From the NCBI GenBank assembly GCA_027484085.1, contig JAIXQF010000001.1, positions 4,742 to 68,741 of the forward strand: 64,000 nucleotides of DNA. The letters are read 5' to 3'. Both the position numbers and the translations under genes were made by a program. Below, one piece after another: positions 1 to 64,000 of this stretch (position 1 is its first letter; every line of letters begins with the position of its first letter). The notes beneath the pieces were generated by a model. The model saw only the letters and a program-made list of their open reading frames with translations, was not told where the DNA came from and made no database searches. The stretch comes from Actinomycetales bacterium. GTDB lineage: Bacteria > Actinomycetota > Actinomycetes > S36-B12 > UBA5976.

Positions 1-353
1 ATGACACGAAGATGCCGATTGAAATTGTTGGCGTGCCAACTGTAAGAGATGAATTTGGATTGGCGCTATCAAGTCGGAATCGGCGACTTTCAGCAAATGG
101 TGTTGAGCACGCGAGATTGATACCGCTTGCGATGCAGAAAACTGCGGAAGTGTATTTGTCGTCTGGCTCTGTGTCAGATGCAGAAGCTGCGGGCAAAAAC
201 TTTTTGCTCGAAAGTGGTCAGTTTGAGATTGAGTACTTCGAAATTAGATCCAATGACCTAGTTTCAGCACCGACACTCGAAAGCGCTCGCGTTTTTGTAG
301 CGGTAAACCTTGAAGACGTACGACTGATCGACAACCTCGAGATAGCAAAGTAG
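1..353 (+). CDS. panC: pantoate--beta-alanine ligase, C-terminal fragment (5' end outside window)
   Basis: Reading frame is open from the window edge. Contains the GLALSSRNRRLS motif typical of PanC. Followed by coaX as in other actinobacteria. Confidence 0.8.
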   Translation, partial: DTKMPIEIVGVPTVRDEFGLALSSRNRRLSANGVEHARLIPLAMQKTAEVYLSSGSVSDAEAAGKNFLLESGQFEIEYFEIRSNDLVSAPTLESARVFVAVNLEDVRLIDNLEIAK

Positions 354-360
354 GAAAAGC

Positions 361-1119
361 ATGCTGTTAGCAATTGATGTCGGAAATACAAACACTGTTC
401 TTGGGCTCTTTGCTGGTGACCAGTTGGTGTCTTCCTGGCGGACTAAAACCGACAGTCGCGAGACTGCTGATGAGTTAGCTCTCAAGTTCAAAGCGATTCT
501 TAGCGACTCACCTGAGATCACCGGCATTTCACTTTGCTCGACAGTTCCCGCGGTGCTTCGTGAAATGCGAACTATGTTGAATAACTACTACCAAGACGTG
601 CAGCAAGTAATTGTTGAGCCAGGCATCAAGACCGGTGTCCCGGTGCTGACTGACAATCCGAAAGAAGTTGGTGCGGATCGAATCGTGAACTCACTTGCGG
701 CGTTTACTCTTTATGGTGGCCCAGCCATTGTCGTTGACTTTGGAACGTCGACGAATCTGGATGTGATTTCAGCAAAGGGAGAATTCTTGGGTGGCGCATT
801 AGCTCCGGGAATCGAGATTTCTATCGATGCGCTTGCGAACCGAGCTGCCCAGTTGCGAAAAGTGGAATTGATCGCACCGCGCAATGTGATTGGTAAAAAC
901 ACCGTCGAAGCCCTGCAATCTGGCGCGGTTTATGGCTTTGCTGGCCAAGTTGATGGCTTGGTGGATCGAATTGTTGATGAACTAGGAACCCCGGTCAAGG
1001 CCGTAATTGCAACTGGTGGCCTATCCGCAATCGTGGTTCCAGAATCCGAGACCATCACACACCACGAACCTGATTTAACCCTGATTGGGCTACGACTGAT
1101 GTTCGAGCGCAATGCTTAG
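361..1119 (+). CDS. coaX: type III pantothenate kinase
   Basis: N-terminus MLLAIDVGNTNTVLGLF (ASKHA phosphate-1 motif). 252 aa, DFGTS and ATGG motifs. Confidence 0.9.
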   Translation: MLLAIDVGNTNTVLGLFAGDQLVSSWRTKTDSRETADELALKFKAILSDSPEITGISLCSTVPAVLREMRTMLNNYYQDVQQVIVEPGIKTGVPVLTDNPKEVGADRIVNSLAAFTLYGGPAIVVDFGTSTNLDVISAKGEFLGGALAPGIEISIDALANRAAQLRKVELIAPRNVIGKNTVEALQSGAVYGFAGQVDGLVDRIVDELGTPVKAVIATGGLSAIVVPESETITHHEPDLTLIGLRLMFERNA

Positions 1120-1137
1120 TACCGATAATCTTGGTCA

Positions 1138-2646
1138 ATGACCACTGACGAGAATCTAACTGCCGAAGAAGTGGACGACCTGCCAGAACAAATGCAGGTT
1201 CGTCACGAAAAGCGGGCAGCCCTTTTGGCCAGTGGAGTAGATGCTTATCCGGTGCGCGTTCCGGTTACCACCACGATTCCCGCAGTTCGGGAAAAGTACT
1301 CACACCTAGTCGCTGAACAAGAAAGCGGTGACACAGTAGGTGTCGCAGGTCGTGTTATGTTCCTGCGAAATACTGGCAAACTTTGCTTCGCCCAATTGCA
1401 AGCTGGAACAGGCGAAACAATTCAGGCAATGCTTTCCTTTGATCGCATTGGTGAAGATCAACTTGATGCCTGGAAGGGCTTAGTTGATATCGGTGACGTA
1501 GTAGCAGTTGTTGGTGAAGTAATCAGCAGCAAGCGCGGCGAACTTTCCGTAATGACTGACACGTGGCACATGGCTGCGAAAGCTTTGCGACCACTTCCAA
1601 ATCCACACAAACCGTTGAGCGAAGAAACTCGAGTACGCCAACGCTACGCAGACTTAATCATGCGCGACACTGCCCGAACCGTTGCTCGGCTTCGTCCAGC
1701 AGCAATGACTAGTTTGCGAGCGAGTTTTGCCAAGCGCGACTACATCGAAGTTGAAACTCCGATGCTGCAGACAATGCATGGCGGCGCAGCAGCTCGCCCA
1801 TTCGTCACATCTTCTAATGCATTTGATATGCAGCTGTTCTTACGCATTGCGCCGGAGCTTTTCCTTAAGCGCTGTGTAGTGGGTGGCATCGAACGCGTTT
1901 TTGAAATCAATCGAAACTTCCGCAATGAAGGTGCTGACTCAACTCATTCACCTGAGTTTGCAATGCTGGAGTACTACCAGGCGTATGCAGATTACAACGA
2001 CATGGCAACTCTGACTCGAGAGCTAATCCAAGAAGCCGCAATCGCAGTTCATGGCAGTCTGAATTTTGAACTTGTCGATGGTGGCTCAAGAGATCTCTCT
2101 GGAGAATGGGATCAGATTTCCGTTTTCCCATCAGTAAGCAAAGCAATTGGAAAAGAGATAACGCCTGAGACTCCGATCGAAGAACTTCGTAAACTTTGCG
2201 CCGATGCCGGTATCACACATGATCCAAAAGCAATTCACGGCAAGTTAGTCGAAGAACTACTTGAGCATTACGTCGTTGAGCATTTAAAGGCGCCGACTTT
2301 TGTGATGGATTACCCAGTAGATACTTCACCATTGGTTCGCGAACATCGATCCCAAAAGGGCACTGCCGAAAAGTGGGACCTTTACATTGATGGTTACGAA
2401 GCGGGAACCGGCTATTCCGAACTCGTTGATCCAGTCATTCAGCGAGAGCGATTGATTGAACAGTCATCACTTAAAGCTGGCGGCGACGCAGAGGCAATGC
2501 AGTTAGATGAAGATTTCTTGCGCGCACTTGAATATGGCATGCCGCCATCAGGTGGTGTTGGCATGGGAATTGATCGCCTACTTATGACCCTGACTGGCTT
2601 GAACATTCGCGAAACGATTCTGTTCCCATTAGTGAAGCCTGAATAA
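1138..2646 (+). CDS. lysS: lysine--tRNA ligase (class II)
   Basis: 502 aa with an OB-fold N-domain. Class II motifs FRNEG and GMGIDRLLM. Confidence 0.92.
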
Positions 2647-2648
2647 TC

Positions 2649-3149
2649 ATGACGGTTAATGTTCGGCCAGCAGTAACCTCCGATGTCCTAGCCATCCGAG
2701 ACTTAGTAGAAAACTATGCCGGTGATGGCCCTCGGTTACTGCGTAAAAATACTGTGACGCTTTACGAAGATGTTCAAGAGTTTTATGTAGCTGAACAAGA
2801 TGGAAAAATTGTCGGCTGTGGCGCATTACACGTTATGTGGCACGACTTAGGGGAAATCCGAACCGTGGCTGTTGATCCTGCGATCAAAGGTCAAGGAATC
2901 GGATCCCAGGTTATGAAGGCATTGACCCAGCGAGCAACAAGTCTTGGGTTAACTAAACTTTTTTGCTTAACATTTGAAATCCAATTTTTTGCTCGCCACG
3001 GCTTTGAGCCGATTGAAGAATCTCCAGTTGATGCATCTACTTACGCTGAACTATTGCTTTCCGGCGACCAAGGTGTGGCCGAATTCTTGGATCTGGAGCA
3101 TGTGAAGCCAAATACTTTAGGCAACACCAGGATGCTTAAAAACCTCTAG
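2649..3149 (+). CDS. argA: short-form amino-acid N-acetyltransferase (N-acetylglutamate synthase-like GNAT)
   Basis: 166-aa GNAT with GCGALHVMWHDLGEIRTVAVDP and GVAEFLDLEHVKPNTLGN. From memory this matches the short mycobacterial ArgA type. Confidence 0.6.
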   Translation: MTVNVRPAVTSDVLAIRDLVENYAGDGPRLLRKNTVTLYEDVQEFYVAEQDGKIVGCGALHVMWHDLGEIRTVAVDPAIKGQGIGSQVMKALTQRATSLGLTKLFCLTFEIQFFARHGFEPIEESPVDASTYAELLLSGDQGVAEFLDLEHVKPNTLGNTRMLKNL

Positions 3150-3312
3150 ATTTTAGGCTGTTCGCTACTGGCAGATAGCACGCACTTCCAAAAGCCCTAT
3201 AAACAAAGAAGTAATTACTGCACAAGGTTTGCAGGTTTGTTTATCCGCAGATGCGCTGTCATGCATTGGCTCTAGCATTGGTGCAAGGCCTAAAAGTTTG
3301 AAGGAGTTGCAT

Positions 3313-5823
<2,511 letters not shown>

Positions 5824-5833
5824 TTAACTGCTT

Positions 5834-7027
5834 ATGGCTGCCAACAATTTTGACTTTGGAGTAATCGGAGCCGGAATTGTTGGCTTAGCCATGGCAAACC
5901 GGCTTCGTGAGCTACACCCCAGTGCTTCGATTGCTGTCTTTGATAAAGAAACTTCCGTAGGCAAACATGCCAGTGGCCGAAACAGTGGCGTTCTGCATGC
6001 TGGCTTTTACTACTCACCAGATTCATTAAAAGCGGCCCTAACTCGTGATGGCAACAAGTTGTTGCGAGATTTTTGTTCGGAAGCGGGCGTCCGAGTAAAC
6101 GAAACTGGGAAAGTTGTCGTTGCGCAAAACCCATCCGAAGTAGCTGCGCTTCAAGAACTGCATAGGCGTGGAAATGCCAATGGTGTTGTAACGGAACTGG
6201 TTTCTGCAGATCGGTTGGCCGAGTTAGAACCGTTAGCTAAAACCTCGGAACTTGCACTTTGGTCGCCAAACACAGCGGTCGCAAATCCACTTGAAGTAAC
6301 TAAAGCATTAGCCAACAAAGTGCTTCGCGAAGGATCTGTGTTAAAGCTTGGCCACAAAGTTTTACACGTATCTGAAAATCGAATCATCACGAACATCGGT
6401 AATTTCTCAATCGGTCACATTGTTAACTGCGCCGGTCTTTATGCAGACAAAATCGCGAAACCATTTGGCTACTGCGATGACTATGTGATGTTGCCCTTCA
6501 AGGGTTTGTATTGGTACGGAAACTGGGAACCAGGCAGACTACAACGCCATGTTTACCCAGTTCCAGATCCGCGCAACCCATTCTTGGGAGTTCACTTAAC
6601 GGTAACAATCGATGGGCGAGCCAAGATCGGCCCAACTGCAATTCCAATTTTCTCGCGGGAAAGTTATTCCGGCATTGGCGGTCTTAGCGTTAAAGAAATT
6701 TTGAACATTGTTGGGATTTATCCAAAGTTTCTCTCAAGTAGGCACCATGATGTTTTCGGTTTGATTAAGTCGGAGCTTCCAAAGTATCTGCAGCGACATT
6801 TGATTACGCAAGCTAAAGCTTTAGTTCCAAGTGTGGATCCAAAGGATTTTAAAGAGCGCGGTGAACCAGGAATCAGGGCTCAACTATTAGACATCAAAAA
6901 CAAGAAACTTGAAATGGATTTTGTGGTCCGTGGCGATGAAACTTCAACTCATCTATTGAATGCGGTTTCTCCGGCTTGGACCAGCGCCTTAGCAATGGCG
7001 AATCACGTTTGTAAAAAGTTCGAATAG
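5834..7027 (+). CDS. lhgO: L-2-hydroxyglutarate oxidase/dehydrogenase (FAD)
   Basis: FDFGVIGAGIVGLA dinucleotide fold, SGRNSGVLHAGFYY, YPVPDPRNPFLGVHLT and NAVSPAWTS all resemble E. coli LhgO. Confidence 0.75.
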   Translation: MAANNFDFGVIGAGIVGLAMANRLRELHPSASIAVFDKETSVGKHASGRNSGVLHAGFYYSPDSLKAALTRDGNKLLRDFCSEAGVRVNETGKVVVAQNPSEVAALQELHRRGNANGVVTELVSADRLAELEPLAKTSELALWSPNTAVANPLEVTKALANKVLREGSVLKLGHKVLHVSENRIITNIGNFSIGHIVNCAGLYADKIAKPFGYCDDYVMLPFKGLYWYGNWEPGRLQRHVYPVPDPRNPFLGVHLTVTIDGRAKIGPTAIPIFSRESYSGIGGLSVKEILNIVGIYPKFLSSRHHDVFGLIKSELPKYLQRHLITQAKALVPSVDPKDFKERGEPGIRAQLLDIKNKKLEMDFVVRGDETSTHLLNAVSPAWTSALAMANHVCKKFE

Positions 7028-7057
7028 GATTTATGAAAACGAAGGATAGGGATAATC

Positions 7058-7336
7058 GTGGAATCAACAGTGGATCTAATTTGGTTAGTTTCGGGATACA
7101 TTTCACTTGGCATCAAGGCCTGGGCCCTTTCTGACGTGGTTAAAGCACCTGCGGAAGCGTTCCCATTTCTTAATCGTCAAACCAAGAACACTTGGATGGC
7201 AATCACAATTGGCAGCATTCTTGGTCACATTCTTTTTGGCGCCTGGGGCTTTACCGGAATCATTGGCTTGATTGCCTGCGGTGTTTACCTCGCTGACATT
7301 CGGATAAAGATCAACGACATGACAGGCCGTCGGTGA
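7058..7336 (+). CDS. small integral membrane protein (DUF2516-like)
   Basis: 92 aa with a GTG start and 2-3 hydrophobic helices. The family assignment is from memory only. Confidence 0.45.
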   Translation: MESTVDLIWLVSGYISLGIKAWALSDVVKAPAEAFPFLNRQTKNTWMAITIGSILGHILFGAWGFTGIIGLIACGVYLADIRIKINDMTGRR

Positions 7337-8127
7337 CCCCCTCCGTTCTTGGTGACATAACTCGAGGCACAACTAATCCAAATCGCCTGCGGCGAATAGA
7401 TCGCTGGATGCTGCACGCAGTTTGCCCCATCATTAGAAAATCAACTGACCCAGTAGTCGTTGATTTAGGTTACGGAGCTACGCCCGTAACTACCCAAGAA
7501 ATGTTTTATCGATTTCGCAAACATGTCAGGCCAGATGTTGAAGTAGTTGGAATCGAGATTGATCCAATTCGGGTTAAAGAAGCAGCATCGATGGTTGAAT
7601 CAGGACTTGATTTTGGTTACGGGGGATTCGAAGTCCCATTGCCGAAGTCGCGCAGGCCAATTGCAATTCGAGCCTTTAACGTGCTGCGTCAGTATGACGA
7701 ATCTGAGGTTTCAAAATCCTGGCAGCTAATGACAAATCGGTTAGCACCAGAAGGGTTCTTGGTTGAAGGCACCTGCGATGAAATTGGCCGGCGTAGTTCT
7801 TGGGTTTCACTTCGAAGTCAACAGAGTATTCCCGAAACATTTACCATCTCATTGCATGTCGGAAGCCTGGAAAAGCCTTCCGACATTGCTCCGCGACTAC
7901 CTAAAGCCTTGATTCATCGGAATATTCCTGGCGAACGAATTCATGACTTCCTTCAAGAGTTTGATAAGGCGTGGCTAGGAAACTCCGCACTGATTTCATT
8001 CGGCGCACGCCAACGCTGGGTGGCAACCATTGAATCGCTAAAGAGCAGTTACCCAATCATGGATAGCAAAGTTCGCTGGCGGTTAGGTGAAGTTACGATC
8101 CCTTGGGATGTTGTAGCACCCAAATAG
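7333..8127 (+). CDS. putative class I SAM-dependent methyltransferase-like protein
   Basis: GTGA overlap with the upstream ORF. VVDLGYGATP (motif I-like) followed by VVGIEIDP. Function unknown. Confidence 0.45.
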   Translation: MTPSVLGDITRGTTNPNRLRRIDRWMLHAVCPIIRKSTDPVVVDLGYGATPVTTQEMFYRFRKHVRPDVEVVGIEIDPIRVKEAASMVESGLDFGYGGFEVPLPKSRRPIAIRAFNVLRQYDESEVSKSWQLMTNRLAPEGFLVEGTCDEIGRRSSWVSLRSQQSIPETFTISLHVGSLEKPSDIAPRLPKALIHRNIPGERIHDFLQEFDKAWLGNSALISFGARQRWVATIESLKSSYPIMDSKVRWRLGEVTIPWDVVAPK

Positions 8128-8144
8128 GAAATCAAGTTCTTGAG

Positions 8145-8894
8145 CTACTTCTTGCCTTGGTTAGCAACTGCTGCTGCAGCGGTTGCTGCGGCTTCCGGAT
8201 CTAAGTACTTGCCACCAGGAACAACGGGTTTGAAATTAGCATCAAGTTCGTAGACCAACGGAATGCCGGTTGGAATATTCAAGCCTGCAATGTCATCGTC
8301 ACTAATTCCATCAAGATGCTTAACCAGGGCTCGGAGTGAATTGCCATGAGCTGCAACCATGACAGTTTTGCCAGCTTTCAGATCAGGAACAATGTTCGAT
8401 TCCCAGTACGGCATCATGCGGACAACCACATCGGCTAAGCATTCAGTGCTCGGCAAGTCCCTACCTAAGTCCGCGTAACGGGAATCATGAGATTGTGAAA
8501 ACTCGTTATCGGCATCTATTGCTGGTGGTGGAGTATCAAAGGATCGACGCCACAACATGAATTGCTCTTCGCCATATTCGGCCAGAGTTTGAGCTTTATC
8601 TTTGCCTTGCAAGGCGCCATAGTGCCGTTCATTCAAACGCCACGTGCGATGCACCGGAATCCAGTGGCGATCCGCCACATCAAGGGCAATATTTGCGGTT
8701 TTGATAGCTCGGCGTAATAGAGAGGTATGAAGCACATCGGGCAAGGTCCCAGCATCTTTAAGTAACTGGCCAGCGGTAGCGGCTTCAGCCACCCCTTTGT
8801 CAGTTAGGTCAACATCAACCCATCCAGTGAACAGATTTTTTTCATTCCATTGGCTTTCGCCATGTCGAACAAGGACCAGGGTGTAATGATTCAC
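8145..8894 (-). CDS. gpmA: 2,3-bisphosphoglycerate-dependent phosphoglycerate mutase
   Basis: [26 protein letters not shown] catalytic RHG motif and [10 protein letters not shown]. 249 aa. Confidence 0.93.
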
Positions 8895-8968
8895 TCTCTA
8901 ATTATGGTTCTACCCAGGGTCAAGGGTGGAACTAGCAGTCCTTGCACTGCGAATACCGGCCAAATTCT

Positions 8969-9042
8969 GTTCACTTGTTACGCTAAATTTCCCAAATTAC
9001 TCACTTAAATGGCCCTTGCCGTTAATGGATTGTTCACTTTTA
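8969..9042 (+). promoter_or_regulatory. three PHO-box-like direct repeat units (GTTCACTTGTT / ACTCACTTAAA / GTTCACTTTTA)
   Basis: TCACTT cores at 8971, 9001 and 9034 (spacing 30 and 33 nt), 60-130 nt upstream of the PhoX-like gene. They resemble the actinobacterial PhoP 11-nt unit GTTCACC. Confidence 0.4.
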
Positions 9043-9099
9043 TCCGCCACTCTCTGACTATCCCAACAATGGGCTTTTTTAGGAGAGGACGCTTCCAAC

Positions 9100-11847
9100 A
9101 TGGATCGTCGAGTAAAAATCTCTACTGTCGGAGCACTATTTGCTGCTCTAACAGGTAGTACTTTGTTAGCCACACCGGCTTTCGCAACTGAAGACAAGCC
9201 GGTGTACGTAGTAACAGCCAATGACGCTGCTACCGTAAACCAGATTTTAGCCAGTGGCGATTCCATCGCCGGCGCTGCCAAGTGGCAGGGTATTCCAGAC
9301 GGAATGGGCGCAATCAAGAATCCAAACGGAACCGTTTCGGTTTTCGTTAATCACGAACTTGCAACAAGCGATCCTTTCGTTGCCAAAACCGAGCGTGTTT
9401 ATGGCGGCTACGGTGCGACGATTTCTAAGGTAACAACAAACGCTGCCGGCACTTCAGTTACCAAGACTGAAGACGCAATCAAGAAGGTCGCGTTCTACGA
9501 CTACTCAAATGGCACGTTTGGAACAGACGCCGTTGCCCCTGCCGGTGCTCCAGATGTTGATTCATACGGTAGCCCAAATCACACCATCAACTTGAATCGA
9601 TTCTGCTCAGCTTCCTTGGTAGAAACAGGCAACATGTCCTACGCAACCACTGGTTACGTTGGCAAGACACAAACTGTGAAGACTTTGATTACGGCTCGCT
9701 ATTGGGTTGAAATCAATGGCAAGTGGAAGCGCGTCAACGCCAAGCGTTACGTAACTGACACAGTGAAGCTATGGCAGAACTCTGCTGGCAAGTGGGGAAC
9801 CAAGAAGGTAAAGCGAAGCCTTACTTTCGGTACTAACGACCCAATCTTCCTAACTGGTGAAGAAGGTGGCGACGAGTCACGTATCTTCGGCTTGAACACC
9901 CGTACGGGTGAATTAGTGCAGTTGCCAGCCTTAGGCCTGGGCGCAGTAGAAAACGTTACTGTTGCTCCAAAGACTGGAACCACAACAGTTGCAATGATTG
10001 GCGAAGACGGCGACGTTACCGACAGTCAGCTATTCCTTTACAAGGGAACCAAGACAAAGTCAGGAACTTGGTACGAACGTGCTGGTCTAACCAACGGTAA
10101 GAACCATGTTGCCAGCATTTCTAGCCTTGTTAACGTGTCTACAACTCTTCCTTCAACAACTACTGTTGCTGCCAACGCTGCAATCACCAATGACGTGATA
10201 GCACGCGCAGTTTTGGACCGCAAGGTTATCTCTTCTGCAGTTCGTGGAAACCGTGCAATCACATCAACTAACTTTGCAATTGCAAATGGTGTAGCAACAG
10301 TCACCGCTGCAAATAGCTTTGTTACTGGTGAAGTAGTTTCTATCGCCGGTCTGACTGCTGGCGCTGCTGCAGGCATCGATGTAGCCGAAGTGAAGTTGCT
10401 ATCAGCTTCATCAACTGCCTACACCTTTGCTACAGACAGTGAAGATGTAGCTTCTGCTGCTAACACAGACATCGTGGCTACTCCAGCTGCTAACCGTGTT
10501 TTGATCACAACAGGTTCAGTTCACAACTTGAACGAAGGTGACAAGGTTTCGATCACAACTGTTGACGGACTTTCCGGTACTCATGTTGTAACTGGTGTTC
10601 CTTCAACAACTAAGTTCACCGTTGATACTGCAGCTACAACTGCGGCTACCTTCACTGTCACAGATGGAAAAGTGAACCGAGTTCTCGATGTTGACTTCAC
10701 TCCAGTGAACACAAATCAGTCAGGCCTAGCGCAGCAAGTTACTGCCAAGGCTCTGGGAACTGAGTTCTCCCGCGTCGAAGACGGTCACTTCAACCCAATG
10801 AATCGCAACGAGTTCTTCTTCGCGACTACTCAGTCTGATTCAGACGGTACCGGCTGGACTGGCGCCGCAACTGGAACAGGTGCGACTGTAAACAGCCCAG
10901 CTGTAAAGGAAGCATCAACACCAGCTCGTGATGGTGGCGCGCTTTGGAAGCTAACCTTCGTAAACGTTCTGAAGCCAGAACTGGGCGCAACTCTTGACCT
11001 AGTACTAAATGGCTCGGAAGCACCAGAAGGCAGCAGCGAAAAGCTGAACAAGTTGGATAACATCACTTTGTCAAACGATGGCACCGTTGCATTCCTTCAG
11101 GAAGACCCAGGTGGCAATGACCAGGTAGCACGTTTGCTAGCGGTTCGTTTGTCTGATCGCAAGCTTGTTTCGGTAGCGACCTTTGACTCCAACATGTTTG
11201 GTGTTGCAGGAACTGCTGGAAATGCAAACGCACAACTTACTAACGATGAAGAAACCTCCGGTATCTTCGACGCGACCAAGTTGTTCGGTGGCTCAGGTTT
11301 GACATTCATGTTCAATGCCCAGATCCATCCGGTCAGCACACTAGGTGGCTTGAACTCAAGCTCATCAGGATCCTCATTCGGTTCAGATCCACTGAAGGCA
11401 ACTGCTACTGCATTGCTTCGCCCGGATCTACGCACCCAAGCAGTGGCTGTATCAGTTACCGATGTAACTGTTGCCGATGAAGCATCATCGACATCCGGTT
11501 CCACAACTACCCACAGTCGTCGCATGACTTTGACCGTGGATAGCACAGATGCAATTGCTGCAAATGACATCATCAATGTGGTTGGTCTAACCAGAGCACA
11601 CAACGGTACTTACGCAGTGCGCTCGGTTGACACAGACCTAAAGACCGTAACGGTTGACTTGTACTCACGTACTACTGGATCGGTAACAGCGTCACGCTAC
11701 GCCAACCCATCTGTAGTGGGTACGGGCCGTCTGTTCGTAAGTAATGCTGATGAGGACTTGGCAATCAAGGATGCAATCATCGAAGGTGGCGGACTTTACA
11801 CCTTGAAGATCACATCTCTAGATGCCCTGTTTGCGCCAGTAAACTAA
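9100..11847 (+). CDS. secreted PhoX/DUF839-like beta-propeller protein (putative phosphatase) with inserted T/A/V-rich repeat domains
   Basis: Signal peptide ending TPAFATE. Motifs WQGIPDGMGA, VFVNHEL, FSRVEDGHFNP, LDNITLSNDGTVAFLQEDPGG, EETSGIFDA and FNAQIHP match my recollection of PhoX family blocks. Adjacent to the pst genes. Confidence 0.55.
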   Translation: MDRRVKISTVGALFAALTGSTLLATPAFATEDKPVYVVTANDAATVNQILASGDSIAGAAKWQGIPDGMGAIKNPNGTVSVFVNHELATSDPFVAKTERVYGGYGATISKVTTNAAGTSVTKTEDAIKKVAFYDYSNGTFGTDAVAPAGAPDVDSYGSPNHTINLNRFCSASLVETGNMSYATTGYVGKTQTVKTLITARYWVEINGKWKRVNAKRYVTDTVKLWQNSAGKWGTKKVKRSLTFGTNDPIFLTGEEGGDESRIFGLNTRTGELVQLPALGLGAVENVTVAPKTGTTTVAMIGEDGDVTDSQLFLYKGTKTKSGTWYERAGLTNGKNHVASISSLVNVSTTLPSTTTVAANAAITNDVIARAVLDRKVISSAVRGNRAITSTNFAIANGVATVTAANSFVTGEVVSIAGLTAGAAAGIDVAEVKLLSASSTAYTFATDSEDVASAANTDIVATPAANRVLITTGSVHNLNEGDKVSITTVDGLSGTHVVTGVPSTTKFTVDTAATTAATFTVTDGKVNRVLDVDFTPVNTNQSGLAQQVTAKALGTEFSRVEDGHFNPMNRNEFFFATTQSDSDGTGWTGAATGTGATVNSPAVKEASTPARDGGALWKLTFVNVLKPELGATLDLVLNGSEAPEGSSEKLNKLDNITLSNDGTVAFLQEDPGGNDQVARLLAVRLSDRKLVSVATFDSNMFGVAGTAGNANAQLTNDEETSGIFDATKLFGGSGLTFMFNAQIHPVSTLGGLNSSSSGSSFGSDPLKATATALLRPDLRTQAVAVSVTDVTVADEASSTSGSTTTHSRRMTLTVDSTDAIAANDIINVVGLTRAHNGTYAVRSVDTDLKTVTVDLYSRTTGSVTASRYANPSVVGTGRLFVSNADEDLAIKDAIIEGGGLYTLKITSLDALFAPVN

Positions 11848-11857
11848 GCGAGTTAGC

Positions 11858-11903
11858 AGGCGAACCGGTAGTCAAAATATTGGCTACCGGTTCGCCTATT
11901 CTC
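11858..11903 (+). terminator. rho-independent terminator after the PhoX-like gene
   Basis: Perfect 14-bp stem AGGCGAACCGGTAG / CTACCGGTTCGCCT (11858-11871 / 11884-11897) followed by ATTCTCT. Confidence 0.7.
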
Positions 11904-11967
11904 TGTAATGTAAATCGCAATACCGTTAACATTTTGCTTTAAGAACAAAAAACCTAAAGGGACAAAA

Positions 11968-12963
11968 ATGACAAGCAGCTTGGATCTTGAACCGAAACCC
12001 GCAGTGATTCATATTGTTCGCACAAGAGGCGATCGAATTTTTCGTGGAATCCTTATCGTTGGTGGTCTGATATCTTTCCTGGTTCTTGCTGGAATTTTCG
12101 GCTACCTAGCCCAGAGCGCTGCACCAATCTTGAAAGCTTTCGGATTCCAATTTTTCACTGATAGCTCATGGTATGTCGGCGATGGTTTACTCCCTTCCGA
12201 AGGTTCCATGGATCCACCAATATTTGGAATTTTGCCAATGTTGTGGGGTTCCGTATTGATCGCCATTATTTCTGTTGGCATTGCGCTACCACTTGGTGTT
12301 GGTATCGCGCTCAGTATCGTTTACTTAATTCCAAAGCGAGCCGTATTCGGCCTTACGGTTTTCATCGATTTAATTGCGGCAATACCGTCGATTATTTTTG
12401 GGCTTTGGGGATTTTTTGTTCTAATCCCACACGGTGTTCTTTGGTCCGCCTGGCTGAACGAAAAGCTTGCCTTCATTCCAATTTTTAATGTGGAGTTCCC
12501 TGCATTCGAGCAAAGTCCATTTATGGCAGGTTTAGTCCTGGCAATCATGATTACTCCAATCGTGGCCGTGGTCTCGCGTCAGATATTTTCGCTAGTTCCA
12601 CCGGAACTAATTAATGCCGCACAAGCACTTGGTGGATCGCGCTGGACAATTATCCGCGACGTAGTACTTCCGTTCAGTAAGGGCGGAATCGTCGGCGGTG
12701 CCATGCTGGGTATTGGTAGAGCCTTAGGTGAAACAGTCGCCGTGTTCTTCGTGCTGCAACTGTTCTTTGATGAAGTGAACTGGTACCGAATTTTGGAGAG
12801 TTCCGGCGGCTCAGTAGCTTCCTTGATCATCGCCAAGTTTGGTGAGGCTAGCCCGCTAGAAGTTAGTGCGCTTTTTGCCGCTGGACTTGCACTGTTTGTG
12901 GTCACATTGTTGGCCAATGCAGCAGCAGCAGTTTTGGTTAACTCGAGTAAGGGCAAGAAATGA
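11968..12963 (+). CDS. pstC: phosphate ABC transporter permease PstC
   Basis: Six or more TM helices. AQALGGSRWTIIRDVVLP permease signature. ATGA overlap with pstA. Confidence 0.88.
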   Translation: MTSSLDLEPKPAVIHIVRTRGDRIFRGILIVGGLISFLVLAGIFGYLAQSAAPILKAFGFQFFTDSSWYVGDGLLPSEGSMDPPIFGILPMLWGSVLIAIISVGIALPLGVGIALSIVYLIPKRAVFGLTVFIDLIAAIPSIIFGLWGFFVLIPHGVLWSAWLNEKLAFIPIFNVEFPAFEQSPFMAGLVLAIMITPIVAVVSRQIFSLVPPELINAAQALGGSRWTIIRDVVLPFSKGGIVGGAMLGIGRALGETVAVFFVLQLFFDEVNWYRILESSGGSVASLIIAKFGEASPLEVSALFAAGLALFVVTLLANAAAAVLVNSSKGKK

Positions 12964-14012
12964 CAATTACGAGCACTCTTAAATCCCGTAAACCTTGGGA
13001 CGCTAAAGACAAAAAGTACCAATTACAACAGCTTTTAGTTCACGTTGGAACTCCAATACTTGCCGTGTTAGTGGTTGCGAAAACTGGAATCCGCGGTGGC
13101 TCTGGTTTGTTTTTCACTTGGCTTGGTCTCCACTTGGTAACTGGTGCACTGCTTGCAAAATTTGGTCGCCGTAAATACTCAATCGCCAATTCAACTATCG
13201 AAATCTTGTTGGCAGCCAGCTTGATCGTATTCATCACAGCTGCAATGTCGGTGCTCGCACCAGTTTTTACCAAGGGCACTGCAGCTTTTTCTTCCAACCT
13301 GCTCTTCCAAGACGCTTCCACCACTGAGCCAGGAGCTGAACTGATAACTGGTGGAATCCTGCATGCGATTATTGGTACCACAATTATTGTTCTTTTAGCC
13401 TCAGTTATTTCTATCCCAATTGGAATTTTGGCTGCATTATATGTAACTGAAGTGCGCGGAAGGCTCACTCCTTACGTCAGGTTCTTCGTGCAGGCCATGT
13501 CAGGCGTGCCATCGATTGTTGCCGGACTATTCGTATATGCAGCATTGATTGTTTCTGGAGTTTTGAATTTCTCTGGTCTCTCAGGTGCGATCGCACTATC
13601 AATTCTTATGCTTCCAACGGTCGCCAGAACTGCTGAAGAAGTATTGCTGCTGGTTCCTGACGATTTGCGTTCAGCAGCTCTAGCTCTTGGGGCAACCCAG
13701 CGCAAGGTTATTCGTATGGTGGTTCTGCCTTCAGCTGGAGCTGGCTTGGTAACTTCGTCAATTCTGGGAATTGCCCGCGTGACCGGCGAGACTGCACCGT
13801 TGTTGTTGACCGCTTTTGGATCAACTCAAATCAATACAAATCCGTTCACAGATCCAATGGCTGCGCTACCTATCTACATCTTCACCCAGATGCTATTGGG
13901 AACCGATAATGACGTGGCACGAGCTTGGTTTGCCTGCATGGTTCTCATGATGATGGTGGGTCTGCTATTTGGAACGGCTCGACTTTTGGTCAATCGTCGG
14001 AATTTGAAGTAG
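12960..14012 (+). CDS. pstA: phosphate ABC transporter permease PstA
   Basis: AALALGATQRKVIRMVVLPSA signature in a multi-TM protein following pstC. Confidence 0.88.
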   Translation: MTITSTLKSRKPWDAKDKKYQLQQLLVHVGTPILAVLVVAKTGIRGGSGLFFTWLGLHLVTGALLAKFGRRKYSIANSTIEILLAASLIVFITAAMSVLAPVFTKGTAAFSSNLLFQDASTTEPGAELITGGILHAIIGTTIIVLLASVISIPIGILAALYVTEVRGRLTPYVRFFVQAMSGVPSIVAGLFVYAALIVSGVLNFSGLSGAIALSILMLPTVARTAEEVLLLVPDDLRSAALALGATQRKVIRMVVLPSAGAGLVTSSILGIARVTGETAPLLLTAFGSTQINTNPFTDPMAALPIYIFTQMLLGTDNDVARAWFACMVLMMMVGLLFGTARLLVNRRNLK

Positions 14013-14136
14013 CGAGATTAACCAAAAGTTCACCTAATAGGCCTTCATTTGTAAGGTTATAGACAACTGGTATTCGGGTAGATGGCTTAACTTTCAGGAA
14101 GGTAATCAAAATTACCGTCCTATGAAAGGAGTAAGC

Positions 14137-15207
14137 ATGGCAAAGCGCCTGCTAACATCAATCGTTTCCCTGGGGTTTGTTGCCTCAGTACTTATCGCTA
14201 CACCAGCGCAGGCGGCAGACAATCTAAAGGGTGCCGGTTCCTCCTTTGCTAACAAATTCATTGTTTCTTGCGGTCTAGCAGATCCAAATACAACTATCAC
14301 CAACTACAACCCTGCAGGTTCCGGAACTGGCCGCAGCGCATTCGCCAATGGAACAGTAGATTTCGGTGCCTCAGATGCAGTGGCCACACTTTCCCTTACT
14401 GGCGCTCGCAACGGTGGGTCTTACGCTTATGTGCCTGTAGTCGGTGGGCCAATCGCAGTTCTTTACAACATCCCAGGCATTGCAAATGGGCAACTACGCC
14501 TTGACGCCACCACAATCGCAAAGATCTACTCAGGCAAGGTTAAGACTTGGAATGACCCTGCAATTACTGCTCTGCAGACTTCAGCAGTAAAGAGCAAGCT
14601 TCCTAACAAGCCAATCCGCGTTGCATACCGCGCCGCATCCTCTGGAACATCCGAAAACTTTACGGATTACATGCGTCAAAATGCACCTTCGGTGTGGACT
14701 AAGGCAAAGAACACCACAATCGCTTCCGGTAACCCGGCGGGTCGTATGCCAGGTGGATCAATTGGTGCCGCAAACTCACAAGCACTTGTGTCCTCAGTAA
14801 AGAGCACAAGTTACGCAATCGGCTATGCAGATTTATCTGACGCAGTTACTTCCAAGATTCCGTTTGCAACAATCAAGAACCAGAACGGTGAATGGATTGC
14901 ACCTACGTCCGCTGCATCCGCAAAATTCTTAGCAGCATTTAGTGGTGCCTCCGGGTTCAACGCTTCAACTGGAGCGGTAACCTTAAACTTCACTAAGAAG
15001 GTACCCGGCGCATACAACATGTCTTTGATTACTTATGCAATCGTCGACAAGAACTCTTCAAGTGCAAAGGCTGCAAGTGTCGAAGCCTTCGTTAAGTACA
15101 TGCTGAATACATGTGGTCCTTCAAAGGCTGCTTCCTTGGGCTATGCACCAATCACGGGAACCTTGAAGACCAAGGCTCTTGCAATTGCGGAAGGCATCCG
15201 TCAGTAA
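14137..15207 (+). CDS. pstS: phosphate ABC transporter substrate-binding protein PstS
   Basis: Signal peptide MAKRLLTSIVSLGFVASVLIATPAQA, then KGAGSSFANKF and GSGTGRSAF motifs. AAAGGAG lies just upstream of ATG 14137, so the ORF-track start 14122 contains the RBS. Confidence 0.88.
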   Translation: MAKRLLTSIVSLGFVASVLIATPAQAADNLKGAGSSFANKFIVSCGLADPNTTITNYNPAGSGTGRSAFANGTVDFGASDAVATLSLTGARNGGSYAYVPVVGGPIAVLYNIPGIANGQLRLDATTIAKIYSGKVKTWNDPAITALQTSAVKSKLPNKPIRVAYRAASSGTSENFTDYMRQNAPSVWTKAKNTTIASGNPAGRMPGGSIGAANSQALVSSVKSTSYAIGYADLSDAVTSKIPFATIKNQNGEWIAPTSAASAKFLAAFSGASGFNASTGAVTLNFTKKVPGAYNMSLITYAIVDKNSSSAKAASVEAFVKYMLNTCGPSKAASLGYAPITGTLKTKALAIAEGIRQ

Positions 15208-15230
15208 TAAAGTTCTAGCTCGAAAGTAGA

Positions 15231-15280
15231 CAAACCCTCCTCCTGGGCCAAAAGCCAAGGGGGAGGGTTTGTTGTTATTT
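15231..15280 (+). terminator. rho-independent terminator between pstS and pstB
   Basis: CAAACCCTCC (15231-15240) pairs with GGAGGGTTTG (15262-15271). The inner stem extends the helix, and GTTGTTATTT follows. Confidence 0.7.
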
Positions 15281-15322
15281 GAGTGGATTTTGCCTTTGAT
15301 CTGATTACCCGTTAGATCAAAA

Positions 15323-15344
15323 GTTAACCAGTTATTCACTTTAT
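15323..15344 (+). promoter_or_regulatory. PHO-box-like pair of adjacent 11-nt direct repeats upstream of pstB
   Basis: GTTAACCAGTT immediately followed by ATTCACTTTAT, about 70 nt upstream of the pstB start. Confidence 0.35.
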
Positions 15345-15410
15345 CTACCCCTTGGCGTTAATCGTCACTGTTACGGTCAAAGCACAAATCAAACAGAAAG
15401 CGAGCTCCCC

Positions 15411-16232
15411 GTGGAAGCTTCAATCGACACTGCAACCGTCCAAGATGGACAGTTACTAACGGACGTAGCACACCTTGAAGCTCGCAACATCAACGTTTGG
15501 TTCAGCGGAAAGCATGTGCTTTCTGACGTAAACCTTCGCTTCCCAAAGAACTCCGTAACCGCATTGATCGGACCTAGTGGATGTGGAAAGTCAACATTCA
15601 TCCGCACCTTAGATCGCATGCATGAACTTATTCCTGGCGCGCAGCTTTCCGGTGAAGTTTTGTTTAACGGCAAAAACATTTATGGTCCAGCCGTAGATCC
15701 AATTGAAGTTCGCCTTGGAATTGGAATGGTATTTCAAAAGCCAAATCCATTCCCAACTATGACTATCCGTCAAAACGTTTTGTCTGGCCTTAAGCTTTCT
15801 GGCCGTCGAGTTCGCGATGAAGATTCACTTGTCGAAAGTTGCATCACTCGCGCAAGCCTTTGGCCAGAAGTTAAGGATCGCTTAGATTCAAGTGCAGGTT
15901 CGCTTTCTGGTGGACAGCAGCAGAGACTTTGTATCGCGCGCTCCTTGGCACTTGATCCAGAAGTTTTGCTAATGGACGAACCATGCTCAGCACTTGATCC
16001 AGGTTCCACACGTCGCATCGAAGCAACAATCCGCGAACTGTCTGAATCTATGACAATCGTTATCGTGACTCACAACATGCAGCAGGCTCAGCGCGTATCT
16101 GACCAAACCGCATTCTTCCTATCTGAAGAAGGCGAACCAGGTTGCGTTGTTGAATTCGGTCCAACCGACAGCTTGTTTAGTGCACCTAACGATCCACGTA
16201 CTGAAGATTACGTAAACGGTCGCTTCGGGTAA
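15411..16232 (+). CDS. pstB: phosphate ABC transporter ATP-binding protein PstB
   Basis: [10 protein letters not shown] Walker [14 protein letters not shown] signature, LLMDEP Walker B and C-terminal [13 protein letters not shown] start. Confidence 0.92.
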
Positions 16233-16235
16233 GCG

Positions 16236-16718
16236 TTAGTCACCAATTAGGTGACGAAACGATTCCAAATTCGCAAGGTCCATACCTTTACTAGTTCGCC
16301 ATGCCCATTCTTTTTCTATGGCTGAGCGGAAGCCTAGTTCTAGCAACATGTTGAATGAATTGTCACTCGTTGAAAGTGTGACGCCAAGTAACTGATCAAC
16401 TTGAGACAGGTCGACTGTTTCAATCGGAAGCGTTCCCGAAAGATAAATGTCACCAAGATGATCTAGGCAATAGTTGATTACTAGCAGCTTGCGATTTTGT
16501 TCCAAAATCCAGCGATAAACCGCTTCATGGTTTTCATCAGGATTTCTTGCCACAAAACTTTCGATCTTGAAAAGCTTTTCGCCAAAGGTCATGGCCACAT
16601 TCACGAACTGCTTATTGGTTCCCGGGAGTGAAACAACTACTGTTTTGTCTCCGACTAACTCGAACTGCAAATCCTGCGAAGCGAGGAAATCTGCTACCTC
16701 AGTAACTGTGAGGGTCAT
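16236..16718 (-). CDS. YbjN-like domain protein (homologue of the conserved gene downstream of mycobacterial mshA)
   Basis: 160 aa, acidic and soluble. Overlaps the mshA stop by 4 nt. Synteny with mshA recalled from M. tuberculosis (Rv0486-Rv0487). Confidence 0.45.
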
Positions 16719-17989
16719 GAGTTAGCTCGCAAAATTGAAGACTTAACCGCTTCACTGTAAACAGTTATCAATTTGTCAGTCGTATCTTCCCAGCCAAAGT
16801 GCGACGCATGCGCAATCGCACCCTCTGAAAGCTTGGCTCGTAGCTCTTCGTTCAAGACCACTTCGATGATGTGATCTGCCCAGGTAGCAGGCTCATGTCC
16901 GTCAACCAGAATTCCACTGATTCCATCGCGTACCGCAGTCGGTAAACCACCAACTCGAGCTGCAATAACTGGAGTGCCACAGGCTTGAGCTTCAATTGCT
17001 ACCAGCCCAAATGATTCGCTATGCGAGGGAACCACACAAACAGTTGCCGCTTGGAACCACTTAACTAATTCGGCGCGGCTGGTTGGTGGGACAAAATTGA
17101 CTACATCAGCCACGCCAAGTTGCTGGGCAAGGGTAACTAAAGCATCAGGTCTTTCTAGTCCGCTACCTGAAGGCCCACCACAAATTGCAACCACGAGCCG
17201 ACTTCGCAACTCTGGGTTTCGCTTCAAAATCTCTGCCGCAGCTTCAATCAAAACATCAGGTGCTTTAAGTGGTTGAATTCGACCAACAAATAACAGCACG
17301 ATGGCATCATCGGGCACCCCAAGATCTTTACGAGCCGCGATCTGATTACCTGGCACAAACGTATCGAGATCCACACCAGGGTGAACCACGCGAACTCGGT
17401 TTGGATCTGCGTGATAAAGCTCGATTAATTCTTTTGCCTCAGCATGAGTGTTCGCAACGAGTCGGTCTGCTGCGTTTACAACCTGCTCTTCACCAATTTC
17501 ACGAATCGCGGGTTCGGGTGCATCACCTTGTGCCAGGGTTAAGTTCTTTACGCGCGCCATGGTGTGCATTGTGTGAACCAATGGAACACCCCAGCGCTCT
17601 TGGGCGATCCATCCCACTTGGCCAGATAGCCAATAGTGGCTGTGAATCAAATCGTAGAAACCCTCTTGCTTTGCTGCCTCGGCTCGCAGCACACCAGCGG
17701 TTACGGCACAAAGTTGCGCAGGTAGATCTTCTTTTCGCAAGCCTTCAAATGGTCCAGCTGGAATGTGGCGAACAATGACACCGGGTGCAAGTTCTGAAAC
17801 TTCAGGTTCAGTTAAGGAAGTCGCCCGAGTAAAGATTTCCACCTCGATACCGCGCACTGCAATTCGTTTGGCAGTTTCAGCGATGTAGACATTCATGCCA
17901 CCTGAGTCACCAGTACCAGGTTGGTGCAATGGAGAGGTGTGGACAGAGAGAATCGCAATGCGATTAAGTTCCGGAAGAGAATTTTTCAT
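16715..17989 (-). CDS. mshA: D-inositol-3-phosphate glycosyltransferase (mycothiol biosynthesis)
   Basis: [28 protein letters not shown]-terminal MshA signature in a GT4 fold. ATG at 17989 is preferred over the TTG at 18004. Confidence 0.88.
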
Positions 17990-18049
17990 GTTTGCCCTGT
18001 ACAAACTTAGCGAAAAGGCATAACTTAAGAAACTTTTCTAGGAATTGCC

Positions 18050-18700
18050 TTAATTGCTAGCGTAAGGTTCACCGGTCACGATGTAGATAACCCGACGACC
18101 AAGCGATACTGCGTGGTCCCCAAAGCGCTCGTAGAAGCGACTTAGCAACGTAACGTCAATTGCTGCTTCCACGCCATGCGACCACGAATCTGACAAGACT
18201 GCGGTGAATAGGTCTCGATGTAGCCGATCCAAAGTGTCGTCGTATTGATTCATTCGGTCGGCGAGTGAGGTGTCGCGAGTCTGAATTACTCGACCAGCTT
18301 CAGCAACGATTTTGCTAGCTGCATCTCCCATTTCTCTAAATGTGGATTGCAGTTCAGCAGGGATGGAAGGGCTTGGATAGCGCAATCGAACTTGCTTTGC
18401 GATGTGTTCTGCGAGATCACCCATCCGTTCAAGGGATGTAGCCATACGAATGCCACCCATGACCATGCGTAAATCAGTTGCCATCGGTGCATCGAGGGCG
18501 GCTATTCGAAAACATAGCCCTTCAATCTCAGAGTTAAGTTCATTAATTTCATGGTCACCTGAGATAACTTGTTCGGCCAAAGAGAGATCGTCTGTTAGCA
18601 GGGCACTAGTTGCTTTCGTTATGGCCTCGCCCACAAGTTCAGACATCTGAACCAATTTGGTGGTAACCGTTTCAAGTTTGTTTGAGTTGTCTTCGCGCAT
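18050..18700 (-). CDS. phoU: phosphate signalling complex protein PhoU
   Basis: Duplicated PhoU helical repeats (ATSLERMGDLAEHIAKQ and LLSRFYERFGDHAVSLGRRV). ATG at 18700 is preferred over the TTG at 18721. Confidence 0.88.
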   Translation of the reverse strand: MREDNSNKLETVTTKLVQMSELVGEAITKATSALLTDDLSLAEQVISGDHEINELNSEIEGLCFRIAALDAPMATDLRMVMGGIRMATSLERMGDLAEHIAKQVRLRYPSPSIPAELQSTFREMGDAASKIVAEAGRVIQTRDTSLADRMNQYDDTLDRLHRDLFTAVLSDSWSHGVEAAIDVTLLSRFYERFGDHAVSLGRRVIYIVTGEPYASN

Positions 18701-18891
18701 GGTCTTGAGTCTAAACCGCAAACGCTAAATCTGGGCTTTAAAAGGCGGTTAGATAAACGCTTAGCAACCAACTGGCTAATTCTCAGTTCTAAATAGATGA
18801 ACAATGAGTGAAATTGGGCTAGCCACGAGGTGTCTTGCCTAGGACCTCTCTATCCTTGGAGAGTGTTCAAGTTATCCAATGAATCCCTTGT

Positions 18892-20010
18892 GTGGTGTGG
18901 GTTTTGAGCATCCTAAAACGTAAATTTATCGGTGAATCTGGTGACCCAAGCCAAGATGAACAAACTCAAAAAGCTCGGGTGGCAGCCCTTAGCCAGATCT
19001 TGGATGTCTTGCCCGACGCCGCCGCCATCATTGATGCCTCGGATCAAGTCTTGGAGGCAAGCGCAAACTGTGTCGCAATGGGTTTGGTAAGTGGAGACCG
19101 ACTAGCACCAGTTGAGGTTCGGGCCTTGAATCGCGAAGTTCAGCGGCTTAGAAAAACTCAAAGCCGGGAATGCGTTATCAACCGCAGTGGCTCGAAACTT
19201 GGGGCCTGGGAAGCGCGAATTCAAATCTCACCAATCGATGAAGACTTGAGCTTGATGATCGCTCAAGATCTCAGCGAAGAGCGTCGCTTAAATGATGTGC
19301 GAAGAGACTTCGTCGCAAATGTGTCGCACGAACTAAAGACTCCTGTTGGCGCGTTATCACTCTTGGCTGAAGCGGTACAAGCTGCAGATACCGATATCGA
19401 ACAGGTTCGTCGCTTCACAAGTCGAATGCAAATCGAAGTTAAGCGATTGACCGCAATGATTTCTGATCTCGTTGCGCTATCCCAAGTTCAGGGCGACTTA
19501 GCACTTCGAAATTCCACTCCGGTTGAGGTTAGGAACATTATTGCTGAAGCTGTAGATGCCACGAAAATCCTCGCGGAACAAAACAACATCGAAGTCACCA
19601 TTGGTGATGATGTTGAAACTGGCAGAGTTTTTGGCGACGAGCAACAGTTGGTTACTGCGCTAAGCAATTTGATTTCAAATGCAATCAAGTATTCGCCTGC
19701 CAATACCAAAGTAGGCGTTGGCTCTCGTCGTGTGGAAAACATGATTGAGATATCGGTGACTGATCAAGGTCCAGGAATTCCAGATTCCGACGTTGAAAGA
19801 ATTTTCGAAAGATTTTATCGAGTAGATCCAGCGCGCTCCCGTGATACCGGTGGCACTGGATTAGGACTTGCGATTGTGAAGCACGTGTGTGCCAATCACG
19901 GTGGCGAGTGCACAGTCTGGTCACAGATCGGTCAAGGCTCCACTTTCACATTACGTTTCCCTGCTTACCTAAACGGGTCAGCATCACCAACGGAGGTATC
20001 AGGCAAATGA
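18892..20010 (+). CDS. senX3: phosphate-sensing histidine kinase SenX3
   Basis: H-box FVANVSHELKTPVGAL, N-box SNLISNAIKYS, G-boxes DQGPGI and GTGLGLAIVK. Coupled to regX3 and divergent from phoU. Confidence 0.85.
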   Translation: MVWVLSILKRKFIGESGDPSQDEQTQKARVAALSQILDVLPDAAAIIDASDQVLEASANCVAMGLVSGDRLAPVEVRALNREVQRLRKTQSRECVINRSGSKLGAWEARIQISPIDEDLSLMIAQDLSEERRLNDVRRDFVANVSHELKTPVGALSLLAEAVQAADTDIEQVRRFTSRMQIEVKRLTAMISDLVALSQVQGDLALRNSTPVEVRNIIAEAVDATKILAEQNNIEVTIGDDVETGRVFGDEQQLVTALSNLISNAIKYSPANTKVGVGSRRVENMIEISVTDQGPGIPDSDVERIFERFYRVDPARSRDTGGTGLGLAIVKHVCANHGGECTVWSQIGQGSTFTLRFPAYLNGSASPTEVSGK

Positions 20011-20687
20011 CACGGGTACTGGTAATCGAAGATGAAGAATCATTCCGCGACGCATTGCAATTCATGTTGACTCGTGAAGGATTTGACGTTGTTCTAGCTG
20101 CAGATGGTTCTGAAGGTATGAAGCAATTTGATATCAAGAACCCGGATTTGGTGCTTCTGGATCTGATGTTGCCTGAGGTTTCTGGTACGGAAGTTTGCAA
20201 ATTTATTCGAAGTAAGTCGAATGTACCTGTCATCATGTTGACCGCTAAAGATACCGAAATCGACAAAGTCGTTGGACTTGAACTTGGTGCAGACGATTAT
20301 GTAACTAAGCCGTTTTCCACTAGAGAACTGCTAGCTCGTATCAAGGCAGTCCTTCGTCGTGGCAGCGATTTTGAATTCGAAGCAGTCGGTGCTGTCGAGG
20401 GTGGGCCAATTCGAATGGATGTCGAGCGTCACGCACTTTCAATTAATGGCAATCCAGTTTCAATGCCTTTAAAAGAATTCGAACTGCTTGAATTTCTAAT
20501 GCGTAATTCCGGTCGAGTTCTAACTAGAGGCCAACTTATGGATCGCGTCTGGGGCTCAAACTATGTTGGTGATGGCAAAACTTTAGATGTTCACATCAAG
20601 AGAATTCGATCCAAGATTGAACCGGATCCAGCGAATCCTGTTTACTTAACTACGATCCGTGGTTTGGGTTACCGCTTCGAAGCTTAA
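20007..20687 (+). CDS. regX3: OmpR-family response regulator RegX3
   Basis: MTRVLVIEDEESFRD receiver domain and winged-helix C-terminus TIRGLGYRFE. ATGA overlap with the senX3 stop, so the ORF-track start 19887 is an artefact. Confidence 0.9.
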   Translation: MTRVLVIEDEESFRDALQFMLTREGFDVVLAADGSEGMKQFDIKNPDLVLLDLMLPEVSGTEVCKFIRSKSNVPVIMLTAKDTEIDKVVGLELGADDYVTKPFSTRELLARIKAVLRRGSDFEFEAVGAVEGGPIRMDVERHALSINGNPVSMPLKEFELLEFLMRNSGRVLTRGQLMDRVWGSNYVGDGKTLDVHIKRIRSKIEPDPANPVYLTTIRGLGYRFEA

Positions 20688-21187
20688 GAAGCGCTTGGTG
20701 CGGGAATTTCTATTTCTTCGTAGAAGCCTGACTTATCGTTAATCAGTAGTGACATTGGCACTGACTGTCCACTAGCGAACAGGAACGAAAGATTTACATA
20801 AGTTCCAGGCTTAAGTTCATTACCGACGCTGGTGATAACAATGCGATACTCCGAATCAAAACCAACGTTAACTACATCTTTGGATGAAAGTGGAATGCTA
20901 ACTTCACCAGCAACGCTGACTGAATCTGCAACAACAACGCCATTAAGAACGTCATCTTTTGCATCGTCTGTGTTGATTACTGTCATAAGGACTGTTGCGC
21001 GAGAAGGATCAGCCGCGTCAGCTACAACAGTTGCATTGCGAATTTGAATTGCGCCCACATCAACACTTCGACCATTTCCAGAGTCACCCTGGGCATTTGT
21101 GGCGGCATTAAAGCCGGTGGCACATCCACTAAGCACTAGGACGGCGGCACTTAGGAGTGCTGCAACTGCGAAGTTTTTACGTGCCAT
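20684..21187 (-). CDS. lipoprotein with PCu(A)C/DUF461-like pattern lacking His/Met copper ligands (LpqE-like)
   Basis: Signal peptide with lipobox LSGC. Beta-rich 167 aa. The pattern IQIRNATVVA...LMTVINTDD...LKPGTYVNLSFLF resembles DUF461, but the H..M motifs are absent. Confidence 0.4.
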   Translation of the reverse strand: MARKNFAVAALLSAAVLVLSGCATGFNAATNAQGDSGNGRSVDVGAIQIRNATVVADAADPSRATVLMTVINTDDAKDDVLNGVVVADSVSVAGEVSIPLSSKDVVNVGFDSEYRIVITSVGNELKPGTYVNLSFLFASGQSVPMSLLINDKSGFYEEIEIPAPSAS

Positions 21188-21344
21188 GGATGTTGTCCCC
21201 TTTGGTTCAATAACTGGTTCAAAAGTTTCTCAGCCCTAAGTCTACTTGCGAGAATATTTCTCGGTTTTGGCATCCATTTGTGAGTCAGCCAAAATTCCCA
21301 GAATTGGAACAAGGGTCAATTTCCCCATTGTTTTAGGGACTTTT

Positions 21345-21377
21345 TTGGCATCGTTGCGGCGTGTCGCGTGGTAGAAT
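21345..21377 (+). promoter_or_regulatory. candidate carD promoter (extended -10 TGgTAGAAT)
   Basis: TAGAAT at 21372-21377 with TG at 21369-21370, about 33 nt upstream of the carD ATG. The TTGGCA at 21345 is too far away for a canonical -35. Confidence 0.35.
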
Positions 21378-21409
21378 CTAAGTTCAAGGCAACCAAAGGA
21401 TCAATTTAA

Positions 21410-21892
21410 ATGGCCTACAAAGTCGGCGAAACTGTCGTTTACCCACATCACGGTGCGGCAGACATCATTTCTAAAGAAAAGCGCACCATCAAGGGTGAAG
21501 AGCGTGAGTATTTAGTCCTTCGCGTCCACCAGAGTGATCTGACGGTGCGTGTGCCCTCTGACAATTTGGACCTAGTTGGCGTTCGCGACGTAACTAGCCA
21601 GGCTGGCCTGGAAAAAGTTTTCGGCGTCCTACGTATGCCATATGTTGAAGATCCTGCAAACTGGTCCCGCCGATTCAAAGCAAATACCGAGAAGCTTTCT
21701 TCAGGTGACGTAATCAAGGTCGCTGAGGTAGTGCGCGACCTTTGGCGTCGTGCTCAAAAGAAGCCACTTTCAACTGGTGAGAAGAGCATGTTGGCTCGCG
21801 CTCGCACCCAGTTGATTAGCGAAATTGCATTAGCTGAAAAAACTAATGAAGTTCGCGCCGAAGAAGTCCTCGACGAGGTATTGGCTTCCTAA
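21410..21892 (+). CDS. carD: RNA polymerase-binding transcription factor CarD
   Basis: [19 protein letters not shown] tudor-like N-domain. 160 aa. Followed by ispD-ispF as in mycobacteria. Confidence 0.92.
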
Positions 21893-22581
21893 TGTCGACT
21901 GCCGCTACTGGACGAGTGGCGGCAATTATTCCTGCCGCTGGATCGGGGGTTCGCTTAGGCGCGGACGTCCCAAAAGCATTCCTTGCTTTGGATGGCTTTT
22001 CATTACTTACGCGTAGCGCATTAGCAATGAGTGCAGTCGCGGATGTTTTGATTGTCGCTGCACCAGCCGATTCACTGGACGAAGCAAGCGCACAGCTCGC
22101 GCAAGTTGATGCCGAGATCCACATTGTTGCTGGTGGCGAGCATCGCCAAGAGTCCGTTGCAAATGCACTTCGGATGGTCCCCCAAGATGTTTCGATTGTC
22201 TTAGTTCACGACGCGGCGCGACCACTTGTACCAATCAAGGTAACCCAAGATGTTGTTGAAGCAATTCGCAATGGTGCCAAAGCTGTGATTCCAGTACTCC
22301 CACTTGTAGACACCATCAAGCGGGTAAACAACCAAGGCCTTGCAATCGAAACAGTAGACCGCAATCAACTGCGTCGAGTTCAAACCCCGCAAGGATTTGA
22401 TCGGGCAACTTTAGATTTGGCGTATCAAAACCCAGAAGTAGTTGCGACTGATGATGCCGGATTAATGGATGCACTTGGTATCGCTGTATCAACAGTTGCT
22501 GGTGATGAACGAGCGTTAAAAATTACAACCATGTCTGATGTGCATCATGCTTTGAGTTTGTTGGAGGCGAGCGGTGAGTAA
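21892..22581 (+). CDS. ispD: 2-C-methyl-D-erythritol 4-phosphate cytidylyltransferase
   Basis: [13 protein letters not shown] nucleotide-binding motif and [11 protein letters not shown]. Confidence 0.88.
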
Positions 22582-23062
22582 TTTGCGAATTGGAACGGGC
22601 GTTGATGTCCACCCTCTAGTTAGTGGCCGCCCAATGTTTATGGCTTGCCTAAGTTGGCCTGATGAAGCATCTGGATGTGAAGGACATTCCGATGGCGACG
22701 TGGCAGCGCATGCAGCTTGCGACGCAATTCTGTCAGCCGCTGGTATGGGTGATTTAGGTTCAGTGTTTGGCACTTCGGATCCCAAGTGGGCTGGAGCATC
22801 TGGAGCGGATCTATTAACTGAAGTTGAATCATTAGTTACTGGTGCTGGCTGGAAAATCGTAAACGTCAGTGTCCAACTGATTGCTAATTCACCCAAGATC
22901 GGTGCGCGTCGCGAAGAGGCCCAAATTGCAATGTCCAAAGCTCTAGCAGGTGCTCCCGTTTCAGTGTCCGGAACAACAGCCGATGGCCTAGGACTTACTG
23001 GACGCGGTGAAGGTGTGGCGGCGATTGCTTCAGCATTATTAGAAGCCTCGCAAGATCGGTAA
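22574..23062 (+). CDS. ispF: 2-C-methyl-D-erythritol 2,4-cyclodiphosphate synthase
   Basis: [11 protein letters not shown] and [10 protein letters not shown] zinc-site motifs. 162 aa, GTG start overlapping ispD. Confidence 0.9.
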
Positions 23063-23071
23063 CCTTGAACC

Positions 23072-24469
23072 GTGCGCCTTTATGACACTGCAACCAGAGC
23101 AGTACGAGAATTTACCCCGTTAGTTGACGGCAAAGTTTCTATGTATGTCTGTGGCGCCACCGTGCAATCTGCACCACACGTCGGACACATTCGTTCAGGC
23201 GTTGCTTTCGATGTGCTTGCTCGCTGGTTTAGAGCATCTGGTTACGACGTGACCTTGGTTCGAAATGTAACTGACATTGACGACAAGATCTTGGCTAAAG
23301 AAGCGGTAGAAAACCGACCATGGTGGGCCGTTGCTGCTCACTACGAACGGGAATTCCAAAAAGCCTACGAAATTCTTGGTTGCACACCCCCTACTGTCGA
23401 ACCGCGAGCCACCGGTCACATCACCCAGATGATTGAGCTAATGCAAACTCTGATCGAACGGGGTCATGCCTATGCAGCGGATGGCGATGTTTACTTTGAC
23501 GTTCGCTCGTTTGCGGATTACGGAAAACTTTCTGGACAGAAAATCGATGACCTGTTACCAGCTGGAGATTCTGAAGGTGAATCACGTAAGAAAGATTCGC
23601 GTGACTTCGCACTTTGGAAATCTGTAAAGCCAGGCGAACCATCATGGCCAACGCCATGGGGAAATGGCCGACCAGGTTGGCACATTGAATGTTCCGCGAT
23701 GGCGCAGTCATACCTTGGTGAAGCATTTGATATTCATGGTGGTGGCCTCGACTTAGTTTTCCCTCACCACGAAAATGAAGTTGCTCAATCCAAAGCAGCC
23801 GGTCAAGATTTTGCAAACTTCTGGCTACACAATGCCTGGGTAACAACAGCTGGCGAAAAGATGTCTAAATCACTTGGCAACTCGCTAGTCGTAACAGAAG
23901 TTGCAAAACGAGTACGCCCAATCGAACTTCGCTGGTACCTAGCAAGCGCTCATTACCGCAGCAACTTGGAATTCTCGGATGGCTCATTGCAAGAATCTGC
24001 TGTTGCATTTCAGCGCATCGAAAACTTCGTAGAGCGAGCCGCTGCAATTGTTGGCGAAATCGATTTAAGCTCTGCAGCTATCAATTCAGATTTTGCTGCT
24101 GCAATGAACGAAGATCTAAACATCCCGGCAGCACTTGCCGTCCTTCATGAAGTTGTTGGCGAAGGTAACACCTTGCTTGCTAAAAAGGCTGATGCGGCAG
24201 CAATCAAAGGTTGCTTAACGTCAGTTCGTCAGATGCTTGATGTTTTGGGTGTTGATCCACTTTCATCAACTTGGGCCGATGACAGCAAGAACGCCAAGCA
24301 ACTTGAATCAGCACTTGATTACTTTGTGCAACAATCAATAGCAGTTCGCAATGCTGCAAAAGAAAACAAAAACTTTGAAACTGCAGATGCCATCCGTGAC
24401 TCCTTGCGGAATGCTGGCATCGCATTAGAAGACACATCTGATGGTGTGCGCTGGAATTTGGAGAAGTAA
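23072..24469 (+). CDS. cysS: cysteine--tRNA ligase
   Basis: MYVCGATVQSAPHVGHIRS (HIGH-type), GWHIECSAM zinc site, KMSKSLGN. 465 aa. Confidence 0.93.
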   Translation: MRLYDTATRAVREFTPLVDGKVSMYVCGATVQSAPHVGHIRSGVAFDVLARWFRASGYDVTLVRNVTDIDDKILAKEAVENRPWWAVAAHYEREFQKAYEILGCTPPTVEPRATGHITQMIELMQTLIERGHAYAADGDVYFDVRSFADYGKLSGQKIDDLLPAGDSEGESRKKDSRDFALWKSVKPGEPSWPTPWGNGRPGWHIECSAMAQSYLGEAFDIHGGGLDLVFPHHENEVAQSKAAGQDFANFWLHNAWVTTAGEKMSKSLGNSLVVTEVAKRVRPIELRWYLASAHYRSNLEFSDGSLQESAVAFQRIENFVERAAAIVGEIDLSSAAINSDFAAAMNEDLNIPAALAVLHEVVGEGNTLLAKKADAAAIKGCLTSVRQMLDVLGVDPLSSTWADDSKNAKQLESALDYFVQQSIAVRNAAKENKNFETADAIRDSLRNAGIALEDTSDGVRWNLEK

Positions 24470-25434
24470 TGGCTGGCAATTCCAAGCGCAAAGGCGCGAT
24501 TCGTACATCTAAAAAAGGTGCAGCGGTTGGCTCTGGTGGTCGCGGTAAGCAAAAACTTGAAGGTCGTGGTCCAACGCCAAAAGCAACTGAGCGCGATAAG
24601 CACCCAGCGGCAAAGCGCGCTCGCGCTGCAGCAAAGGCCGCGGAAAAGCGTGGCTCTACCCGCGTCAGTCGTCCACGTGATCGTGATGGGATCGAATGGG
24701 TAGCTGGACGTAACTCCGTCCTTGAAGCACTTCGCGCCAACATTCCGGCCAACGCGCTTTACATGCAACAGTTCATTGATGCCGATGATCGCGTAAAAGA
24801 AATCTTGCAGTTAGCAAATGATCGCGGACTTCCATTCCTTGAAGCACCACGCAGTGAACTAGATCGAAATACTGATGGCGCGGTTCACCAAGGTGTGGCC
24901 CTTCGGATTCCGCCATACTCCTACCTAGATCCAATTGATTTACTTGAAGATGCCTTCAATAATGACGAGGCCGCTTTCGTGGTTGCACTAGACGGTGTGA
25001 CCGACCCACGTAACTTAGGTGCAGTAATTAGATCTTCCGCTGCATTTGGTGTTGATGGCGTTCTGGTTCCAGAACGTCGCGCTGCAGGCATGACTGCCTC
25101 AGCCTGGAAAACTTCTGCTGGCGCTGCAACCCGCGTTCCAGTTTCTCGCGCAGTTAATCTGACTCGCTCATTAGTTGAATTCAAGCGCGCTGGTTGCACG
25201 ATCATCGGTCTTGATTCTGATGGCGACACCTTCGTCCAAGATGTCAGTCAAGAAATTGCAGCTGGACCCATAGTTCTAGTTGTTGGTGGCGAGGCAACTG
25301 GTATGTCCCGGTTGGTGCGAGATACCTGTGACATGGTCGTTTCAATCCCAATGTTTGACGAAACCGAGTCACTAAATGCTGGTGTGGCCGCTGGTATCGC
25401 ACTCTACGAGTTGGCAAAAATCCGTCATCCATAA
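24469..25434 (+). CDS. rlmB: 23S rRNA (guanosine-2'-O)-methyltransferase RlmB (SpoU/TrmH family) with basic N-terminal extension
   Basis: SpoU motifs DGVTDPRNLGAVIRS, LVVGGEATGMS and ESLNAGVAAGIALYE. About 75 aa of K/R/A-rich N-terminus. Confidence 0.8.
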   Translation: MAGNSKRKGAIRTSKKGAAVGSGGRGKQKLEGRGPTPKATERDKHPAAKRARAAAKAAEKRGSTRVSRPRDRDGIEWVAGRNSVLEALRANIPANALYMQQFIDADDRVKEILQLANDRGLPFLEAPRSELDRNTDGAVHQGVALRIPPYSYLDPIDLLEDAFNNDEAAFVVALDGVTDPRNLGAVIRSSAAFGVDGVLVPERRAAGMTASAWKTSAGAATRVPVSRAVNLTRSLVEFKRAGCTIIGLDSDGDTFVQDVSQEIAAGPIVLVVGGEATGMSRLVRDTCDMVVSIPMFDETESLNAGVAAGIALYELAKIRHP

Positions 25435-25467
25435 TGAATTGCAAATTGATTTGTTAGCATCAAATTA

Positions 25468-26445
25468 ATGGATTCATCAGCGCAAGTAATCATCGCGAAC
25501 TTAACTTCGCCGCCAGTACTGGCGTTTGCATTAGGTTTACTTGCGGTTTTGGTTAAGGGTGACTTGCGATTACCGGATCCGATCTACCAAGGACTATCTA
25601 TATACCTTTTGTTAGGTATAGGCATCAAGGGTGGAGTCGCGCTTCGCCAATCAGAGCTCAGCGATGTTGCTGTTCCCGCAATCGCAACAATTGTACTTGG
25701 GTTACTAATTCCAGTGCTGGCATATTTGTTTAGTGGAAAGTTAACAAGGTTAAGCGAAGTTGACCGAGGTGCACTTGCAGCGCACTACGGCTCCACCTCA
25801 CTCGTAACTTTCACAGCCGCACTCGTTTTCTTGGAGCAATCTTCAATTTCATACGAGGGATTTGCAACCACCCTCTTGGCGCTACTAGAAATTCCGGGCA
25901 TCATCGTGGGGTTAATGCTTGGTACGCGACATCTGAAGCGCGAAATTTCTTGGAGTGAATCGTTACAAGAAATTTTCTCAAGCCGATCAATCTTGCTATT
26001 GGTTGGTGGACTTGTTTTGGGCTTTGCCACCGGTGCGGTTGGGTACGCGAAAATCGAACCATTCTTTGGTGGGCTGTTTATTGGAATGCTCACACTGTTC
26101 TTGCTGGAAATGGGAACTTTAGCTGGGCGCCGAATGCGAGACGTCAAGACAGCTGGAGCTGGACTAATCGTATTCGCGATCGTCTTCCCAATTTTTTCCG
26201 GAATTCTAGGTGTGCTTTTCGGGTATGTTTCGGGATTATCGATGGGCGGCGCTGCAGTGCTCGGTGTTTTAGCTGCAAGCGCCTCGTACATTGCAGCCCC
26301 AGCTGCAGTGAGACTTGCGTTGCCAGAGGCAAATCCTGGAATCTATTTAGCGGCAAGTTTAGGAATTACTTTTCCATTTAATTTAACGATTGGTATTCCG
26401 CTCATAGTTCTAGTGGCACAGTCACTCGAGGGAATGGTTGGATAA
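25468..26445 (+). CDS. sodium-dependent bicarbonate transporter-family permease (SbtA-like, PF05982-type)
   Basis: 325 aa with about 10 TM helices. N-terminus LTSPPVLAFALGLLAVLVKGDLRLPDPIYQGLSIYLLLGIGIKGG is typical of this family as I recall it. Paired with a PII-like gene. Confidence 0.65.
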   Translation: MDSSAQVIIANLTSPPVLAFALGLLAVLVKGDLRLPDPIYQGLSIYLLLGIGIKGGVALRQSELSDVAVPAIATIVLGLLIPVLAYLFSGKLTRLSEVDRGALAAHYGSTSLVTFTAALVFLEQSSISYEGFATTLLALLEIPGIIVGLMLGTRHLKREISWSESLQEIFSSRSILLLVGGLVLGFATGAVGYAKIEPFFGGLFIGMLTLFLLEMGTLAGRRMRDVKTAGAGLIVFAIVFPIFSGILGVLFGYVSGLSMGGAAVLGVLAASASYIAAPAAVRLALPEANPGIYLAASLGITFPFNLTIGIPLIVLVAQSLEGMVG

Positions 26446-26447
26446 AG

Positions 26448-26753
26448 ATGTCAGATTTAACCGCCGTATCGCTGGTAACAATCGTGGCTGAGACCGCGTT
26501 GAAGCCAAGGCTGACGAAGGACTTAATGAACCTCGGAGTATCCGGCTATACAGTTACGGCAGCCAACGGCGAAGGCTCTAGAAACCGCCGTGCTGGAGAC
26601 GTTGATGGTGGAAACGTAATGATCCAGTGCTTGGCCTCTAGAGATCTGAGTTTGGCCATAATGAACCACTTAGAAGCCGAATACTTTGAAAATTATGCCG
26701 TTGTTGCCTGGGTAAGTTCGGCTGAAGTTATTCGCAAAGAGCGCTATTCATAG
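26448..26753 (+). CDS. PII-like signalling protein (SbtB-like)
   Basis: 101 aa. LVTIVAE...GVSGYTVTAANGEG pattern of the PII fold. Starts 3 nt after the permease stop. Confidence 0.6.
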   Translation: MSDLTAVSLVTIVAETALKPRLTKDLMNLGVSGYTVTAANGEGSRNRRAGDVDGGNVMIQCLASRDLSLAIMNHLEAEYFENYAVVAWVSSAEVIRKERYS

Positions 26754-26822
26754 GTGCATTTTTGCTTAGCGCAGTTATGCACTAATCTTTGAAACTGGTG
26801 ATCTTGCAAAAGTAAGTTCCCG

Positions 26823-26897
26823 GCCTCCTTAGCTCAGTGGTAGAGCGTCGCTCTTGTAAAGCGAATGTCATCCGTTCAAATCGGATAGGGGGCTCCA
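26823..26897 (+). tRNA. tRNA-Thr (anticodon UGT)
   Basis: Cloverleaf by hand: acceptor GCCTCCT/AGGGGGC, D-arm GCTCAGTGGTAGAGC, anticodon arm TCGCT-CTTGTAA-AGCGA, T-arm ATCCGTTCAAATCGGAT. CCA is encoded. Confidence 0.9.
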
Positions 26898-26976
26898 TAA
26901 CGTGACATTCACCTCAAATGTAGATATTCCAAGGCCTTCAAGTTGCCTGCAAAAATTCCTCATTCATAATTAAAAA

Positions 26977-27549
26977 ATGACGTCCAAGATTCGAGATTAT
27001 CGCCAGGCAGAAATCTTGGATGCTGCCCTAAATGAGATTCGCGCAAATGGTGTCGAGTCATTAACCATGAGCCGCTTGGCTCAGTTGACGGACTTATCCC
27101 GTCCAGCGATCTATCAATACTTTTCATCCCGTGAGCATGTACTTGCTGAATTGCTGATAGATGACCTTGCGGACTTAGTGAATGAAATCGATAGCTACGT
27201 TGCACAATTTGAAGATCCCTTAGAACGTGTTCGAGTTTGGGTCCATAGGTCCTTAAGACATTTAGCAAATGGTGATCATTCAATTATTCGCGAGATTAGT
27301 GAGTCATCTCTACCAGACGAATCGCGAGAAGTAGTGCGAGTACTTCACGGCCAATTCATGATGAGCTTGATTAGTCCCGTTAGGGAACTCGAGATTACGG
27401 CGATGGATTCGGCATGCCATATGGTTTACAGCGCAGTCCAATCCGCGGCAAAACGAATCGAAGCGGGATTTGATTTCGACTCCGAAGCAAATGCTGCAGA
27501 AAACTTCGCCGTCGCAGGCTTACTTGGAATAAAAAAGAGCCAACAGTAA
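26977..27549 (+). CDS. TetR-family transcriptional regulator
   Basis: N-terminal HTH ILDAALNEIRANGVESLTMSRLAQLTDLSRPAIYQYFSSREHV. 190 aa. Confidence 0.85.
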   Translation: MTSKIRDYRQAEILDAALNEIRANGVESLTMSRLAQLTDLSRPAIYQYFSSREHVLAELLIDDLADLVNEIDSYVAQFEDPLERVRVWVHRSLRHLANGDHSIIREISESSLPDESREVVRVLHGQFMMSLISPVRELEITAMDSACHMVYSAVQSAAKRIEAGFDFDSEANAAENFAVAGLLGIKKSQQ

Positions 27550-27578
27550 AGATACTGCTGGCTCTTTTGAGTTAGTTA
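27533..27578. terminator. bidirectional hairpin between the TetR gene and the convergent secreted-protein gene
   Basis: AAAAGAGCCAACAG ... CTGCTGGCTCTTTT stem with one mismatch, A-run and T-run on either side. Overlaps the tetR stop. Confidence 0.55.
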
Positions 27579-27583
27579 TCGAG

Positions 27584-28531
27584 CTACGGAGTAGCGACAA
27601 TCTTTGTAGTTGGTTTTTTGCCGGATTTCACTAATTCAGTTTTGATGACAATCTTGCTAGCTGAAACACCGTGCTGAACCAGATACTTCTTTATTTCGTT
27701 GGCCCGACTCTTTGCAAGGTTAGTTACTGTTTTGTTGGATAAACCTGGTGCCATACCTGCACTCGCTGTGATTGTGACTTTAGATGCGAGCCTGTAATCC
27801 ACAGACTTGTTTTTAATGTTTGATTTAGTCGATGAACTTAAAGAGCTTGCTCCAGATTTGAATGCAAATTCGCGTGAGAACTTTTTGTTCAACTTTGGAC
27901 TTGCGCTCTGCAAAATTTCGTTTCCTGGTGAAGTTGGCGGTACCGACTCCTCCGCAGTTGCAAAACTAATTGGAGTGAACGTTTCAAATGGTGCGTAGCG
28001 CGCGCCCGAACCGGCGTAGGTATAAATTCCGTATGAGCCAGCGGTTGCATCGTTAAAGATCAGGTTGTTAGAAGAGTCAGAAAGCTCCTTGGAAACTCTG
28101 AGGGTAATTTCAAAGTTTCCGCCGACAGGTAACTCAAAAGCTCCGCCAGCAGCCCCGCCTAATCCGTTAACACTCGCAGCTGGAACTAGCCATTTTGTGC
28201 GATCTGCGTCACTCATTGCGGCCAGTCTGTTTCCACTCGGCGCACTCTCACTTGGCTTCCAAAGTTCTTGGAATTTTCCGAAGGTTACGTACACCCCACC
28301 AAAAGACCCAGCAAGCGGTGGACGAGTTCCATTGGTTAGTGCTCCATTGGCCAAAAAACCGGTCCCATTAATAGTGATGGTTTCTCCGTTGCCATTTAGA
28401 TCAGTAGTTTTCGAAACACTAATAGCGGCTTGTTCGAGTGGACCGGCGATTGCTGGAGACGAAATTGCCCCACTAATCACTAGAGCGGTTGCAGTAACGC
28501 CGAAGGCGAATGACTTAAGTAGTTTCTTCAT
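27584..28531 (-). CDS. secreted protein: N-terminal beta-sandwich-like region plus degenerate OmpA_C-like C-terminal domain
   Basis: Signal peptide MKKLLKSFAFGVTATALVISGAISSPAIAG. ISVSKTTDLNGNGETITINGTGF Ig-like start. C-terminus FAFKSGASSLSS...LAKSRANEIKKYLVQHGV follows the OmpA_C pattern. Confidence 0.5.
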   Translation of the reverse strand: MKKLLKSFAFGVTATALVISGAISSPAIAGPLEQAAISVSKTTDLNGNGETITINGTGFLANGALTNGTRPPLAGSFGGVYVTFGKFQELWKPSESAPSGNRLAAMSDADRTKWLVPAASVNGLGGAAGGAFELPVGGNFEITLRVSKELSDSSNNLIFNDATAGSYGIYTYAGSGARYAPFETFTPISFATAEESVPPTSPGNEILQSASPKLNKKFSREFAFKSGASSLSSSTKSNIKNKSVDYRLASKVTITASAGMAPGLSNKTVTNLAKSRANEIKKYLVQHGVSASKIVIKTELVKSGKKPTTKIVATP

Positions 28532-28567
28532 GGTTTCTCTTTTCGATTGATTGAGATTTTGGGGTGA

Positions 28568-29071
28568 TTACTTTTTAAACTTCAACGGAACGAAGACGTC
28601 AGCTTTACGATTTGCTGATTGAGTGTGGTCAGCTCGGGTAACTACTGCGCACTTTGCAACAGTGCAATCTATCTTTCCGATGTACCGGGAGACTGTTATC
28701 TTTTTCGCGAACCCACCAGACTTTGAAAATGGCACGGCAAGTGACTTGGCATAACCAGGAGGATTAGAGGAAATCCAAATCGAGCTTGTGGAATTGCCGG
28801 CAGTATTCACGCCACCACCACAAGGACCGGGTACTGAACCCTTTGCACCGATTACACAGAAAGCGAGGTAAACGCCAAGCTTCTTGTTGTACTTGTCACC
28901 AATTACAGTCAAAACCTGACCGTCTTTCACTTCCGTTGCACTAACCGTAAGTGTCTGACCAGTTGGACCTTTGACAGTTCGCTTTGTTGATTTCGCATTT
29001 GCAGGTGTCGCTAAAAGCATTGTGGCAAGCAGCATCAATACCCAAGAGCGGAATAGCGATTGTCTAAGCAT
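28568..29071 (-). CDS. small secreted four-cysteine beta-sandwich protein (neocarzinostatin-like pattern)
   Basis: Signal peptide ending PANA. TLTVSATEVKDGQVLTVIGDKY, two Cys pairs (FCV...GPCGGG, DCTVAKCAV). 167 aa. The fold is inferred from the pattern only. Confidence 0.4.
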   Translation of the reverse strand: MLRQSLFRSWVLMLLATMLLATPANAKSTKRTVKGPTGQTLTVSATEVKDGQVLTVIGDKYNKKLGVYLAFCVIGAKGSVPGPCGGGVNTAGNSTSSIWISSNPPGYAKSLAVPFSKSGGFAKKITVSRYIGKIDCTVAKCAVVTRADHTQSANRKADVFVPLKFKK

Positions 29072-29153
29072 GTCTTGAAGTTAGCAATAATTCGAAAAGC
29101 ACCCCTGACACCCTGTCAGAACTAAGTACCCAAATTCGGGGGATACTTGAGCC

Positions 29154-30161
29154 ATGCAATCGCACAAGCTTCCTGGCAAAGTCACTAGCTTGGGCTTGGC
29201 TATTTTGCTTATTACTTCGTGTAGTTCAGTGGACGACTCAAGCCAATTAATTTCAACTAACACTAAATTGCAGATTAGCTCGCAGTGCCTCGACAACCCA
29301 AAGGCACTGCCGCGTCCGGTTGCAGATTTACCGGTGACTGTTACCTCGGTTTCAGGCGAATCTTTGGCTATAACTGCGATTGATCGAGTGATAAGCCTGG
29401 CACCGGGAGCTGCTGAAATAGTCTGGGCTCTGGGTCTAGGTGATGTGATCGCAGGTAAAGATCTGGTGAGTAGTTATCCAGGTTCAGATTTGGCACCGAC
29501 AGTAAACCCCGGACATGACGTGGCACTCGAAACGTTGCTAAGTCTGAATCCAGATTTAGTTATAGCTGACACTAGTGATGAGAACTCTGATGCAGTTCAA
29601 AAACTCGTCGAATTAGGAATTCCAGTGGTTGCAATTCCGGAAGCAACATCAATCAGTGAAATCTCACCTCGAATCGTTGCGGTTGCAAGTGCATTAGGCG
29701 TAAAGGCAGCTGGCGATGAATTGGCCAGTGAGACAAAAGCAAAACTTTCACTAGTCAACTCAACGGTAAAATCTGACACAAAAATCGCATTCCTATATTT
29801 GCGAGGAAACGCAGGGGTCTATTTAATCGGTGGTAAGGGAAGTGGCGCTGATTCAATCATTTCTTCACTTGGTGCGAAAGATGCAGGAACTGTGTTGGGA
29901 ATTGAAGGCTTCGCTCCTTTGACAGCAGAAGCTTTGGCAAAGGCGAACCCTGATGTCTTGCTCGTTATGGACGAAGGATTGGCTTCGGTTGGCGGCATCG
30001 AAAAGTTGTTAGCGCTTCCGGGGGTCTCGAGTACTTCGGCTGCTCAAAATTTGGCAGTAATCCAAGCGGATGATCGAGAGTTACTTGCTTTTGGGCCACA
30101 AACTCCAAAAGTTATTTCTTGCCTAGCGGCGCAGCTAGCAAGTTTCAGTGAGTCCACATGA
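29154..30161 (+). CDS. iron-complex (hemin/siderophore/cobalamin-type) ABC transporter substrate-binding lipoprotein
   Basis: Lipobox LLITSC. VISLAPGAAEIVWALGLGDVIAG and NPDLVIAD motifs of the class III SBP family. Confidence 0.7.
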   Translation: MQSHKLPGKVTSLGLAILLITSCSSVDDSSQLISTNTKLQISSQCLDNPKALPRPVADLPVTVTSVSGESLAITAIDRVISLAPGAAEIVWALGLGDVIAGKDLVSSYPGSDLAPTVNPGHDVALETLLSLNPDLVIADTSDENSDAVQKLVELGIPVVAIPEATSISEISPRIVAVASALGVKAAGDELASETKAKLSLVNSTVKSDTKIAFLYLRGNAGVYLIGGKGSGADSIISSLGAKDAGTVLGIEGFAPLTAEALAKANPDVLLVMDEGLASVGGIEKLLALPGVSSTSAAQNLAVIQADDRELLAFGPQTPKVISCLAAQLASFSEST

Positions 30162-31156
30162 CAAAAGCCAAACCAACAGTTCTGGTCTCGCTACTTACAG
30201 CGCTGGTAATTTTGGCCATTTTTGCGAACCTGACAATTGGCGCGTATCAACTTTCCATTTCTGAAATCTTTGATTCGTTTTTGAGGCCAGAGAATGTAAA
30301 CCCAATTACCACGTCAATTGTTTTTGATATCCGCATTCCACGGCTGGTTTTAGGTATTGCGATCGGCGTCTCCCTGGCGGGAGCGACAACGTTAATGCAA
30401 TCATCCATGCGAAATGCTTTAGCCGATCCGGCATTGCTTGGACTCGCGGCCGCATCAGCACTTGGAGTAGTTGTTGCATTAGTACTTGGCTTTGACTTTG
30501 GCGGCATCGCCGCATTCTTGTTTGCTTTGGTCTTTACGGTTACCTCATTCCTACTGTTGTTAGTTGGACATTTTGGAGGTAAGCGATCTTCAGCTTCTAA
30601 CACTCTGTTAATCGGTGTTTCCTTAGGCGCATTCTTCCTAGGTTTGTTAGGAGTTCTTGCAACAAGCTTGGACAATCCACAATTGCGAGCAATGACGTTA
30701 TGGAGTTTTGGCTCGTTAGCGCTTGCAACTCAAACTACTTCTGTCATCGCATTGGTAGCTGCAATAGTTGGATTTACCGTGGCCTGGATTTTCGCTCCCA
30801 AACTGGATCTATTGCTGCTGGGTGAGTGGATGGCTAAAACGCTGGGTGTGGAGACCAGAAAACTGAGAATGATTTCTTTGTTATTGATTTCATTGCTCGT
30901 TACCGCGGCTGTTTACGGAGCGGGCGTCATCGCATTTCTTGGACTCTTCTCAGTCACCGTTGCAAGAGCACTAGTTGGACCGCGCCACCGCCTGTTACTC
31001 GTTGTTGGATCATTGATTTCGGTCCTGACGATTTTGGTTTGTGACTTGTTAGCAAGATCTATAGCAGCACCTGTTGATCTACCAATTGGGTTTTTGACCT
31101 CATTGATTGGCGCTCCAGTTCTGATTTTTGCACTGGCGAGGTCGGCGAATGACTAA
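30158..31156 (+). CDS. iron-complex ABC transporter permease (FecCD family)
   Basis: 332 aa with about 9-10 TM helices. RIPRLVLGIAIGVSLAGATTLMQ FecCD signature. ATGA overlap with the SBP gene. Confidence 0.8.
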   Translation: MTKAKPTVLVSLLTALVILAIFANLTIGAYQLSISEIFDSFLRPENVNPITTSIVFDIRIPRLVLGIAIGVSLAGATTLMQSSMRNALADPALLGLAAASALGVVVALVLGFDFGGIAAFLFALVFTVTSFLLLLVGHFGGKRSSASNTLLIGVSLGAFFLGLLGVLATSLDNPQLRAMTLWSFGSLALATQTTSVIALVAAIVGFTVAWIFAPKLDLLLLGEWMAKTLGVETRKLRMISLLLISLLVTAAVYGAGVIAFLGLFSVTVARALVGPRHRLLLVVGSLISVLTILVCDLLARSIAAPVDLPIGFLTSLIGAPVLIFALARSAND

Positions 31157-31793
31157 GTCAATTCTGATGCAGCTTTCAAATGGAGTCATCACGCGAGACC
31201 AAACACCTCTGATTTCTCAAGTGAACGTTTCTTTGGAGGCTGGAGAAATTTCGTTATTGACCGGACCAAATGGTGCTGGAAAAAGTACATTGCTTACCGC
31301 GCTGGCTGGCGAAAAGTTCCTTGCCTCAGGCAACTTGCAGTTTGGCGGAGTAAATCGGGATCAGATCTCGCTGAAGGACTTAGCAAGTAAACGATCGCTC
31401 ATGTTGCAGCAAGATGAGGCAGTAGATCAGTTGCGAGCCAAAGATGTTTTGGAGCTTGCTGACATTAGTCCAGCAGTACCGGCACAAACCCGAGAATTTG
31501 TTTCGAAGATTGTCGATTCTGCTTTGTATGGAAAAACACTCGGATCGCTCTCTGTTGGTCAGCGCACGCGCGTCTTCCTTGCCGCGACAGCGATTCAAAA
31601 CTCAGGAGTTATGTTGCTCGATGAACCCACCGCAGGACTAGATAGCGAAGGCATTTCCGTTTTGGCAGAATTTCTATCTCGCCATTCATCAGCTGGTCAC
31701 GCAGTATTGATAGCAACGCATGAAGATAACTTACGAACATTAGCCAGTAAAGAATATGTAGTTACTGACGGAGCCTTAAGCCTAAAGAGTTAA
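31149..31793 (+). CDS. iron-complex ABC transporter ATP-binding protein
   Basis: GPNGAGKSTLL Walker A, LSVGQRTRV signature, LLDEPTAGLD Walker B. ATG 31149 overlaps the permease stop, so the ORF-track start 31128 is rejected. Confidence 0.8.
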   Translation: MTKSILMQLSNGVITRDQTPLISQVNVSLEAGEISLLTGPNGAGKSTLLTALAGEKFLASGNLQFGGVNRDQISLKDLASKRSLMLQQDEAVDQLRAKDVLELADISPAVPAQTREFVSKIVDSALYGKTLGSLSVGQRTRVFLAATAIQNSGVMLLDEPTAGLDSEGISVLAEFLSRHSSAGHAVLIATHEDNLRTLASKEYVVTDGALSLKS

Positions 31794-31794
31794 G

Positions 31795-32700
31795 TTAAAT
31801 CTTGGCCTTAGATTTAATTAGTTCTTGGACAATCGCGATACCAACCAAAACGATTAGTGCTCCCACTGGCTCGTACCAATGCAGCTTTTCTTTAAGTAGG
31901 ACAACTCCTGCCAAAGTTGAAACCACTGGAATCGAGTACGTAACTGTTGACATTGCGACGGCACCAGCGCGCTTTACGATGACAAATCCAATTACTAGTG
32001 CAATACCTGTACCGAGAACTCCAAGTGCAGTGATAGCCAGAATTCCGGTGATCGGCCATGAAGTTATTTCATGTGGCGATGCAATGGCAAATATTGCACA
32101 AATTGAAGCGCCGATTGTGAGTTGTGTTGCTACTGCACTAATCGGATCAAGGTTTAGCGGTGTTACATACTTTCGTGTCCACAGCGCAGAGAAGGCGTAA
32201 CCAATCGTGCAAACCGCACAAGCAACATAAGCCAACCAGTTGGATTGAAAGTCAACGTCCCAAACGCCAAGTAAAACCAACAGCCCTAAGAAACCCAGAA
32301 GCAATCCACCAACTCGAAATGGATTTAACTTTTCTTCCGGCAACATAAGTACTGCCAAGATTGCCGTCCAAAGTGGCATCGTGGAATTAAGTAAGCCAGC
32401 TGCGATGGAAGAAATGTGATGGATAGCCCAAGCAAAAATTGCGAACGGAATAACTTGAGCCATCAAGGTGATAAGCGCCAAATGTTTTATTGCAGGACCT
32501 CTGACAATGAACCTACGCCGAGTACCAATGACAATTGCGATTAAAGCAAGAGCGCCAAATGCCATCCGCGCAAAAGTTTGTTCGTATGGATCAAGAAAAC
32601 TACTGGCTACCTTGATGAAGAAAAATGAAAATCCCCAAATTGTTGTCAGAGTTAGCCATAGCGCTAGCCAACCTTTGGCGGGAGCTGCAGAGGAAGTCAC
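31795..32700 (-). CDS. EamA/DMT-family transporter
   Basis: Ten hydrophobic helices in a duplicated EamA pattern. GTG at 32700 is preferred, because the longer ORF to 32832 would overlap the divergent DUF3263 gene. Confidence 0.7.
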   Translation of the reverse strand: MTSSAAPAKGWLALWLTLTTIWGFSFFFIKVASSFLDPYEQTFARMAFGALALIAIVIGTRRRFIVRGPAIKHLALITLMAQVIPFAIFAWAIHHISSIAAGLLNSTMPLWTAILAVLMLPEEKLNPFRVGGLLLGFLGLLVLLGVWDVDFQSNWLAYVACAVCTIGYAFSALWTRKYVTPLNLDPISAVATQLTIGASICAIFAIASPHEITSWPITGILAITALGVLGTGIALVIGFVIVKRAGAVAMSTVTYSIPVVSTLAGVVLLKEKLHWYEPVGALIVLVGIAIVQELIKSKAKI

Positions 32701-32749
32701 TCGCCAATCATGGCGTAGGTAGACATACCACTTGGCATGACACCCCGAG

Positions 32750-33091
32750 ATGGGGGGTGACGGTGTTTTCGATAGAGCAAGGTTTAGCATTAGTGATGTG
32801 AATGAAGCCCGCGCCCTCTCTGCCGATAACACTGGTGTACTTCCAGAGCGCGATCAGCAGATCCTCGAATTCGAACGCCAATGGTGGAAATTCGCAGGCG
32901 CTAAAGAGCAGGCCATCCGCGAGCAGTTTGATATGTCTGCAACTCGTTATTACCAGGTTCTTAACGCCTTGATTGATCAGCCAGAAGCACTTGCTTTTGA
33001 CCCAATGTTGGTAAAGCGCCTTCAGCGGATGCGTGCTGCCAGGCAACGTGCTCGCTCTGCTCGTCGCTTGGGCATCGAACTAAAGAACTAA
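32750..33091 (+). CDS. DUF3263 domain protein
   Basis: ILEFERQWWKFAGAKEQAIREQFDMSATRYYQVLNALID is the DUF3263 signature. The true start may be the GTG at 32798. Confidence 0.7.
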   Translation: MGGDGVFDRARFSISDVNEARALSADNTGVLPERDQQILEFERQWWKFAGAKEQAIREQFDMSATRYYQVLNALIDQPEALAFDPMLVKRLQRMRAARQRARSARRLGIELKN

Positions 33092-33100
33092 GTAGTTGCC

Positions 33101-33580
33101 ATGTCCGGCAACCAAACTTTCAATCAGCGAGTAACAATTCCTGCAGTTGTAATTCTGGCAACTGTTAGCACTCTGTTCTTTGGTGGTTACAAACTGTGGA
33201 AACAAGACCCAAATCCGGTTTCGAGTCAGCCAACCGAATCAGCTTCTCCAATTGAATCAACCTCTGCGACCCCAACTGATTTGCCGACAGCATCTGCTGA
33301 TCCAACTGCGGACGCATCTGGTCGCTTGCCAGTAATTGTTCTGAATGGCACCCAAACTCCTGGATTAGCAAAGTCAATGAGCGATACGTTGCACGATGCT
33401 GATTGGGTTGTTGATGAAACAGGAAACTGGACAGGAGATCCAGTACTTGAGACCACGATTTTTTACCCAGAAGGTGGCTTGAGCTCAGCCCAAGAACTAG
33501 CCCTCCAAACTGGCGGTACCCCAGTCGAAGCAACTGCAGACTTAAGTAAAACCGCGTTAACTTTGGTGATTATTCAATAG
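33101..33580 (+). CDS. LytR C-terminal (LytR_C) domain membrane-anchored protein
   Basis: N-terminal TM helix, P/T/S-rich linker, then VIVLNGTQTPGLAKSMSDTLHDADWVV, typical of LytR_C. Confidence 0.65.
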   Translation: MSGNQTFNQRVTIPAVVILATVSTLFFGGYKLWKQDPNPVSSQPTESASPIESTSATPTDLPTASADPTADASGRLPVIVLNGTQTPGLAKSMSDTLHDADWVVDETGNWTGDPVLETTIFYPEGGLSSAQELALQTGGTPVEATADLSKTALTLVIIQ

Positions 33581-33679
33581 TTCTTTGGCAAGTATCAGAG
33601 TTTGATACTTGAAATTGCTTTTTCCCATAGCCCTGATACAGTTTTTCCACGGAAGCCCACAGCTTCTAAAAACTAAATA

Positions 33680-33810
33680 CACCTCATCCAGAGGGGCAGA
33701 GGGAACGGCCCGTTGAAGCCCCGGCAACCACCGCAGAACCGTTAAGGCCTTGCGACACGGTGCCAATTCCGACTAAAGACGGCTTGCTGTTTTTAGTACA
33801 GATGACGAAA
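33680..33810 (+). promoter_or_regulatory. SAM-I (S-box) riboswitch
   Basis: CTCATCCAGAGGGGCAGAGGGAACGGCCCGTTGAAGCCCCGGCAACC...GGTGCCAATTCC...ACAGATGA matches the SAM-I core. The P1 3' strand (33801-33805) abuts the RBS GAAAGG (33807-33812) of the ATG at 33824. Confidence 0.9.
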
Positions 33811-33823
33811 GGCTTCCAGCTCA

Positions 33824-35092
33824 ATGTCTGTAACACTCGAAAGAATCGAAACCGCTCCTTTTGGCGCGGCTACTCACCTCGTCTGTCGCGCTTGTGGCGC
33901 ACATGCAAAACTCGGTGCCGACTATTCCTGTTGGGAATGTTTTGGCCCACTTGAAGTTGCATATGATTTTGGAACCGTAACAAGAGAACAGATCCAGTCG
34001 GGTCCGTTCTCTTTGTGGCGTTATGCCCCACTTCTGCCAGTTCCAGCAAACATTGCCGAATCCCGCAATCTAGCGCCAGGCATGACGCGCTTACATCGCG
34101 CTGACAATTTGGCAAAAGCGTTAGGCATTACTGGCACGCTCTGGGTGAAGGATGACAGTGGTAATCCAACCCACTCTTTCAAAGATCGAGTTGTTGCAGT
34201 TGCGCAAAGTGCTGGCATTCAACTTGGCTTTAACACCTTGGCGTGCGCCTCTACCGGAAACCTTGCACACGCTGTTGCAGCAGCAGCAGCCAGAGCCGGA
34301 CAGCAATCAGTTGTATTAGTTCCTTCGAATCTGGAACAGCACAAGATTCAGGCAACTGCTGCATACAACGGTCACGTAATTGGAATCGAAGGAAACTATG
34401 ACGATGTTAATCGCCTCTGTGGCGAACTCATCGGGGAAGAAGTTTCATCAGATTGGGGATTTGTTAACGTCAACCTTCGCCCGTATTACGCGGAAGGCTC
34501 CAAAACTGTTGGTTATGAAATTGCCGAACAGCTTGGGTGGAGACTTCCAGATCAAGTTGTAATACCAGTTGCATCAGGCGCATTGCTTACCAAAGTCGAT
34601 AAAGGCTGGCGTGAATTCGTCGAGCTTGGTTTAGTTGAAAGTAAGCCATGGCGAGTTTTCGGCGCGCAAGCAACAGGTTGCAATCCAGTTTCCACTGCCT
34701 GGTCAGATGGCAGTGAAGTAGTTCGTCCTGTTAAGCCAGACACCATCGCTAAGTCACTAGCGATTGGCAATCCAGCTGACGGACCTTACGCACTTGATGC
34801 TGTCCGTCGAACCAATGGCGCAGTTGGCGATGTCACTGATGCTGAAGTCATTGAAGGTATTCGATTACTTGCTGAATGCGAAGGAATCTTTGGCGAGACT
34901 TCTGGGGGAGTAACCGTTGCGGTAACGCGCAAACTTCTGGCACAAGGTCTCCTAGATCCAACTGCCGAAACTGTAATTGTTAATACCGGCGAAGGCCTAA
35001 AGACTCTTGATGCTGTTGCCACTGGAAATGGTTTCTCAGCAACAATCACTCCAAATGTAGAATCCGTTGCAAAAGTTATCGAAGGTGCATGA
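33824..35092 (+). CDS. metM: threonine-synthase-like PLP enzyme with N-terminal zinc ribbon; probable O-phosphohomoserine sulfhydrylase (MetM-type)
   Basis: CRAC...CWEC zinc ribbon and PLP lysine motif NPTHSFKDR. Preceded by a SAM riboswitch and translationally coupled to a MoaD/ThiS-like GG protein. Confidence 0.65.
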   Translation: MSVTLERIETAPFGAATHLVCRACGAHAKLGADYSCWECFGPLEVAYDFGTVTREQIQSGPFSLWRYAPLLPVPANIAESRNLAPGMTRLHRADNLAKALGITGTLWVKDDSGNPTHSFKDRVVAVAQSAGIQLGFNTLACASTGNLAHAVAAAAARAGQQSVVLVPSNLEQHKIQATAAYNGHVIGIEGNYDDVNRLCGELIGEEVSSDWGFVNVNLRPYYAEGSKTVGYEIAEQLGWRLPDQVVIPVASGALLTKVDKGWREFVELGLVESKPWRVFGAQATGCNPVSTAWSDGSEVVRPVKPDTIAKSLAIGNPADGPYALDAVRRTNGAVGDVTDAEVIEGIRLLAECEGIFGETSGGVTVAVTRKLLAQGLLDPTAETVIVNTGEGLKTLDAVATGNGFSATITPNVESVAKVIEGA

Positions 35093-35373
35093 TGAGCGTT
35101 ACTGTCCGAATCCCGACAATTTTGCGGGCGTATGTTTCTGATCAATCAACTGTTGAAGTTGATCCAAACCCAGAAACCTTGCAAGGTGTTTTAGATGCCC
35201 TTGAGGCAATGGCACCTGGCATCTTGCAGCGCGTGATCTCCGACACCGGTGAATTGCGGCGCTTCGTCAATGTATATGTCAACGACGACGATGTGCGCTT
35301 CCTTGATGGGCTAAACACTTCTACTGCAGCCGGAGTTACTGTTTCAATTGTTCCTGCAGTTGCTGGCGGATAA
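35089..35373 (+). CDS. metO: MoaD/ThiS-family sulfur-carrier protein ending in Gly-Gly (MetO-type)
   Basis: 94-aa beta-grasp pattern (RFVNVYVNDDDVRFL). C-terminus VPAVAGG. ATGA overlap with the upstream gene. Confidence 0.65.
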   Translation: MMSVTVRIPTILRAYVSDQSTVEVDPNPETLQGVLDALEAMAPGILQRVISDTGELRRFVNVYVNDDDVRFLDGLNTSTAAGVTVSIVPAVAGG

Positions 35374-35616
35374 AACCGCAATAAACCATCGTTAAAATGA
35401 GTAAAAACCGATAGTTATCGGCGTTTTTCAACAAAGTGGCAAATACCTTGTGCTTATGTGCCGTAGAGTTAATTTCGGTCGAAGGCAAGCTTTTCGTTAG
35501 AGAGTAAGACTCGAAGACAAAGATTCGCGAGCACGATGCGAACTCTCACCTTGGTGGGCAGGGAGCAAGACCCGAAGCGGCAAACGTCGCTTCGACCCAT
35601 TAAGAAAAGAGATGCC

Positions 35617-35817
35617 ATGTTAGGCACAGTCAAGTGGTTCAACCAGGAAAAGGGCTATGGCTTCGTAGAAGTTGATGGCACTGATCGCGATGTATTCCTT
35701 CATTACTCAGCTATTGAGGTTGATGGATTCAAGACCCTGGAACAGGATCAGCGAGTTGAGTTCGAAATCGGCGAAGGCCCAAAGGGTCCTCAGGCAGAGC
35801 ACGTACGCCCGATCTAA
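35617..35817 (+). CDS. cspA: cold-shock protein (CspA family)
   Basis: [20 protein letters not shown]1 and [11 protein letters not shown]2. 67 aa from ATG 35617. The ORF-track start 35536 lies in the long 5' UTR. Confidence 0.92.
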
Positions 35818-35833
35818 GACCAACACCTTGCGC

Positions 35834-35867
35834 AAAAGACCCGGTTAACGCCGGGTCTTTTGTTTTT
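35834..35867. terminator. bidirectional rho-independent terminator (cspA / convergent membrane gene)
   Basis: AAAAGACCCGG-TTAACG-CCGGGTCTTTTGTTTTT. Confidence 0.8.
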
Positions 35868-36648
35868 ATAGTGCAGAAATTTCTTGACTTTTATTTCGTC
35901 TCGACCAAGTCAAAGCCAGGTCAGTCGTGATTAGTGCCGCAAGTCCAAGCATGAAAGAAATCGGTGCGGGCAAGAGGGTAATTGTGGCTGTGACAACAGT
36001 GGAGAACATCACAGAACCGCCAAGAGATTTAGTGGTCCCAAGCAACAACTCTGAAACTGCGGATGGTCCATATGATCTGACTGTTGTTGGAGCAAGCACA
36101 GACAATATAACCGGCATCGAAGCTAAGATGCCTGCTGCTTGAACTCCAATTACTTCCTTTGCCCACGTTAAAGATGCGACCAAAGTCCCAGCGAGGAGAG
36201 CTTTCATTGGAGTTTCCCACCACTGCGGAATACGTACGGCTCTATCATCAGTAAGCGGTTTAGGCCATAACTTTACGGCTATAGCTGAAACTAAAACGAC
36301 GATTGCACCAACGAGCCAAGTATTCAATATTTGCACCAAGACTAGATCAGCAAATGCAGCCACTAACCAACCGGACAGCAAGGCAAATGGCCAAGCTTTA
36401 CGCCAACTAGTGTAGGTAAACACATAGCAGTATGAAACAACGGCGATTTGGCCGGCGACCACGCCATGTGCGGCGTTAGCAGTTTGTTCTGCTCCTTCCA
36501 TCAAATAAATCAGTATCAGGAAAGGTGCAGTTGATAGTGGGAGACCAATAAATCTTCCGCCGATCGCATGGCCCCATCGTTTTTGAATGTAGGAAACCAG
36601 GACTACCAGAGACGGAGTGAGCAACAACCTGAGAAAAAGAATGCTCAC
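35866..36648 (-). CDS. polytopic membrane protein of unknown function
   Basis: 260 aa, about 8 hydrophobic helices. No motif I recognise. Confidence 0.5.
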   Translation of the reverse strand: MSILFLRLLLTPSLVVLVSYIQKRWGHAIGGRFIGLPLSTAPFLILIYLMEGAEQTANAAHGVVAGQIAVVSYCYVFTYTSWRKAWPFALLSGWLVAAFADLVLVQILNTWLVGAIVVLVSAIAVKLWPKPLTDDRAVRIPQWWETPMKALLAGTLVASLTWAKEVIGVQAAGILASMPVILSVLAPTTVRSYGPSAVSELLLGTTKSLGGSVMFSTVVTATITLLPAPISFMLGLAALITTDLALTWSRRNKSQEISAL

Positions 36649-36714
36649 GCGCTAATCATGTCAGATTCATGGGTTCCCTATTCGAGAAAAACTAGTTCAA
36701 AATAGACTAGGAGC

Positions 36715-37248
36715 ATGTCAGATCGCGATGAGTTACGCCAACAGATAATCGATAAAGCCGTAGTGCACGGAAAGGTAATTCTTTCCAGTGGCAAGGAAGC
36801 GGATTACTACGTTGACTTACGTCGAGTAACCCTTGATGCTGAAGCTGCACCGATCATTGGTCGCGTGATGTTGGAGCTGACAAAAGATTTAGATTTTGAT
36901 GCAGTGGGCGGATTAACGCTAGGTGCAGATCCAGTTGCAACTGCCATGTTGCACGCAGCCGCAGCGCAAGGGCGCAAACTTGATGCCTTCGTAGTTCGTA
37001 AGGCAGAGAAGGCACATGGTCTGCAACGACGTATCGAAGGACCGGATGTGAAAGGCCTTCGCGTACTTGCGGTTGAAGACACCAGCACAACTGGAGGTTC
37101 AGTCATGACTGCAGTTGAGGCGCTACGTGAGGCTGGCGCTGAAGTTGTTGCAGTTGCAGTAATTGTGGAACGCGCTGCGCAACCAACTATTGAGGCTGCT
37201 GGACTTGAATATCTTTATGCTTACAACTTGCCAGACTTAGGTCTCTAG
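36715..37248 (+). CDS. pyrE: orotate phosphoribosyltransferase
   Basis: SGKEADYYVDLR and PRPP motif VLAVEDTSTTGGS. 177 aa. Confidence 0.9.
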   Translation: MSDRDELRQQIIDKAVVHGKVILSSGKEADYYVDLRRVTLDAEAAPIIGRVMLELTKDLDFDAVGGLTLGADPVATAMLHAAAAQGRKLDAFVVRKAEKAHGLQRRIEGPDVKGLRVLAVEDTSTTGGSVMTAVEALREAGAEVVAVAVIVERAAQPTIEAAGLEYLYAYNLPDLGL

Positions 37249-37988
37249 CTCTTACCCTGTCGGCGTTGTTTAAGTACCTCGAAGATAACTGGAAGCAAGC
37301 TCAGGCCAACAATTCCAAGTGTTACTAATTCGATGTTGTCTGCAACAAATTGAATTCCGCCAAAGAAGTATCCGGCCAGGGTTAGAGATACAACCCAAAG
37401 AATTCCCCCAATAGTGCTGTAAGTGGCATAAATTCGATAGTTCATTTTGGCTACCCCAGCCATACTTGTGATGACTGGTCGAACAACTGGAACAAATCGA
37501 GCTAATACGATTGCGCGCGGACCATGCTTTTCGAAAAAGTTTTGGGTGACGACGACATACTCTTGCTTGAAAAATCTTGAATCAGGTTTATTAAACAACT
37601 TTGGACCAAGTTTTGCGCCAGCCCAATATCCAAGGAGATTACCGATAATTGCCGCCACAGACATGGCAATGATTGCAACCCAAATTGGAGTGGAGATAAA
37701 CCCAGTGGCAAGCAGAATGCCTACGATGAAAAGCAGTGAGTCACCTGGTAACACAAGTCCAATAAGAAGTGCGCATTCGATCAATAAGATTCCACAGGCA
37801 ACTACAAGAGCCAAACTGCCAAAGCCTTTGAGCAAGCCTTCAGGGTCAAGAAACCCAGCCGCTTGAATGGATGTTGCGATATCGAATGGGGTAGTTGCAA
37901 TCACTATATGACTGTACCCGTGACACAATAAGAACGTGGGCAACGGCAAGCCCGATCCCACTGAATTATTGATTCCAGGAGTCTGCAA
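37245..37988 (-). CDS. DedA-family membrane protein
   Basis: LPGDSLLF and VLARFVPVVRPVITSMAGVAKMNYR DedA signatures. The true start is probably the GTG at 37894 (216 aa), because the long form overlaps the fbaA upstream region. Confidence 0.75.
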   Translation of the reverse strand: MQTPGINNSVGSGLPLPTFLLCHGYSHIVIATTPFDIATSIQAAGFLDPEGLLKGFGSLALVVACGILLIECALLIGLVLPGDSLLFIVGILLATGFISTPIWVAIIAMSVAAIIGNLLGYWAGAKLGPKLFNKPDSRFFKQEYVVVTQNFFEKHGPRAIVLARFVPVVRPVITSMAGVAKMNYRIYATYSTIGGILWVVSLTLAGYFFGGIQFVADNIELVTLGIVGLSLLPVIFEVLKQRRQGKS

Positions 37989-37989
37989 A

Positions 37990-39015
37990 ATGCCAATCGC
38001 TAGCCCAGAGATTTATAACGAAATGCTTGATCGCGCCAAAGCCGGCGCATTCGCTTATCCAGCTATTAACTGCACGTCTTCGCAGACAATCGTTGCCGCA
38101 ATTCGTGGCTTTGCTGAAGCAGAAAGCGATGGCATCGTGCAGGTTTCTTGGGGCGGCGCAGAATTCGCATCAGGTCAGGGTGTCAAAGACATGGTTATCG
38201 GTGCGTTAGCACTTGCCGAATTCGCACACGCAGTTGCAAAGGGTTATGGCGTAAACATTGCGCTTCATACAGATCATTGCCCAGCAGAGAAACTTGATGG
38301 ATTTATGCGTCCGTTAGTGCAAATATCCGCAGACCGCGTAAAGGCTGGACAAGGACCGCTGTTTCAGTCACACATGTGGGATGGCTCTGCCGTTTCAATG
38401 AAGGAAAACTTAGCTGTTGCCGACGAGATGTTGGACAAGTGTGCAGCAGCAAAAACTGTTCTTGAAATTGAAATTGGTGTTGTGGGCGGCGAAGAAGATG
38501 GCATCGAAGCCTCACATGACGCCAAATTGTTCTCAACTCCAGAAGATGCACTTGCAATGGCAGATCGCTTAGGTCTTGGCGAGCGTGGTCGCTACTTAGT
38601 AGCTGCAACGTTTGGAAACGTGCATGGTGTTTACAAGCCAGGAAACGTTGTACTTACTCCTTCAATCTTGAAAGAACTTCAAGAAGCAGTTCAGGCAAAG
38701 CACAATACAAAAGACAAGCCACTTGACTTGGTTTTCCACGGTGGTTCCGGATCATTGCTTTCTGAAATTCGCGAATCTCTTGACTACGGCGTAATTAAAA
38801 TGAACATTGACACCGATACGCAGTATGCATTTACTCGTCCAGTTGCCGATCACGTTTTCAAGAACTACGACGGCATCTTGAAGATTGATGGCGAAGTTGG
38901 AAACAAAAAGATTTATGACCCACGTGCATTCGGCAAGGCTGCTGAAGCCGGCATGGCTGCTCGCGTCGTAAAAGCCTGCGAAGACCTTCGCTCAACTGGA
39001 ACGAGAATCAAGTAA
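37990..39015 (+). CDS. fbaA: class II fructose-bisphosphate aldolase
   Basis: MPIASPEIYNEMLDRAK start, HTDHCP zinc site, FHGGSGS. The ORF-track start 37936 is rejected. Confidence 0.92.
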   Translation: MPIASPEIYNEMLDRAKAGAFAYPAINCTSSQTIVAAIRGFAEAESDGIVQVSWGGAEFASGQGVKDMVIGALALAEFAHAVAKGYGVNIALHTDHCPAEKLDGFMRPLVQISADRVKAGQGPLFQSHMWDGSAVSMKENLAVADEMLDKCAAAKTVLEIEIGVVGGEEDGIEASHDAKLFSTPEDALAMADRLGLGERGRYLVAATFGNVHGVYKPGNVVLTPSILKELQEAVQAKHNTKDKPLDLVFHGGSGSLLSEIRESLDYGVIKMNIDTDTQYAFTRPVADHVFKNYDGILKIDGEVGNKKIYDPRAFGKAAEAGMAARVVKACEDLRSTGTRIK

Positions 39016-39431
39016 TGACAATCGGACAAGACTTACTTAATGGTCCACCTCCAACCTTGTTGCCAGCAGACAATCGCGCACTAGAAGCGATTGCTGCGGG
39101 AAAGTCAGCCGAAGTCGTTGCCGCAGAATTTCCGGAAAGCAGTTTGGCGTGGGCAGCGTTTGCTGATCAAGCTTGGAATGAAAAGCGAATTATCGAGTCC
39201 TATGCTTTTGCCCGCGTTGGTTATCACCGTGGCCTTGATTCACTTCGCAAGAATGGGTGGAAAGGCTTTGGTCCTGTGCCATGGAGTCACGAACCAAATC
39301 GTGGTTTCCTGCGCTGCTTGCATGCCTTGGCACGAGGTGCAGAATCCATAGGGGAGTCGGCGGAAGCCACTCGATGCGCCCAGTTTTTAACGGATTGCGA
39401 CCCAGCAGCAACTGAAGCGCTAGTCGAGTAA
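39015..39431 (+). CDS. DUF3151 domain protein
   Basis: ESYAFARVGYHRGLDSLRKNGWKGFGPVPWSHEPNRGFLRCLHALA. Typical actinobacterial neighbour of fbaA. Confidence 0.65.
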   Translation: MTIGQDLLNGPPPTLLPADNRALEAIAAGKSAEVVAAEFPESSLAWAAFADQAWNEKRIIESYAFARVGYHRGLDSLRKNGWKGFGPVPWSHEPNRGFLRCLHALARGAESIGESAEATRCAQFLTDCDPAATEALVE

Positions 39432-39465
39432 AGATTCCATATAAATAAGGACTAGCCTTATCTAG

Positions 39466-40782
<1,317 letters not shown>

Positions 40783-40786
40783 TTTC

Positions 40787-41548
40787 ATGAAGGTCTATTC
40801 AGTAAAGAATGAATTTGGTGACCCAGTTGGTTTGCCACTTGGTGAAATTACAAAGCCTTCACTGCCAGACGAATCAGTAAAGCTAACTGGCAACTACTGC
40901 TACCTCGAAGTTTTGGATGCTGACAAGCACGTGGAAGAACTTTGGTCGGTTTATTCGCTGGATACCGATGGCCGTCTTTGGACATACATGCCACAAGGTC
41001 CATTTAGTAGTGAAGCTGAGTATCGCACTTGGGTTGAAGGCGTTCACCACAAAGCTGATCCATTCTTTTACGCGATCATTGATATCGAAACCAACAAAGC
41101 TGTTGGCGTTGCCTCATACTTACGAGTAGATCCAGTTTCAAACTCAATCGAAGTTGGCTGGATTACGTACTCACCGGTTATTCAGCAAAAGCCGATTGCA
41201 ACCGAAGCCATGTACTTGATGATGAAGCATGCATTCGACCTTGGCTACCGCCGTTACGAATGGAAATGTAATTCACTGAACCTGCCATCAATCAACGCAG
41301 CAATGCGGTTGGGAATGTCATTTGAAGGCTTGTTCCGTCAAATGGCTATGGTCAAGGGACATAACCGAGATACTGCTTGGTTCTCCATACTCGACCGAGA
41401 TTGGCCTGTGGCACAGGATGCCTTCGTTGCCTGGCTAGACCCAGAGAACTTTGATTCCAATGGACAGCAGAAACTGCGCTTATCCGACTTAACTGCCCCA
41501 ATTGTTGAGTCCCGCTGGCCAAATTTGAACCTGGATGTCCAGCGCTAG
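40787..41548 (+). CDS. GNAT-family N-acetyltransferase (RimJ/RimL-like)
   Basis: IEVGWITYSP...QQKPIATEAMYLMMKHAFDLGYRRYEWKCNSLNLPSINAAMRLGMSFEG. Confidence 0.7.
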   Translation: MKVYSVKNEFGDPVGLPLGEITKPSLPDESVKLTGNYCYLEVLDADKHVEELWSVYSLDTDGRLWTYMPQGPFSSEAEYRTWVEGVHHKADPFFYAIIDIETNKAVGVASYLRVDPVSNSIEVGWITYSPVIQQKPIATEAMYLMMKHAFDLGYRRYEWKCNSLNLPSINAAMRLGMSFEGLFRQMAMVKGHNRDTAWFSILDRDWPVAQDAFVAWLDPENFDSNGQQKLRLSDLTAPIVESRWPNLNLDVQR

Positions 41549-41631
41549 TTAGTTTTGGCAGTTAGGTTCGCCAGGTTATTGTCACAGGCGTAGCATTGTC
41601 TCGACCACTTGGTAAGAGGAGTTGCTAAACC

Positions 41632-42975
41632 ATGGAAGCTAATTCAGCCCGCGGCAAAGAAGTTTACGATCTAGACCGCAATCACGTATTTCATTCTTGG
41701 AGTGCTCAAGGTGCACTAAACCCAATGGTGATTCAGGGTGGTGAAGGCTCCTACGTTTGGGATTATGACGGTAACCGTTACCTCGATTTCTCGAGTCAGT
41801 TAGTAAACGTAAACATCGGTCACCAACATCCAAAGGTTGTTAAGGCAATTCAGGATCAGGCTGGCAAGTTAACAACTATCGCACCGCAGCATGCCAACGA
41901 CATGCGTGGCGAAGCCGCTAAGCGCATTTCTGATCTCGCACCAGATCACATGAATAAAGTTTTCTTCACCAATGGTGGAGCAGATGCAGTTGAGAATGCG
42001 ATCCGCATGGCACGCATTCATACCCGCAAGCACAAAGTTCTTTCGTACTATCGCTCGTACCACGGCAACACTGGCTCAGCGATCAATGCAACTGGCGACC
42101 CACGTCGTTGGCCAAATGAATTCTCCGCAGGTCACGTGCACTTCTTTGGACCACATCTTTACCGTTCAAGTTTCTGGTCTGAAAATCAAGAACAAGAAAC
42201 TGAGCGCGCATTAGCTCACCTTGCAGAAGTCATTAAGTATGAAGGTCCAAACACAATTGGTGCTTTGATTATTGAAACTGTAGTAGGTACTGCAGGCGTT
42301 CTTGTTCCACCTCCGGGTTACCTCGAAGGTGTTCGCAAGCTTTGCACCGATAACGGAATCGTTTTGATTCTAGATGAAGTTATGTGTGGCTTCGGTCGTA
42401 CTGGCGAATGGTTTGCGTTCGATGCTTTCGATGTAAAGCCTGACTTGTTTGTATTCGCTAAGGGTTCAAACAGCGGTTATGTTCCTGTTGGTGGCGTCGT
42501 CATCAGCGATGACATCGCAGCAACTTTTGACAGCCAAGTCTTCCCAGGTGGGTTGACTTACTCTGGACATCCATTGGCAGCAGCATCAATCGTGGCAACA
42601 ATCGATGTCATGAAGGAAGAAAAGATTGTCGAAAATGCCAAGCACATTGGTGAAACAATTCTTGGCCCAGGACTTAAGGACTTAGCTGAGCGCCACAAGA
42701 TCATCGGTGAAGCTCGTGGAAAGGGTGTCTTCTGGGCACTTGACCTTGTCAAAGATCGCGACACCAAGGAAATGCTTGCACCATACGGTGGCACATCTCC
42801 TGCAATGGGTGAACTTGTCGCATCAGCTAAGAAGCATGGCTTAATGCCATTCACTAACTTCAACCGTTGGCACATTGTTCCACCTTGCACTGTTTCTGAA
42901 ACAGAAGCCAAGGAAGGGCTAGCAATTTTGGATGAAGTCTTTGCTGGCCTAGGTAAGTACTACGAAGGTAAGTAA
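41632..42975 (+). CDS. class III (omega) aminotransferase
   Basis: LILDEVMCGFGRTGEWFA and FAKGSNSGYVPVGG (PLP lysine region). 447 aa. Substrate unknown. Confidence 0.8.
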   Translation: MEANSARGKEVYDLDRNHVFHSWSAQGALNPMVIQGGEGSYVWDYDGNRYLDFSSQLVNVNIGHQHPKVVKAIQDQAGKLTTIAPQHANDMRGEAAKRISDLAPDHMNKVFFTNGGADAVENAIRMARIHTRKHKVLSYYRSYHGNTGSAINATGDPRRWPNEFSAGHVHFFGPHLYRSSFWSENQEQETERALAHLAEVIKYEGPNTIGALIIETVVGTAGVLVPPPGYLEGVRKLCTDNGIVLILDEVMCGFGRTGEWFAFDAFDVKPDLFVFAKGSNSGYVPVGGVVISDDIAATFDSQVFPGGLTYSGHPLAAASIVATIDVMKEEKIVENAKHIGETILGPGLKDLAERHKIIGEARGKGVFWALDLVKDRDTKEMLAPYGGTSPAMGELVASAKKHGLMPFTNFNRWHIVPPCTVSETEAKEGLAILDEVFAGLGKYYEGK

Positions 42976-42987
42976 GTCTTAAGAAAA

Positions 42988-43026
42988 ATCCCGAACCTAG
43001 TGCGAATCTAGGTTCGGGATTTTTTT
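42988..43026 (+). terminator. rho-independent terminator after the aminotransferase gene
   Basis: 13-bp stem ATCCCGAACCTAG / CTAGGTTCGGGAT followed by TTTTTT. Confidence 0.85.
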
Positions 43027-43029
43027 GTT

Positions 43030-44340
43030 GTGCGAATTAGCAATAGGCTTGGGAAAGTGTTAATCCTGGTTATTGGTCAAGGTGCACGAGAGCACGCCAT
43101 AACCCACACCCTCCAACAAGATCTAAATGTTGAAGTCATTTGTGCTCCCGGAAATCCAGGGATTGCCCAGATCGCAAAGATTGCATCGGTGGACATCAAT
43201 GACATTTCTGCCGTTGTGGAGTTGGCTAAAAAACACAATCCAGATCTAGTGGTTATTGGCCCAGAGGCACCTCTGGTTGCTGGATTAGGTGACGAGCTTC
43301 GCAGTGCAGGTTTTCTAGTATTTGGTCCAAGCAAAGCGGCTGCAGCGTTAGAAGGCAGTAAGGCATTTGCAAAAGAGATTATGCAGGCTGCAGGAGTTCC
43401 AACTGCGGACAGTAAGTTTTGCCAAACAGTGCCAGAAGCTAGGGCTGCACTTGAACTATTTGGCGCACCATACGTAGTCAAAGATGATGGATTAGCTGCC
43501 GGTAAAGGTGTTGTCGTTACCGATGACTTTGATGCTGCAGTTGCGCATGCGATGGTTTGTATTGATAGTCGCGATGGCGGCGCAGTAGTTATCGAAGAAT
43601 TTCTGGACGGCCCAGAAGTTAGTTTGTTTGGCGTAAGCGATGGCACAACAATCGTTCCACTAACTCCCGCTCAAGACTTCAAGCGTGTTGGCGATAACGA
43701 TCAAGGCCCAAACACCGGTGGCATGGGTGCTTACTCACCACTTCCATGGGCCCCAGAAAACTTCGTTGCGGAAGTAACCAAAACTATTTTGCAGCCAATG
43801 ATCATTGAGATGAATCGTCGCGGCACACCATTCGTTGGATTGCTGTTCGCTGGCCTTGCGGTAACGAGTCGGGGAGTTCGAGTTATTGAGTTCAATGCTC
43901 GATTTGGTGATCCTGAAACTCAAGTTGTTCTTGCTCGCCTGAACTCATCACTAAGTGATTTATTAATGGCAGCATCCAGTGGAAAACTTTCGAGCCTGCC
44001 GGAACTTCAGTGGAAGCCAGAATCTGCAGTCACGGTTGTAATGGCAGCGAAGGGATATCCAGATTCACCAGTCTCTGGCGCGGCTATTTCTGGAATTGAT
44101 CAAGCACAGAATCAAGGTTCCTTGGTTTATCACGCTGGTACAAAAATCAATGAGGCTGACGAATTGCTAGTAAACGGTGGGCGAGTGCTGAGCGTTACCG
44201 CCCTTGGCTCAGATTTAGCTGTGGCACGTACGCACGCCTACGCCGGAGTTGAGAGAATTAGATTCGACGGCGAACACCACCGCTCGGATATTGCGCTCAA
44301 AGCAGCGCTTGGTGAGATCAGATTGGGAGACCACAGTTGA
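43030..44340 (+). CDS. purD: phosphoribosylamine--glycine ligase
   Basis: VLILVIGQGAREHA start region and ATP-grasp motifs. The true start may be the GTG at 43057. Confidence 0.9.
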   Translation: MRISNRLGKVLILVIGQGAREHAITHTLQQDLNVEVICAPGNPGIAQIAKIASVDINDISAVVELAKKHNPDLVVIGPEAPLVAGLGDELRSAGFLVFGPSKAAAALEGSKAFAKEIMQAAGVPTADSKFCQTVPEARAALELFGAPYVVKDDGLAAGKGVVVTDDFDAAVAHAMVCIDSRDGGAVVIEEFLDGPEVSLFGVSDGTTIVPLTPAQDFKRVGDNDQGPNTGGMGAYSPLPWAPENFVAEVTKTILQPMIIEMNRRGTPFVGLLFAGLAVTSRGVRVIEFNARFGDPETQVVLARLNSSLSDLLMAASSGKLSSLPELQWKPESAVTVVMAAKGYPDSPVSGAAISGIDQAQNQGSLVYHAGTKINEADELLVNGGRVLSVTALGSDLAVARTHAYAGVERIRFDGEHHRSDIALKAALGEIRLGDHS

Positions 44341-45770
44341 GTAAGCCAAACATTCCGAATGTTCTAGCCGGCCGTTATGCCTCAACTTCTATGGCAGACA
44401 TCTGGTCGCCAACCAACAAGATTGTGCTGGAACGCCAACTTTGGATTGCCGTGCTCCGCGCCCAAAAAGATTTAGATATCGAAGTTCCAAGTGGTGTAAT
44501 CGAGGCCTATGAAGCTGTTATCGCAAACGTCGATCTAGACAGCATTGCAGAGCGAGAGAAGATTTCGCGCCACGATGTTAAAGCACGAATCGAAGAATTC
44601 TGTGAATTAGCTGGGCACGAACACATTCATAAAGGAATGACTAGCCGCGATTTAACTGAAAATGTGGAACAACTTCAGGTGCTTGCTGGACTTAAACTAA
44701 TTCGCACCAAGGCAGTTGCAACCGCTGGAGTTCTAGCTGAACTTGCAGTTCGTTACACCGATGTCGCGCTGACCGGACGTAGTCACAACGTGGCCGCTCA
44801 AACCACAACATTGGGTAAGCGCTTCGCATCTGCTGCTGATGAGTTATTGGTAGCAATTGCTCGCCTAGATGATTTGATTGCCCGCTATCCATTGCGTGGC
44901 ATCAAGGGCCCAGTTGGAACTGCTCAAGACATGCTTGACCTACTAGATGGCGATGCCAGCAAACTTGCTGATTTAGAGTCACGGATTGCGAAGCATCTTG
45001 GATTTGCAAATGTGTTTACCAGCGTTGGTCAGGTGTACCCGCGTTCTGTTGATTACGACACAGTGACTGCATTAGTTCAATTAGCTGCGGGTCCAAGTAG
45101 CTTGGCAACCACTATCCGCTTGATGGCTGGCCATGAACTGGTAACTGAAGGATTCAAAGCAGGTCAAGTTGGATCCAGTGCAATGCCACACAAGATGAAC
45201 ACCCGTTCTTGCGAACGCGTAAATGGTTTCACCGTAATCTTGCGCGGTTACGCATCTATGGCTGGCGAACTAGCTGGCAATCAATGGAATGAAGGCGACG
45301 TTTTCTGCAGTGTGGTTCGTCGCGTTGCATTGCCAGATTCGTTCTATGCAATTGATGGTTTGTTTGAAACTTTCTTAACCGTCCTGGAAGAATTCGGCGC
45401 GTTCCCAGCAGTTATTGAACGGGAGCTTTCTCGTTACTTGCCATTCCTAGCAACTACCAAGATCTTGATGGCTGCAGTTCGCAAAGGTGTTGGTCGCGAA
45501 ACTGCGCATGAAGTAATCAAGGAACATGCTGTTACAGTTGCGCTTGAAATGCGTGGACCAAATGGCGGCGATGGAAATGCCGTGCTTGATCGCTTGGCTG
45601 CCGATGCCCGCTTAGGAATTGATCGCCAAGATTTGGAAAGCTTGATTTCCCAGCCACTTGAATTCACTGGCGCTGCTCGTGACCAGGTTGCTGCCGTAGC
45701 TGAAAAAGTTTCAAAACTCGTCGCTACTTCACCTGAAGCCGCAAACTACCGACCGGAGCCAATCCTGTGA
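44337..45770 (+). CDS. purB: adenylosuccinate lyase
   Basis: GSSAMPHKMNTRSCE fumarate-lyase signature. 477 aa. GTGA/TTGA overlaps with purD. Confidence 0.92.
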   Translation: MSKPNIPNVLAGRYASTSMADIWSPTNKIVLERQLWIAVLRAQKDLDIEVPSGVIEAYEAVIANVDLDSIAEREKISRHDVKARIEEFCELAGHEHIHKGMTSRDLTENVEQLQVLAGLKLIRTKAVATAGVLAELAVRYTDVALTGRSHNVAAQTTTLGKRFASAADELLVAIARLDDLIARYPLRGIKGPVGTAQDMLDLLDGDASKLADLESRIAKHLGFANVFTSVGQVYPRSVDYDTVTALVQLAAGPSSLATTIRLMAGHELVTEGFKAGQVGSSAMPHKMNTRSCERVNGFTVILRGYASMAGELAGNQWNEGDVFCSVVRRVALPDSFYAIDGLFETFLTVLEEFGAFPAVIERELSRYLPFLATTKILMAAVRKGVGRETAHEVIKEHAVTVALEMRGPNGGDGNAVLDRLAADARLGIDRQDLESLISQPLEFTGAARDQVAAVAEKVSKLVATSPEAANYRPEPIL

Positions 45771-46663
45771 CAATTCAGCCCACTAACTATGACTTAGGTG
45801 CTGAATTCAAGCATGTCTACTCCGGCAAAGTCCGCGATCTTTACGAAGCGCCAGATGGGCGCTTGCTTTTCATCGCCAGTGATCGCATCTCGGCCTACGA
45901 CTGGATCTTGCCTTCGGTAATTCCAGACAAAGGACGAATCCTCACCGCGATGTCGATGTGGTGGTTTGATCGCCTGCAAGGCATCGTGCCAAATCATGTG
46001 CTTTCGACAAACGTTCCAAATTCAGTTCGTGGTCGCGCAACTTATTGCGAAAAATTGGAAATGCTTCCGATTGAGTGTGTGGCGCGAGGTTACTTAGCGG
46101 GTTCGGGCTACACCGATTACTTACGCGATCAGTCGATCTGTGGCAACGGTTTGCCGCCAGGCTTAAAGGACGGTGCCAAACTTCCTAAGACGTTGTTCAC
46201 GCCGGCAACCAAAGCAGCGATTGGCGATCATGACGAGAACGTTACTTTTGATGAGGTTATAACTTCGATCGGCATGGAAGAAGCGCAGCAACTTAAGCGT
46301 TACACCACTTGGATTTACGATGTTGCTGCTGAGATTGCATTTGAGCGTGGAATCATTTTGGCTGATACCAAGTTCGAATTTGGTCTAGGTCTGGTTGGTG
46401 AAAACAAAAATCAGATCGTTCTTGCCGACGAAGTTCTGACTCCAGATAGCTCACGCTATTGGCCAGCTGATCAATGGGTTCCGGGCCAGGCTCAACCTTC
46501 CTACGACAAGCAATTTGTGCGCGATTGGCTGACCTCACCTGCATCAGGTTGGGATAAGAATTCTGGCGAAGCACCACCTGCATTGCCTGAGGATGTAATC
46601 GAAAAAACTCGCGAACGCTACGTCGCAGCTTACGAACAACTCACTGGCCAGAAATTTAGTTAG
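45767..46663 (+). CDS. purC: phosphoribosylaminoimidazole-succinocarboxamide synthase
   Basis: YSGKVRDLY, ASDRISAYD, LADTKFEFG motifs. Confidence 0.92.
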   Translation: MTIQPTNYDLGAEFKHVYSGKVRDLYEAPDGRLLFIASDRISAYDWILPSVIPDKGRILTAMSMWWFDRLQGIVPNHVLSTNVPNSVRGRATYCEKLEMLPIECVARGYLAGSGYTDYLRDQSICGNGLPPGLKDGAKLPKTLFTPATKAAIGDHDENVTFDEVITSIGMEEAQQLKRYTTWIYDVAAEIAFERGIILADTKFEFGLGLVGENKNQIVLADEVLTPDSSRYWPADQWVPGQAQPSYDKQFVRDWLTSPASGWDKNSGEAPPALPEDVIEKTRERYVAAYEQLTGQKFS

Positions 46664-46669
46664 CAGGCA

Positions 46670-46699
46670 AACCCGCAATGCAACATCACATTGCGGGTT
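46670..46699. terminator. hairpin after purC (no U-tract)
   Basis: AACCCGCAATG-CAACATCA-CATTGCGGGTT. Could terminate purC and/or the convergent tRNA-like gene. Confidence 0.45.
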
Positions 46700-46712
46700 C
46701 ACCAAGTTTGGG

Positions 46713-46785
46713 AACCCCTGGCGGGAATTGAACCCGCATCTCCAATTAAGTCAGGATTGGGCTCTTTCCATTGAGCTACAGGGGT
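46713..46785 (-). tRNA. tRNA-like gene with non-canonical anticodon arm (nominal anticodon GAC), no encoded CCA
   Basis: Minus strand ACCCCTG-TA-GCTCAATGGAAAGAGC-C-CAATC-CTGACTT-AATTG-GAGAT-GCGGGTTCAATTCCCGC-CAGGGGT-T. Acceptor, D and T arms are good. The anticodon stem has a C31/A39 mismatch and U37, or alternatively a 9-nt loop. Confidence 0.5.
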
Positions 46786-46913
46786 ACCCCAAGAGAATGT
46801 TTATCTGTGATTCATTATTTACAAACTGAGTCAAGGCGATTGTGGATAAACAACACAAGTGAGTTATCACATTCACCTATTGACAAGAATCTCCGAAGGT
46901 GTAAAAATCTTTT

Positions 46914-46995
46914 TATTGAGTCAGGATTGGATGTCGGGTAACCGACGCTCTAACCGAAAAAGGCCCGCGAAACATCTCGCGGGCCTTTTCTCTTT
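46914..46995 (+). ncRNA. speculative ~80-nt small RNA
   Basis: TTGACA (46880-46885), N17, AAAAAT (46903-46908), then an internal hairpin GTCGGGTAACCGAC and the 46957-46995 terminator. No coding potential. Confidence 0.2.
46957..46995. terminator. bidirectional rho-independent terminator; on the minus strand it directly follows the orphan 3' end of the TPP-enzyme gene
   Basis: GGCCCGCGA-AACATC-TCGCGGGCC stem (46962-46985), flanked by AAAAA on one side and TTTTCTCTTTT on the other. Confidence 0.75.
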
Positions 46996-47000
46996 TGAAT

Positions 47001-47059
47001 TACTTTTCGCCCCAGCGCGGACTTGTGCTTTTTGGTGGATACAAAGTTTCCCGAATCAA
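47001..47059. repeat. direct repeat copy A (orphan copy of the last 19 codons of the TPP-enzyme gene, own TAA stop at 47000-47002)
   Basis: 58/59 identical to 51385-51443. The only difference is 47030 T versus 51414 C, a synonymous AAA/AAG Lys change in the minus-strand frame. Confidence 0.95.
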
Positions 47060-48837
47060 AGAGATTTCAAGTTGCCTTCAATGGGTAAGTCTGCCGTAAG
47101 AATCGTTTGATTATCCTGTCGATTCCTGCTCCAAGTAATTGTGCAGGCATCCAACAACGTCGAACCAAGCCCAGCCCTTGACTGGAAATTGAAATGCGTA
47201 CCGTTATCGATAACTTCAATCGTCATTGACTCATTTATTGGATCTGAGATGCGAATAGAAATCCATTTTGCTTGTCCGTGCTGAATTGCGTTACTACAAC
47301 TTTCATGAACTATGTCCCAGCAAATTGAGGAAGTTGCTGCATCACCATTTATAACAGCACTTGCTCTAGGTGAAATGGCCGCATCAATCTGGCACAAATT
47401 TTTCCACGTTACTGCCAAATCGTTGCAAATTTTGCTGAACTCTTCTTGAGTCCCATCCCATCTCGTCTTGGGTAGTAACGCCTGCTCAACACTTGCTCGG
47501 ACCTCATCAATGATGCCCTCTTGTGTCATCTCTTCATTGGAGTTTTGAAGGCGAATAACACCCTTGTTGATTGCGCTTTGAACTGGACCATGAAGTACTC
47601 TTGCCAGCTCACCGTGCTCGAACCAATTTATGATATTGAGGCGAGCCTTGAGCCGCGATAACTCATTAATTCCCTTTAGGTACTCGCTTTCAATCCTGGT
47701 GGATTCTGCTTGAGCGGCTCCTCCGATAGCAAGGAACCAGCCGAAAACTGGCAGAATTACCAAACCACCTTTTAGGACAAACCAGGGATCGGAACTATCA
47801 CGCAGGATTATCGATGCAACAATCCCAGCGGGAATTGTTGTAATCATAAGAATCAAAGTAATAAGAAGTGCTCGCACCATAATGCTATGAATCTCGCCTA
47901 TACGAGTTGTAATTCTTGTCAATAAGTTGATAGTTAAGTACAGCGAAACAAAGCTACAAATAGTTAATGGAATAGCTAAAGCAATGCCAAAGAAAACCAC
48001 AAATGCAGTTAGTGCAGTTAGAGTTGCTAAGGACGATAGAAGTTTCGGACGAAGCGAAAGCTCAGGACGAATCTGAGTTGCTACATCGCGCCAGCGCAAC
48101 TTTAGTTCAGGAAACTCTCGAGCTCGCCATACTGGAATTCGTTGTGCCAGGCTATGGCTCAGTGGCCTAATCACTTCGGTAGCAATCAGCTTCAGGTCCT
48201 CAATCGAAATGTCATTTTCTATGCTGAATACATGCGCTAACTCATGTTCAATTGATTGCTCTATCTGATTGATTGTGCTGCTTCGTAATGCAGCTTCATT
48301 GCCAGAACTTCGTTCCAGGGCATCTCGCAACTCAGCCTGAACCTTTTGTAGGTTGTAAATTCGCTCCCTGTTTTCATCGAGAGCAGCAGCGGCATAGGTT
48401 GCAATGATTGTTGCCAAACCAAATGGAATAGCACTTCCAGGAATTCTAAAATCTAAATGAAGAGAGTCTGCCATTTCTAAGTTGAAAAAGACTATTGCCA
48501 TAACTAGTCCACGTAACGCGCCGCCAATTAGGTAGGAAAAAAGAATTAACGTAATGTGCCAGTTCTCACTCTTGATCCTTCGTGCAATCAAATGAGCCAG
48601 GGCAATTACTGCAATGCCAGGTATAAATGCAATGCTGGCAACAATTGCGCGGACAAAAAGATTTCCTTCTACTGTCCCACCATTTGGAGCCATGTGGATC
48701 AGCACACTTAAAACAATGAGAGTAATGATGACCGGGGCGCTTAGAACTCGTGAGCCAGTTGCTAGTAGTAGAAATCTTTTTAGTTTGGTTCGTTCATCTA
48801 CGCGATTCATAGTTTTAGTCTCTTCGCTTTGGGTCAT
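47056..48837 (-). CDS. membrane histidine kinase (HisKA_3/NarX-like catalytic core) with two multi-TM blocks
   Basis: Two clusters of about 4 TM helices, each followed by a coiled coil. H-box-like ARVLHGPVQSAI, N-box HESCSNAIQHGQA, G-boxes VIDNGT and GLGST. Overlaps the upstream LuxR-type RR gene. Confidence 0.7.
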   Translation of the reverse strand: MTQSEETKTMNRVDERTKLKRFLLLATGSRVLSAPVIITLIVLSVLIHMAPNGGTVEGNLFVRAIVASIAFIPGIAVIALAHLIARRIKSENWHITLILFSYLIGGALRGLVMAIVFFNLEMADSLHLDFRIPGSAIPFGLATIIATYAAAALDENRERIYNLQKVQAELRDALERSSGNEAALRSSTINQIEQSIEHELAHVFSIENDISIEDLKLIATEVIRPLSHSLAQRIPVWRAREFPELKLRWRDVATQIRPELSLRPKLLSSLATLTALTAFVVFFGIALAIPLTICSFVSLYLTINLLTRITTRIGEIHSIMVRALLITLILMITTIPAGIVASIILRDSSDPWFVLKGGLVILPVFGWFLAIGGAAQAESTRIESEYLKGINELSRLKARLNIINWFEHGELARVLHGPVQSAINKGVIRLQNSNEEMTQEGIIDEVRASVEQALLPKTRWDGTQEEFSKICNDLAVTWKNLCQIDAAISPRASAVINGDAATSSICWDIVHESCSNAIQHGQAKWISIRISDPINESMTIEVIDNGTHFNFQSRAGLGSTLLDACTITWSRNRQDNQTILTADLPIEGNLKSL

Positions 48838-49495
48838 TTATTTGCATTATGAATTCACGCGCAGCCATAACCCGGGCATTAAGGTCTCCAGCTTGCGATA
48901 TTCCAAGTGCTGAGAGAGTGCGGGTAATCAAACTCTCAGTAGCACCTAATGATCTATCTCGGATTTCAGCGATTTGAGCATTGGTTTTCCCGTCTGCTAA
49001 CAATCGCAGTACTTGAATTTGTGAATAAGACAGATGCGCCATAGGCCTATCTTCCCGTTTATCAAATCGGTATAGTTCGACATCAGTTTCTGAAAGCACT
49101 GCATTAAGGGCATCAAGTAATACTGTGGGCGAATCCAACATGTGTTTGTTCAAATACGCAGCATTAGGTTTTGCAGAATCTGTTTCGTGCCCAGCAAAGC
49201 GTGGATCAGAAAAGTTAGTGAGAAAAACAATTCCAATCTCATTTGAATTGAGATTGAGTCCTTTAACTAAATCGATTCCGGAGGGACCAGCACCTAGGTC
49301 GATGTCTAATACGAGTGCATCGGGGTCAATTAGATGAATCAATCGTGAAGCTTCTGCTGCATTACTGGCCTGGGTAACTGCAAATCCGGCCTTTGATAAA
49401 TACTCAGAGATTAATCCCCGAATAAAAGCATCATCCTCAACAATGAGCACTGAGCGAAGATGCTCTGAACCAGATGACTTTTCAGGGGTAACCAT
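48815..49495 (-). CDS. LuxR/NarL-family response regulator
   Basis: Receiver domain VLIVEDDAFIRG...LVLDIDLG...AAYLNK. C-terminal HTH LSYSQIQVLRLLADGKTNAQIAEI. Confidence 0.85.
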   Translation of the reverse strand: MVTPEKSSGSEHLRSVLIVEDDAFIRGLISEYLSKAGFAVTQASNAAEASRLIHLIDPDALVLDIDLGAGPSGIDLVKGLNLNSNEIGIVFLTNFSDPRFAGHETDSAKPNAAYLNKHMLDSPTVLLDALNAVLSETDVELYRFDKREDRPMAHLSYSQIQVLRLLADGKTNAQIAEIRDRSLGATESLITRTLSALGISQAGDLNARVMAAREFIMQINDPKRRD

Positions 49496-49510
49496 ATATT
49501 CAGAGTAATA

Positions 49511-49630
49511 GGGGGTAACCCTTGATTGAGTTTTCTATTAGGGGCTAGCCCCTAAATCCCATGCTTTATTTAAAATGCTTTACGCCATGAATTGAGAGCC
49601 AGCCCCTAATTCGTAAATCCCCAAGCTTTG
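49511..49630. promoter_or_regulatory. divergent control region with perfect 7-2-7 palindrome and a ~60-nt imperfect tandem module
   Basis: TTAGGGGCTAGCCCCTAA is an 18-bp perfect palindrome at 49538-49555 (TAGGGGC-TA-GCCCCTA). The half-site AGCCCCTAA recurs at 49601-49609. TAAATCCC occurs at 49553 and 49613, ATTGAG at 49525 and 49591, and ATGCTTTA twice at 49561 and 49575. Confidence 0.55.
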
Positions 49631-49675
49631 CGATTGCTTGAATGAGGTGGTTAGTGCCTAGATTTTGGAGATGTC

Positions 49676-51328
49676 ATGAAGAAATACATAAGTCAAACTC
49701 GACTAGTAAGAAATTCAACAGTTGTGCTTATTGCACTAGCAATGGTTTTCTCTGGCGTGAGCGCAGTGTCGGCGCGAGTCCTTGTGTACATGGGAAACAA
49801 TTTCAATAACGGCCTTGCACTCAGTTCACTTGGTACCGCCTACAATGAAAATGAGGTAACTGGAATTTCCGCAGAAGGAATAACTGGTAGCGGCGGACAC
49901 ATGAAGTATTTCTCTACAGTCAACTGCTTGGATATCTCTGACATGGACGAAGTAACCGAAATCAATCCACATACGAAATACGAAATTTTAGAGCTAGATG
50001 CATCGGGCTCGATGGGCGGAACATGTGAATTAGAATTCGAAAGAATCGCTGGAAGCGATCCTTGGGGCTGGTTTGATGCAACAACAACAACACCGGCACA
50101 AATTAGAGAAGGAATAGACGCTGGCACTCTTGCGCCAAACCAAACAGATCTCAACTTCTATGACAACAGTCCAAATGACATACCCATCATCTATGTTGTT
50201 ACCAACACAAAGGTGATATTCAAAAGCTCTTCAAATCCAAGCGCTTCATATGAAATCAAAATGAAAAGTCCGACTTCAACCGAAATTGATAACCCGGCTG
50301 GAGTACAAGGAACAACTAAGGACTTTGTTTTTGATTACGAAGCAAACTCAAATGCAGGCCCAAATGCGGCCAATAATCCACCTCAGACATTGGTTGCTAC
50401 AAGTTGCACTGGACTCGGAAATGTAGTGGGTGATTCAGCTCAAGCAATTTATGAAGCCAAAGCCCTTACCCCAACGACTACCGGAGAGCACACATTTAGA
50501 ACCGTGTTTGCTCATGATTCAACCCTGTCAGGAATCAAATGGAACGAAGGTGCAAGTGTTGGGGAGACCGTTGGATGGTCAGATGGTCTTGCTTTTGGCG
50601 GCACGGGCGCATTGCTAATCTATTCAAGTTTTGATCCGAACAATTTGGACCAAAACATTGTTGCGTGCAGCATGGAAAATTCAGCTGCTGGTGCGAGAAG
50701 CAAGACCAAAACCAAAATGGCAACAAGCTTCAGTAATCAGCCCGCTCAGCAAATTCCGTACATCATCTCTGATACTTATCCCCAGGTAACAAGCACATTG
50801 ACTGCTGGGACAACTTATACCTTGGTCTATATCCCTCTTACTTACACAGGTAAGTACGTTAGCCAAGCGCGATTCCGGGCCGTAAAGGATCTAAATAATA
50901 GCAATAGCGAAACAGTTCGCGTTGAAGTATGGCAACCACCAAGTGTTGTAACTTCAAAAACTTGCAAGTCTAAGTCGCTCGGTGATGTGAATTTTGCAGC
51001 CGATTCAGCGAAGCTTTCATCTTCTGCCAAGAAGAAACTAAACGCATACGCAAAATCAATTAAATCTTCAGGTTGCAAAAAGATCACCCTGAATGGCCAT
51101 GCTGCAACTACGTCCGGCAACTCTGGGGCGTTTAAGCAGAATCGGACTGACATTGCCAGAGATCGAAACATTGCTGTAGCAAACTACTTATCAGTGCAAC
51201 TGAAAAAGATTGGCGCCAATGTGACAATAAAGAAAGTTACTATGGCGGGCAAGAACCCAGTAGCCAGCAACAGAACATCAGATGGACGTTCTAAGAATCG
51301 TCGAGTCGCAATTATCTTGACACCTTAG
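49676..51328 (+). CDS. secreted 550-aa protein with C-terminal OmpA_C (peptidoglycan-binding) domain
   Basis: Signal peptide VVLIALAMVFSGVSAVSA. About 430 aa of N-terminal region I cannot assign. C-terminus VNFAADSAKLSSSAKKKL...IARDRNIAVANYL...NRRVAIILTP matches OmpA_C. Confidence 0.75.
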   Translation: MKKYISQTRLVRNSTVVLIALAMVFSGVSAVSARVLVYMGNNFNNGLALSSLGTAYNENEVTGISAEGITGSGGHMKYFSTVNCLDISDMDEVTEINPHTKYEILELDASGSMGGTCELEFERIAGSDPWGWFDATTTTPAQIREGIDAGTLAPNQTDLNFYDNSPNDIPIIYVVTNTKVIFKSSSNPSASYEIKMKSPTSTEIDNPAGVQGTTKDFVFDYEANSNAGPNAANNPPQTLVATSCTGLGNVVGDSAQAIYEAKALTPTTTGEHTFRTVFAHDSTLSGIKWNEGASVGETVGWSDGLAFGGTGALLIYSSFDPNNLDQNIVACSMENSAAGARSKTKTKMATSFSNQPAQQIPYIISDTYPQVTSTLTAGTTYTLVYIPLTYTGKYVSQARFRAVKDLNNSNSETVRVEVWQPPSVVTSKTCKSKSLGDVNFAADSAKLSSSAKKKLNAYAKSIKSSGCKKITLNGHAATTSGNSGAFKQNRTDIARDRNIAVANYLSVQLKKIGANVTIKKVTMAGKNPVASNRTSDGRSKNRRVAIILTP

Positions 51329-51344
51329 AGAATCTAGATGAATA

Positions 51345-51373
51345 GAAATGCCCCCTAATCCAGGGGGCATTTC
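51345..51373. terminator. bidirectional terminator at the right end of the islet
   Basis: GAAATGCCCCCT-AATCC-AGGGGGCATTTC, followed by TATTTC. Confidence 0.7.
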
Positions 51374-51383
51374 TATTTCAAAT

Positions 51384-53024
51384 CTACTTTTCGCCCCAGC
51401 GCGGACTTGTGCTCTTTGGTGGATACAAAGTTTCCCGAATCAAGATAATTCCTGGTTGCTTTAGATCTAGCGCATCGCCCAAATCTTCGATTGTGGTTTC
51501 AGTGAATGACAATCCAAAGGATTGCGCCAGGATGGCCCAATCTGGAGAGACCAAGTCCACACCACGCTCCGGATGACCCATAACTTGTTGGTCGTAGCGA
51601 AGCATTCCGTAGCCACCGTCATCAACGATTAACAACGTGTAAGGCAAGTTTTCTTGCACGATGGTTGCAAGTTCACCAAGCGCGAATGCCACACCACCAT
51701 CACCGCAAATGGCCAAAGTGCGACTACCGTTTGCAGCTGGACCGATCGCTGCTGGCAATCCGAAACCTAATGTTCCCCAACCAACTGGATAAACAATGCG
51801 ACGGGATCGTGGCTGTTCGGCATAAACGCCAGTCCAATAACCACAGACAGACATGTCGCAAACGATCGTGCCATCTGCTGGCCAATGCTTTTCGATTGCT
51901 TCAACAAGCGCGATACCACGTTTTGATTTTTCGCCCACTCGCAAACGATCACGCACCGTCTTATTAACGGATGAAACATCAACCCAAGATTCGCGAGCTG
52001 AAGTTCCTGATACCAGTGCAGAAGCAACCCCATTGATGTTGTTGTTCAAAACAACTGCAGTTGGATCAACATTGCGCATCGTTTTTGTCGGTTCCACATC
52101 GATAAGCACAATTGTCTTTGGCCAAGAAATCGCCCAGTTCTTGGTATTCATGCCATCTAGTTGGCTACCGAAAACTACAAGTGCATCAGCATCTGCAAGA
52201 ACTACTTCCGTTTCTGGTTCATGAATTGGCGCTACCAAAGTTAATGAAGAATCAGCCGCAATTCCTCGACCAGCAAATGAAGTGAGAATTGGTGCATTCC
52301 AATGTGAGGCAAGTGCGGAAATTGAATCTGAAGAATCAACTGCGCCACCACCGGCCCAAATCACAATTTTCTTTGCGTCAGCAAGCGCAGCTTGTGCTGC
52401 TGCGATATCAATTTCAATTACTTCTTGACCGATTTCAAGTTTTGGCTTTTCACCAGTGAATGGCTGAGCTAAGACATCGGCTGGGATTCCTAAGTAGCCG
52501 GCTCCAACAGGTGCGCGGAGTAAGTCACGAATCATTTCAGCTGCAACATCAACAGCGGTCACACCATCAGTAACGCTGACTGCCATAGATACCCCAGCAA
52601 GTTTCTTGGCTAGGGGAGCAAACATGGCTGCCTGATCATCCATCTCGTGAAGTAGTCCACGAGCGCCATCTTTTGATCGTTTGCCAATTGGTGCTTCGGA
52701 TGAAATCACAAAAACCGGAGAGCCACTTATGGCAGCTTCACCAAAGGCGCCAAGGGTATTTGCCGCTCCCGGGCCAGTTGTGGTCAATGCCACACCAAGT
52801 GATCCAGTGGTGCGCGCCACGCCATCAGCTGCATAAGCAGTCGTCTGCTCATGACGAACCCCAACAATGGCAGGGCGGTTTGGACCAAGTGCATCCCAGA
52901 ATGCCAAGTTGTGAACACCTGGGATTCCAAAAGTGGTCCTTACTCCTGCTTCCCAGAGTAAATCTAGGATTACCCCGGCTACAGTTTGCTGGTTCGAAGT
53001 GGCATTGTTAGACATGTAAATCAC
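51384..53024 (-). CDS. thiamine-pyrophosphate enzyme of the acetolactate-synthase/2-keto-acid decarboxylase superfamily
   Basis: N-terminal Pyr domain GIPGVHNLAFWDAL...HEQTTAYAADG. C-terminal ICGDGGVAFALGELATIVQENLPYTLLIVDDGGYG TPP motif. 546 aa with no small-subunit partner. Confidence 0.8.
   Translation of the reverse strand: MIYMSNNATSNQQTVAGVILDLLWEAGVRTTFGIPGVHNLAFWDALGPNRPAIVGVRHEQTTAYAADGVARTTGSLGVALTTTGPGAANTLGAFGEAAISGSPVFVISSEAPIGKRSKDGARGLLHEMDDQAAMFAPLAKKLAGVSMAVSVTDGVTAVDVAAEMIRDLLRAPVGAGYLGIPADVLAQPFTGEKPKLEIGQEVIEIDIAAAQAALADAKKIVIWAGGGAVDSSDSISALASHWNAPILTSFAGRGIAADSSLTLVAPIHEPETEVVLADADALVVFGSQLDGMNTKNWAISWPKTIVLIDVEPTKTMRNVDPTAVVLNNNINGVASALVSGTSARESWVDVSSVNKTVRDRLRVGEKSKRGIALVEAIEKHWPADGTIVCDMSVCGYWTGVYAEQPRSRRIVYPVGWGTLGFGLPAAIGPAANGSRTLAICGDGGVAFALGELATIVQENLPYTLLIVDDGGYGMLRYDQQVMGHPERGVDLVSPDWAILAQSFGLSFTETTIEDLGDALDLKQPGIILIRETLYPPKSTSPRWGEK
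51385..51443. repeat. direct repeat copy B (functional 3' end of the TPP-enzyme gene)
   Basis: 58/59 identical to 47001-47059. Encodes LIRETLYPPKSTSPRWGEK on the minus strand. Confidence 0.95.
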
Positions 53025-53050
53025 TTTATCGTCAATGAAAGAGGCCCCGG

Positions 53051-54547
53051 GTGTCCACCTTCAAATCTCTAAATCCAACCAACTTGAGCGATGTAGTCGT
53101 CGAGACCAAACTCGCAACTGCCGAAGACATCGCTGATGCCGCACGTCGCGCCAAGGCTGCCCAGAAGGCTTGGGCAAAAATGCCAGCGCCAGCGCGTGGT
53201 CGAGTAATTGCTAATGCTGGACGGTTGTTTGAGAACAATAAGGAAGCCCTTTCCAAGCTGGTAACTCGCGAAATGGGCAAGGTTTACCGCGAAGCTCTCG
53301 GTGACGTACAAGAAGTTATCGACACTTGTGACTTCTTCCTTGGTGAAGGCCGTCGCCTCTACGGTCAAACCGTTCCAAGCGAAATGCCAAACAAGAACCT
53401 TTTCACATTCCGCATGCCAGTCGGTACCGCATTGATCATCACTGCTGGAAACTTCCCAGCAGCTGTGCCATCTTGGTACATCATTCCGGCGCTGCTAACT
53501 GGTAACTCAGTAGTCTGGAAGCCATCGGAATACACCCCAGCTGTTGCCGAAGCCATGACAGCAATCTTCCACGCTGCAGGTGTGCCAAAGGATGTTCTGA
53601 TCACAGTTGTTGCTGAAGGTAAAGAAACTTTCGAAGGCATGGTTAAGGGACTTGATGAAGGAACCATTAACAAGGTTGGCTTCACTGGTTCAACTGAAGT
53701 TGGTCGCCTAATTGGTGCCAAGGTTGGCGAATACATCCAGAGTGCTTGCTTAGAACTTGGTGGCAAGAATCCAATGATCATCATGCCTGATGCAGATCTT
53801 GAGTTAGCGCTTGATGGCGCACTGTTCGCCGGCTTCGGTACTGCAGGTCAGCGTTGTACTTCACTTGGAACTTTATGGATTCATGATTCGGTTTACGACA
53901 AGTTCCTAAAGATGTATGCAGATAAGGTTGCCAGCTCAAAGGTTGGTGATCCAATGGAAGATGTACTTTTCGGCCCAATGATTGGCGAGAAGTATCTTGC
54001 GACTCATGAAGAAAACTTGAAACTGATTCAGCCACACCACACAGTGCATGGTTCAACTGGCATTGGCCGAATCACTAAAGAAAATCCACGCGAAGGTTTC
54101 GTTGGCGATCCAGATGCTGGTGTATTCGCACACCCAACAATTGTTGCTGGTATCAAAAAGGAAGATGCGCTTTACAACACTGAAACCTTTGGTCCGCTTG
54201 TAACAGTTGGCCGCTTCTCCACAATTGAAGAAGCAATTGAATTAGGTAACGATCACGGCTTCGGTTTATCCGCTGCGATCTACACCAGCGATCCAAAGAC
54301 TGTGTGGACATTCCGCGAAGGAATTTCAGCAGGCATGCTTTCCATCAACAACTCAACTTCCGGCGCGGAAGCCCACTTACCATTCGGTGGCAATGGCAAG
54401 AGTGGCAACGGTTCACGTCAGTCCGGAATCTGGGTGCTTGATGTATTCACTCGCTGGCAGTCACTTAACTGGGACTGGTCCGGAAAGCTTCAGAAAGCGC
54501 AAATGGACAACGAAGAAGTCCCTCACAACCCAGACTTCAAGATCTAA
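53051..54547 (+). CDS. NAD(P)-dependent aldehyde dehydrogenase
   Basis: Catalytic LELGGKNP (Glu) and GTAGQRCTS (Cys), plus FTGSTEVG. GTG start. 498 aa. Confidence 0.85.
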   Translation: MSTFKSLNPTNLSDVVVETKLATAEDIADAARRAKAAQKAWAKMPAPARGRVIANAGRLFENNKEALSKLVTREMGKVYREALGDVQEVIDTCDFFLGEGRRLYGQTVPSEMPNKNLFTFRMPVGTALIITAGNFPAAVPSWYIIPALLTGNSVVWKPSEYTPAVAEAMTAIFHAAGVPKDVLITVVAEGKETFEGMVKGLDEGTINKVGFTGSTEVGRLIGAKVGEYIQSACLELGGKNPMIIMPDADLELALDGALFAGFGTAGQRCTSLGTLWIHDSVYDKFLKMYADKVASSKVGDPMEDVLFGPMIGEKYLATHEENLKLIQPHHTVHGSTGIGRITKENPREGFVGDPDAGVFAHPTIVAGIKKEDALYNTETFGPLVTVGRFSTIEEAIELGNDHGFGLSAAIYTSDPKTVWTFREGISAGMLSINNSTSGAEAHLPFGGNGKSGNGSRQSGIWVLDVFTRWQSLNWDWSGKLQKAQMDNEEVPHNPDFKI

Positions 54548-54558
54548 GGAATCCATTT

Positions 54559-55725
54559 ATGGCTAATCTTCCGGAAGAAGTAGATGTAGTTGTAGTCGGT
54601 GGCGGCGTCATGGGCGCCTCCGCCGCGTTTCACTTGGCTGAAGCTGGAGTCAGCGTTTTGCTTGTTGAGAAAAACGACCTAGCTAGCGGTTCTACCTCAA
54701 AGGCAGCAGGTGGCGTTCGCGCTAACTTCTCTGATGAACTGAACATTGCAATGGGCGCTCGATCTCTTGATCTATTGGCAGATTTCCCAAATCGTCCTGG
54801 TCAGGAAATTGATCTGCATCGTCCGGGCTACATGTTTGCGCTTTCAACACCAGAAGATGTTGCGCTATTTGAGAAATCAACTGCGCTGCATATTGCTGCT
54901 GGCGTGGAATCTCGAATGCTAACTCCTGAAGAAGCCAAAGAACTAAATCCAATCCTTGAAATTGATGGAATTCTTGCCGCGTCATTTACTCCTAATGATG
55001 GTTACTGCACGCCGGAATCTGTAGTTCTTGGCTATGCATCCGGTGCTCGCAAGCACGGTGCAATTGTTATGACACAAACCGAAGCTACAGACATTGAAGT
55101 TGTTGATGGACAGATTGTGTGCGTCACAACTTCAGCAGGAAAAGTGAAAACCAAAACAGTTATTAACTGTGCTGGTGCTTGGTCACCAACAATTGGTGCC
55201 ATGGTTGGCCTAGAGATTCCAGTGCAGCCATTGCGCCGTGAATTGTTGATCACCGAGCCATTGACAGCAGACTTCGATGATGTTCCAGAAAACATGCCAA
55301 TGACTATCGATTACTCGACATCGTTGTACTGGCATCGTGAAGGCAACGCAATGCTGATGGGCTTTTCAGATAAGACTGTTGAATACTCATGGGACCTTCG
55401 TCGCGATCCAAACTTTTTGGAAAAGATTGGTGAGTTAGCTGATGTTCGCGCGCCAAGACTTTTAGAGCTGGGTGCTGCAAGTGGCTGGGCAGGCTTCTAC
55501 GATGTGGCTCCAGATCACAACGCGATCATGGGTGAATGGGAAGGCGTTTCGCGATTCTTGTATGCAACTGGATTCAGCGGACATGGTTTCTTACAGGGCC
55601 CAGCCATCGGTGAAATCTTGCGCGACATGTACTTAGGTAAAACACCATTTGTTGACATCACACCATTAAGCAATGACCGCTTCTCGTTAGGTGGAGAACT
55701 TCGCCCTGAGAAGAACATCGTTTAG
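54559..55725 (+). CDS. FAD-dependent oxidoreductase (sarcosine-oxidase-beta / amino-acid oxidase-like, DAO family)
   Basis: VDVVVVGGGVMGASAAFHLAEAG dinucleotide fold, AAGGVRANFS. 388 aa. Confidence 0.75.
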   Translation: MANLPEEVDVVVVGGGVMGASAAFHLAEAGVSVLLVEKNDLASGSTSKAAGGVRANFSDELNIAMGARSLDLLADFPNRPGQEIDLHRPGYMFALSTPEDVALFEKSTALHIAAGVESRMLTPEEAKELNPILEIDGILAASFTPNDGYCTPESVVLGYASGARKHGAIVMTQTEATDIEVVDGQIVCVTTSAGKVKTKTVINCAGAWSPTIGAMVGLEIPVQPLRRELLITEPLTADFDDVPENMPMTIDYSTSLYWHREGNAMLMGFSDKTVEYSWDLRRDPNFLEKIGELADVRAPRLLELGAASGWAGFYDVAPDHNAIMGEWEGVSRFLYATGFSGHGFLQGPAIGEILRDMYLGKTPFVDITPLSNDRFSLGGELRPEKNIV

Positions 55726-55728
55726 TTC

Positions 55729-56403
55729 ATGTCATTGCGCCAATGGTTTAAACCATCTCGGACAGTTCCGATAACTTCGTGGAGCGCGTCTGGCTCGATG
55801 TGGAAGGCGCGTCCAAAAACCTTTTTCTACCTGATGCTAGGTAATTGGCTTTATGGCACTGGCGAAGCAATTCTCATCAAGGCTGACATTGGTCAGTCTG
55901 CTGGCACGGTTTTGGCTCAAGGAATTCAAAACCTTACAGGCGACACAATCGGATGGACCAGTTTCTACATTTCAATTGGTGTGATGTTTCTTTGGATTCC
56001 ACTAAAGAACAAAGTCGGAATTGGAACTGTTCTCAACATCATCTTTGTTTCAGTAGCAATTGATGTGATGATCCCATTCTTCCCAACCCCAGATAGTTAT
56101 CCTCTCTCAGTACTTATGGTTCTGATTGGCATATTGGTAATCGGTTTAGGTAGCGCGTTTTATATCCCAAGCAATTTGGGACCAGGTCCACGCGACGGCT
56201 TGATGACCGGTTTGCATTATCGAACTGGAATTCCAATCGGCCGAGTACGTTTTGCTATCGAAGCCATTTTCTTGCTTGGGGGATGGCTACTAGGTGGCTC
56301 TGTCGGTCTGGGCACTGTTCTCGTGACCGTCCTGGTTGGCGAAGTGGTTGCAATATTCTTCGGCATAGTTGGTCGAGTCGGCAAACCAAGCCCTAGTCGA
56401 TAA
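55729..56403 (+). CDS. YczE/YitT-like membrane protein, copy 1
   Basis: 224 aa. GTGEAILIKADIGQS and GPGPRDGLMTGL motifs. Tandem paralogue of the next gene. Confidence 0.65.
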   Translation: MSLRQWFKPSRTVPITSWSASGSMWKARPKTFFYLMLGNWLYGTGEAILIKADIGQSAGTVLAQGIQNLTGDTIGWTSFYISIGVMFLWIPLKNKVGIGTVLNIIFVSVAIDVMIPFFPTPDSYPLSVLMVLIGILVIGLGSAFYIPSNLGPGPRDGLMTGLHYRTGIPIGRVRFAIEAIFLLGGWLLGGSVGLGTVLVTVLVGEVVAIFFGIVGRVGKPSPSR

Positions 56404-56415
56404 CAGGGGAGCACA

Positions 56416-57090
56416 ATGTCATCAATTGGTAAGTGGTTGCGTCCTGCGTTAACTGTCCCAAAAACCTCATGGTCTGCTGGTGAATCAAATTGGAAAGTCT
56501 CCGCGAAGACATTTATTGTTTTGGTGCTCGGTCTCTGGCTCTTTGGAACCGGGGAAGCGCTTTTGATTGATGCCAGCATCGGTCAGTCACCATGGACGGT
56601 GTTGGCAGATGGCTTGGCGAAGACCTTGAACCTGACCATTGGGGAAACCACATTCCTAACGTCGATCGTGGTCCTACTGCTTTGGATCCCACTTAAGCGC
56701 AGGCCAGGCCTTGGTACGGTAATGAACATTCTGGTGATTGCGATCGCTATTGATGTGATGACCCCACTTTTGCCAACTCCAACAAATGTCATAGCGCAAA
56801 CATTAGAAGCGTTAGTTGGGGTTTTGTTAGTAGGTCTTGCCAGCGCGCTCTACATAACTTGCAACGTTGGTCCTGGACCTCGCGATGGCTTGATGACTGG
56901 ACTTAACGAAAGAACTGGTATCCGAGTAGGTCGCGTTAGAACCGGAATTGAAGTCGTTGTACTAGCTATCGGCTGGCTTCTAGGCGGCGTAGTCGGCGCA
57001 GGAACATTATTATTTGCGCTATTGATTGGCCAGAGCGTAGCAATTGCTTTTGGACTAGTTGAAAGACTTAGTCCACAAAAACTTACTTAA
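56416..57090 (+). CDS. YczE/YitT-like membrane protein, copy 2
   Basis: 224 aa. GTGEALLIDASIGQS and GPGPRDGLMTGL. Colinear with copy 1 along its whole length. Confidence 0.65.
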   Translation: MSSIGKWLRPALTVPKTSWSAGESNWKVSAKTFIVLVLGLWLFGTGEALLIDASIGQSPWTVLADGLAKTLNLTIGETTFLTSIVVLLLWIPLKRRPGLGTVMNILVIAIAIDVMTPLLPTPTNVIAQTLEALVGVLLVGLASALYITCNVGPGPRDGLMTGLNERTGIRVGRVRTGIEVVVLAIGWLLGGVVGAGTLLFALLIGQSVAIAFGLVERLSPQKLT

Positions 57091-58061
57091 TCAACGGGTT
57101 CATACTCCGGCAAAGGTTGATGCGGGGCCTGTTCGCGGGCCCGCTCGGCTACGACAATTCCAACTAACATAACTGCTCCACCCAACATCTGAATTGGCAC
57201 AAATATCTCGCCGAGAACTATCCAGGCAGCGATTGCAGCAATTGGCGGCTCGGTCATGCCCATGATGCTGGCGCCAGGTCCACCAATGTGTCGAATCGAA
57301 TTGATTACCAATACATACGGCACCAAAGTTCCAACCAAAACCATGAAGGTAAAGAATGGCCAAATTGGGTAGACGCTAGTACCGCCCTCGAATGGTGTGA
57401 CTTGTGCACTCAGTGATTCCCAAGGAAAACTGCTCCATGGACGAAGGATTGCGAAGAATATTGAGGCAAAAATAAATGCCCACATAAGTAATGAAACTGG
57501 ATCTCGACCTTGACTGGCTTTATCGCCAAGTAGGTACATGAACACCAGGGTAGTCATCGAACCAATTGCAAAAATCACACCAAGTTTGTTGAGGGTAAAG
57601 CCATCCCAAACTTGTGCCACCATAGCCAGTCCCACAACAGCAAGTGCAAGTCCCAGCCAAACTGTGTTCTTTACTGGTACATGCATTACGAAACGAGCAA
57701 AAAGTACGACAAAGATCGGTGCCATAAATTCAATTAGCAGGCTGATAGTGATTGGCATTCGAGAAATTGATTCAAAGTAGAACCATTGGCACATCGCAAC
57801 ACCAATAATTCCGTACCCAGCTAGTAATAAGGCCTCTTTGGGTTTAATGCGGAATGCTTTCCGATTTGTCAGGGCCACAAAAATTGTGAGGATTATTGCT
57901 GCCCCGGTTGCACGAAATTGTGAGACCCGCAGTGGATCGCCTACTTCAAGTAAGACAACTTTTGAGACCGTGCCATTCAGAGCCCAACAAGTGGCTGCTG
58001 CTAAGTAGAGCGAATACCCAAGCTTGGGATTCTTCTCATGGACTTTTTTGTGTGGAGACAT
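57087..58061 (-). CDS. EamA/DMT-family transporter
   Basis: 324 aa with ten TM helices in a duplicated EamA pattern. Confidence 0.7.
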   Translation of the reverse strand: MSPHKKVHEKNPKLGYSLYLAAATCWALNGTVSKVVLLEVGDPLRVSQFRATGAAIILTIFVALTNRKAFRIKPKEALLLAGYGIIGVAMCQWFYFESISRMPITISLLIEFMAPIFVVLFARFVMHVPVKNTVWLGLALAVVGLAMVAQVWDGFTLNKLGVIFAIGSMTTLVFMYLLGDKASQGRDPVSLLMWAFIFASIFFAILRPWSSFPWESLSAQVTPFEGGTSVYPIWPFFTFMVLVGTLVPYVLVINSIRHIGGPGASIMGMTEPPIAAIAAWIVLGEIFVPIQMLGGAVMLVGIVVAERAREQAPHQPLPEYEPVD

Positions 58062-58202
58062 TCGCTAGTGACCTGAAATCTAAGCTTTCTCAAAAGTGGG
58101 CGTATTTGAAAATTCGATCTGCTTTAGACCTTAGCAGGAACGGGAAAGACGATAGAGAAAGATGTTTATAGCCGTTATCAGGCAAGGATAAAGATACTCA
58201 GA

Positions 58203-59132
58203 TTAGTGAATATGTCGTTCAACCGAAATGATTTTTGACAGATCTGAAGCGTCTCGGTGGTAGACGACCATTGACCCTGGTGTCAGGGCCGGATCAAATG
58301 CTTTTTTGGCGTCGGTCGCTAATTCAAATCTTTCAGCTAAAACTTCCATCACGGTCGGCAAAACTGGTCGGTGAGTGCAAAGCACGAATGCGCTTTCAAT
58401 AGCCGCAAGTTCACTGGCTCGAACCCGAGCCTTTTCAGGGAACTGAATGTGTTGCTCTTCGCTCAATGATGGTTCGAGTCCAATCGACAAACTGCGTGCC
58501 GAGGCGTATGGTCCGACCGTATCTCGACATCGCACCGAGTCCGATGAGTGCAATGTGGATATCCCGTAAGCCGAAAGTGCCGTCACCAACATACTTGCTT
58601 GGATTCTGCCAACCGATGTCAATGGACGGTAAGCATCCGGTTCGTTTAGATTCTCAACATCGTTAGCCCACTCGGTACGTTTCATCGCTTGGGTATGACG
58701 TAACACGATCATCGGAATCGTCATTGGTGATGCTTGAGCAGCCTTCAGAACCTCAACATCATGTTCATATGTAAGTTTTCTTGCAGCGTCGTCAAAAGTG
58801 AGCCAGGCGATTTCATCTACTTCATCATTTGGCAAGAACGTGCCGGAAAGCAATCGAGCAGACCAGTAATGAGAATCCTTAAGGCGCTCACCAATTTTGT
58901 AAGTTTGTGTAGGAAGGCGCACACATAGTTCAATTGCGAATCCAGTTTCTTCTCTAACTTCGCGAACAGCTGCACCAATTATGTGCTCACCTGATTCAAC
59001 TTTTCCTTTCGGAAATGTCCAATCCTCGCGGTAATCGCGGTGGACCAGCAAGAACTCTTTGCCGTTTGGGCCAGTTCTTGTAACAACTGCGCCAGACGCG
59101 ACGATTCGGTCAGTGGTTGCCAAAGAATCCAA
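58203..59132 (-). CDS. mutT1: NUDIX hydrolase fused to histidine-phosphatase (SixA-like) domain, MutT1-type
   Basis: NUDIX box [23 protein letters not shown]-terminal domain starts IVLRHTQA (RH catalytic motif). Overlaps ppk1 as in mycobacteria (Rv2984-Rv2985, from memory). Confidence 0.7.
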
Positions 59133-61269
59133 CCTTGTTCAAGATGGTGTCAATTCGTCTAGGTGTAGGTGAATCAGCTGCAGATTTGGCCACAGGATGA
59201 TGAGCAATCAAAAGCTCTTGATATTCAGCAAGTGGCTCACCTGATTCGTCCAGGTGTTTGCGCACCCACTCACCGTTGGCCTGCAAGTGCCACGAAGCTG
59301 TTTTATCTGACATACCTAAATCGACAACCTCGGCAATCGCCTTTGCATTCTCGGGATTCATTCGAACCAAAACTTCAACCCGGCGATCTAAGTTGCGGTG
59401 CATTAGATCAGCGGAGCCAATCCAAGTTTCACCTTGGCCACCATTTCCAAAGTCATAAACGCGGCTATGCTCCAAGAATCTACCAAGGACGCTTCGCACT
59501 CGAATGTTCTCCGAATAGCCAGGAACACCTGGACGAACTGAGCAAATACCTCTTACCAAGATGTCGACTTTCACTCCGGCTTGGGAGGCTCGATACAGCG
59601 CATCAATAATTGCTTCATCCACAATGGAATTACATTTGAAGCGTATGTGTGCAGGCTTTCCTTCATTTGCGAAAGCGATCTCTCGATCGATGCGGGCAAT
59701 CAGTCCAGATCGAAGTCCCTTTGGCGCAACAATTAATCGGTTGTATTCGCCCTGAACTCCGTAGCCACTTAAGTGGTTGAACAAACTAGCCACATCTTCA
59801 CCGATTTTCGGATCAGATGTCAGCAATCCATAGTCTTCATACATTCTGGCAGTTCGTGGATTGTAGTTTCCAGTACCGATGTGAACGTATCGATTTAACT
59901 TTCCGCCGTCGTTACGCACGACCATGCATAACTTGGCATGAGTCTTAAGCCCGACGATTCCATAGACCACGTGGACGCCAGATTCTTCTAGCTTTCGCGC
60001 CCAGTCGATGTTGTTTTGCTCATCGAAGCGAGCCTTGATTTCCACCACAGCTAAAACTTGCTTACCAAGTTCCGCTGCATGAATTAGGGCATCAACAATC
60101 GGAGAGTCACCAGAGGTGCGATATAGAGTCTGCTTGATTGCTAGCACGTTTGGATCGTTAGCTGCTTGCTCCAAAAACAGCTGCATACTCGTAGAAAATG
60201 AGTCATACGGGTGATGTAGTAAGACATCGCGATTGCGCATTACTTCAAGAATGTCTGGCGCTGTAGAACTTTCAACTTCGGCAAGTGCAGTGCTGGTACG
60301 TGCAATGAAAACTGGAGCCTTAAGGTCGTCTCGCTTTAGTTTCATCAACTCGAATAGAGATTGGTGATCAAGCGGTCCAGCTAACTTGAAGACTTCATTT
60401 TGCTCGACACCTAATTCGCCGACGATCAGATCCAAAACATGAGAATCGATTGTGTTTTCAACTTCAAGCCGGACCGCAGGACCAAATCGTCTGCGCATAA
60501 GTTCGCGCTCAAGTGCCTGCAATAAGTTTTCGGCATCGTCTTCTTCAACTTCAAGTTCTTCATTTCGAGTAACCCGAAACGCATGGCACTGCACAACATT
60601 CATGCCTGGGAACAGTTTGTCTAGATGACCAGCCATGACATCTTCAAGTGTCACAAAACGCTGAGGAGAAACTTGGATGTATCTAGGTAATGAAGGCGGA
60701 ACCTTTACGCGGGCAAATAATTCATGTCCAGACGACGGATTCTTTACAACCACTGCCAAATTGAGCGAGAGTCCTGAAATGTACGGGAATGGGTGTGATG
60801 GATCCACAGCAAGGGGAGTTAGTACTGGAAAAACTTGTTCATCGAACAGCGTTGACATCTCTTCGCGTTCATCGTTAGTCAGTTCTTCCCACCGCAGGAT
60901 TTCAATTCCACTGGCAACCAAAGCAGGCAGGATTAAATCATTGAAGGTCTCAGATGCGGTTTTCATCGCATCGTAGCTTCTGGCCAGAATTGAAGCATGT
61001 ACTTCAGTTGGCTGGATTCCCGAAACTGTCTTTAGTGCCATGCCAGTGGCAATTCGTCGCTTTAGCCCAGCGACTCGGACCATAAAGAATTCATCAAGGT
61101 TGCTGGCAAAAATAGAAAGATACTTAACGCGTTCTAGAAGTTCCATTTCTTGATCTTGCGCCAACTCTAAAACTCGCTGGTTAAATGCAAGCCAAGATAA
61201 CTCTCGATCGAGGAATCGGTCGTTAGGCAGAGCAATAGGCGCTGCCGCCGATGGGGAAGTTTCAGTCAT
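59110..61269 (-). CDS. ppk1: polyphosphate kinase 1
   Basis: 719 aa. N-terminus [23 protein letters not shown]-like motifs KTHAKLCMV and FLEHSRVY. Confidence 0.93.
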
Positions 61270-61361
61270 AACGGTGTAAGCCTTACATACTTAGGTAAAC
61301 AACTCCTAAATCTGATTCTCCAGAAAGTGAACAATTTGCCTAAAAGTGGGATGATTTAGCG

Positions 61362-62528
61362 GTGTCGAGACAAATCGTTGTAATGGGATCAGGCGAAACC
61401 AGTCCAACTATGGTGACTCCACACCAGCAAATACTGGCATCCCTTGGAAAGCCAGACCGCCTGAAATTGACCATTTTGGATACCCCATTTGGTTTTCAAG
61501 AAAATGCCGACGACTTAACTGAAAAGTTGATCGACTTCTTCTCTCATTCAGTCGGCGCTACGCCAAAAGCTATCTCGTTGCGTAATGCATCAATTAGTGG
61601 GTCCGCTTTAGGGGAGGCAGTCAATTCGATTCGCGAATCCGATTGGCTGTTTGCTGGGCCAGGTAGCCCATCGTATGCATTAAAGGTTTGGCACGAACTT
61701 GGTGTGAGTCCGCACTTTGATGAAGTGCTAGTCAATGGAACTGTGGTGTTAGCTTCGGCTGCTGCATTGACGGCTGGATCTCACACGATTCCGGTTTATG
61801 AAATGTACAAAGTTGGCGATGAGCCACGTTGGCTTCCGGGTTTAAATCTGATTGAGCGTCACACTGGAATGCCCGCAGCAATCATTCCGCATTACGACAA
61901 TGCAGATGGCGCAAACCATGACACTCGATTCTGTTACATCGGCGAACGTCGCTTGCGCACTATGGAATCACTATTGCCACCTGAAGTTTTCATTATTGGT
62001 GTTGACGAACATACTGGCATTCGTTTTGATTTAGATGAGCGCATTGCATATGTGTTTGGCCGTGGCACCATGACGATTCGTCATCATGGTGAATCTTGGA
62101 CTGTTGCCTCTGGCGAAAGCGCAACCTTTGACGAAATCATTTCTCACACTGGTAGCACTATTGTTCTCGGCGAACCAGCACCATTATTCAAAGTAGATCC
62201 ACATAAAGTTGAAGAACTTCTTGATGCTGGAAAAGTTAGCGATGCCGTTGATGCATTACTAAATCTTGATGAACTTGATCGCGACACCGAAACTCGAGCT
62301 GCTGTTCATTCATTGGTTACTCGCCTAGGTCACATTGCAGCGAGTCCTAAAGTTGACATCATGTCAGTCGTTGGGCCATACATCGATGCGTTACTACAAG
62401 CTCGACAGGCTGCGCGCGCAGGCGGTCGCTGGGATGACGCCGATGCGATTCGAGATCAACTTATGGAAATGAAAGTAACCATCCAGGACTCTAAAGACGG
62501 ATCTTCCTGGGAAATCGAAAGTTCATGA
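61362..62528 (+). CDS. S51/cyanophycinase-like (class I glutamine amidotransferase-fold) domain fused to a CysRS C-terminal-like domain
   Basis: N-terminus IVVMGSGETSP, WLFAGPGSPSY, IIPHYDN. The last ~110 aa (DAVDALLNLDELD ... RWDDADAIRDQLMEMKVTIQDSKDGSSWEI) parallel the C-terminus of the CysS encoded at 23072-24469 ([29 protein letters not shown]). Confidence 0.5.
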   Translation: MSRQIVVMGSGETSPTMVTPHQQILASLGKPDRLKLTILDTPFGFQENADDLTEKLIDFFSHSVGATPKAISLRNASISGSALGEAVNSIRESDWLFAGPGSPSYALKVWHELGVSPHFDEVLVNGTVVLASAAALTAGSHTIPVYEMYKVGDEPRWLPGLNLIERHTGMPAAIIPHYDNADGANHDTRFCYIGERRLRTMESLLPPEVFIIGVDEHTGIRFDLDERIAYVFGRGTMTIRHHGESWTVASGESATFDEIISHTGSTIVLGEPAPLFKVDPHKVEELLDAGKVSDAVDALLNLDELDRDTETRAAVHSLVTRLGHIAASPKVDIMSVVGPYIDALLQARQAARAGGRWDDADAIRDQLMEMKVTIQDSKDGSSWEIESS

Positions 62529-63238
62529 GCCCAGGTCCAATTGCATTAGTTGGATCTGGGGAATACCTGCCAATCATGCAAGATGTTGAAGCCAACTTAA
62601 TTGCTGGTCGAAATCCTAAGTATGTTCAAATTCCAACTGCGGCCGCGCCCGAAGGCGAGTCATCTCTGCATCACTGGATTACCTTAGGAAAAGCGCAAGC
62701 CGAGAGAATTGGTGCGGAACCAGTTGCTGTGATTGCGCACGATCGTAATGATGCAGATGATCCTCGGATTGCGGAACTTGTTCGAGATGCAGGCTTGATT
62801 TATCTTTCCGGTGGTAATCCCACATTTCTGGCTAACACCTTGCGGGAAACATTGTTATGGAAAGAGATTGAAAGTGCTTGGCGAGATGGCGCAGCACTAG
62901 CTGGCTGCAGTGCGGGTGCGATGGCGCTTGCAGACCATATCCCGGCTTTACGCCTTCCGACCCATTCGGCAACCAGCGGTCTTGGACTTTTGCCACATAT
63001 TCGAGTCCTGCCACACTTCGACAAGATGTTTGCTCGGTTACCAGACTTCATGACCAGATTTATGAAAGTTCCAGATGGCGTAAGCGTGGTGGGAATTGAT
63101 GAAGATACTGCCATTGTTGGCGGTCCGTTTGAATGGGAAGTTCAGGGCCGACAATCTGCTTGGTTGTTTGTTGACGGGCACCGCAAAGAATTTAAAGCAG
63201 GACAGACGTTAGTTACACCGAAGATTTTCGGAACATAA
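62525..63238 (+). CDS. S51-family (peptidase E/cyanophycinase-like) protein
   Basis: IALVGSGEY, LIYLSGGNPTFL, AGCSAGAMAL (GxSAG-type nucleophile elbow), VLPHFD. ATGA overlap with the upstream paralogue. Confidence 0.6.
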   Translation: MSPGPIALVGSGEYLPIMQDVEANLIAGRNPKYVQIPTAAAPEGESSLHHWITLGKAQAERIGAEPVAVIAHDRNDADDPRIAELVRDAGLIYLSGGNPTFLANTLRETLLWKEIESAWRDGAALAGCSAGAMALADHIPALRLPTHSATSGLGLLPHIRVLPHFDKMFARLPDFMTRFMKVPDGVSVVGIDEDTAIVGGPFEWEVQGRQSAWLFVDGHRKEFKAGQTLVTPKIFGT

Positions 63239-64000
63239 CGTCGGTATCCCAGTGTGCAAAGCCAAGTGATTCGTACAAACGAATTGCAGCCTTGTTATCT
63301 GCATCAACATAAAGCATCGCTGCGGGCAGACCCTGGCTACGTAAATGCTCAAGACCTCGCACACTTAAAAGCTTCCCTAATCCAGAACCTCTTAAGGCTG
63401 GCGAAATGCCAAGTACGTAAATTTCCCCGATTTCTGAATGTCCGTGTCCACCAGCGCCACCGTGAACTTTTGTCCAGTGGTATCCAACCATTACTTCTGA
63501 GCCAGATTGCTCTTGAGTTGCAATCAAGAATCCAGCCGGATCAAACCATTGCTCTGACATTCGGACCGCTAAATCCTGCTCAGACATCCGACCTTGTTCT
63601 GGATGATCCGCAAATACTGTTGCGTTTAGTTCTAGCCAAGCCTGCTCATCGACCCCAACGCGAAATGGTCGAACCGTTACGTTAGAAATGTCGTTGGCTT
63701 TGGGCAGTGGCGCAAACAAGGATCTGCGCATTTGCCAAAGTTCGCGGGTTTTAGCGAAACCTAGTTTTTCAGCCAAACTGTAGGCACTCATGAGTTCGCC
63801 GTGTGCCCACAACCTCATTTTCGGATCGTTAGATTTTGCTACCGCCGCTTCTACTAACGCTCTGCCAATGCCTTGTCGCCTGAATTCAGGATGCACGACA
63901 ACTTCAACAACTGATCCAGCCACAGCATCGGTTTGATCTAGGTGTAGATAGCCAACAATTTTTCCAGAATCATTGGTTGCAACTAAATGTTCGTCAGCAA
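63213..64000 (-). CDS. mshD: mycothiol synthase (acetyl-CoA:Cys-GlcN-Ins acetyltransferase), N-terminus outside window
   Basis: Two GNAT modules (VHPEFRRQGIGRALV and GISPALRGSGLGKLL). The frame stays open to position 64000, so the M at 63923 is internal. Confidence 0.8.
   Translation of the reverse strand, partial: ADEHLVATNDSGKIVGYLHLDQTDAVAGSVVEVVVHPEFRRQGIGRALVEAAVAKSNDPKMRLWAHGELMSAYSLAEKLGFAKTRELWQMRRSLFAPLPKANDISNVTVRPFRVGVDEQAWLELNATVFADHPEQGRMSEQDLAVRMSEQWFDPAGFLIATQEQSGSEVMVGYHWTKVHGGAGGHGHSEIGEIYVLGISPALRGSGLGKLLSVRGLEHLRSQGLPAAMLYVDADNKAAIRLYESLGFAHWDTDVMFRKSSV

Follow-up and report, generated by a model that had tools for sequence, protein, structure and literature searches.

How did three genes without a recombinase come to lie between two copies of the end of a neighbouring gene? 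The segment 47060-51443 of the 64-kb window analysed here (the whole stretch of DNA, 64,000 nt) is a chromosomal flexible-genome islet of a freshwater acI (Nanopelagicales) actinobacterium. It comprises 4,384 bp with three genes, for a LuxR-type response regulator, an atypical histidine kinase and a secreted OmpA_C protein, and Pfam searches agreed with the content given in an earlier note made from the sequence (Table 1). We give an even chance to the reading that the insert arose by a Campbell-type insertion and was later spread and lost by homologous recombination; the cassette looks like an old single-crossover insertion, now moved by ordinary recombination, and not like an active mobile element.

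Table 1. Features of the insert and its flanks in the 64-kb window
Feature	Position	Strand	Basis or remark
purC, conserved right flank of the apparent hot spot, convergent with the TPP gene	45767..46663	+	ORF
tRNA-Val(GAC)	46711..46785	-	ARAGORN; Rfam tRNA, 51.3 bits
16-nt copy (15/16) of the tRNA-Val anticodon arm	46915..46930		170 nt upstream of the tRNA
Bidirectional intrinsic terminator, ancestral TPP terminator	46958..46989		13-bp stem, 8 GC pairs, flanking A and T runs
Copy A, displaced ancestral TPP 3' end (19 codons), now a gene fragment	47001..47059	-	TAA at 47000-47002; adjoins the ancestral downstream flank
Atypical membrane histidine kinase, 593 aa	47056..48837	-	Pfam: HATPase_c only, 19.6 bits, below cut-off
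Response regulator, REC and LuxR/GerE HTH	48815..49495	-	Pfam: Response_reg 4.1e-13, GerE 1.8e-4
Divergent control region, GGGG-N-CCCC-type palindromic boxes	49496..49675		Repeat search
Secreted 550-aa protein, C-terminal OmpA-type peptidoglycan-binding domain	49676..51328	+	Pfam: OmpA 9.3e-9
Cassette hairpin terminator, perfect 16-nt arms	51341..51377		Repeat search and terminator prediction
TPP-dependent enzyme gene, 546 aa, left flank and insertion target	51384..53024	-	Pfam: TPP_enzyme_N, _M, _C
Copy B, functional last 19 codons of the intact TPP gene	51385..51443	-	Stop TAG at 51384-51386

One gene end in two copies

The direct repeats of 59 nt each that had been proposed as the borders were recovered at exactly the positions given, 4384 nt apart and identical at 58 of 59 sites. 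Read on the minus strand, both copies encode LIRETLYPPKSTSPRWGEK, the last 19 codons of the TPP enzyme, and their sole mismatch (47030 T/51414 C) is, as had been said, a synonymous Lys codon (AAA vs AAG). Only these two copies occur in the whole window when up to 3 mismatches are allowed, and no such match appeared in 100 dinucleotide-preserving shuffles. The identity ends sharply at the inner repeat edge: the flanking 57 nt upstream of each copy are alike only at shuffle level (853 of 2000 score as high), and the terminator regions beyond copies A and B share a weak likeness (20 of 2000). Among 14 species, no other 59-nt block of the TPP gene is conserved as well as these last 59 nt (0.909 vs a mean of 0.844, rank 1 of 27).

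The assignment of copy A as the original gene end is borne out, since the same series of TAA, terminator and tRNA-Val follows a single TPP end in L009, L005, L012 and L033. The terminator itself is 94-99% conserved directly 3' of the TPP stop in L002, L007, L009, L011 and L026. The first 4 nt of copy A now supply the stop of the kinase gene (TGA, 47056-47058). Copy B completes the intact TPP gene, as was also claimed, and is followed by a hairpin that in L081, a locus with a related cassette, still adjoins the OmpA gene with no TPP end beside it. The hairpin therefore belongs to the cassette; it is the terminator of the OmpA-like gene and, at present, of the TPP gene as well. A duplicated target 3' end with the ancestral flank on the far copy has the topology of a single reciprocal crossover, which upholds the topological half of the earlier proposal of site-specific integration. 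That topology is seen directly in the locus; the enzyme responsible we infer.

In composition, the insert differs from its surroundings to a smaller degree than had been stated. Its GC content is 43.8% vs 48.1% elsewhere in the window, about 6 SD below windows of the same size (mean 48.0%, SD 0.66%, minimum 46.3%), so the reported drop is real; the 32-37% quoted for it is not, as 500-nt windows within the insert span 42-46%. Codon usage is only mildly unusual, with chi-square ranks of 3, 15 and 31 among 57 genes, and GC3 of the insert genes is 0.33-0.40 vs 0.42 ± 0.03. The contrast with the flanks thus stands, although its magnitude had been overstated.

Empty sites and the spacer between the TPP gene and purC

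Orthologues of the TPP gene were found at loci L001-L080, and a purC orthologue adjoins it in 27 related loci. All 27 of these acI loci carrying both genes lack the cassette, in line with the prediction that empty sites would mark it as an insertion relative to relatives. L009 represents an almost identical empty site, with 96% identity over the terminator and tRNA islet. Identity to L009 is 92-98% along a tract of ~650 nt that extends from within the TPP gene (final ~125 nt) into purC (final ~140 nt), and ~80-86% in the flanks outside it; a high-identity tract within diverged flanks is the footprint of a homologous exchange across the site. The spacer between the two genes varies in length (7-17, ~102, 140, 319-344, 330-419, 524 and 608-620 nt) and is either empty or occupied by a terminator, a tRNA-Val islet, a ParE/Phd module or single ORFs. 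Judged by these sequences, it appears to be a hot spot of recombination, in which no fewer than seven different contents alternate.

The gene described earlier as tRNA-like is a bona fide tRNA-Val(GAC) by ARAGORN and Rfam. It forms part of a variable islet of ~340 nt (terminator, promoter-like site and tRNA), being present in L005, L009, L012 and L033 and absent from the 10 loci with a TPP-purC gap of 7-17 nt. The anticodon-arm fragment also lies 3' of the terminator in L002, L007, L011 and L026, all of which lack the tRNA.

That the cassette is ancestral here, a retained gene block lost by independent deletions from the 27 empty genomes, we regard as very improbable. Its divergence between lineages (76% nucleotide identity to L081) does equal or exceed that of the flanks (78-84%), and the A/B repeats would permit precise loss. 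Very many independent precise losses would nevertheless be needed, including one in every GTDB species representative recovered; the 7-17 nt spacers of 10 loci lack even the terminator, and the duplicated gene end is itself an insertion scar. In distant relatives, moreover, the cassette sits at another locus, between MFS and carotenoid genes.

Related cassettes and the route of insertion

Diverged cassettes in other lineages encode kinases with 77-81% amino acid identity, and their kinase stop is likewise fused to this TPP fragment (L126, L127, L128 and L081), so that the event is neither recent nor private and the cassette is old. L081 has flanks that resemble L045 (95%, 89% and 87% identity). 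Its fragment, A', is by contrast the allele of the window group: over 78 nt it shares no more than 73% identity with the TPP end of the same genome, and a toxin-antitoxin module lies between the two. This arrangement argues for block transfer and not for attB integration at the TPP end, an argument that draws on a single genome, L081, as the only one with both copies available. A 34%-identical cassette in L095 and L129 lies between two copies, each 318 nt long and 96.5% identical to the other, of a GNAT gene's 3' end, with the ancestral flank again on the fragment copy and L130 as the empty site. The different target and repeat length in L095 argue for homology-driven rather than sequence-specific recombination.

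A Campbell-type insertion would have begun with incoming DNA in which the cassette was accompanied by a duplicate of the TPP gene's final 59 bp. One reciprocal crossover with the resident TPP end would let the cassette-borne copy B, with its TAG and the cassette hairpin, complete the gene and would displace the resident end A, with its TAA and terminator, by 4.4 kb as a fragment inside which the kinase ORF terminates. Both the crossover and the later spread would be the work of host homologous recombination acting on DNA acquired from relatives, the cassette, the attached fragment and the terminator moving as a block between lineages, and recombination between A and B could remove the cassette precisely. 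Genes for mobility are absent from the islet itself. The ComEF uptake operon is found almost throughout Nanopelagicales, where recombination occurs often (PMC12817590). Two points count against this reading: an integrase acting in trans would give the same topology (the integrase search within the source genome covered the 64-kb window), and a homology-driven circle requires a prior event joining the TPP 3' end to the kinase gene. A third is that DNA acquired by transformation usually arrives as linear single strands, from which Campbell insertions do not result. A fourth lies in copies A and B of the window, which have in common a derived CGC codon missing from the close relatives compared at this place; it would call for a recent event within the lineage or for gene conversion.

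A decayed or trans-mobilised integrative element would account for the same arrangement if an attP carrying the TPP 3' end had been integrated into attB by a site-specific tyrosine or serine recombinase, now lost or encoded elsewhere, the repeats being attL and attR. We consider this unlikely, though not without weight. The topology, with its gene-preserving duplication, is classic for integration at gene 3' ends, a 59-bp identity block is within the range of actinomycete integrative elements, empty sites exist, the outer edge of the repeat falls at the stop codon both in the window and in L095, and the fragments resembling an anticodon arm close to the terminator hint at earlier tRNA-directed events. 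The integrase itself is the part of the earlier proposal that found no support. No recombinase, and hence, as the earlier note had it, no integrase, transposase or excisionase, was found by Pfam in the three insert genes; recombinase families had no match among ten otherwise unassigned ORFs of the window or in eight other cassette loci, as seen in the gene tables of five of them (L081-L086) and the Pfam scans of L093, L094 and L096. Nor was one among the eight ORFs of L095, in a scan that lists only families at E <= 0.01. No integrase-bearing element occupies the TPP 3' end in the 27 related loci. The kinase matched nothing in viral contigs, plasmids and phages, nor did a 29-mer of the repeat in viral contigs. 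Two independent decays would also be needed, each leaving the same three gene types, and the order of L081 does not fit attB integration.

We judge it decidedly unlikely that the insert arose by an illegitimate event that involved no circular intermediate and duplicated a long stretch of the target. Such an event could proceed by a homology-facilitated route, with a left anchor in the TPP gene and a right-hand junction 59 nt upstream of the stop, or by a template switch at a broken fork that copies the cassette and re-enters the template upstream of the break. The unequal repeat lengths (59, 86, 100 and 318 nt in the window, L091, L130 and L095) speak for it, as do the sharp inner repeat boundary with no extended similarity and the unconstrained kinase tail before the repeat, where seven residues read EGNLKSL in the window and KIIQQIS in L128; one-sided homology also best explains L081. 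Illegitimate events, however, usually delete rather than duplicate recipient DNA, and by sequence alone they are hard to tell from the Campbell-type insertion. Homology-facilitated illegitimate recombination is documented in several bacteria (PMC3240628).

Cargo and comparison with known systems

The kinase belongs to a family of 39 members with a conserved RPLSH motif and an invariant His228. Its ATPase domain is closest to those of DevS, DosT, DesK and VraS, and no known domain was found in its multi-pass N-terminal region of about 480 aa. As in the HisKA_3/NarL-type systems DesK-DesR, DevS-DevR and VraS-VraR, a LuxR/GerE regulator and a membrane sensor lie beside an adjacent target gene; unlike in those systems, the cassette kinase has no match to Pfam HisKA_3 and its HATPase_c score is below the gathering threshold. 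The control region contains the perfect palindrome TTAGGGGCTAGCCCCTAA within 49537-49558, and GGGG-N-CCCC-type boxes recur in the corresponding regions of L081, L126, L082, L085 and L095, so these boxes are likely operators of the cassette regulator. The OmpA-like protein, whose closest solved structures are Rv0899/ArfA and PA0833-PD, is encoded by the variable member of the cassette, and unrelated secreted proteins take its place in other cassettes. We infer a self-contained sensing module, in which the HisKA_3-like kinase and the LuxR-type regulator probably act via the palindromes on their own operon and on the peptidoglycan-anchored secreted protein, the basis for control of the latter being gene arrangement and motifs.

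The elements e14 and phage 21 at the 3' end of icd in E. coli are prophages or remnants with their own integrase and excisionase. Like them, the islet brings an alternative gene 3' end that keeps the gene intact and displaces the original end to the far side; unlike them, it has no recombinase, its cargo is a two-component system with a surface protein, and in related cassettes both the target and the length of the repeat differ. CIMEs are att-flanked, integrase-less and cis-mobilisable derivatives of ICE accretion, for example those related to ICESt1 and ICESt3 at the fda 3' end in Streptococcus thermophilus. They resemble the islet as small non-autonomous inserts between direct repeats that duplicate a protein-gene 3' end, but CIMEs share att sites with a cognate ICE that related strains carry at the same locus, and no ICE or integrase was present at the TPP 3' end in the 27 loci.

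Planktophila and other Nanopelagicales carry small additive flexible genomic islands at conserved hot spots beside tRNA genes (PMC12817590). These share with the islet the order, ComEF genomes, frequent recombination and cargo linked to the cell surface or niche, whereas GI2-4 are reported as tRNA-flanked and the islet has the two copies of a protein-gene end as its borders. What single-crossover integration duplicates is precisely the stretch of homology, irrespective of its length or sequence. Campbell integration and homology-facilitated illegitimate recombination (PMC3240628) are likewise anchored in homology and are known mainly from laboratory constructs and from transformation or conjugation experiments. 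If the reading favoured here is true, Campbell-type recombination would have a natural and recurrent role in building the islets of streamlined actinobacteria.

A duplicated gene end and its empty counterparts

The insert is bounded by 59-nt direct repeats that lie 4384 nt apart and are identical at 58/59 positions, the single difference being a synonymous Lys codon; the repeats and this difference are as the earlier note had described them. A search of the whole window found these two copies only, and no window shuffle produced a match. On the minus strand, both translate to LIRETLYPPKSTSPRWGEK, the C-terminus of a 546-aa TPP-dependent enzyme, and the open reading frame adjoining copy B is complete at 546 aa, so that the target gene is intact despite the insertion, as proposed from the sequence alone. 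On the inner side, repeat identity breaks off sharply and the following 57 nt match at shuffle level (853/2000), while the regions past the two stop codons show a marginal likeness (20/2000 shuffles). Copies A and B have a CGC codon in common where the close relatives compared have CGT; they are thus each other's closest relatives, which implies an event within the lineage or gene conversion. Two extensions of the repeat were considered: an inward one, in which the 7-aa kinase tail seemed TPP-derived (11/20 nt match), did not rise above the shuffles (853/2000) and was rejected, and an original duplication that included the terminators may have occurred but is marginal (20/2000), both being generic A-tract/GC-hairpin/T-tract terminators.

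Coordinates of the features discussed, in the window and in related loci
Feature	Locus	Positions	Detail
Repeat copy A	Window	47001-47059	Stop TAA
Repeat copy B	Window	51385-51443	Stop TAG
Mismatch between copies	Window	47030 / 51414	T / C
Strong bidirectional terminator after copy A	Window	46958-46989
Perfect hairpin after copy B	Window	51341-51377	16-nt arms
TPP gene	Window	51384-53024	Minus strand
Kinase stop codon	Window	47056-47058	TGA, within copy A
tRNA-Val anticodon-arm copy	Window	46915-46930 vs 46745-46760	16 nt, 15/16
GGGG-N-CCCC boxes	Window	49485-49612
GGGG-N-CCCC boxes	L081	2147-2220
tRNA-Thr(TGT) and following genes	Window	26823-29071
Secreted-protein gene	Window	27584-28531	Weak OmpA-domain match
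915-aa protein gene	Window	9100-11847
GNAT direct repeats	L095	343-660 / 5206-5523	318 nt, 96.5% identical
tRNA-Arg(TCT) partial repeat	L091	2220-2305 / 4237-4322	86 nt, 89.5% identical
Direct repeats upstream of rhodanese gene	L130	1-100 / 970-1069	100 nt, 98% identical
Repeat-built open reading frame	L087	4000-6100	~75-nt (25-aa) units

A scan with the TPP protein, taking one genome per GTDB species, recovered 80 loci, all from acI/Nanopelagicales-type actinobacterial MAGs. Both the TPP gene and purC were present in 27, as convergent neighbours in 27/27, and the kinase, regulator and OmpA-like genes were found in none of them (0/27); the search for unoccupied sites that the earlier note had proposed therefore returned an empty site at every locus with both flanks. 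Between these conserved syntenic flanks, the spacer has at least seven alternative contents.

Contents of the TPP/purC spacer in the 27 loci carrying both genes
Spacer length (nt)	Loci	Content
7-17	10	Empty of content
~102	4	Just a terminator
140	1 (L020)	Different hairpin terminator, without tRNA
319-344	5	Terminator and tRNA-Val islet
330-419	2	Single small ORF
524	2	Other sequence and a different tRNA-Val
608-620	3	Two small ORFs; L001 and L045 match a ParE/Phd toxin-antitoxin module

One of these loci, L009, corresponds exactly to the window in its empty state: a single TPP end, TAA, and the same terminator, promoter-like region and tRNA-Val, with 96% identity over the 333 nt of the terminator-tRNA islet and ~84-87% in the coding flanks. 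This arrangement identifies copy A and its terminator as the ancestral gene end, in agreement with the polarity proposed earlier, which the empty sites and the near-identity of L009 across the junction confirm. The hairpin that follows copy B is part of the cassette itself: in the related contig L081, it stands beside the OmpA-like gene without an adjoining TPP end.

The site shows further small variations. In L001, L045, L024 and L081, a ~600-nt two-gene block is placed exactly after the TPP stop codon; in L081, where the annotation is a ParE/PhdYeFM toxin-antitoxin module, it separates the TPP end from the cassette. Identity to that copy is 89% in L045 and 80% in L001; L024 matches only part of it, at 69% over 369 nt. 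A copy of the tRNA-Val anticodon arm, 170 nt upstream of the tRNA itself, lies just past the terminator; such fragments also occur in L002, L007, L011, L026, L003, L004, L081 and L128. Genomes with the other tRNA-Val variant have a fragment matching that variant, and where the tRNA is lacking, only the fragment remains. It could be an old scar of att type. A deletion scar was rejected, since what follows the fragment in loci without the tRNA is not the tRNA 3' half. Rfam returned nothing except tRNA at gathering score over 45500-52000.

Cargo, composition and the search for a recombinase

By Pfam, the insert encodes a REC+GerE regulator (Response_reg 4.1e-13; GerE 1.8e-4, slightly under gathering score), a 593-aa membrane kinase and a divergently transcribed 550-aa protein with a C-terminal OmpA domain, and it has no other sizeable open reading frames. 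The kinase matches HATPase_c at 19.6 bits (cut-off 26.4) and does not match HisKA; its family of 39 proteins has an invariant His228 in a conserved RPLSH motif, and by weak PDB matches its ATPase domain is closest to DevS, DosT, DesK and VraS. The regulator is predicted to be of the NarL/LuxR type. The third gene encodes a secreted or surface protein in every cassette, but these proteins are unrelated between lineages: OmpA_C proteins in the window, L081 and L094, Flg_new or fn3 proteins in L085 and 555-850-aa proteins without domains elsewhere. In the cassette-bearing contig L087, the gene divergent from the regulator is a very large open reading frame built of tandem repeat units, and it appears to encode a giant repetitive surface protein.

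Palindromic GGGG-N-CCCC boxes were present in the regulator-proximal intergenic region of every cassette copy examined (the window, L081, L126, L082, L085 and L095). Those of the window include the perfect palindrome TTAGGGGCTAGCCCCTAA, and two boxes lie 54 nt apart in both the window and L081. These boxes are candidate operators of the LuxR-type regulator, and the cassette likely comprises a membrane sensor that would regulate its operon together with the neighbouring wall-anchored protein.

The GC content of the insert is 43.8%, against 48.1% for the remainder of the window; segments of equal size elsewhere average 48.0% (SD 0.66%, minimum 46.3%). The low GC reported in the earlier note is thus a significant but small drop, with values of 42-46% in 500-nt windows in place of the 32-37% counted by hand. 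First codon positions account for it (0.46-0.57 vs 0.59), with a partial contribution of GC3 (0.33-0.40 vs 0.42 +/- 0.03). In synonymous codon usage, proposed as a further check, the insert genes rank 3, 15 and 31 of 57 genes and are not clearly atypical, and all kinase homologues come from freshwater actinobacterial genome and metagenome contigs. Strong compositional foreignness was rejected on a GC drop of 4.3 points together with this codon usage, and given also the source of the homologues, the inserted DNA is not markedly foreign.

The absence of an integrase, transposase or excisionase from the insert, remarked on earlier, was borne out by Pfam, which assigned its three genes to REC/GerE, weak HATPase_c and OmpA only. 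No recombinase was found among the ten window open reading frames that had not been placed by eye, which encode transporters, acetyltransferases and similar proteins; the remaining window genes are apparently housekeeping. One window gene encodes a 915-aa protein with a signal-peptide-like N-terminus and without a Pfam domain. Among other cassette-bearing loci, no integrase was seen in the gene tables of L081-L086 or in Pfam scans of L093, L094 and L096, and none at E <= 0.01 among the eight open reading frames of L095. A phage or plasmid origin was rejected: kinase relatives were absent from viral contigs (searched with the kinase profile), plasmid records and phage genomes, and a 29-mer of the repeat had no match in viral contigs. 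A transposon or IS differs in encoding a transposase, absent here, and in producing short duplications of 2-15 bp vs the 59 bp found; no terminal inverted repeats at 47060/51384 were among the inverted repeats listed. The insert also differs from a CIME in having no cognate ICE or prophage at the same site in related genomes, the 27 spacers holding terminator, tRNA, toxin-antitoxin genes or small ORFs only.

Diverged copies and cassettes at other genes

Right junctions of the cassette were recovered from L126 and L127 (within the 90%-identity protein cluster of the window kinase), L128 (kinase 77% identical) and L081 (81%). In all four, the kinase frame continues into the TPP 3'-end fragment, where its stop codon has an identical position (T TGA TT or T TAA TT), and the fragment is followed by its stop codon and the same terminator. 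The fragments carry replacements, STGHRW in L128 and R>Q and E>K in L081, which would not be tolerable in a functional TPP end, yet their identity to the window copies is still 85-86%. Past the conserved kinase end (LPI), the last seven residues before the stop show no relation between the window and L128. Judging from these junctions, the cassette is old and travels together with its TPP fragment. A metagenome scan with the single kinase protein gave no match, and one with the kinase profile gave only relatives at 50% identity or less, with no further same-site carriers having both repeats.

Both TPP ends are present on the L081 contig, with 73% identity to each other across 78 nt. The best match to the L081 flanks is L045 (TPP end 95%, toxin-antitoxin module 89%, purC 87%), in which TPP, toxin-antitoxin module and purC follow one another without the cassette. 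In L081, the TPP end (L045-type allele) and its TAA are followed by the toxin-antitoxin module, 68 nt of unassigned origin, the hairpin, the OmpA-like gene, the regulator, the kinase, the fragment (window-group allele) with its TAG, the terminator and purC. In this single genome, the far copy does not carry the recipient's own allele, as re-use of an att core would require, and attB integration in the TPP end of an L045-like genome would not produce such an order. Rather, it looks like a transfer of the block of cassette, fragment and terminator, anchored on the purC side. A possible third, degenerate TPP-end copy left of the hairpin (L081 718-785) was discarded since its similarity was non-significant.

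A parallel case, L095, was found by self-comparison of all cassette-bearing loci. Its GNAT homologues suggest a Rhodoluna-like lineage, and its kinase is 34% identical to that of the window. Regulator, kinase and a 555-aa secreted protein lie between direct repeats 4863 nt apart, each corresponding to the 3' two-thirds of a GNAT gene that encodes 149 aa. The layout matches that of the window: the repeat reaches as far as the stop codon, the complete gene is the one that borders the cassette, and the ancestral downstream flank lies next to the fragment copy. L130 provides the empty site (GNAT 90% identical), L129 a second occupied site, and L131 has a different 451-aa gene at the same spot. In L091, a complete tRNA-Arg(TCT) directly follows the cassette kinase, and a partial copy 2 kb away, consisting of the 5' half and upstream sequence, forms with it a pair bracketing a 402-aa secreted-protein gene. 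L130 itself has direct repeats around a 263-aa gene; the stop codon of this gene falls within the second repeat, which recalls the fusion of kinase and copy A. Other cassette copies lie between MFS and carotenoid genes, and no flanking repeats were found at that locus (L082, L085).

Route of insertion and its meaning

The insert resembles an integrase-mediated gene 3'-end element in its att-like repeats, intact target and unoccupied sites (27/27 empty), and differs from it in having no tyrosine or serine recombinase. Of the site-specific integration proposed in the earlier note, the insertion, its polarity and the gene-end duplication stand; no recombinase was seen in the insert or near related cassettes, and the L081 fragment is not the recipient's allele. 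A lost or trans-acting integrase, which would account for the att-like features, is therefore an unlikely explanation, though one we still take seriously. Different targets and repeat lengths, with the same kind of cargo and no recombinase, argue against two parallel decays of integrase-bearing elements and favour recombination duplicating whatever homology was used. A purely illegitimate insertion with duplication, which could also leave a repeated gene end, is less likely still, and we consider it improbable.

Traces of homologous exchange are present at the site. With the insert removed, comparison of the window (46526-51509) with L009 gave a ~650-nt block at 92-98% identity inside ~80-86% sequence, spanning the last ~125 nt of the TPP gene, the islet and the last ~140 nt of purC; on this identity profile, we interpret it as a recombination tract across a hot spot. 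Across 14 close species, no other 59-nt block of the TPP gene is as well conserved as its terminal one (0.909 vs mean 0.844, rank 1/27), which has a third-position identity of 0.77 vs 0.62. Together, the tract and the conserved block indicate that the convergent gene ends act as homology arms for spacer exchange. The site shares with flexible genomic islands at recombination hot spots both the alternative contents between conserved flanks and the tracts reaching into flanking genes. In Nanopelagicales, the ComEF operon is nearly ubiquitous, recombination is frequent and small additive islands occur beside tRNAs (PMC12817590). The tRNA-Thr(TGT) of the window, followed by a 190-aa apparent TetR-like ORF and two secreted-protein genes, may mark another such additive islet.

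By its topology, the insertion was a single crossover of Campbell type within the final 59 bp of the TPP gene. That host homologous recombination at the hot spot carried it out is the more likely explanation, to which we give about an even chance. As a component of the flexible genome, the islet is fixed and non-autonomous; it is not an active mobile element.

Nanopelagicales dominate lake bacterioplankton, and they combine large flexible gene pools with tiny genomes that contain few mobile elements; to our knowledge, the route by which additive islets enter these genomes is poorly understood. The interest of this locus lies in its clean resolution into occupied, empty and alternatively filled states, with a recombination tract and a gene end duplicated without a recombinase, and in the recurrence of such long duplications in streamlined freshwater Actinobacteria. 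With a second cassette of the same family showing the same architecture at a different gene, culturable Planktophila offer a direct test of host recombination vs a hidden integrase. The cassette joins an uncharacterized sensor family to rapidly swapped cell-surface proteins and is a plausible player in phage or grazer avoidance. As a speculative and doubtful generalization, streamlined freshwater Actinobacteria might build additive islets by a route that is recombinase-independent, or at least not element-encoded, with gene-end cassettes, target duplications of 59-318 bp and the kinase-regulator-surface-protein module as one recurrent passenger. If so, this module would have entered at least two unrelated target genes, in two families, and a homology-driven 'Campbell cassette' would be a general route of pangenome growth in genomes nearly free of mobile elements.

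What the first reader, a model, noticed from the sequence alone, without database searches (positions are those of the whole stretch)
61362..63238. S51/cyanophycinase-like protein fused to a CysRS C-terminal-like domain, coupled to a second S51 paralogue and convergent with mshD
The 388-aa protein begins like a peptidase-E/cyanophycinase-fold protein (GSGETSP, AGPGSPSY, PHYDN). Its last ~110 aa align by eye with the C-terminal anticodon-binding region of the CysS encoded in this same window (DAxDALL...; RWDDADAIRDQL..V.IQDSKDGSSWEI versus [26 protein letters not shown]). The next gene (ATGA-coupled) is a shorter S51 paralogue with an intact-looking CSAGA nucleophile elbow. In the fused protein the equivalent segment reads ASAAAL. 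A hydrolase or amidotransferase fold tethered to a tRNA(Cys)-recognition-type domain is not a combination I recognise. The locus sits beside the last enzyme of mycothiol (Cys-GlcN-Ins) synthesis. It might act on Cys-tRNA, on cysteinyl adducts, or in mycothiol-related chemistry.
Basis: partly seen in the sequence, partly recalled or inferred. Interest (0 to 1): 0.6.

Follow-up and report, generated by a model that had tools for sequence, protein, structure and literature searches.

The report
Hydrolase fused to tRNA-Cys reader
A widespread, unstudied bacterial protein joins a peptidase-type enzyme to the part of cysteinyl-tRNA synthetase that reads the cysteine tRNA's anticodon, so it probably acts on that tRNA. 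Its small neighbour is a gene that lake ecologists call the 'acI cyanophycinase', and the nearby mycothiol gene looks like a chance neighbour.

Summary
Gene A (61362-62528, 388 aa) has a peptidase-S51-fold domain, a variable tether and a genuine CysRS C-terminal anticodon-binding module (Pfam CysS_C, E 3e-9). It overlaps gene B (62525-63238), an S51 paralogue, by ATGA. B overlaps the convergent mshD by 26 nt.

Two parts of the interpretation fail.
- A is not a degenerate paralogue. The Ser in 'ASAAAL' (S132) aligns with the cyanophycinase nucleophile Ser132, and S132, H177 and E216 are conserved in 64, 64 and 63 of 64 diverse homologues.
- The mycothiol link is not conserved. Relatives have other genes between B and mshD, or no mshD nearby.

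The five E. coli CysRS positions at the tRNA-Cys anticodon are conserved in A: R348, D361 and R364 in 64/64, R352 in 63/64, and an aromatic at 357 in 63/64.

The family occurs in at least 595 species genomes, mainly Actinomycetota and Chloroflexota. In 54 of 80 loci an alpha/beta hydrolase gene sits directly upstream. The A-B pairing is specific to Nanopelagicales-like loci.

Best reading (about 0.45): a tRNA-Cys-directed serine hydrolase or acyl-transferase that works with a second hydrolase. No paper in the library describes it. B fails the curated cyanophycinase threshold.

The parts
61362..62528 (+). Gene A: 388-aa S51-fold hydrolase fused to the CysRS anticodon-binding module. GTG start preferred over ATG 61383.
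   Evidence: ORF. Domain hits. AF2 pLDDT 92.1. Homologues from other phyla align from residues 1-5, and strand beta1 (aa 4-8) is modelled confidently.
61362..62150 (+). A, aa 1-263: peptidase-S51 / class-I-GATase-like alpha/beta domain.
   Evidence: Foldseek: 6NQC E 2e-14 (TMt 0.78); PepE and cyanophycinase about 1e-11. hhalign against the B family: probability 98.8%.
61755..61757 (+). A Ser132 (TCG), predicted nucleophile within 'LASAAAL'.
   Evidence: Conserved 64/64. Aligns with B Ser129, with the 6NQC 'CSAGA' Ser, and with the cyanophycinase Ser132 position that is altered in 7UQW S132Dap. Codon checked.
61890..61892 (+). A His177 (PHYDN), predicted general base.
   Evidence: Conserved 64/64. 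Aligns with PHFD of B and QHF of cyanophycinase.
62007..62009 (+). A Glu216 (VDEHT), predicted third triad member.
   Evidence: Conserved 63/64. Aligns with GIDEDT of B and of cyanophycinase.
62151..62198 (+). A aa 264-279: low-confidence linker, the start of a variable tether.
   Evidence: pLDDT falls to 58-79. The distance from the S51 domain to the first CysS_C arginine ranges from 69 to 154 aa across 64 homologues.
62199..62420 (+). A aa 280-353: helical region, weakly similar to the CysRS helical bundle that precedes the alpha/beta anticodon domain.
   Evidence: Profile alignments to CysRS structures 8QHP, 6UJD and 1LI5 span about 105-115 positions. 1U0B is the top Foldseek hit over 108 columns, but with poor superposition. 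No match to the window's own CysS in this region.
62382..62510 (+). A aa 341-383: CysS_C anticodon-binding domain with R348, R352, W357, D361 and R364, equivalent to E. coli R423, R427, W432, D436 and R439.
   Evidence: Pfam E 3e-9. PDB CysRS hits. Contact residues taken from PMC12684709 and PMC13449415. Conservation 64/64, 63/64, 63/64 aromatic, 64/64 and 64/64.
62525..62528 (+). ATGA stop/start overlap between A and B.
   Evidence: Sequence. The same 1-4-nt overlap is present in five loci holding B homologues of 63-64% identity to B.
62525..63238 (+). Gene B: 237-aa stand-alone S51 paralogue (Ser129, His164, Glu193). This is one of the two genes that sources label cyanophycinase in acI genomes.
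   Evidence: Pfam S51 E 7e-21. PDB 6NQC, 'peptidase from an acI-B1 Actinobacterium', E 4e-56. TIGR02069 cyanophycinase 65.8 bits against a cut-off of 126.6. Triad invariant in 26 homologues.
63213..63998 (-). mshD (partial, runs off the window). Context only, not part of the system.
   Evidence: TIGR03448 E 9e-89. The adjacency is not conserved.
59110..61269 (-). ppk1 (followed by the mutT1-like gene at 58203-59132), divergent from A. Context only.
   Evidence: ORFs. The same ppk1 / NUDIX-His_Phos genes flank A in L001, L086 and L088.

Best explanation
Gene A encodes a catalytically competent S51-type serine hydrolase or acyl-transferase with the triad Ser132-His177-Glu216. A variable tether of 69-154 aa joins it to a copy of the CysRS anticodon-binding module.

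Proposed mechanism:
- The module docks A onto the GCA anticodon stem-loop of tRNA-Cys, as it does in CysRS.
- The S51 domain then attacks an acyl group carried by that tRNA, most plausibly the aminoacyl ester at the 3' end.
- This forms an acyl-Ser132 intermediate. Water resolves it (deacylation, meaning quality control of a wrong or damaged residue on tRNA-Cys), or an acceptor amine or thiol resolves it (aminoacyl transfer).
- A second serine hydrolase works with A. In Nanopelagicales-like lineages it is B, A's closest stand-alone paralogue, which is translationally coupled and may form an S51-type heterodimer with A. In most other lineages it is an alpha/beta hydrolase encoded directly upstream.

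Shown here: domain homologies, triad conservation, conservation of the anticodon-contact residues, operon structures and taxonomic spread.
Inferred, not shown: tRNA-Cys binding, the chemical nature of the substrate, and any A-B complex.

The juxtaposition with mshD is incidental.
For: Architecture:
- CysS_C scores above Pfam's gathering score.
- The family profile hits solved CysRS C-termini at E 1.6e-12 to 3.9e-11, and 6NQC at 1.3e-11.
- The AF2 model has pLDDT 92 and an S51 fold.

Active site: S132 and H177 are conserved 64/64 and E216 63/64. About 20 further residues are invariant (S10, E12, F45, Q46, N48, GPG99-101, Y149, D187, T188 and others), which implies one specific conserved substrate.

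Nucleophile equivalence: cyanophycinase S132 aligns with B S129, which aligns with A S132.

Anticodon reading: the E. coli contacts R423, R427, W432, D436 and R439 (PMC12684709 and PMC13449415) map to R348 (64/64), R352 (63/64), an aromatic at 357 (63/64), D361 (64/64) and R364 (64/64). This holds although the rest of the module has diverged to about 30% identity.

Selection and spread:
- 1431 clusters at 50% identity, 407 of them at E <= 1e-30.
- At least 595 species genomes, mainly Actinomycetota and Chloroflexota.
- The gene is retained in acI, a lineage described in the literature as genome-streamlined (PMC12817590).

Partner hydrolase:
- An alpha/beta hydrolase lies directly upstream on the same strand in 54/80 loci. 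Its stop is within -7 to +30 nt of A's start in 48/54 loci (median 2 nt).
- A-B overlap is present in five loci holding B homologues of 63-64% identity, whose flanking genes differ from this window's.

Precedent for the principle: free-standing ThrRS-ed is a hydrolytic domain plus the cognate anticodon-binding domain, and ProRS INS depends on its anticodon-binding domain (review PMC11295145).
Against: - There is no biochemical evidence of any kind.
- CysRS is not known to need editing, so no obvious mischarged substrate exists.
- The elbow is A-S-A-A-A rather than G-x-S-A-G. The Gly-to-Ala change could alter the oxyanion hole.
- The helical part of the module superposes poorly on CysRS (TM 0.37) and shows no similarity to the window's own CysS. 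The SC-fold that bridges the anticodon and acceptor ends in CysRS is absent. The geometry for reaching the 3' end is therefore untested, because I could not obtain model coordinates.
- Stand-alone A-type domains without CysS_C exist (P0150), and 4 of 64 members miss the Pfam hit.
- Planktophila-type loci carry A without B or the alpha/beta hydrolase nearby, so the partner may be dispensable.
- No tRNA-Cys gene, T-box or other RNA element lies nearby.
Confidence: 0.45

Rival explanations
1. A and B are ordinary cytoplasmic exopeptidases of the PepE or cyanophycinase type, acting on Asp-X or beta-Asp-Arg. A's CysRS-derived tail is a regulatory or oligomerisation appendage. For example, it could sense uncharged tRNA-Cys to tune peptide catabolism to cysteine supply in an organism described as dependent on external reduced sulfur, without the tRNA being the substrate.
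For: - S51 fold and triad.
- B homologues are followed by an amino-acid permease in five loci.
- Nanopelagicales are reported to depend on exogenous reduced sulfur (PMC12817590).
- Stand-alone A-type domains exist.
Against: - B scores 65.8 bits on the curated cyanophycinase model against a cut-off of 126.6; A scores 12 bits.
- A matches PepE and cyanophycinase by fold only, at 14-18% identity.
- Strict conservation of the base-contacting residues is more than a generic appendage needs.
- The downstream permease is not conserved: L086 and L088 have a different gene of no known family there, which in L086 begins with a signal-peptide-like segment, and this window has nothing.
Confidence: 0.22
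2. One reading: the pair acts in mycothiol or cysteinyl-adduct chemistry together with MshD. It could be a Cys-tRNA-dependent cysteinyl transferase, or an amidase acting on Cys-GlcN-Ins-type compounds.
For: - Physical adjacency and 26-nt overlap with mshD in this window.
- The same ppk1 ... A-B ... mshD frame occurs in L001, L086 and L088.
Against: - Only 1 of the 80 genome loci has an mshD match within 6 kb.
- L086 and L088 have another gene between B and mshD. L081-L085 have a permease, PAP2 and a nucleotidyl-transferase instead.
- The family is abundant in Chloroflexota, where mycothiol is not known (own knowledge).
- I could not test for mshC in this genome, because the genome tools were shut.
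Confidence: 0.07
3. A is a catalytically dead targeting subunit that delivers the active paralogue B (or the alpha/beta hydrolase) to tRNA-Cys.
For: - The nucleophile elbow is unusual (ASAAA instead of GxSAG).
- A hydrolase partner gene is present in most loci.
Against: - Ser132 and His177 are invariant and Glu216 is kept in 63/64. About 20 further S51-domain residues are invariant across two phyla. Such conservation is not expected of a pseudoenzyme.
- A occurs without any partner gene nearby in L002 and L087.
Confidence: 0.08
4. The CysS_C-like module binds something other than tRNA-Cys, such as another RNA with a GCA-type loop or a protein such as CysRS itself. The enzyme's substrate would then be unrelated to tRNA.
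For: - The helical part differs from CysRS.
- No direct evidence of tRNA binding exists.
Against: All five anticodon-proximal residues are conserved. In CysRS these residues contact G34 and its neighbours.
Confidence: 0.1

Closest known systems
Cysteinyl-tRNA synthetase C-terminal anticodon-binding module (E. coli CysRS, PDB 1LI5 / 1U0B; Pfam CysS_C PF23493)
   Same: The alpha/beta terminal domain is homologous (E 3e-9 by Pfam; 1e-12 to 4e-11 profile against PDB). The anticodon-contact positions R423, R427, W432, D436 and R439 are conserved. The preceding helices are weakly alignable.
   Different: A has no Rossmann catalytic domain, no HIGH or KMSKS motif and no SC-fold. The module follows a peptidase-fold domain instead.
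Peptidase family S51: PepE aspartyl dipeptidase (1FY2, 6A4R), cyanophycinase CphB (3EN0, 7UQW), and the acI-B1 'peptidase' 6NQC
   Same: Same fold (TMt 0.70-0.78) and an aligned Ser-His-Glu triad. B is a close homologue of 6NQC (E 4e-56).
   Different: A is only 14-18% identical to these structures and falls below the Pfam S51 threshold. Its elbow is ASAAA. It has an extra conserved insert, N-x-E-G-x-x-H-D-T-R, after the catalytic His, and a tRNA-binding module. Neither A nor B reaches the curated cyanophycinase or PepE thresholds.
Free-standing trans-editing factors, especially crenarchaeal ThrRS-ed (editing domain plus anticodon-binding domain), and YbaK, ProXp and AlaX (review PMC11295145)
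   Same: Same working principle if the hypothesis is right: a hydrolytic domain given tRNA specificity by the cognate synthetase's anticodon-binding domain, with no aminoacylation domain.
   Different: The hydrolase fold is unrelated to the INS/YbaK, AlaX/ThrRS-N2 and DTD folds; Foldseek finds only S51 enzymes. None of the editing factors covered in the passages I read of that review is dedicated to tRNA-Cys. Activity is untested.
MshC (Cys:GlcN-Ins ligase), the CysRS paralogue of mycothiol synthesis
   Same: Both are CysRS-derived parts re-used in Actinomycetota. The window's gene lies next to mshD.
   Different: By my own recollection, MshC keeps the catalytic domain and lacks the anticodon domain. 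A is the reverse. Linkage to msh genes is not conserved.

Membership tests
Peptidase S51 (gene A) | S51 / class-I-GATase-like alpha/beta fold | tested here: met
   AF2 pLDDT 92.1. Foldseek: 6NQC E 2e-14 TMt 0.78, PepE 4e-12, cyanophycinase 3e-11.
Peptidase S51 (gene A) | Ser-His-Glu catalytic triad at the family's positions | tested here: met
   S132 64/64, H177 64/64, E216 63/64. Aligned with the B, 6NQC and cyanophycinase triad.
Peptidase S51 (gene A) | Pfam PF03575 gathering score | tested here: not met
   18.6 bits against 23.9. Only 22 of 64 family members hit the model at E < 0.01.
Peptidase S51 (gene A) | Hydrolysis of N-terminal Asp dipeptides or beta-Asp-Arg | not testable with these tools
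   Needs an enzyme assay.
Peptidase S51 (gene B) | Pfam gathering score and triad | tested here: met
   75.3 bits against 23.9. S129, H164 and E193 invariant in 26 homologues.
Cyanophycinase (CphB/CphE), genes B and A | NCBIfam TIGR02069 equivalog cut-off | tested here: not met
   B 65.8 bits and A 12 bits, against 126.6.
Cyanophycinase (CphB/CphE), gene B | Arg/Gln/Asp pocket around the catalytic His that binds beta-Asp-Arg (residue list recalled from memory of the 3EN0 paper) | tested here: inconclusive
   In the alignment, cyanophycinase 'DQHFHNRNRMAR' corresponds to B 'LPHFDKMFARLP', so most polar positions differ. The residue list itself was not verified here.
Cysteinyl-tRNA synthetase | Class-I catalytic domain with HIGH and KMSKS | tested here: not met
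   No such motifs in A. Only the last 52 aa of the window's CysS match A. TIGR00435 matches positions 419-464 of 466 only.
Cysteinyl-tRNA synthetase | C-terminal alpha/beta anticodon-binding domain (CysS_C) | tested here: met
   PF23493 E 3e-9, above the gathering score. Present in 60 of 64 family members.
Cysteinyl-tRNA synthetase | Residues contacting the GCA anticodon (E. coli R423, R427, W432, D436, R439) | tested here: met
   R348 64/64, R352 63/64, aromatic at 357 63/64, D361 64/64, R364 64/64.
Cysteinyl-tRNA synthetase | Helical bundle preceding CysS_C | tested here: inconclusive
   Profile alignments extend to E. coli residue 336. 1U0B is the top Foldseek hit over 108 columns, but with E 0.04 and TM 0.37. 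No signal against the window's own CysS.
Free-standing aminoacyl-tRNA trans-editing factors | Hydrolytic domain homologous to a known editing fold (INS/YbaK, AlaX/ThrRS-N2, DTD) | tested here: not met
   All significant Foldseek hits (the 20 with E <= 0.001) are S51 enzymes.
Free-standing aminoacyl-tRNA trans-editing factors | Deacylation of a specific (mis)acylated tRNA | not testable with these tools
   Needs a biochemical assay.
Mycothiol biosynthesis / msh gene set | Conserved linkage or co-occurrence with msh genes | tested here: not met
   mshD within 6 kb in 1 of 80 genome loci. Other genes intervene or replace it in relatives. Whole-genome co-occurrence could not be tested because the genome tools were shut.

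The most novel reading that the evidence does not exclude
A would be the founding member of a new class of tRNA-directed enzymes. In this reading a peptidase-S51 serine hydrolase or acyl-transferase is delivered to tRNA-Cys by a captured CysRS anticodon reader. It clears or transfers the residue on (mis-, damaged- or seleno-)cysteinyl-tRNA-Cys, and a second serine hydrolase (B or an alpha/beta hydrolase) assists. It would be the first known quality-control or transfer factor dedicated to tRNA-Cys. It would also mean that genes annotated as 'cyanophycinase' in acI lake bacteria have nothing to do with cyanophycin.
Probability: 0.35. Interest if true: 0.85.

Novelty: new variant of a known kind. 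Interest (0 to 1): 0.63.

Why it matters
1. tRNA-Cys is a tRNA for which I know of no dedicated editing or transfer factor. An S51-fold enzyme carrying an intact tRNA-Cys anticodon reader, conserved in two phyla and kept in genome-streamlined lake bacteria, points to an unrecognised step in cysteine decoding or Cys-tRNA use. That step can be tested directly in vitro.

2. Genes of this pair are what freshwater ecology papers call the 'acI cyanophycinase', and a niche hypothesis (feeding on cyanobacterial cyanophycin) was built on that label (PMC3526179, PMC5574706, PMC12817590). Three observations argue against the label:
   - B fails the curated cyanophycinase threshold.
   - B has no N-terminal hydrophobic signal-like segment.
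   - B is translationally coupled to a tRNA-binding paralogue.

3. Two unrelated serine hydrolases, an alpha/beta hydrolase and S51 paralogue B, alternate as A's operon partner. This is a clean case of partner replacement that could reveal the pathway.

Tried and rejected
- Whole-genome questions (mshC, ybaK, tRNA-Cys copies, a distant alpha/beta hydrolase partner) could not be asked. The genome search and the fetch from genomes were shut.
- I tested an earlier-scan lead that CysRS-S51 full-length fusions exist. I searched with a chimeric CysS+A(1-271) query restricted to the S51 region. The best 120 hits were all ordinary 404-459-aa family members, so the search was uninformative.
- Literature searches for the fusion, for 6NQC and for 'cyanophycinase-like' found nothing relevant.
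- Expression: one metatranscriptome held a single 231-nt contig over 61362-61592. That is too weak to show co-transcription.
- No promoter or terminator consensus above the shuffled background, and no Rfam element (T-box or riboswitch), lies in 58-64 kb. The window has no tRNA-Cys gene.
- Defence-system models (PADLOC) gave no hit for A or B.
- A zinc or thiolate site like that of CysRS: the candidate ligands H186 (58/64), C191 (60/64), H217 (60/64) and H21 (61/64) are not strictly conserved, so this was not pursued.
- A conserved third gene downstream of B was rejected. The 777-aa permease of L081 and the 752-aa protein of L086 are unrelated to each other, and both are absent from the window.
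- B as a recent duplicate of A was rejected. A and B share 19% identity, whereas A homologues from other phyla share about 40% with the window's A.
Full report
**What is there.**
The window comes from a low-GC (about 47%) freshwater acI / Nanopelagicales actinobacterium. The nearest genome locus is a Nanopelagicales MAG at 96% identity. The local layout is:
- Gene A, 61362-62528 (+), 388 aa.
- Gene B, 62525-63238 (+), 237 aa, overlapping A by ATGA.
- mshD on the minus strand, overlapping B's 3' end by 26 nt (TIGR03448, E 9e-89).
- ppk1 and a NUDIX/His-phosphatase gene, divergent upstream of A.

**The CysRS resemblance is real.**
- Pfam CysS_C (PF23493, 'cysteinyl-tRNA ligase anticodon binding domain') matches A residues 341-383 at E 3e-9, above its gathering score.
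- BLASTP against the window's own CysS gives 30% identity over 54 aa, E 5e-7.
- A six-frame search of the whole window with that CysS finds only itself and this segment at significance (E 4.5e-5).
- A profile of 64 diverse homologues hits solved CysRS structures at E 1.6e-12 to 3.9e-11. The alignments reach back about 110 positions, to E. coli residues 336-460.
- Against the window's own CysS only 53 aa align.
- A separate AF2 model of residues 262-388 (pLDDT 88.9) has E. coli CysRS in complex with tRNA-Cys (1U0B) as its top Foldseek hit over 108 columns. The superposition is poor (E 0.04, TM 0.37).

So the terminal alpha/beta domain is certain. The preceding helices are only probably CysRS-derived.

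**The N-terminal domain is an S51 enzyme and looks active.**
By sequence the window protein is below Pfam's S51 threshold (18.6 against 23.9 bits). The AF2 model (pLDDT 92.1, pTM 0.75) nevertheless matches only S51 structures at significant level:
- 6NQC ('peptidase from an acI-B1 Actinobacterium'), E 2e-14, TMt 0.78.
- PepE, Xenopus dipeptidase E and cyanophycinases, at about 1e-11.

Profile-profile comparison of the A family with the B family gives probability 98.8%, E 8.6e-17.

In all alignments its Ser132 falls on B's Ser129 and on the Ser of 6NQC. Through B it falls on the position that differs between cyanophycinase 3EN0 and the S132Dap variant 7UQW.

Across 64 homologues sharing 31-51% identity with the window protein, S132 and H177 are invariant and E216 is 63/64. 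About twenty more S51-domain residues are invariant: S10, E12, F45, Q46, N48, G99-P100-G101, Y149, D187, T188 and others. That is the signature of an enzyme with one specific conserved substrate, not of a pseudoenzyme.

**The anticodon reader is intact.**
Two papers that analyse PDB 1U0B name R427, W432 and D436 as the G34 contacts. They name R423 in the hydration network, and R427, W432, D436 and R439 as the anticodon-pocket residues chosen for mutagenesis (PMC12684709, PMC13449415).

With the offset fixed by the HMMER alignments (A = E. coli minus 75), these positions are:

| E. coli CysRS | A | Conservation in 64 homologues |
|---|---|---|
| R423 | R348 | 64/64 |
| R427 | R352 | 63 R, 1 K |
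| W432 | W357 | aromatic in 63/64 |
| D436 | D361 | 64/64 |
| R439 | R364 | 64/64 |

The rest of the module is only about 30% identical to CysRS. I read this as retained recognition of the GCA anticodon. That is an inference, not a measurement.

**Family and context.**
- The family is large: 1431 clusters at 50% identity, 407 of them at E <= 1e-30.
- It is present in at least 595 species-representative genomes. These include Nanopelagicales, Acidimicrobiia, Micromonosporaceae (including cultured Dactylosporangium), Pseudonocardiaceae, Mycobacteriales MAGs and many Chloroflexota. There are single Rokubacteria and Saccharimonadales MAGs.
- 60 of 64 members carry CysS_C.
- The tether between the two conserved parts ranges from 69 to 154 aa.
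- No NCBIfam family covers the protein, and no paper in the library mentions it.

**Operon partners.**
- In 54 of 80 genome loci a gene for an alpha/beta hydrolase (Abhydrolase_1, E 2e-28; no specific family reached) lies immediately upstream on the same strand. Its stop is within -7 to +30 nt of A's start in 48 of 54 loci, median 2 nt.
- None of those loci has B.
- B follows A only in Nanopelagicales-like loci (L001, L004, L005, L024, L025). Within that clade the pairing is stable. Three B homologues of 63-64% identity, in five loci, all have a 386-388-aa CysS_C protein directly upstream with a 1-4-nt overlap, although the flanking genes differ from this window's.
- Planktophila-type loci have A alone (L002, L087).

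So A is the constant element. A second serine hydrolase is a frequent but replaceable partner.

**The mshD adjacency is incidental.**
- Only L001 (same species level) repeats the direct abutment.
- At 78% and 63% identity (L086, L088) the same ppk1 ... mshD frame holds A-B plus a 752-767-aa gene of no known family between B and mshD. In L086 it begins with a signal-peptide-like segment.
- In L081-L085 an amino-acid permease, a PAP2 gene and a nucleotidyl-transferase follow B, and no GNAT/mshD-type gene is listed.
- Elsewhere there is no mshD match within 6 kb.
- The slot downstream of B is variable. In this window it is empty, which brings mshD next to B.
- The family's abundance in Chloroflexota also argues against a mycothiol-specific role. 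That mycothiol is an actinobacterial thiol is my own knowledge.

**Mechanism proposed.**
By analogy with CysRS itself, the C-terminal module would anchor tRNA-Cys by its anticodon stem-loop. The same principle applies to free-standing ThrRS-ed, which is an editing domain plus an anticodon-binding domain, and to the dependence of ProRS INS editing on its anticodon-binding domain (review PMC11295145).

The tethered S51 domain would then attack an acyl group on the tRNA. S51 enzymes recognise an N-terminal residue with a free amine and cleave at its carboxyl through an acyl-serine (own knowledge of PepE and cyanophycinase). The chemically closest tRNA-borne target is therefore the aminoacyl ester. 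I cannot say whether the outcome is hydrolysis (quality control of a wrong or damaged residue on tRNA-Cys) or transfer to an acceptor. I put about 0.6 on tRNA-Cys binding and about 0.45 on the whole statement.

The main rival (0.22) is a genuine peptidase whose tail is regulatory. Minor rivals are a dead targeting subunit, a different ligand for the tail, and the mycothiol reading.

**A practical correction.**
B is a close homologue of 6NQC (E 4e-56). JGI labels both A and B 'cyanophycinase', 'cyanophycinase-like exopeptidase' or 'peptidase E'. The acI literature has used that label to propose cyanophycin feeding (PMC3526179, PMC5574706, PMC12817590). Against the label:
- B scores 65.8 bits on the curated cyanophycinase model, against a cut-off of 126.6.
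- B has no N-terminal hydrophobic signal-like segment (sequence).
- B is translationally coupled to the tRNA-binding paralogue.

The cyanophycinase label should be treated as unproven.

**Limits.**
- There is no biochemical evidence.
- The genome-wide tools were shut, so co-occurrence with mshC, ybaK and similar genes is untested.
- Transcript evidence is one short metatranscriptome contig.
- Earlier notes in this scan describe the same family in other genomes. I used them as leads only. I re-derived the triad, the distribution and the residue conservation independently. I could not reproduce their report of CysRS-S51 full-length fusions.

Noticed in passing
window 63213-63238; L086 5987-8245; L088 5954-8257; L081 5813-8146: The slot between B and the next conserved gene is variable in Nanopelagicales. 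It holds a 752-767-aa gene of no known family in L086 and L088 (signal-peptide-like start seen in L086), and a 765-780-aa AA_permease_2 protein plus PAP2 and NTP_transf_3 in L081-L085. It is empty in this window, so B overlaps mshD by 26 nt. This looks like a small indel hot spot.
   Followed up: partly
L006-L080 (54 loci), directly upstream of the A homologue: An uncharacterised alpha/beta hydrolase (motifs HGLASNARxWD ... GQSWGG; Abhydrolase_1) is tightly coupled to the A family across Actinomycetota and Chloroflexota. It reaches no curated family threshold. No homologue lies in this window.
   Followed up: partly
L089/L090 916-1674 (P0150): A 252-aa stand-alone A-type S51 domain (48% identical to A residues 1-259) has no CysS_C module and is followed by a convergent response regulator. 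It is a rare truncated or split form of the family.
   Followed up: partly
window 61362 vs 61383: Many database homologues are annotated as 381 aa starting at the ATG (61383). The GTG at 61362 is more likely: residues 4-8 form the first beta strand (pLDDT 94), homologues from other phyla align from residues 1-5, and a GGGA(T)GA Shine-Dalgarno-like run lies about 10 nt upstream.
   Followed up: partly
window 58203-61269: ppk1 and the NUDIX/His-phosphatase (MutT1-like) gene overlap by 23 nt. The pair is conserved next to A in L001, L086 and L088, and a pstS-like gene follows in L088. This may be the pst-ppk-mshD neighbourhood I recall from other actinomycetes, with A-B sitting inside it.
   Followed up: no
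L013-L080, several loci, 2-4 kb upstream of A: DegV (16 loci), DUF2017 (13), a 500-aa Gfo/Idh/MocA oxidoreductase (13), CtaA/CtaB and a Zn/Mn-type ABC transporter recur near the alpha/beta-hydrolase-A pair in Acidimicrobiia and other groups. This is probably regional synteny rather than a functional link.
   Followed up: no
window 46711-46785: ARAGORN calls a tRNA-Val (GAC) on the minus strand here.
   Followed up: no
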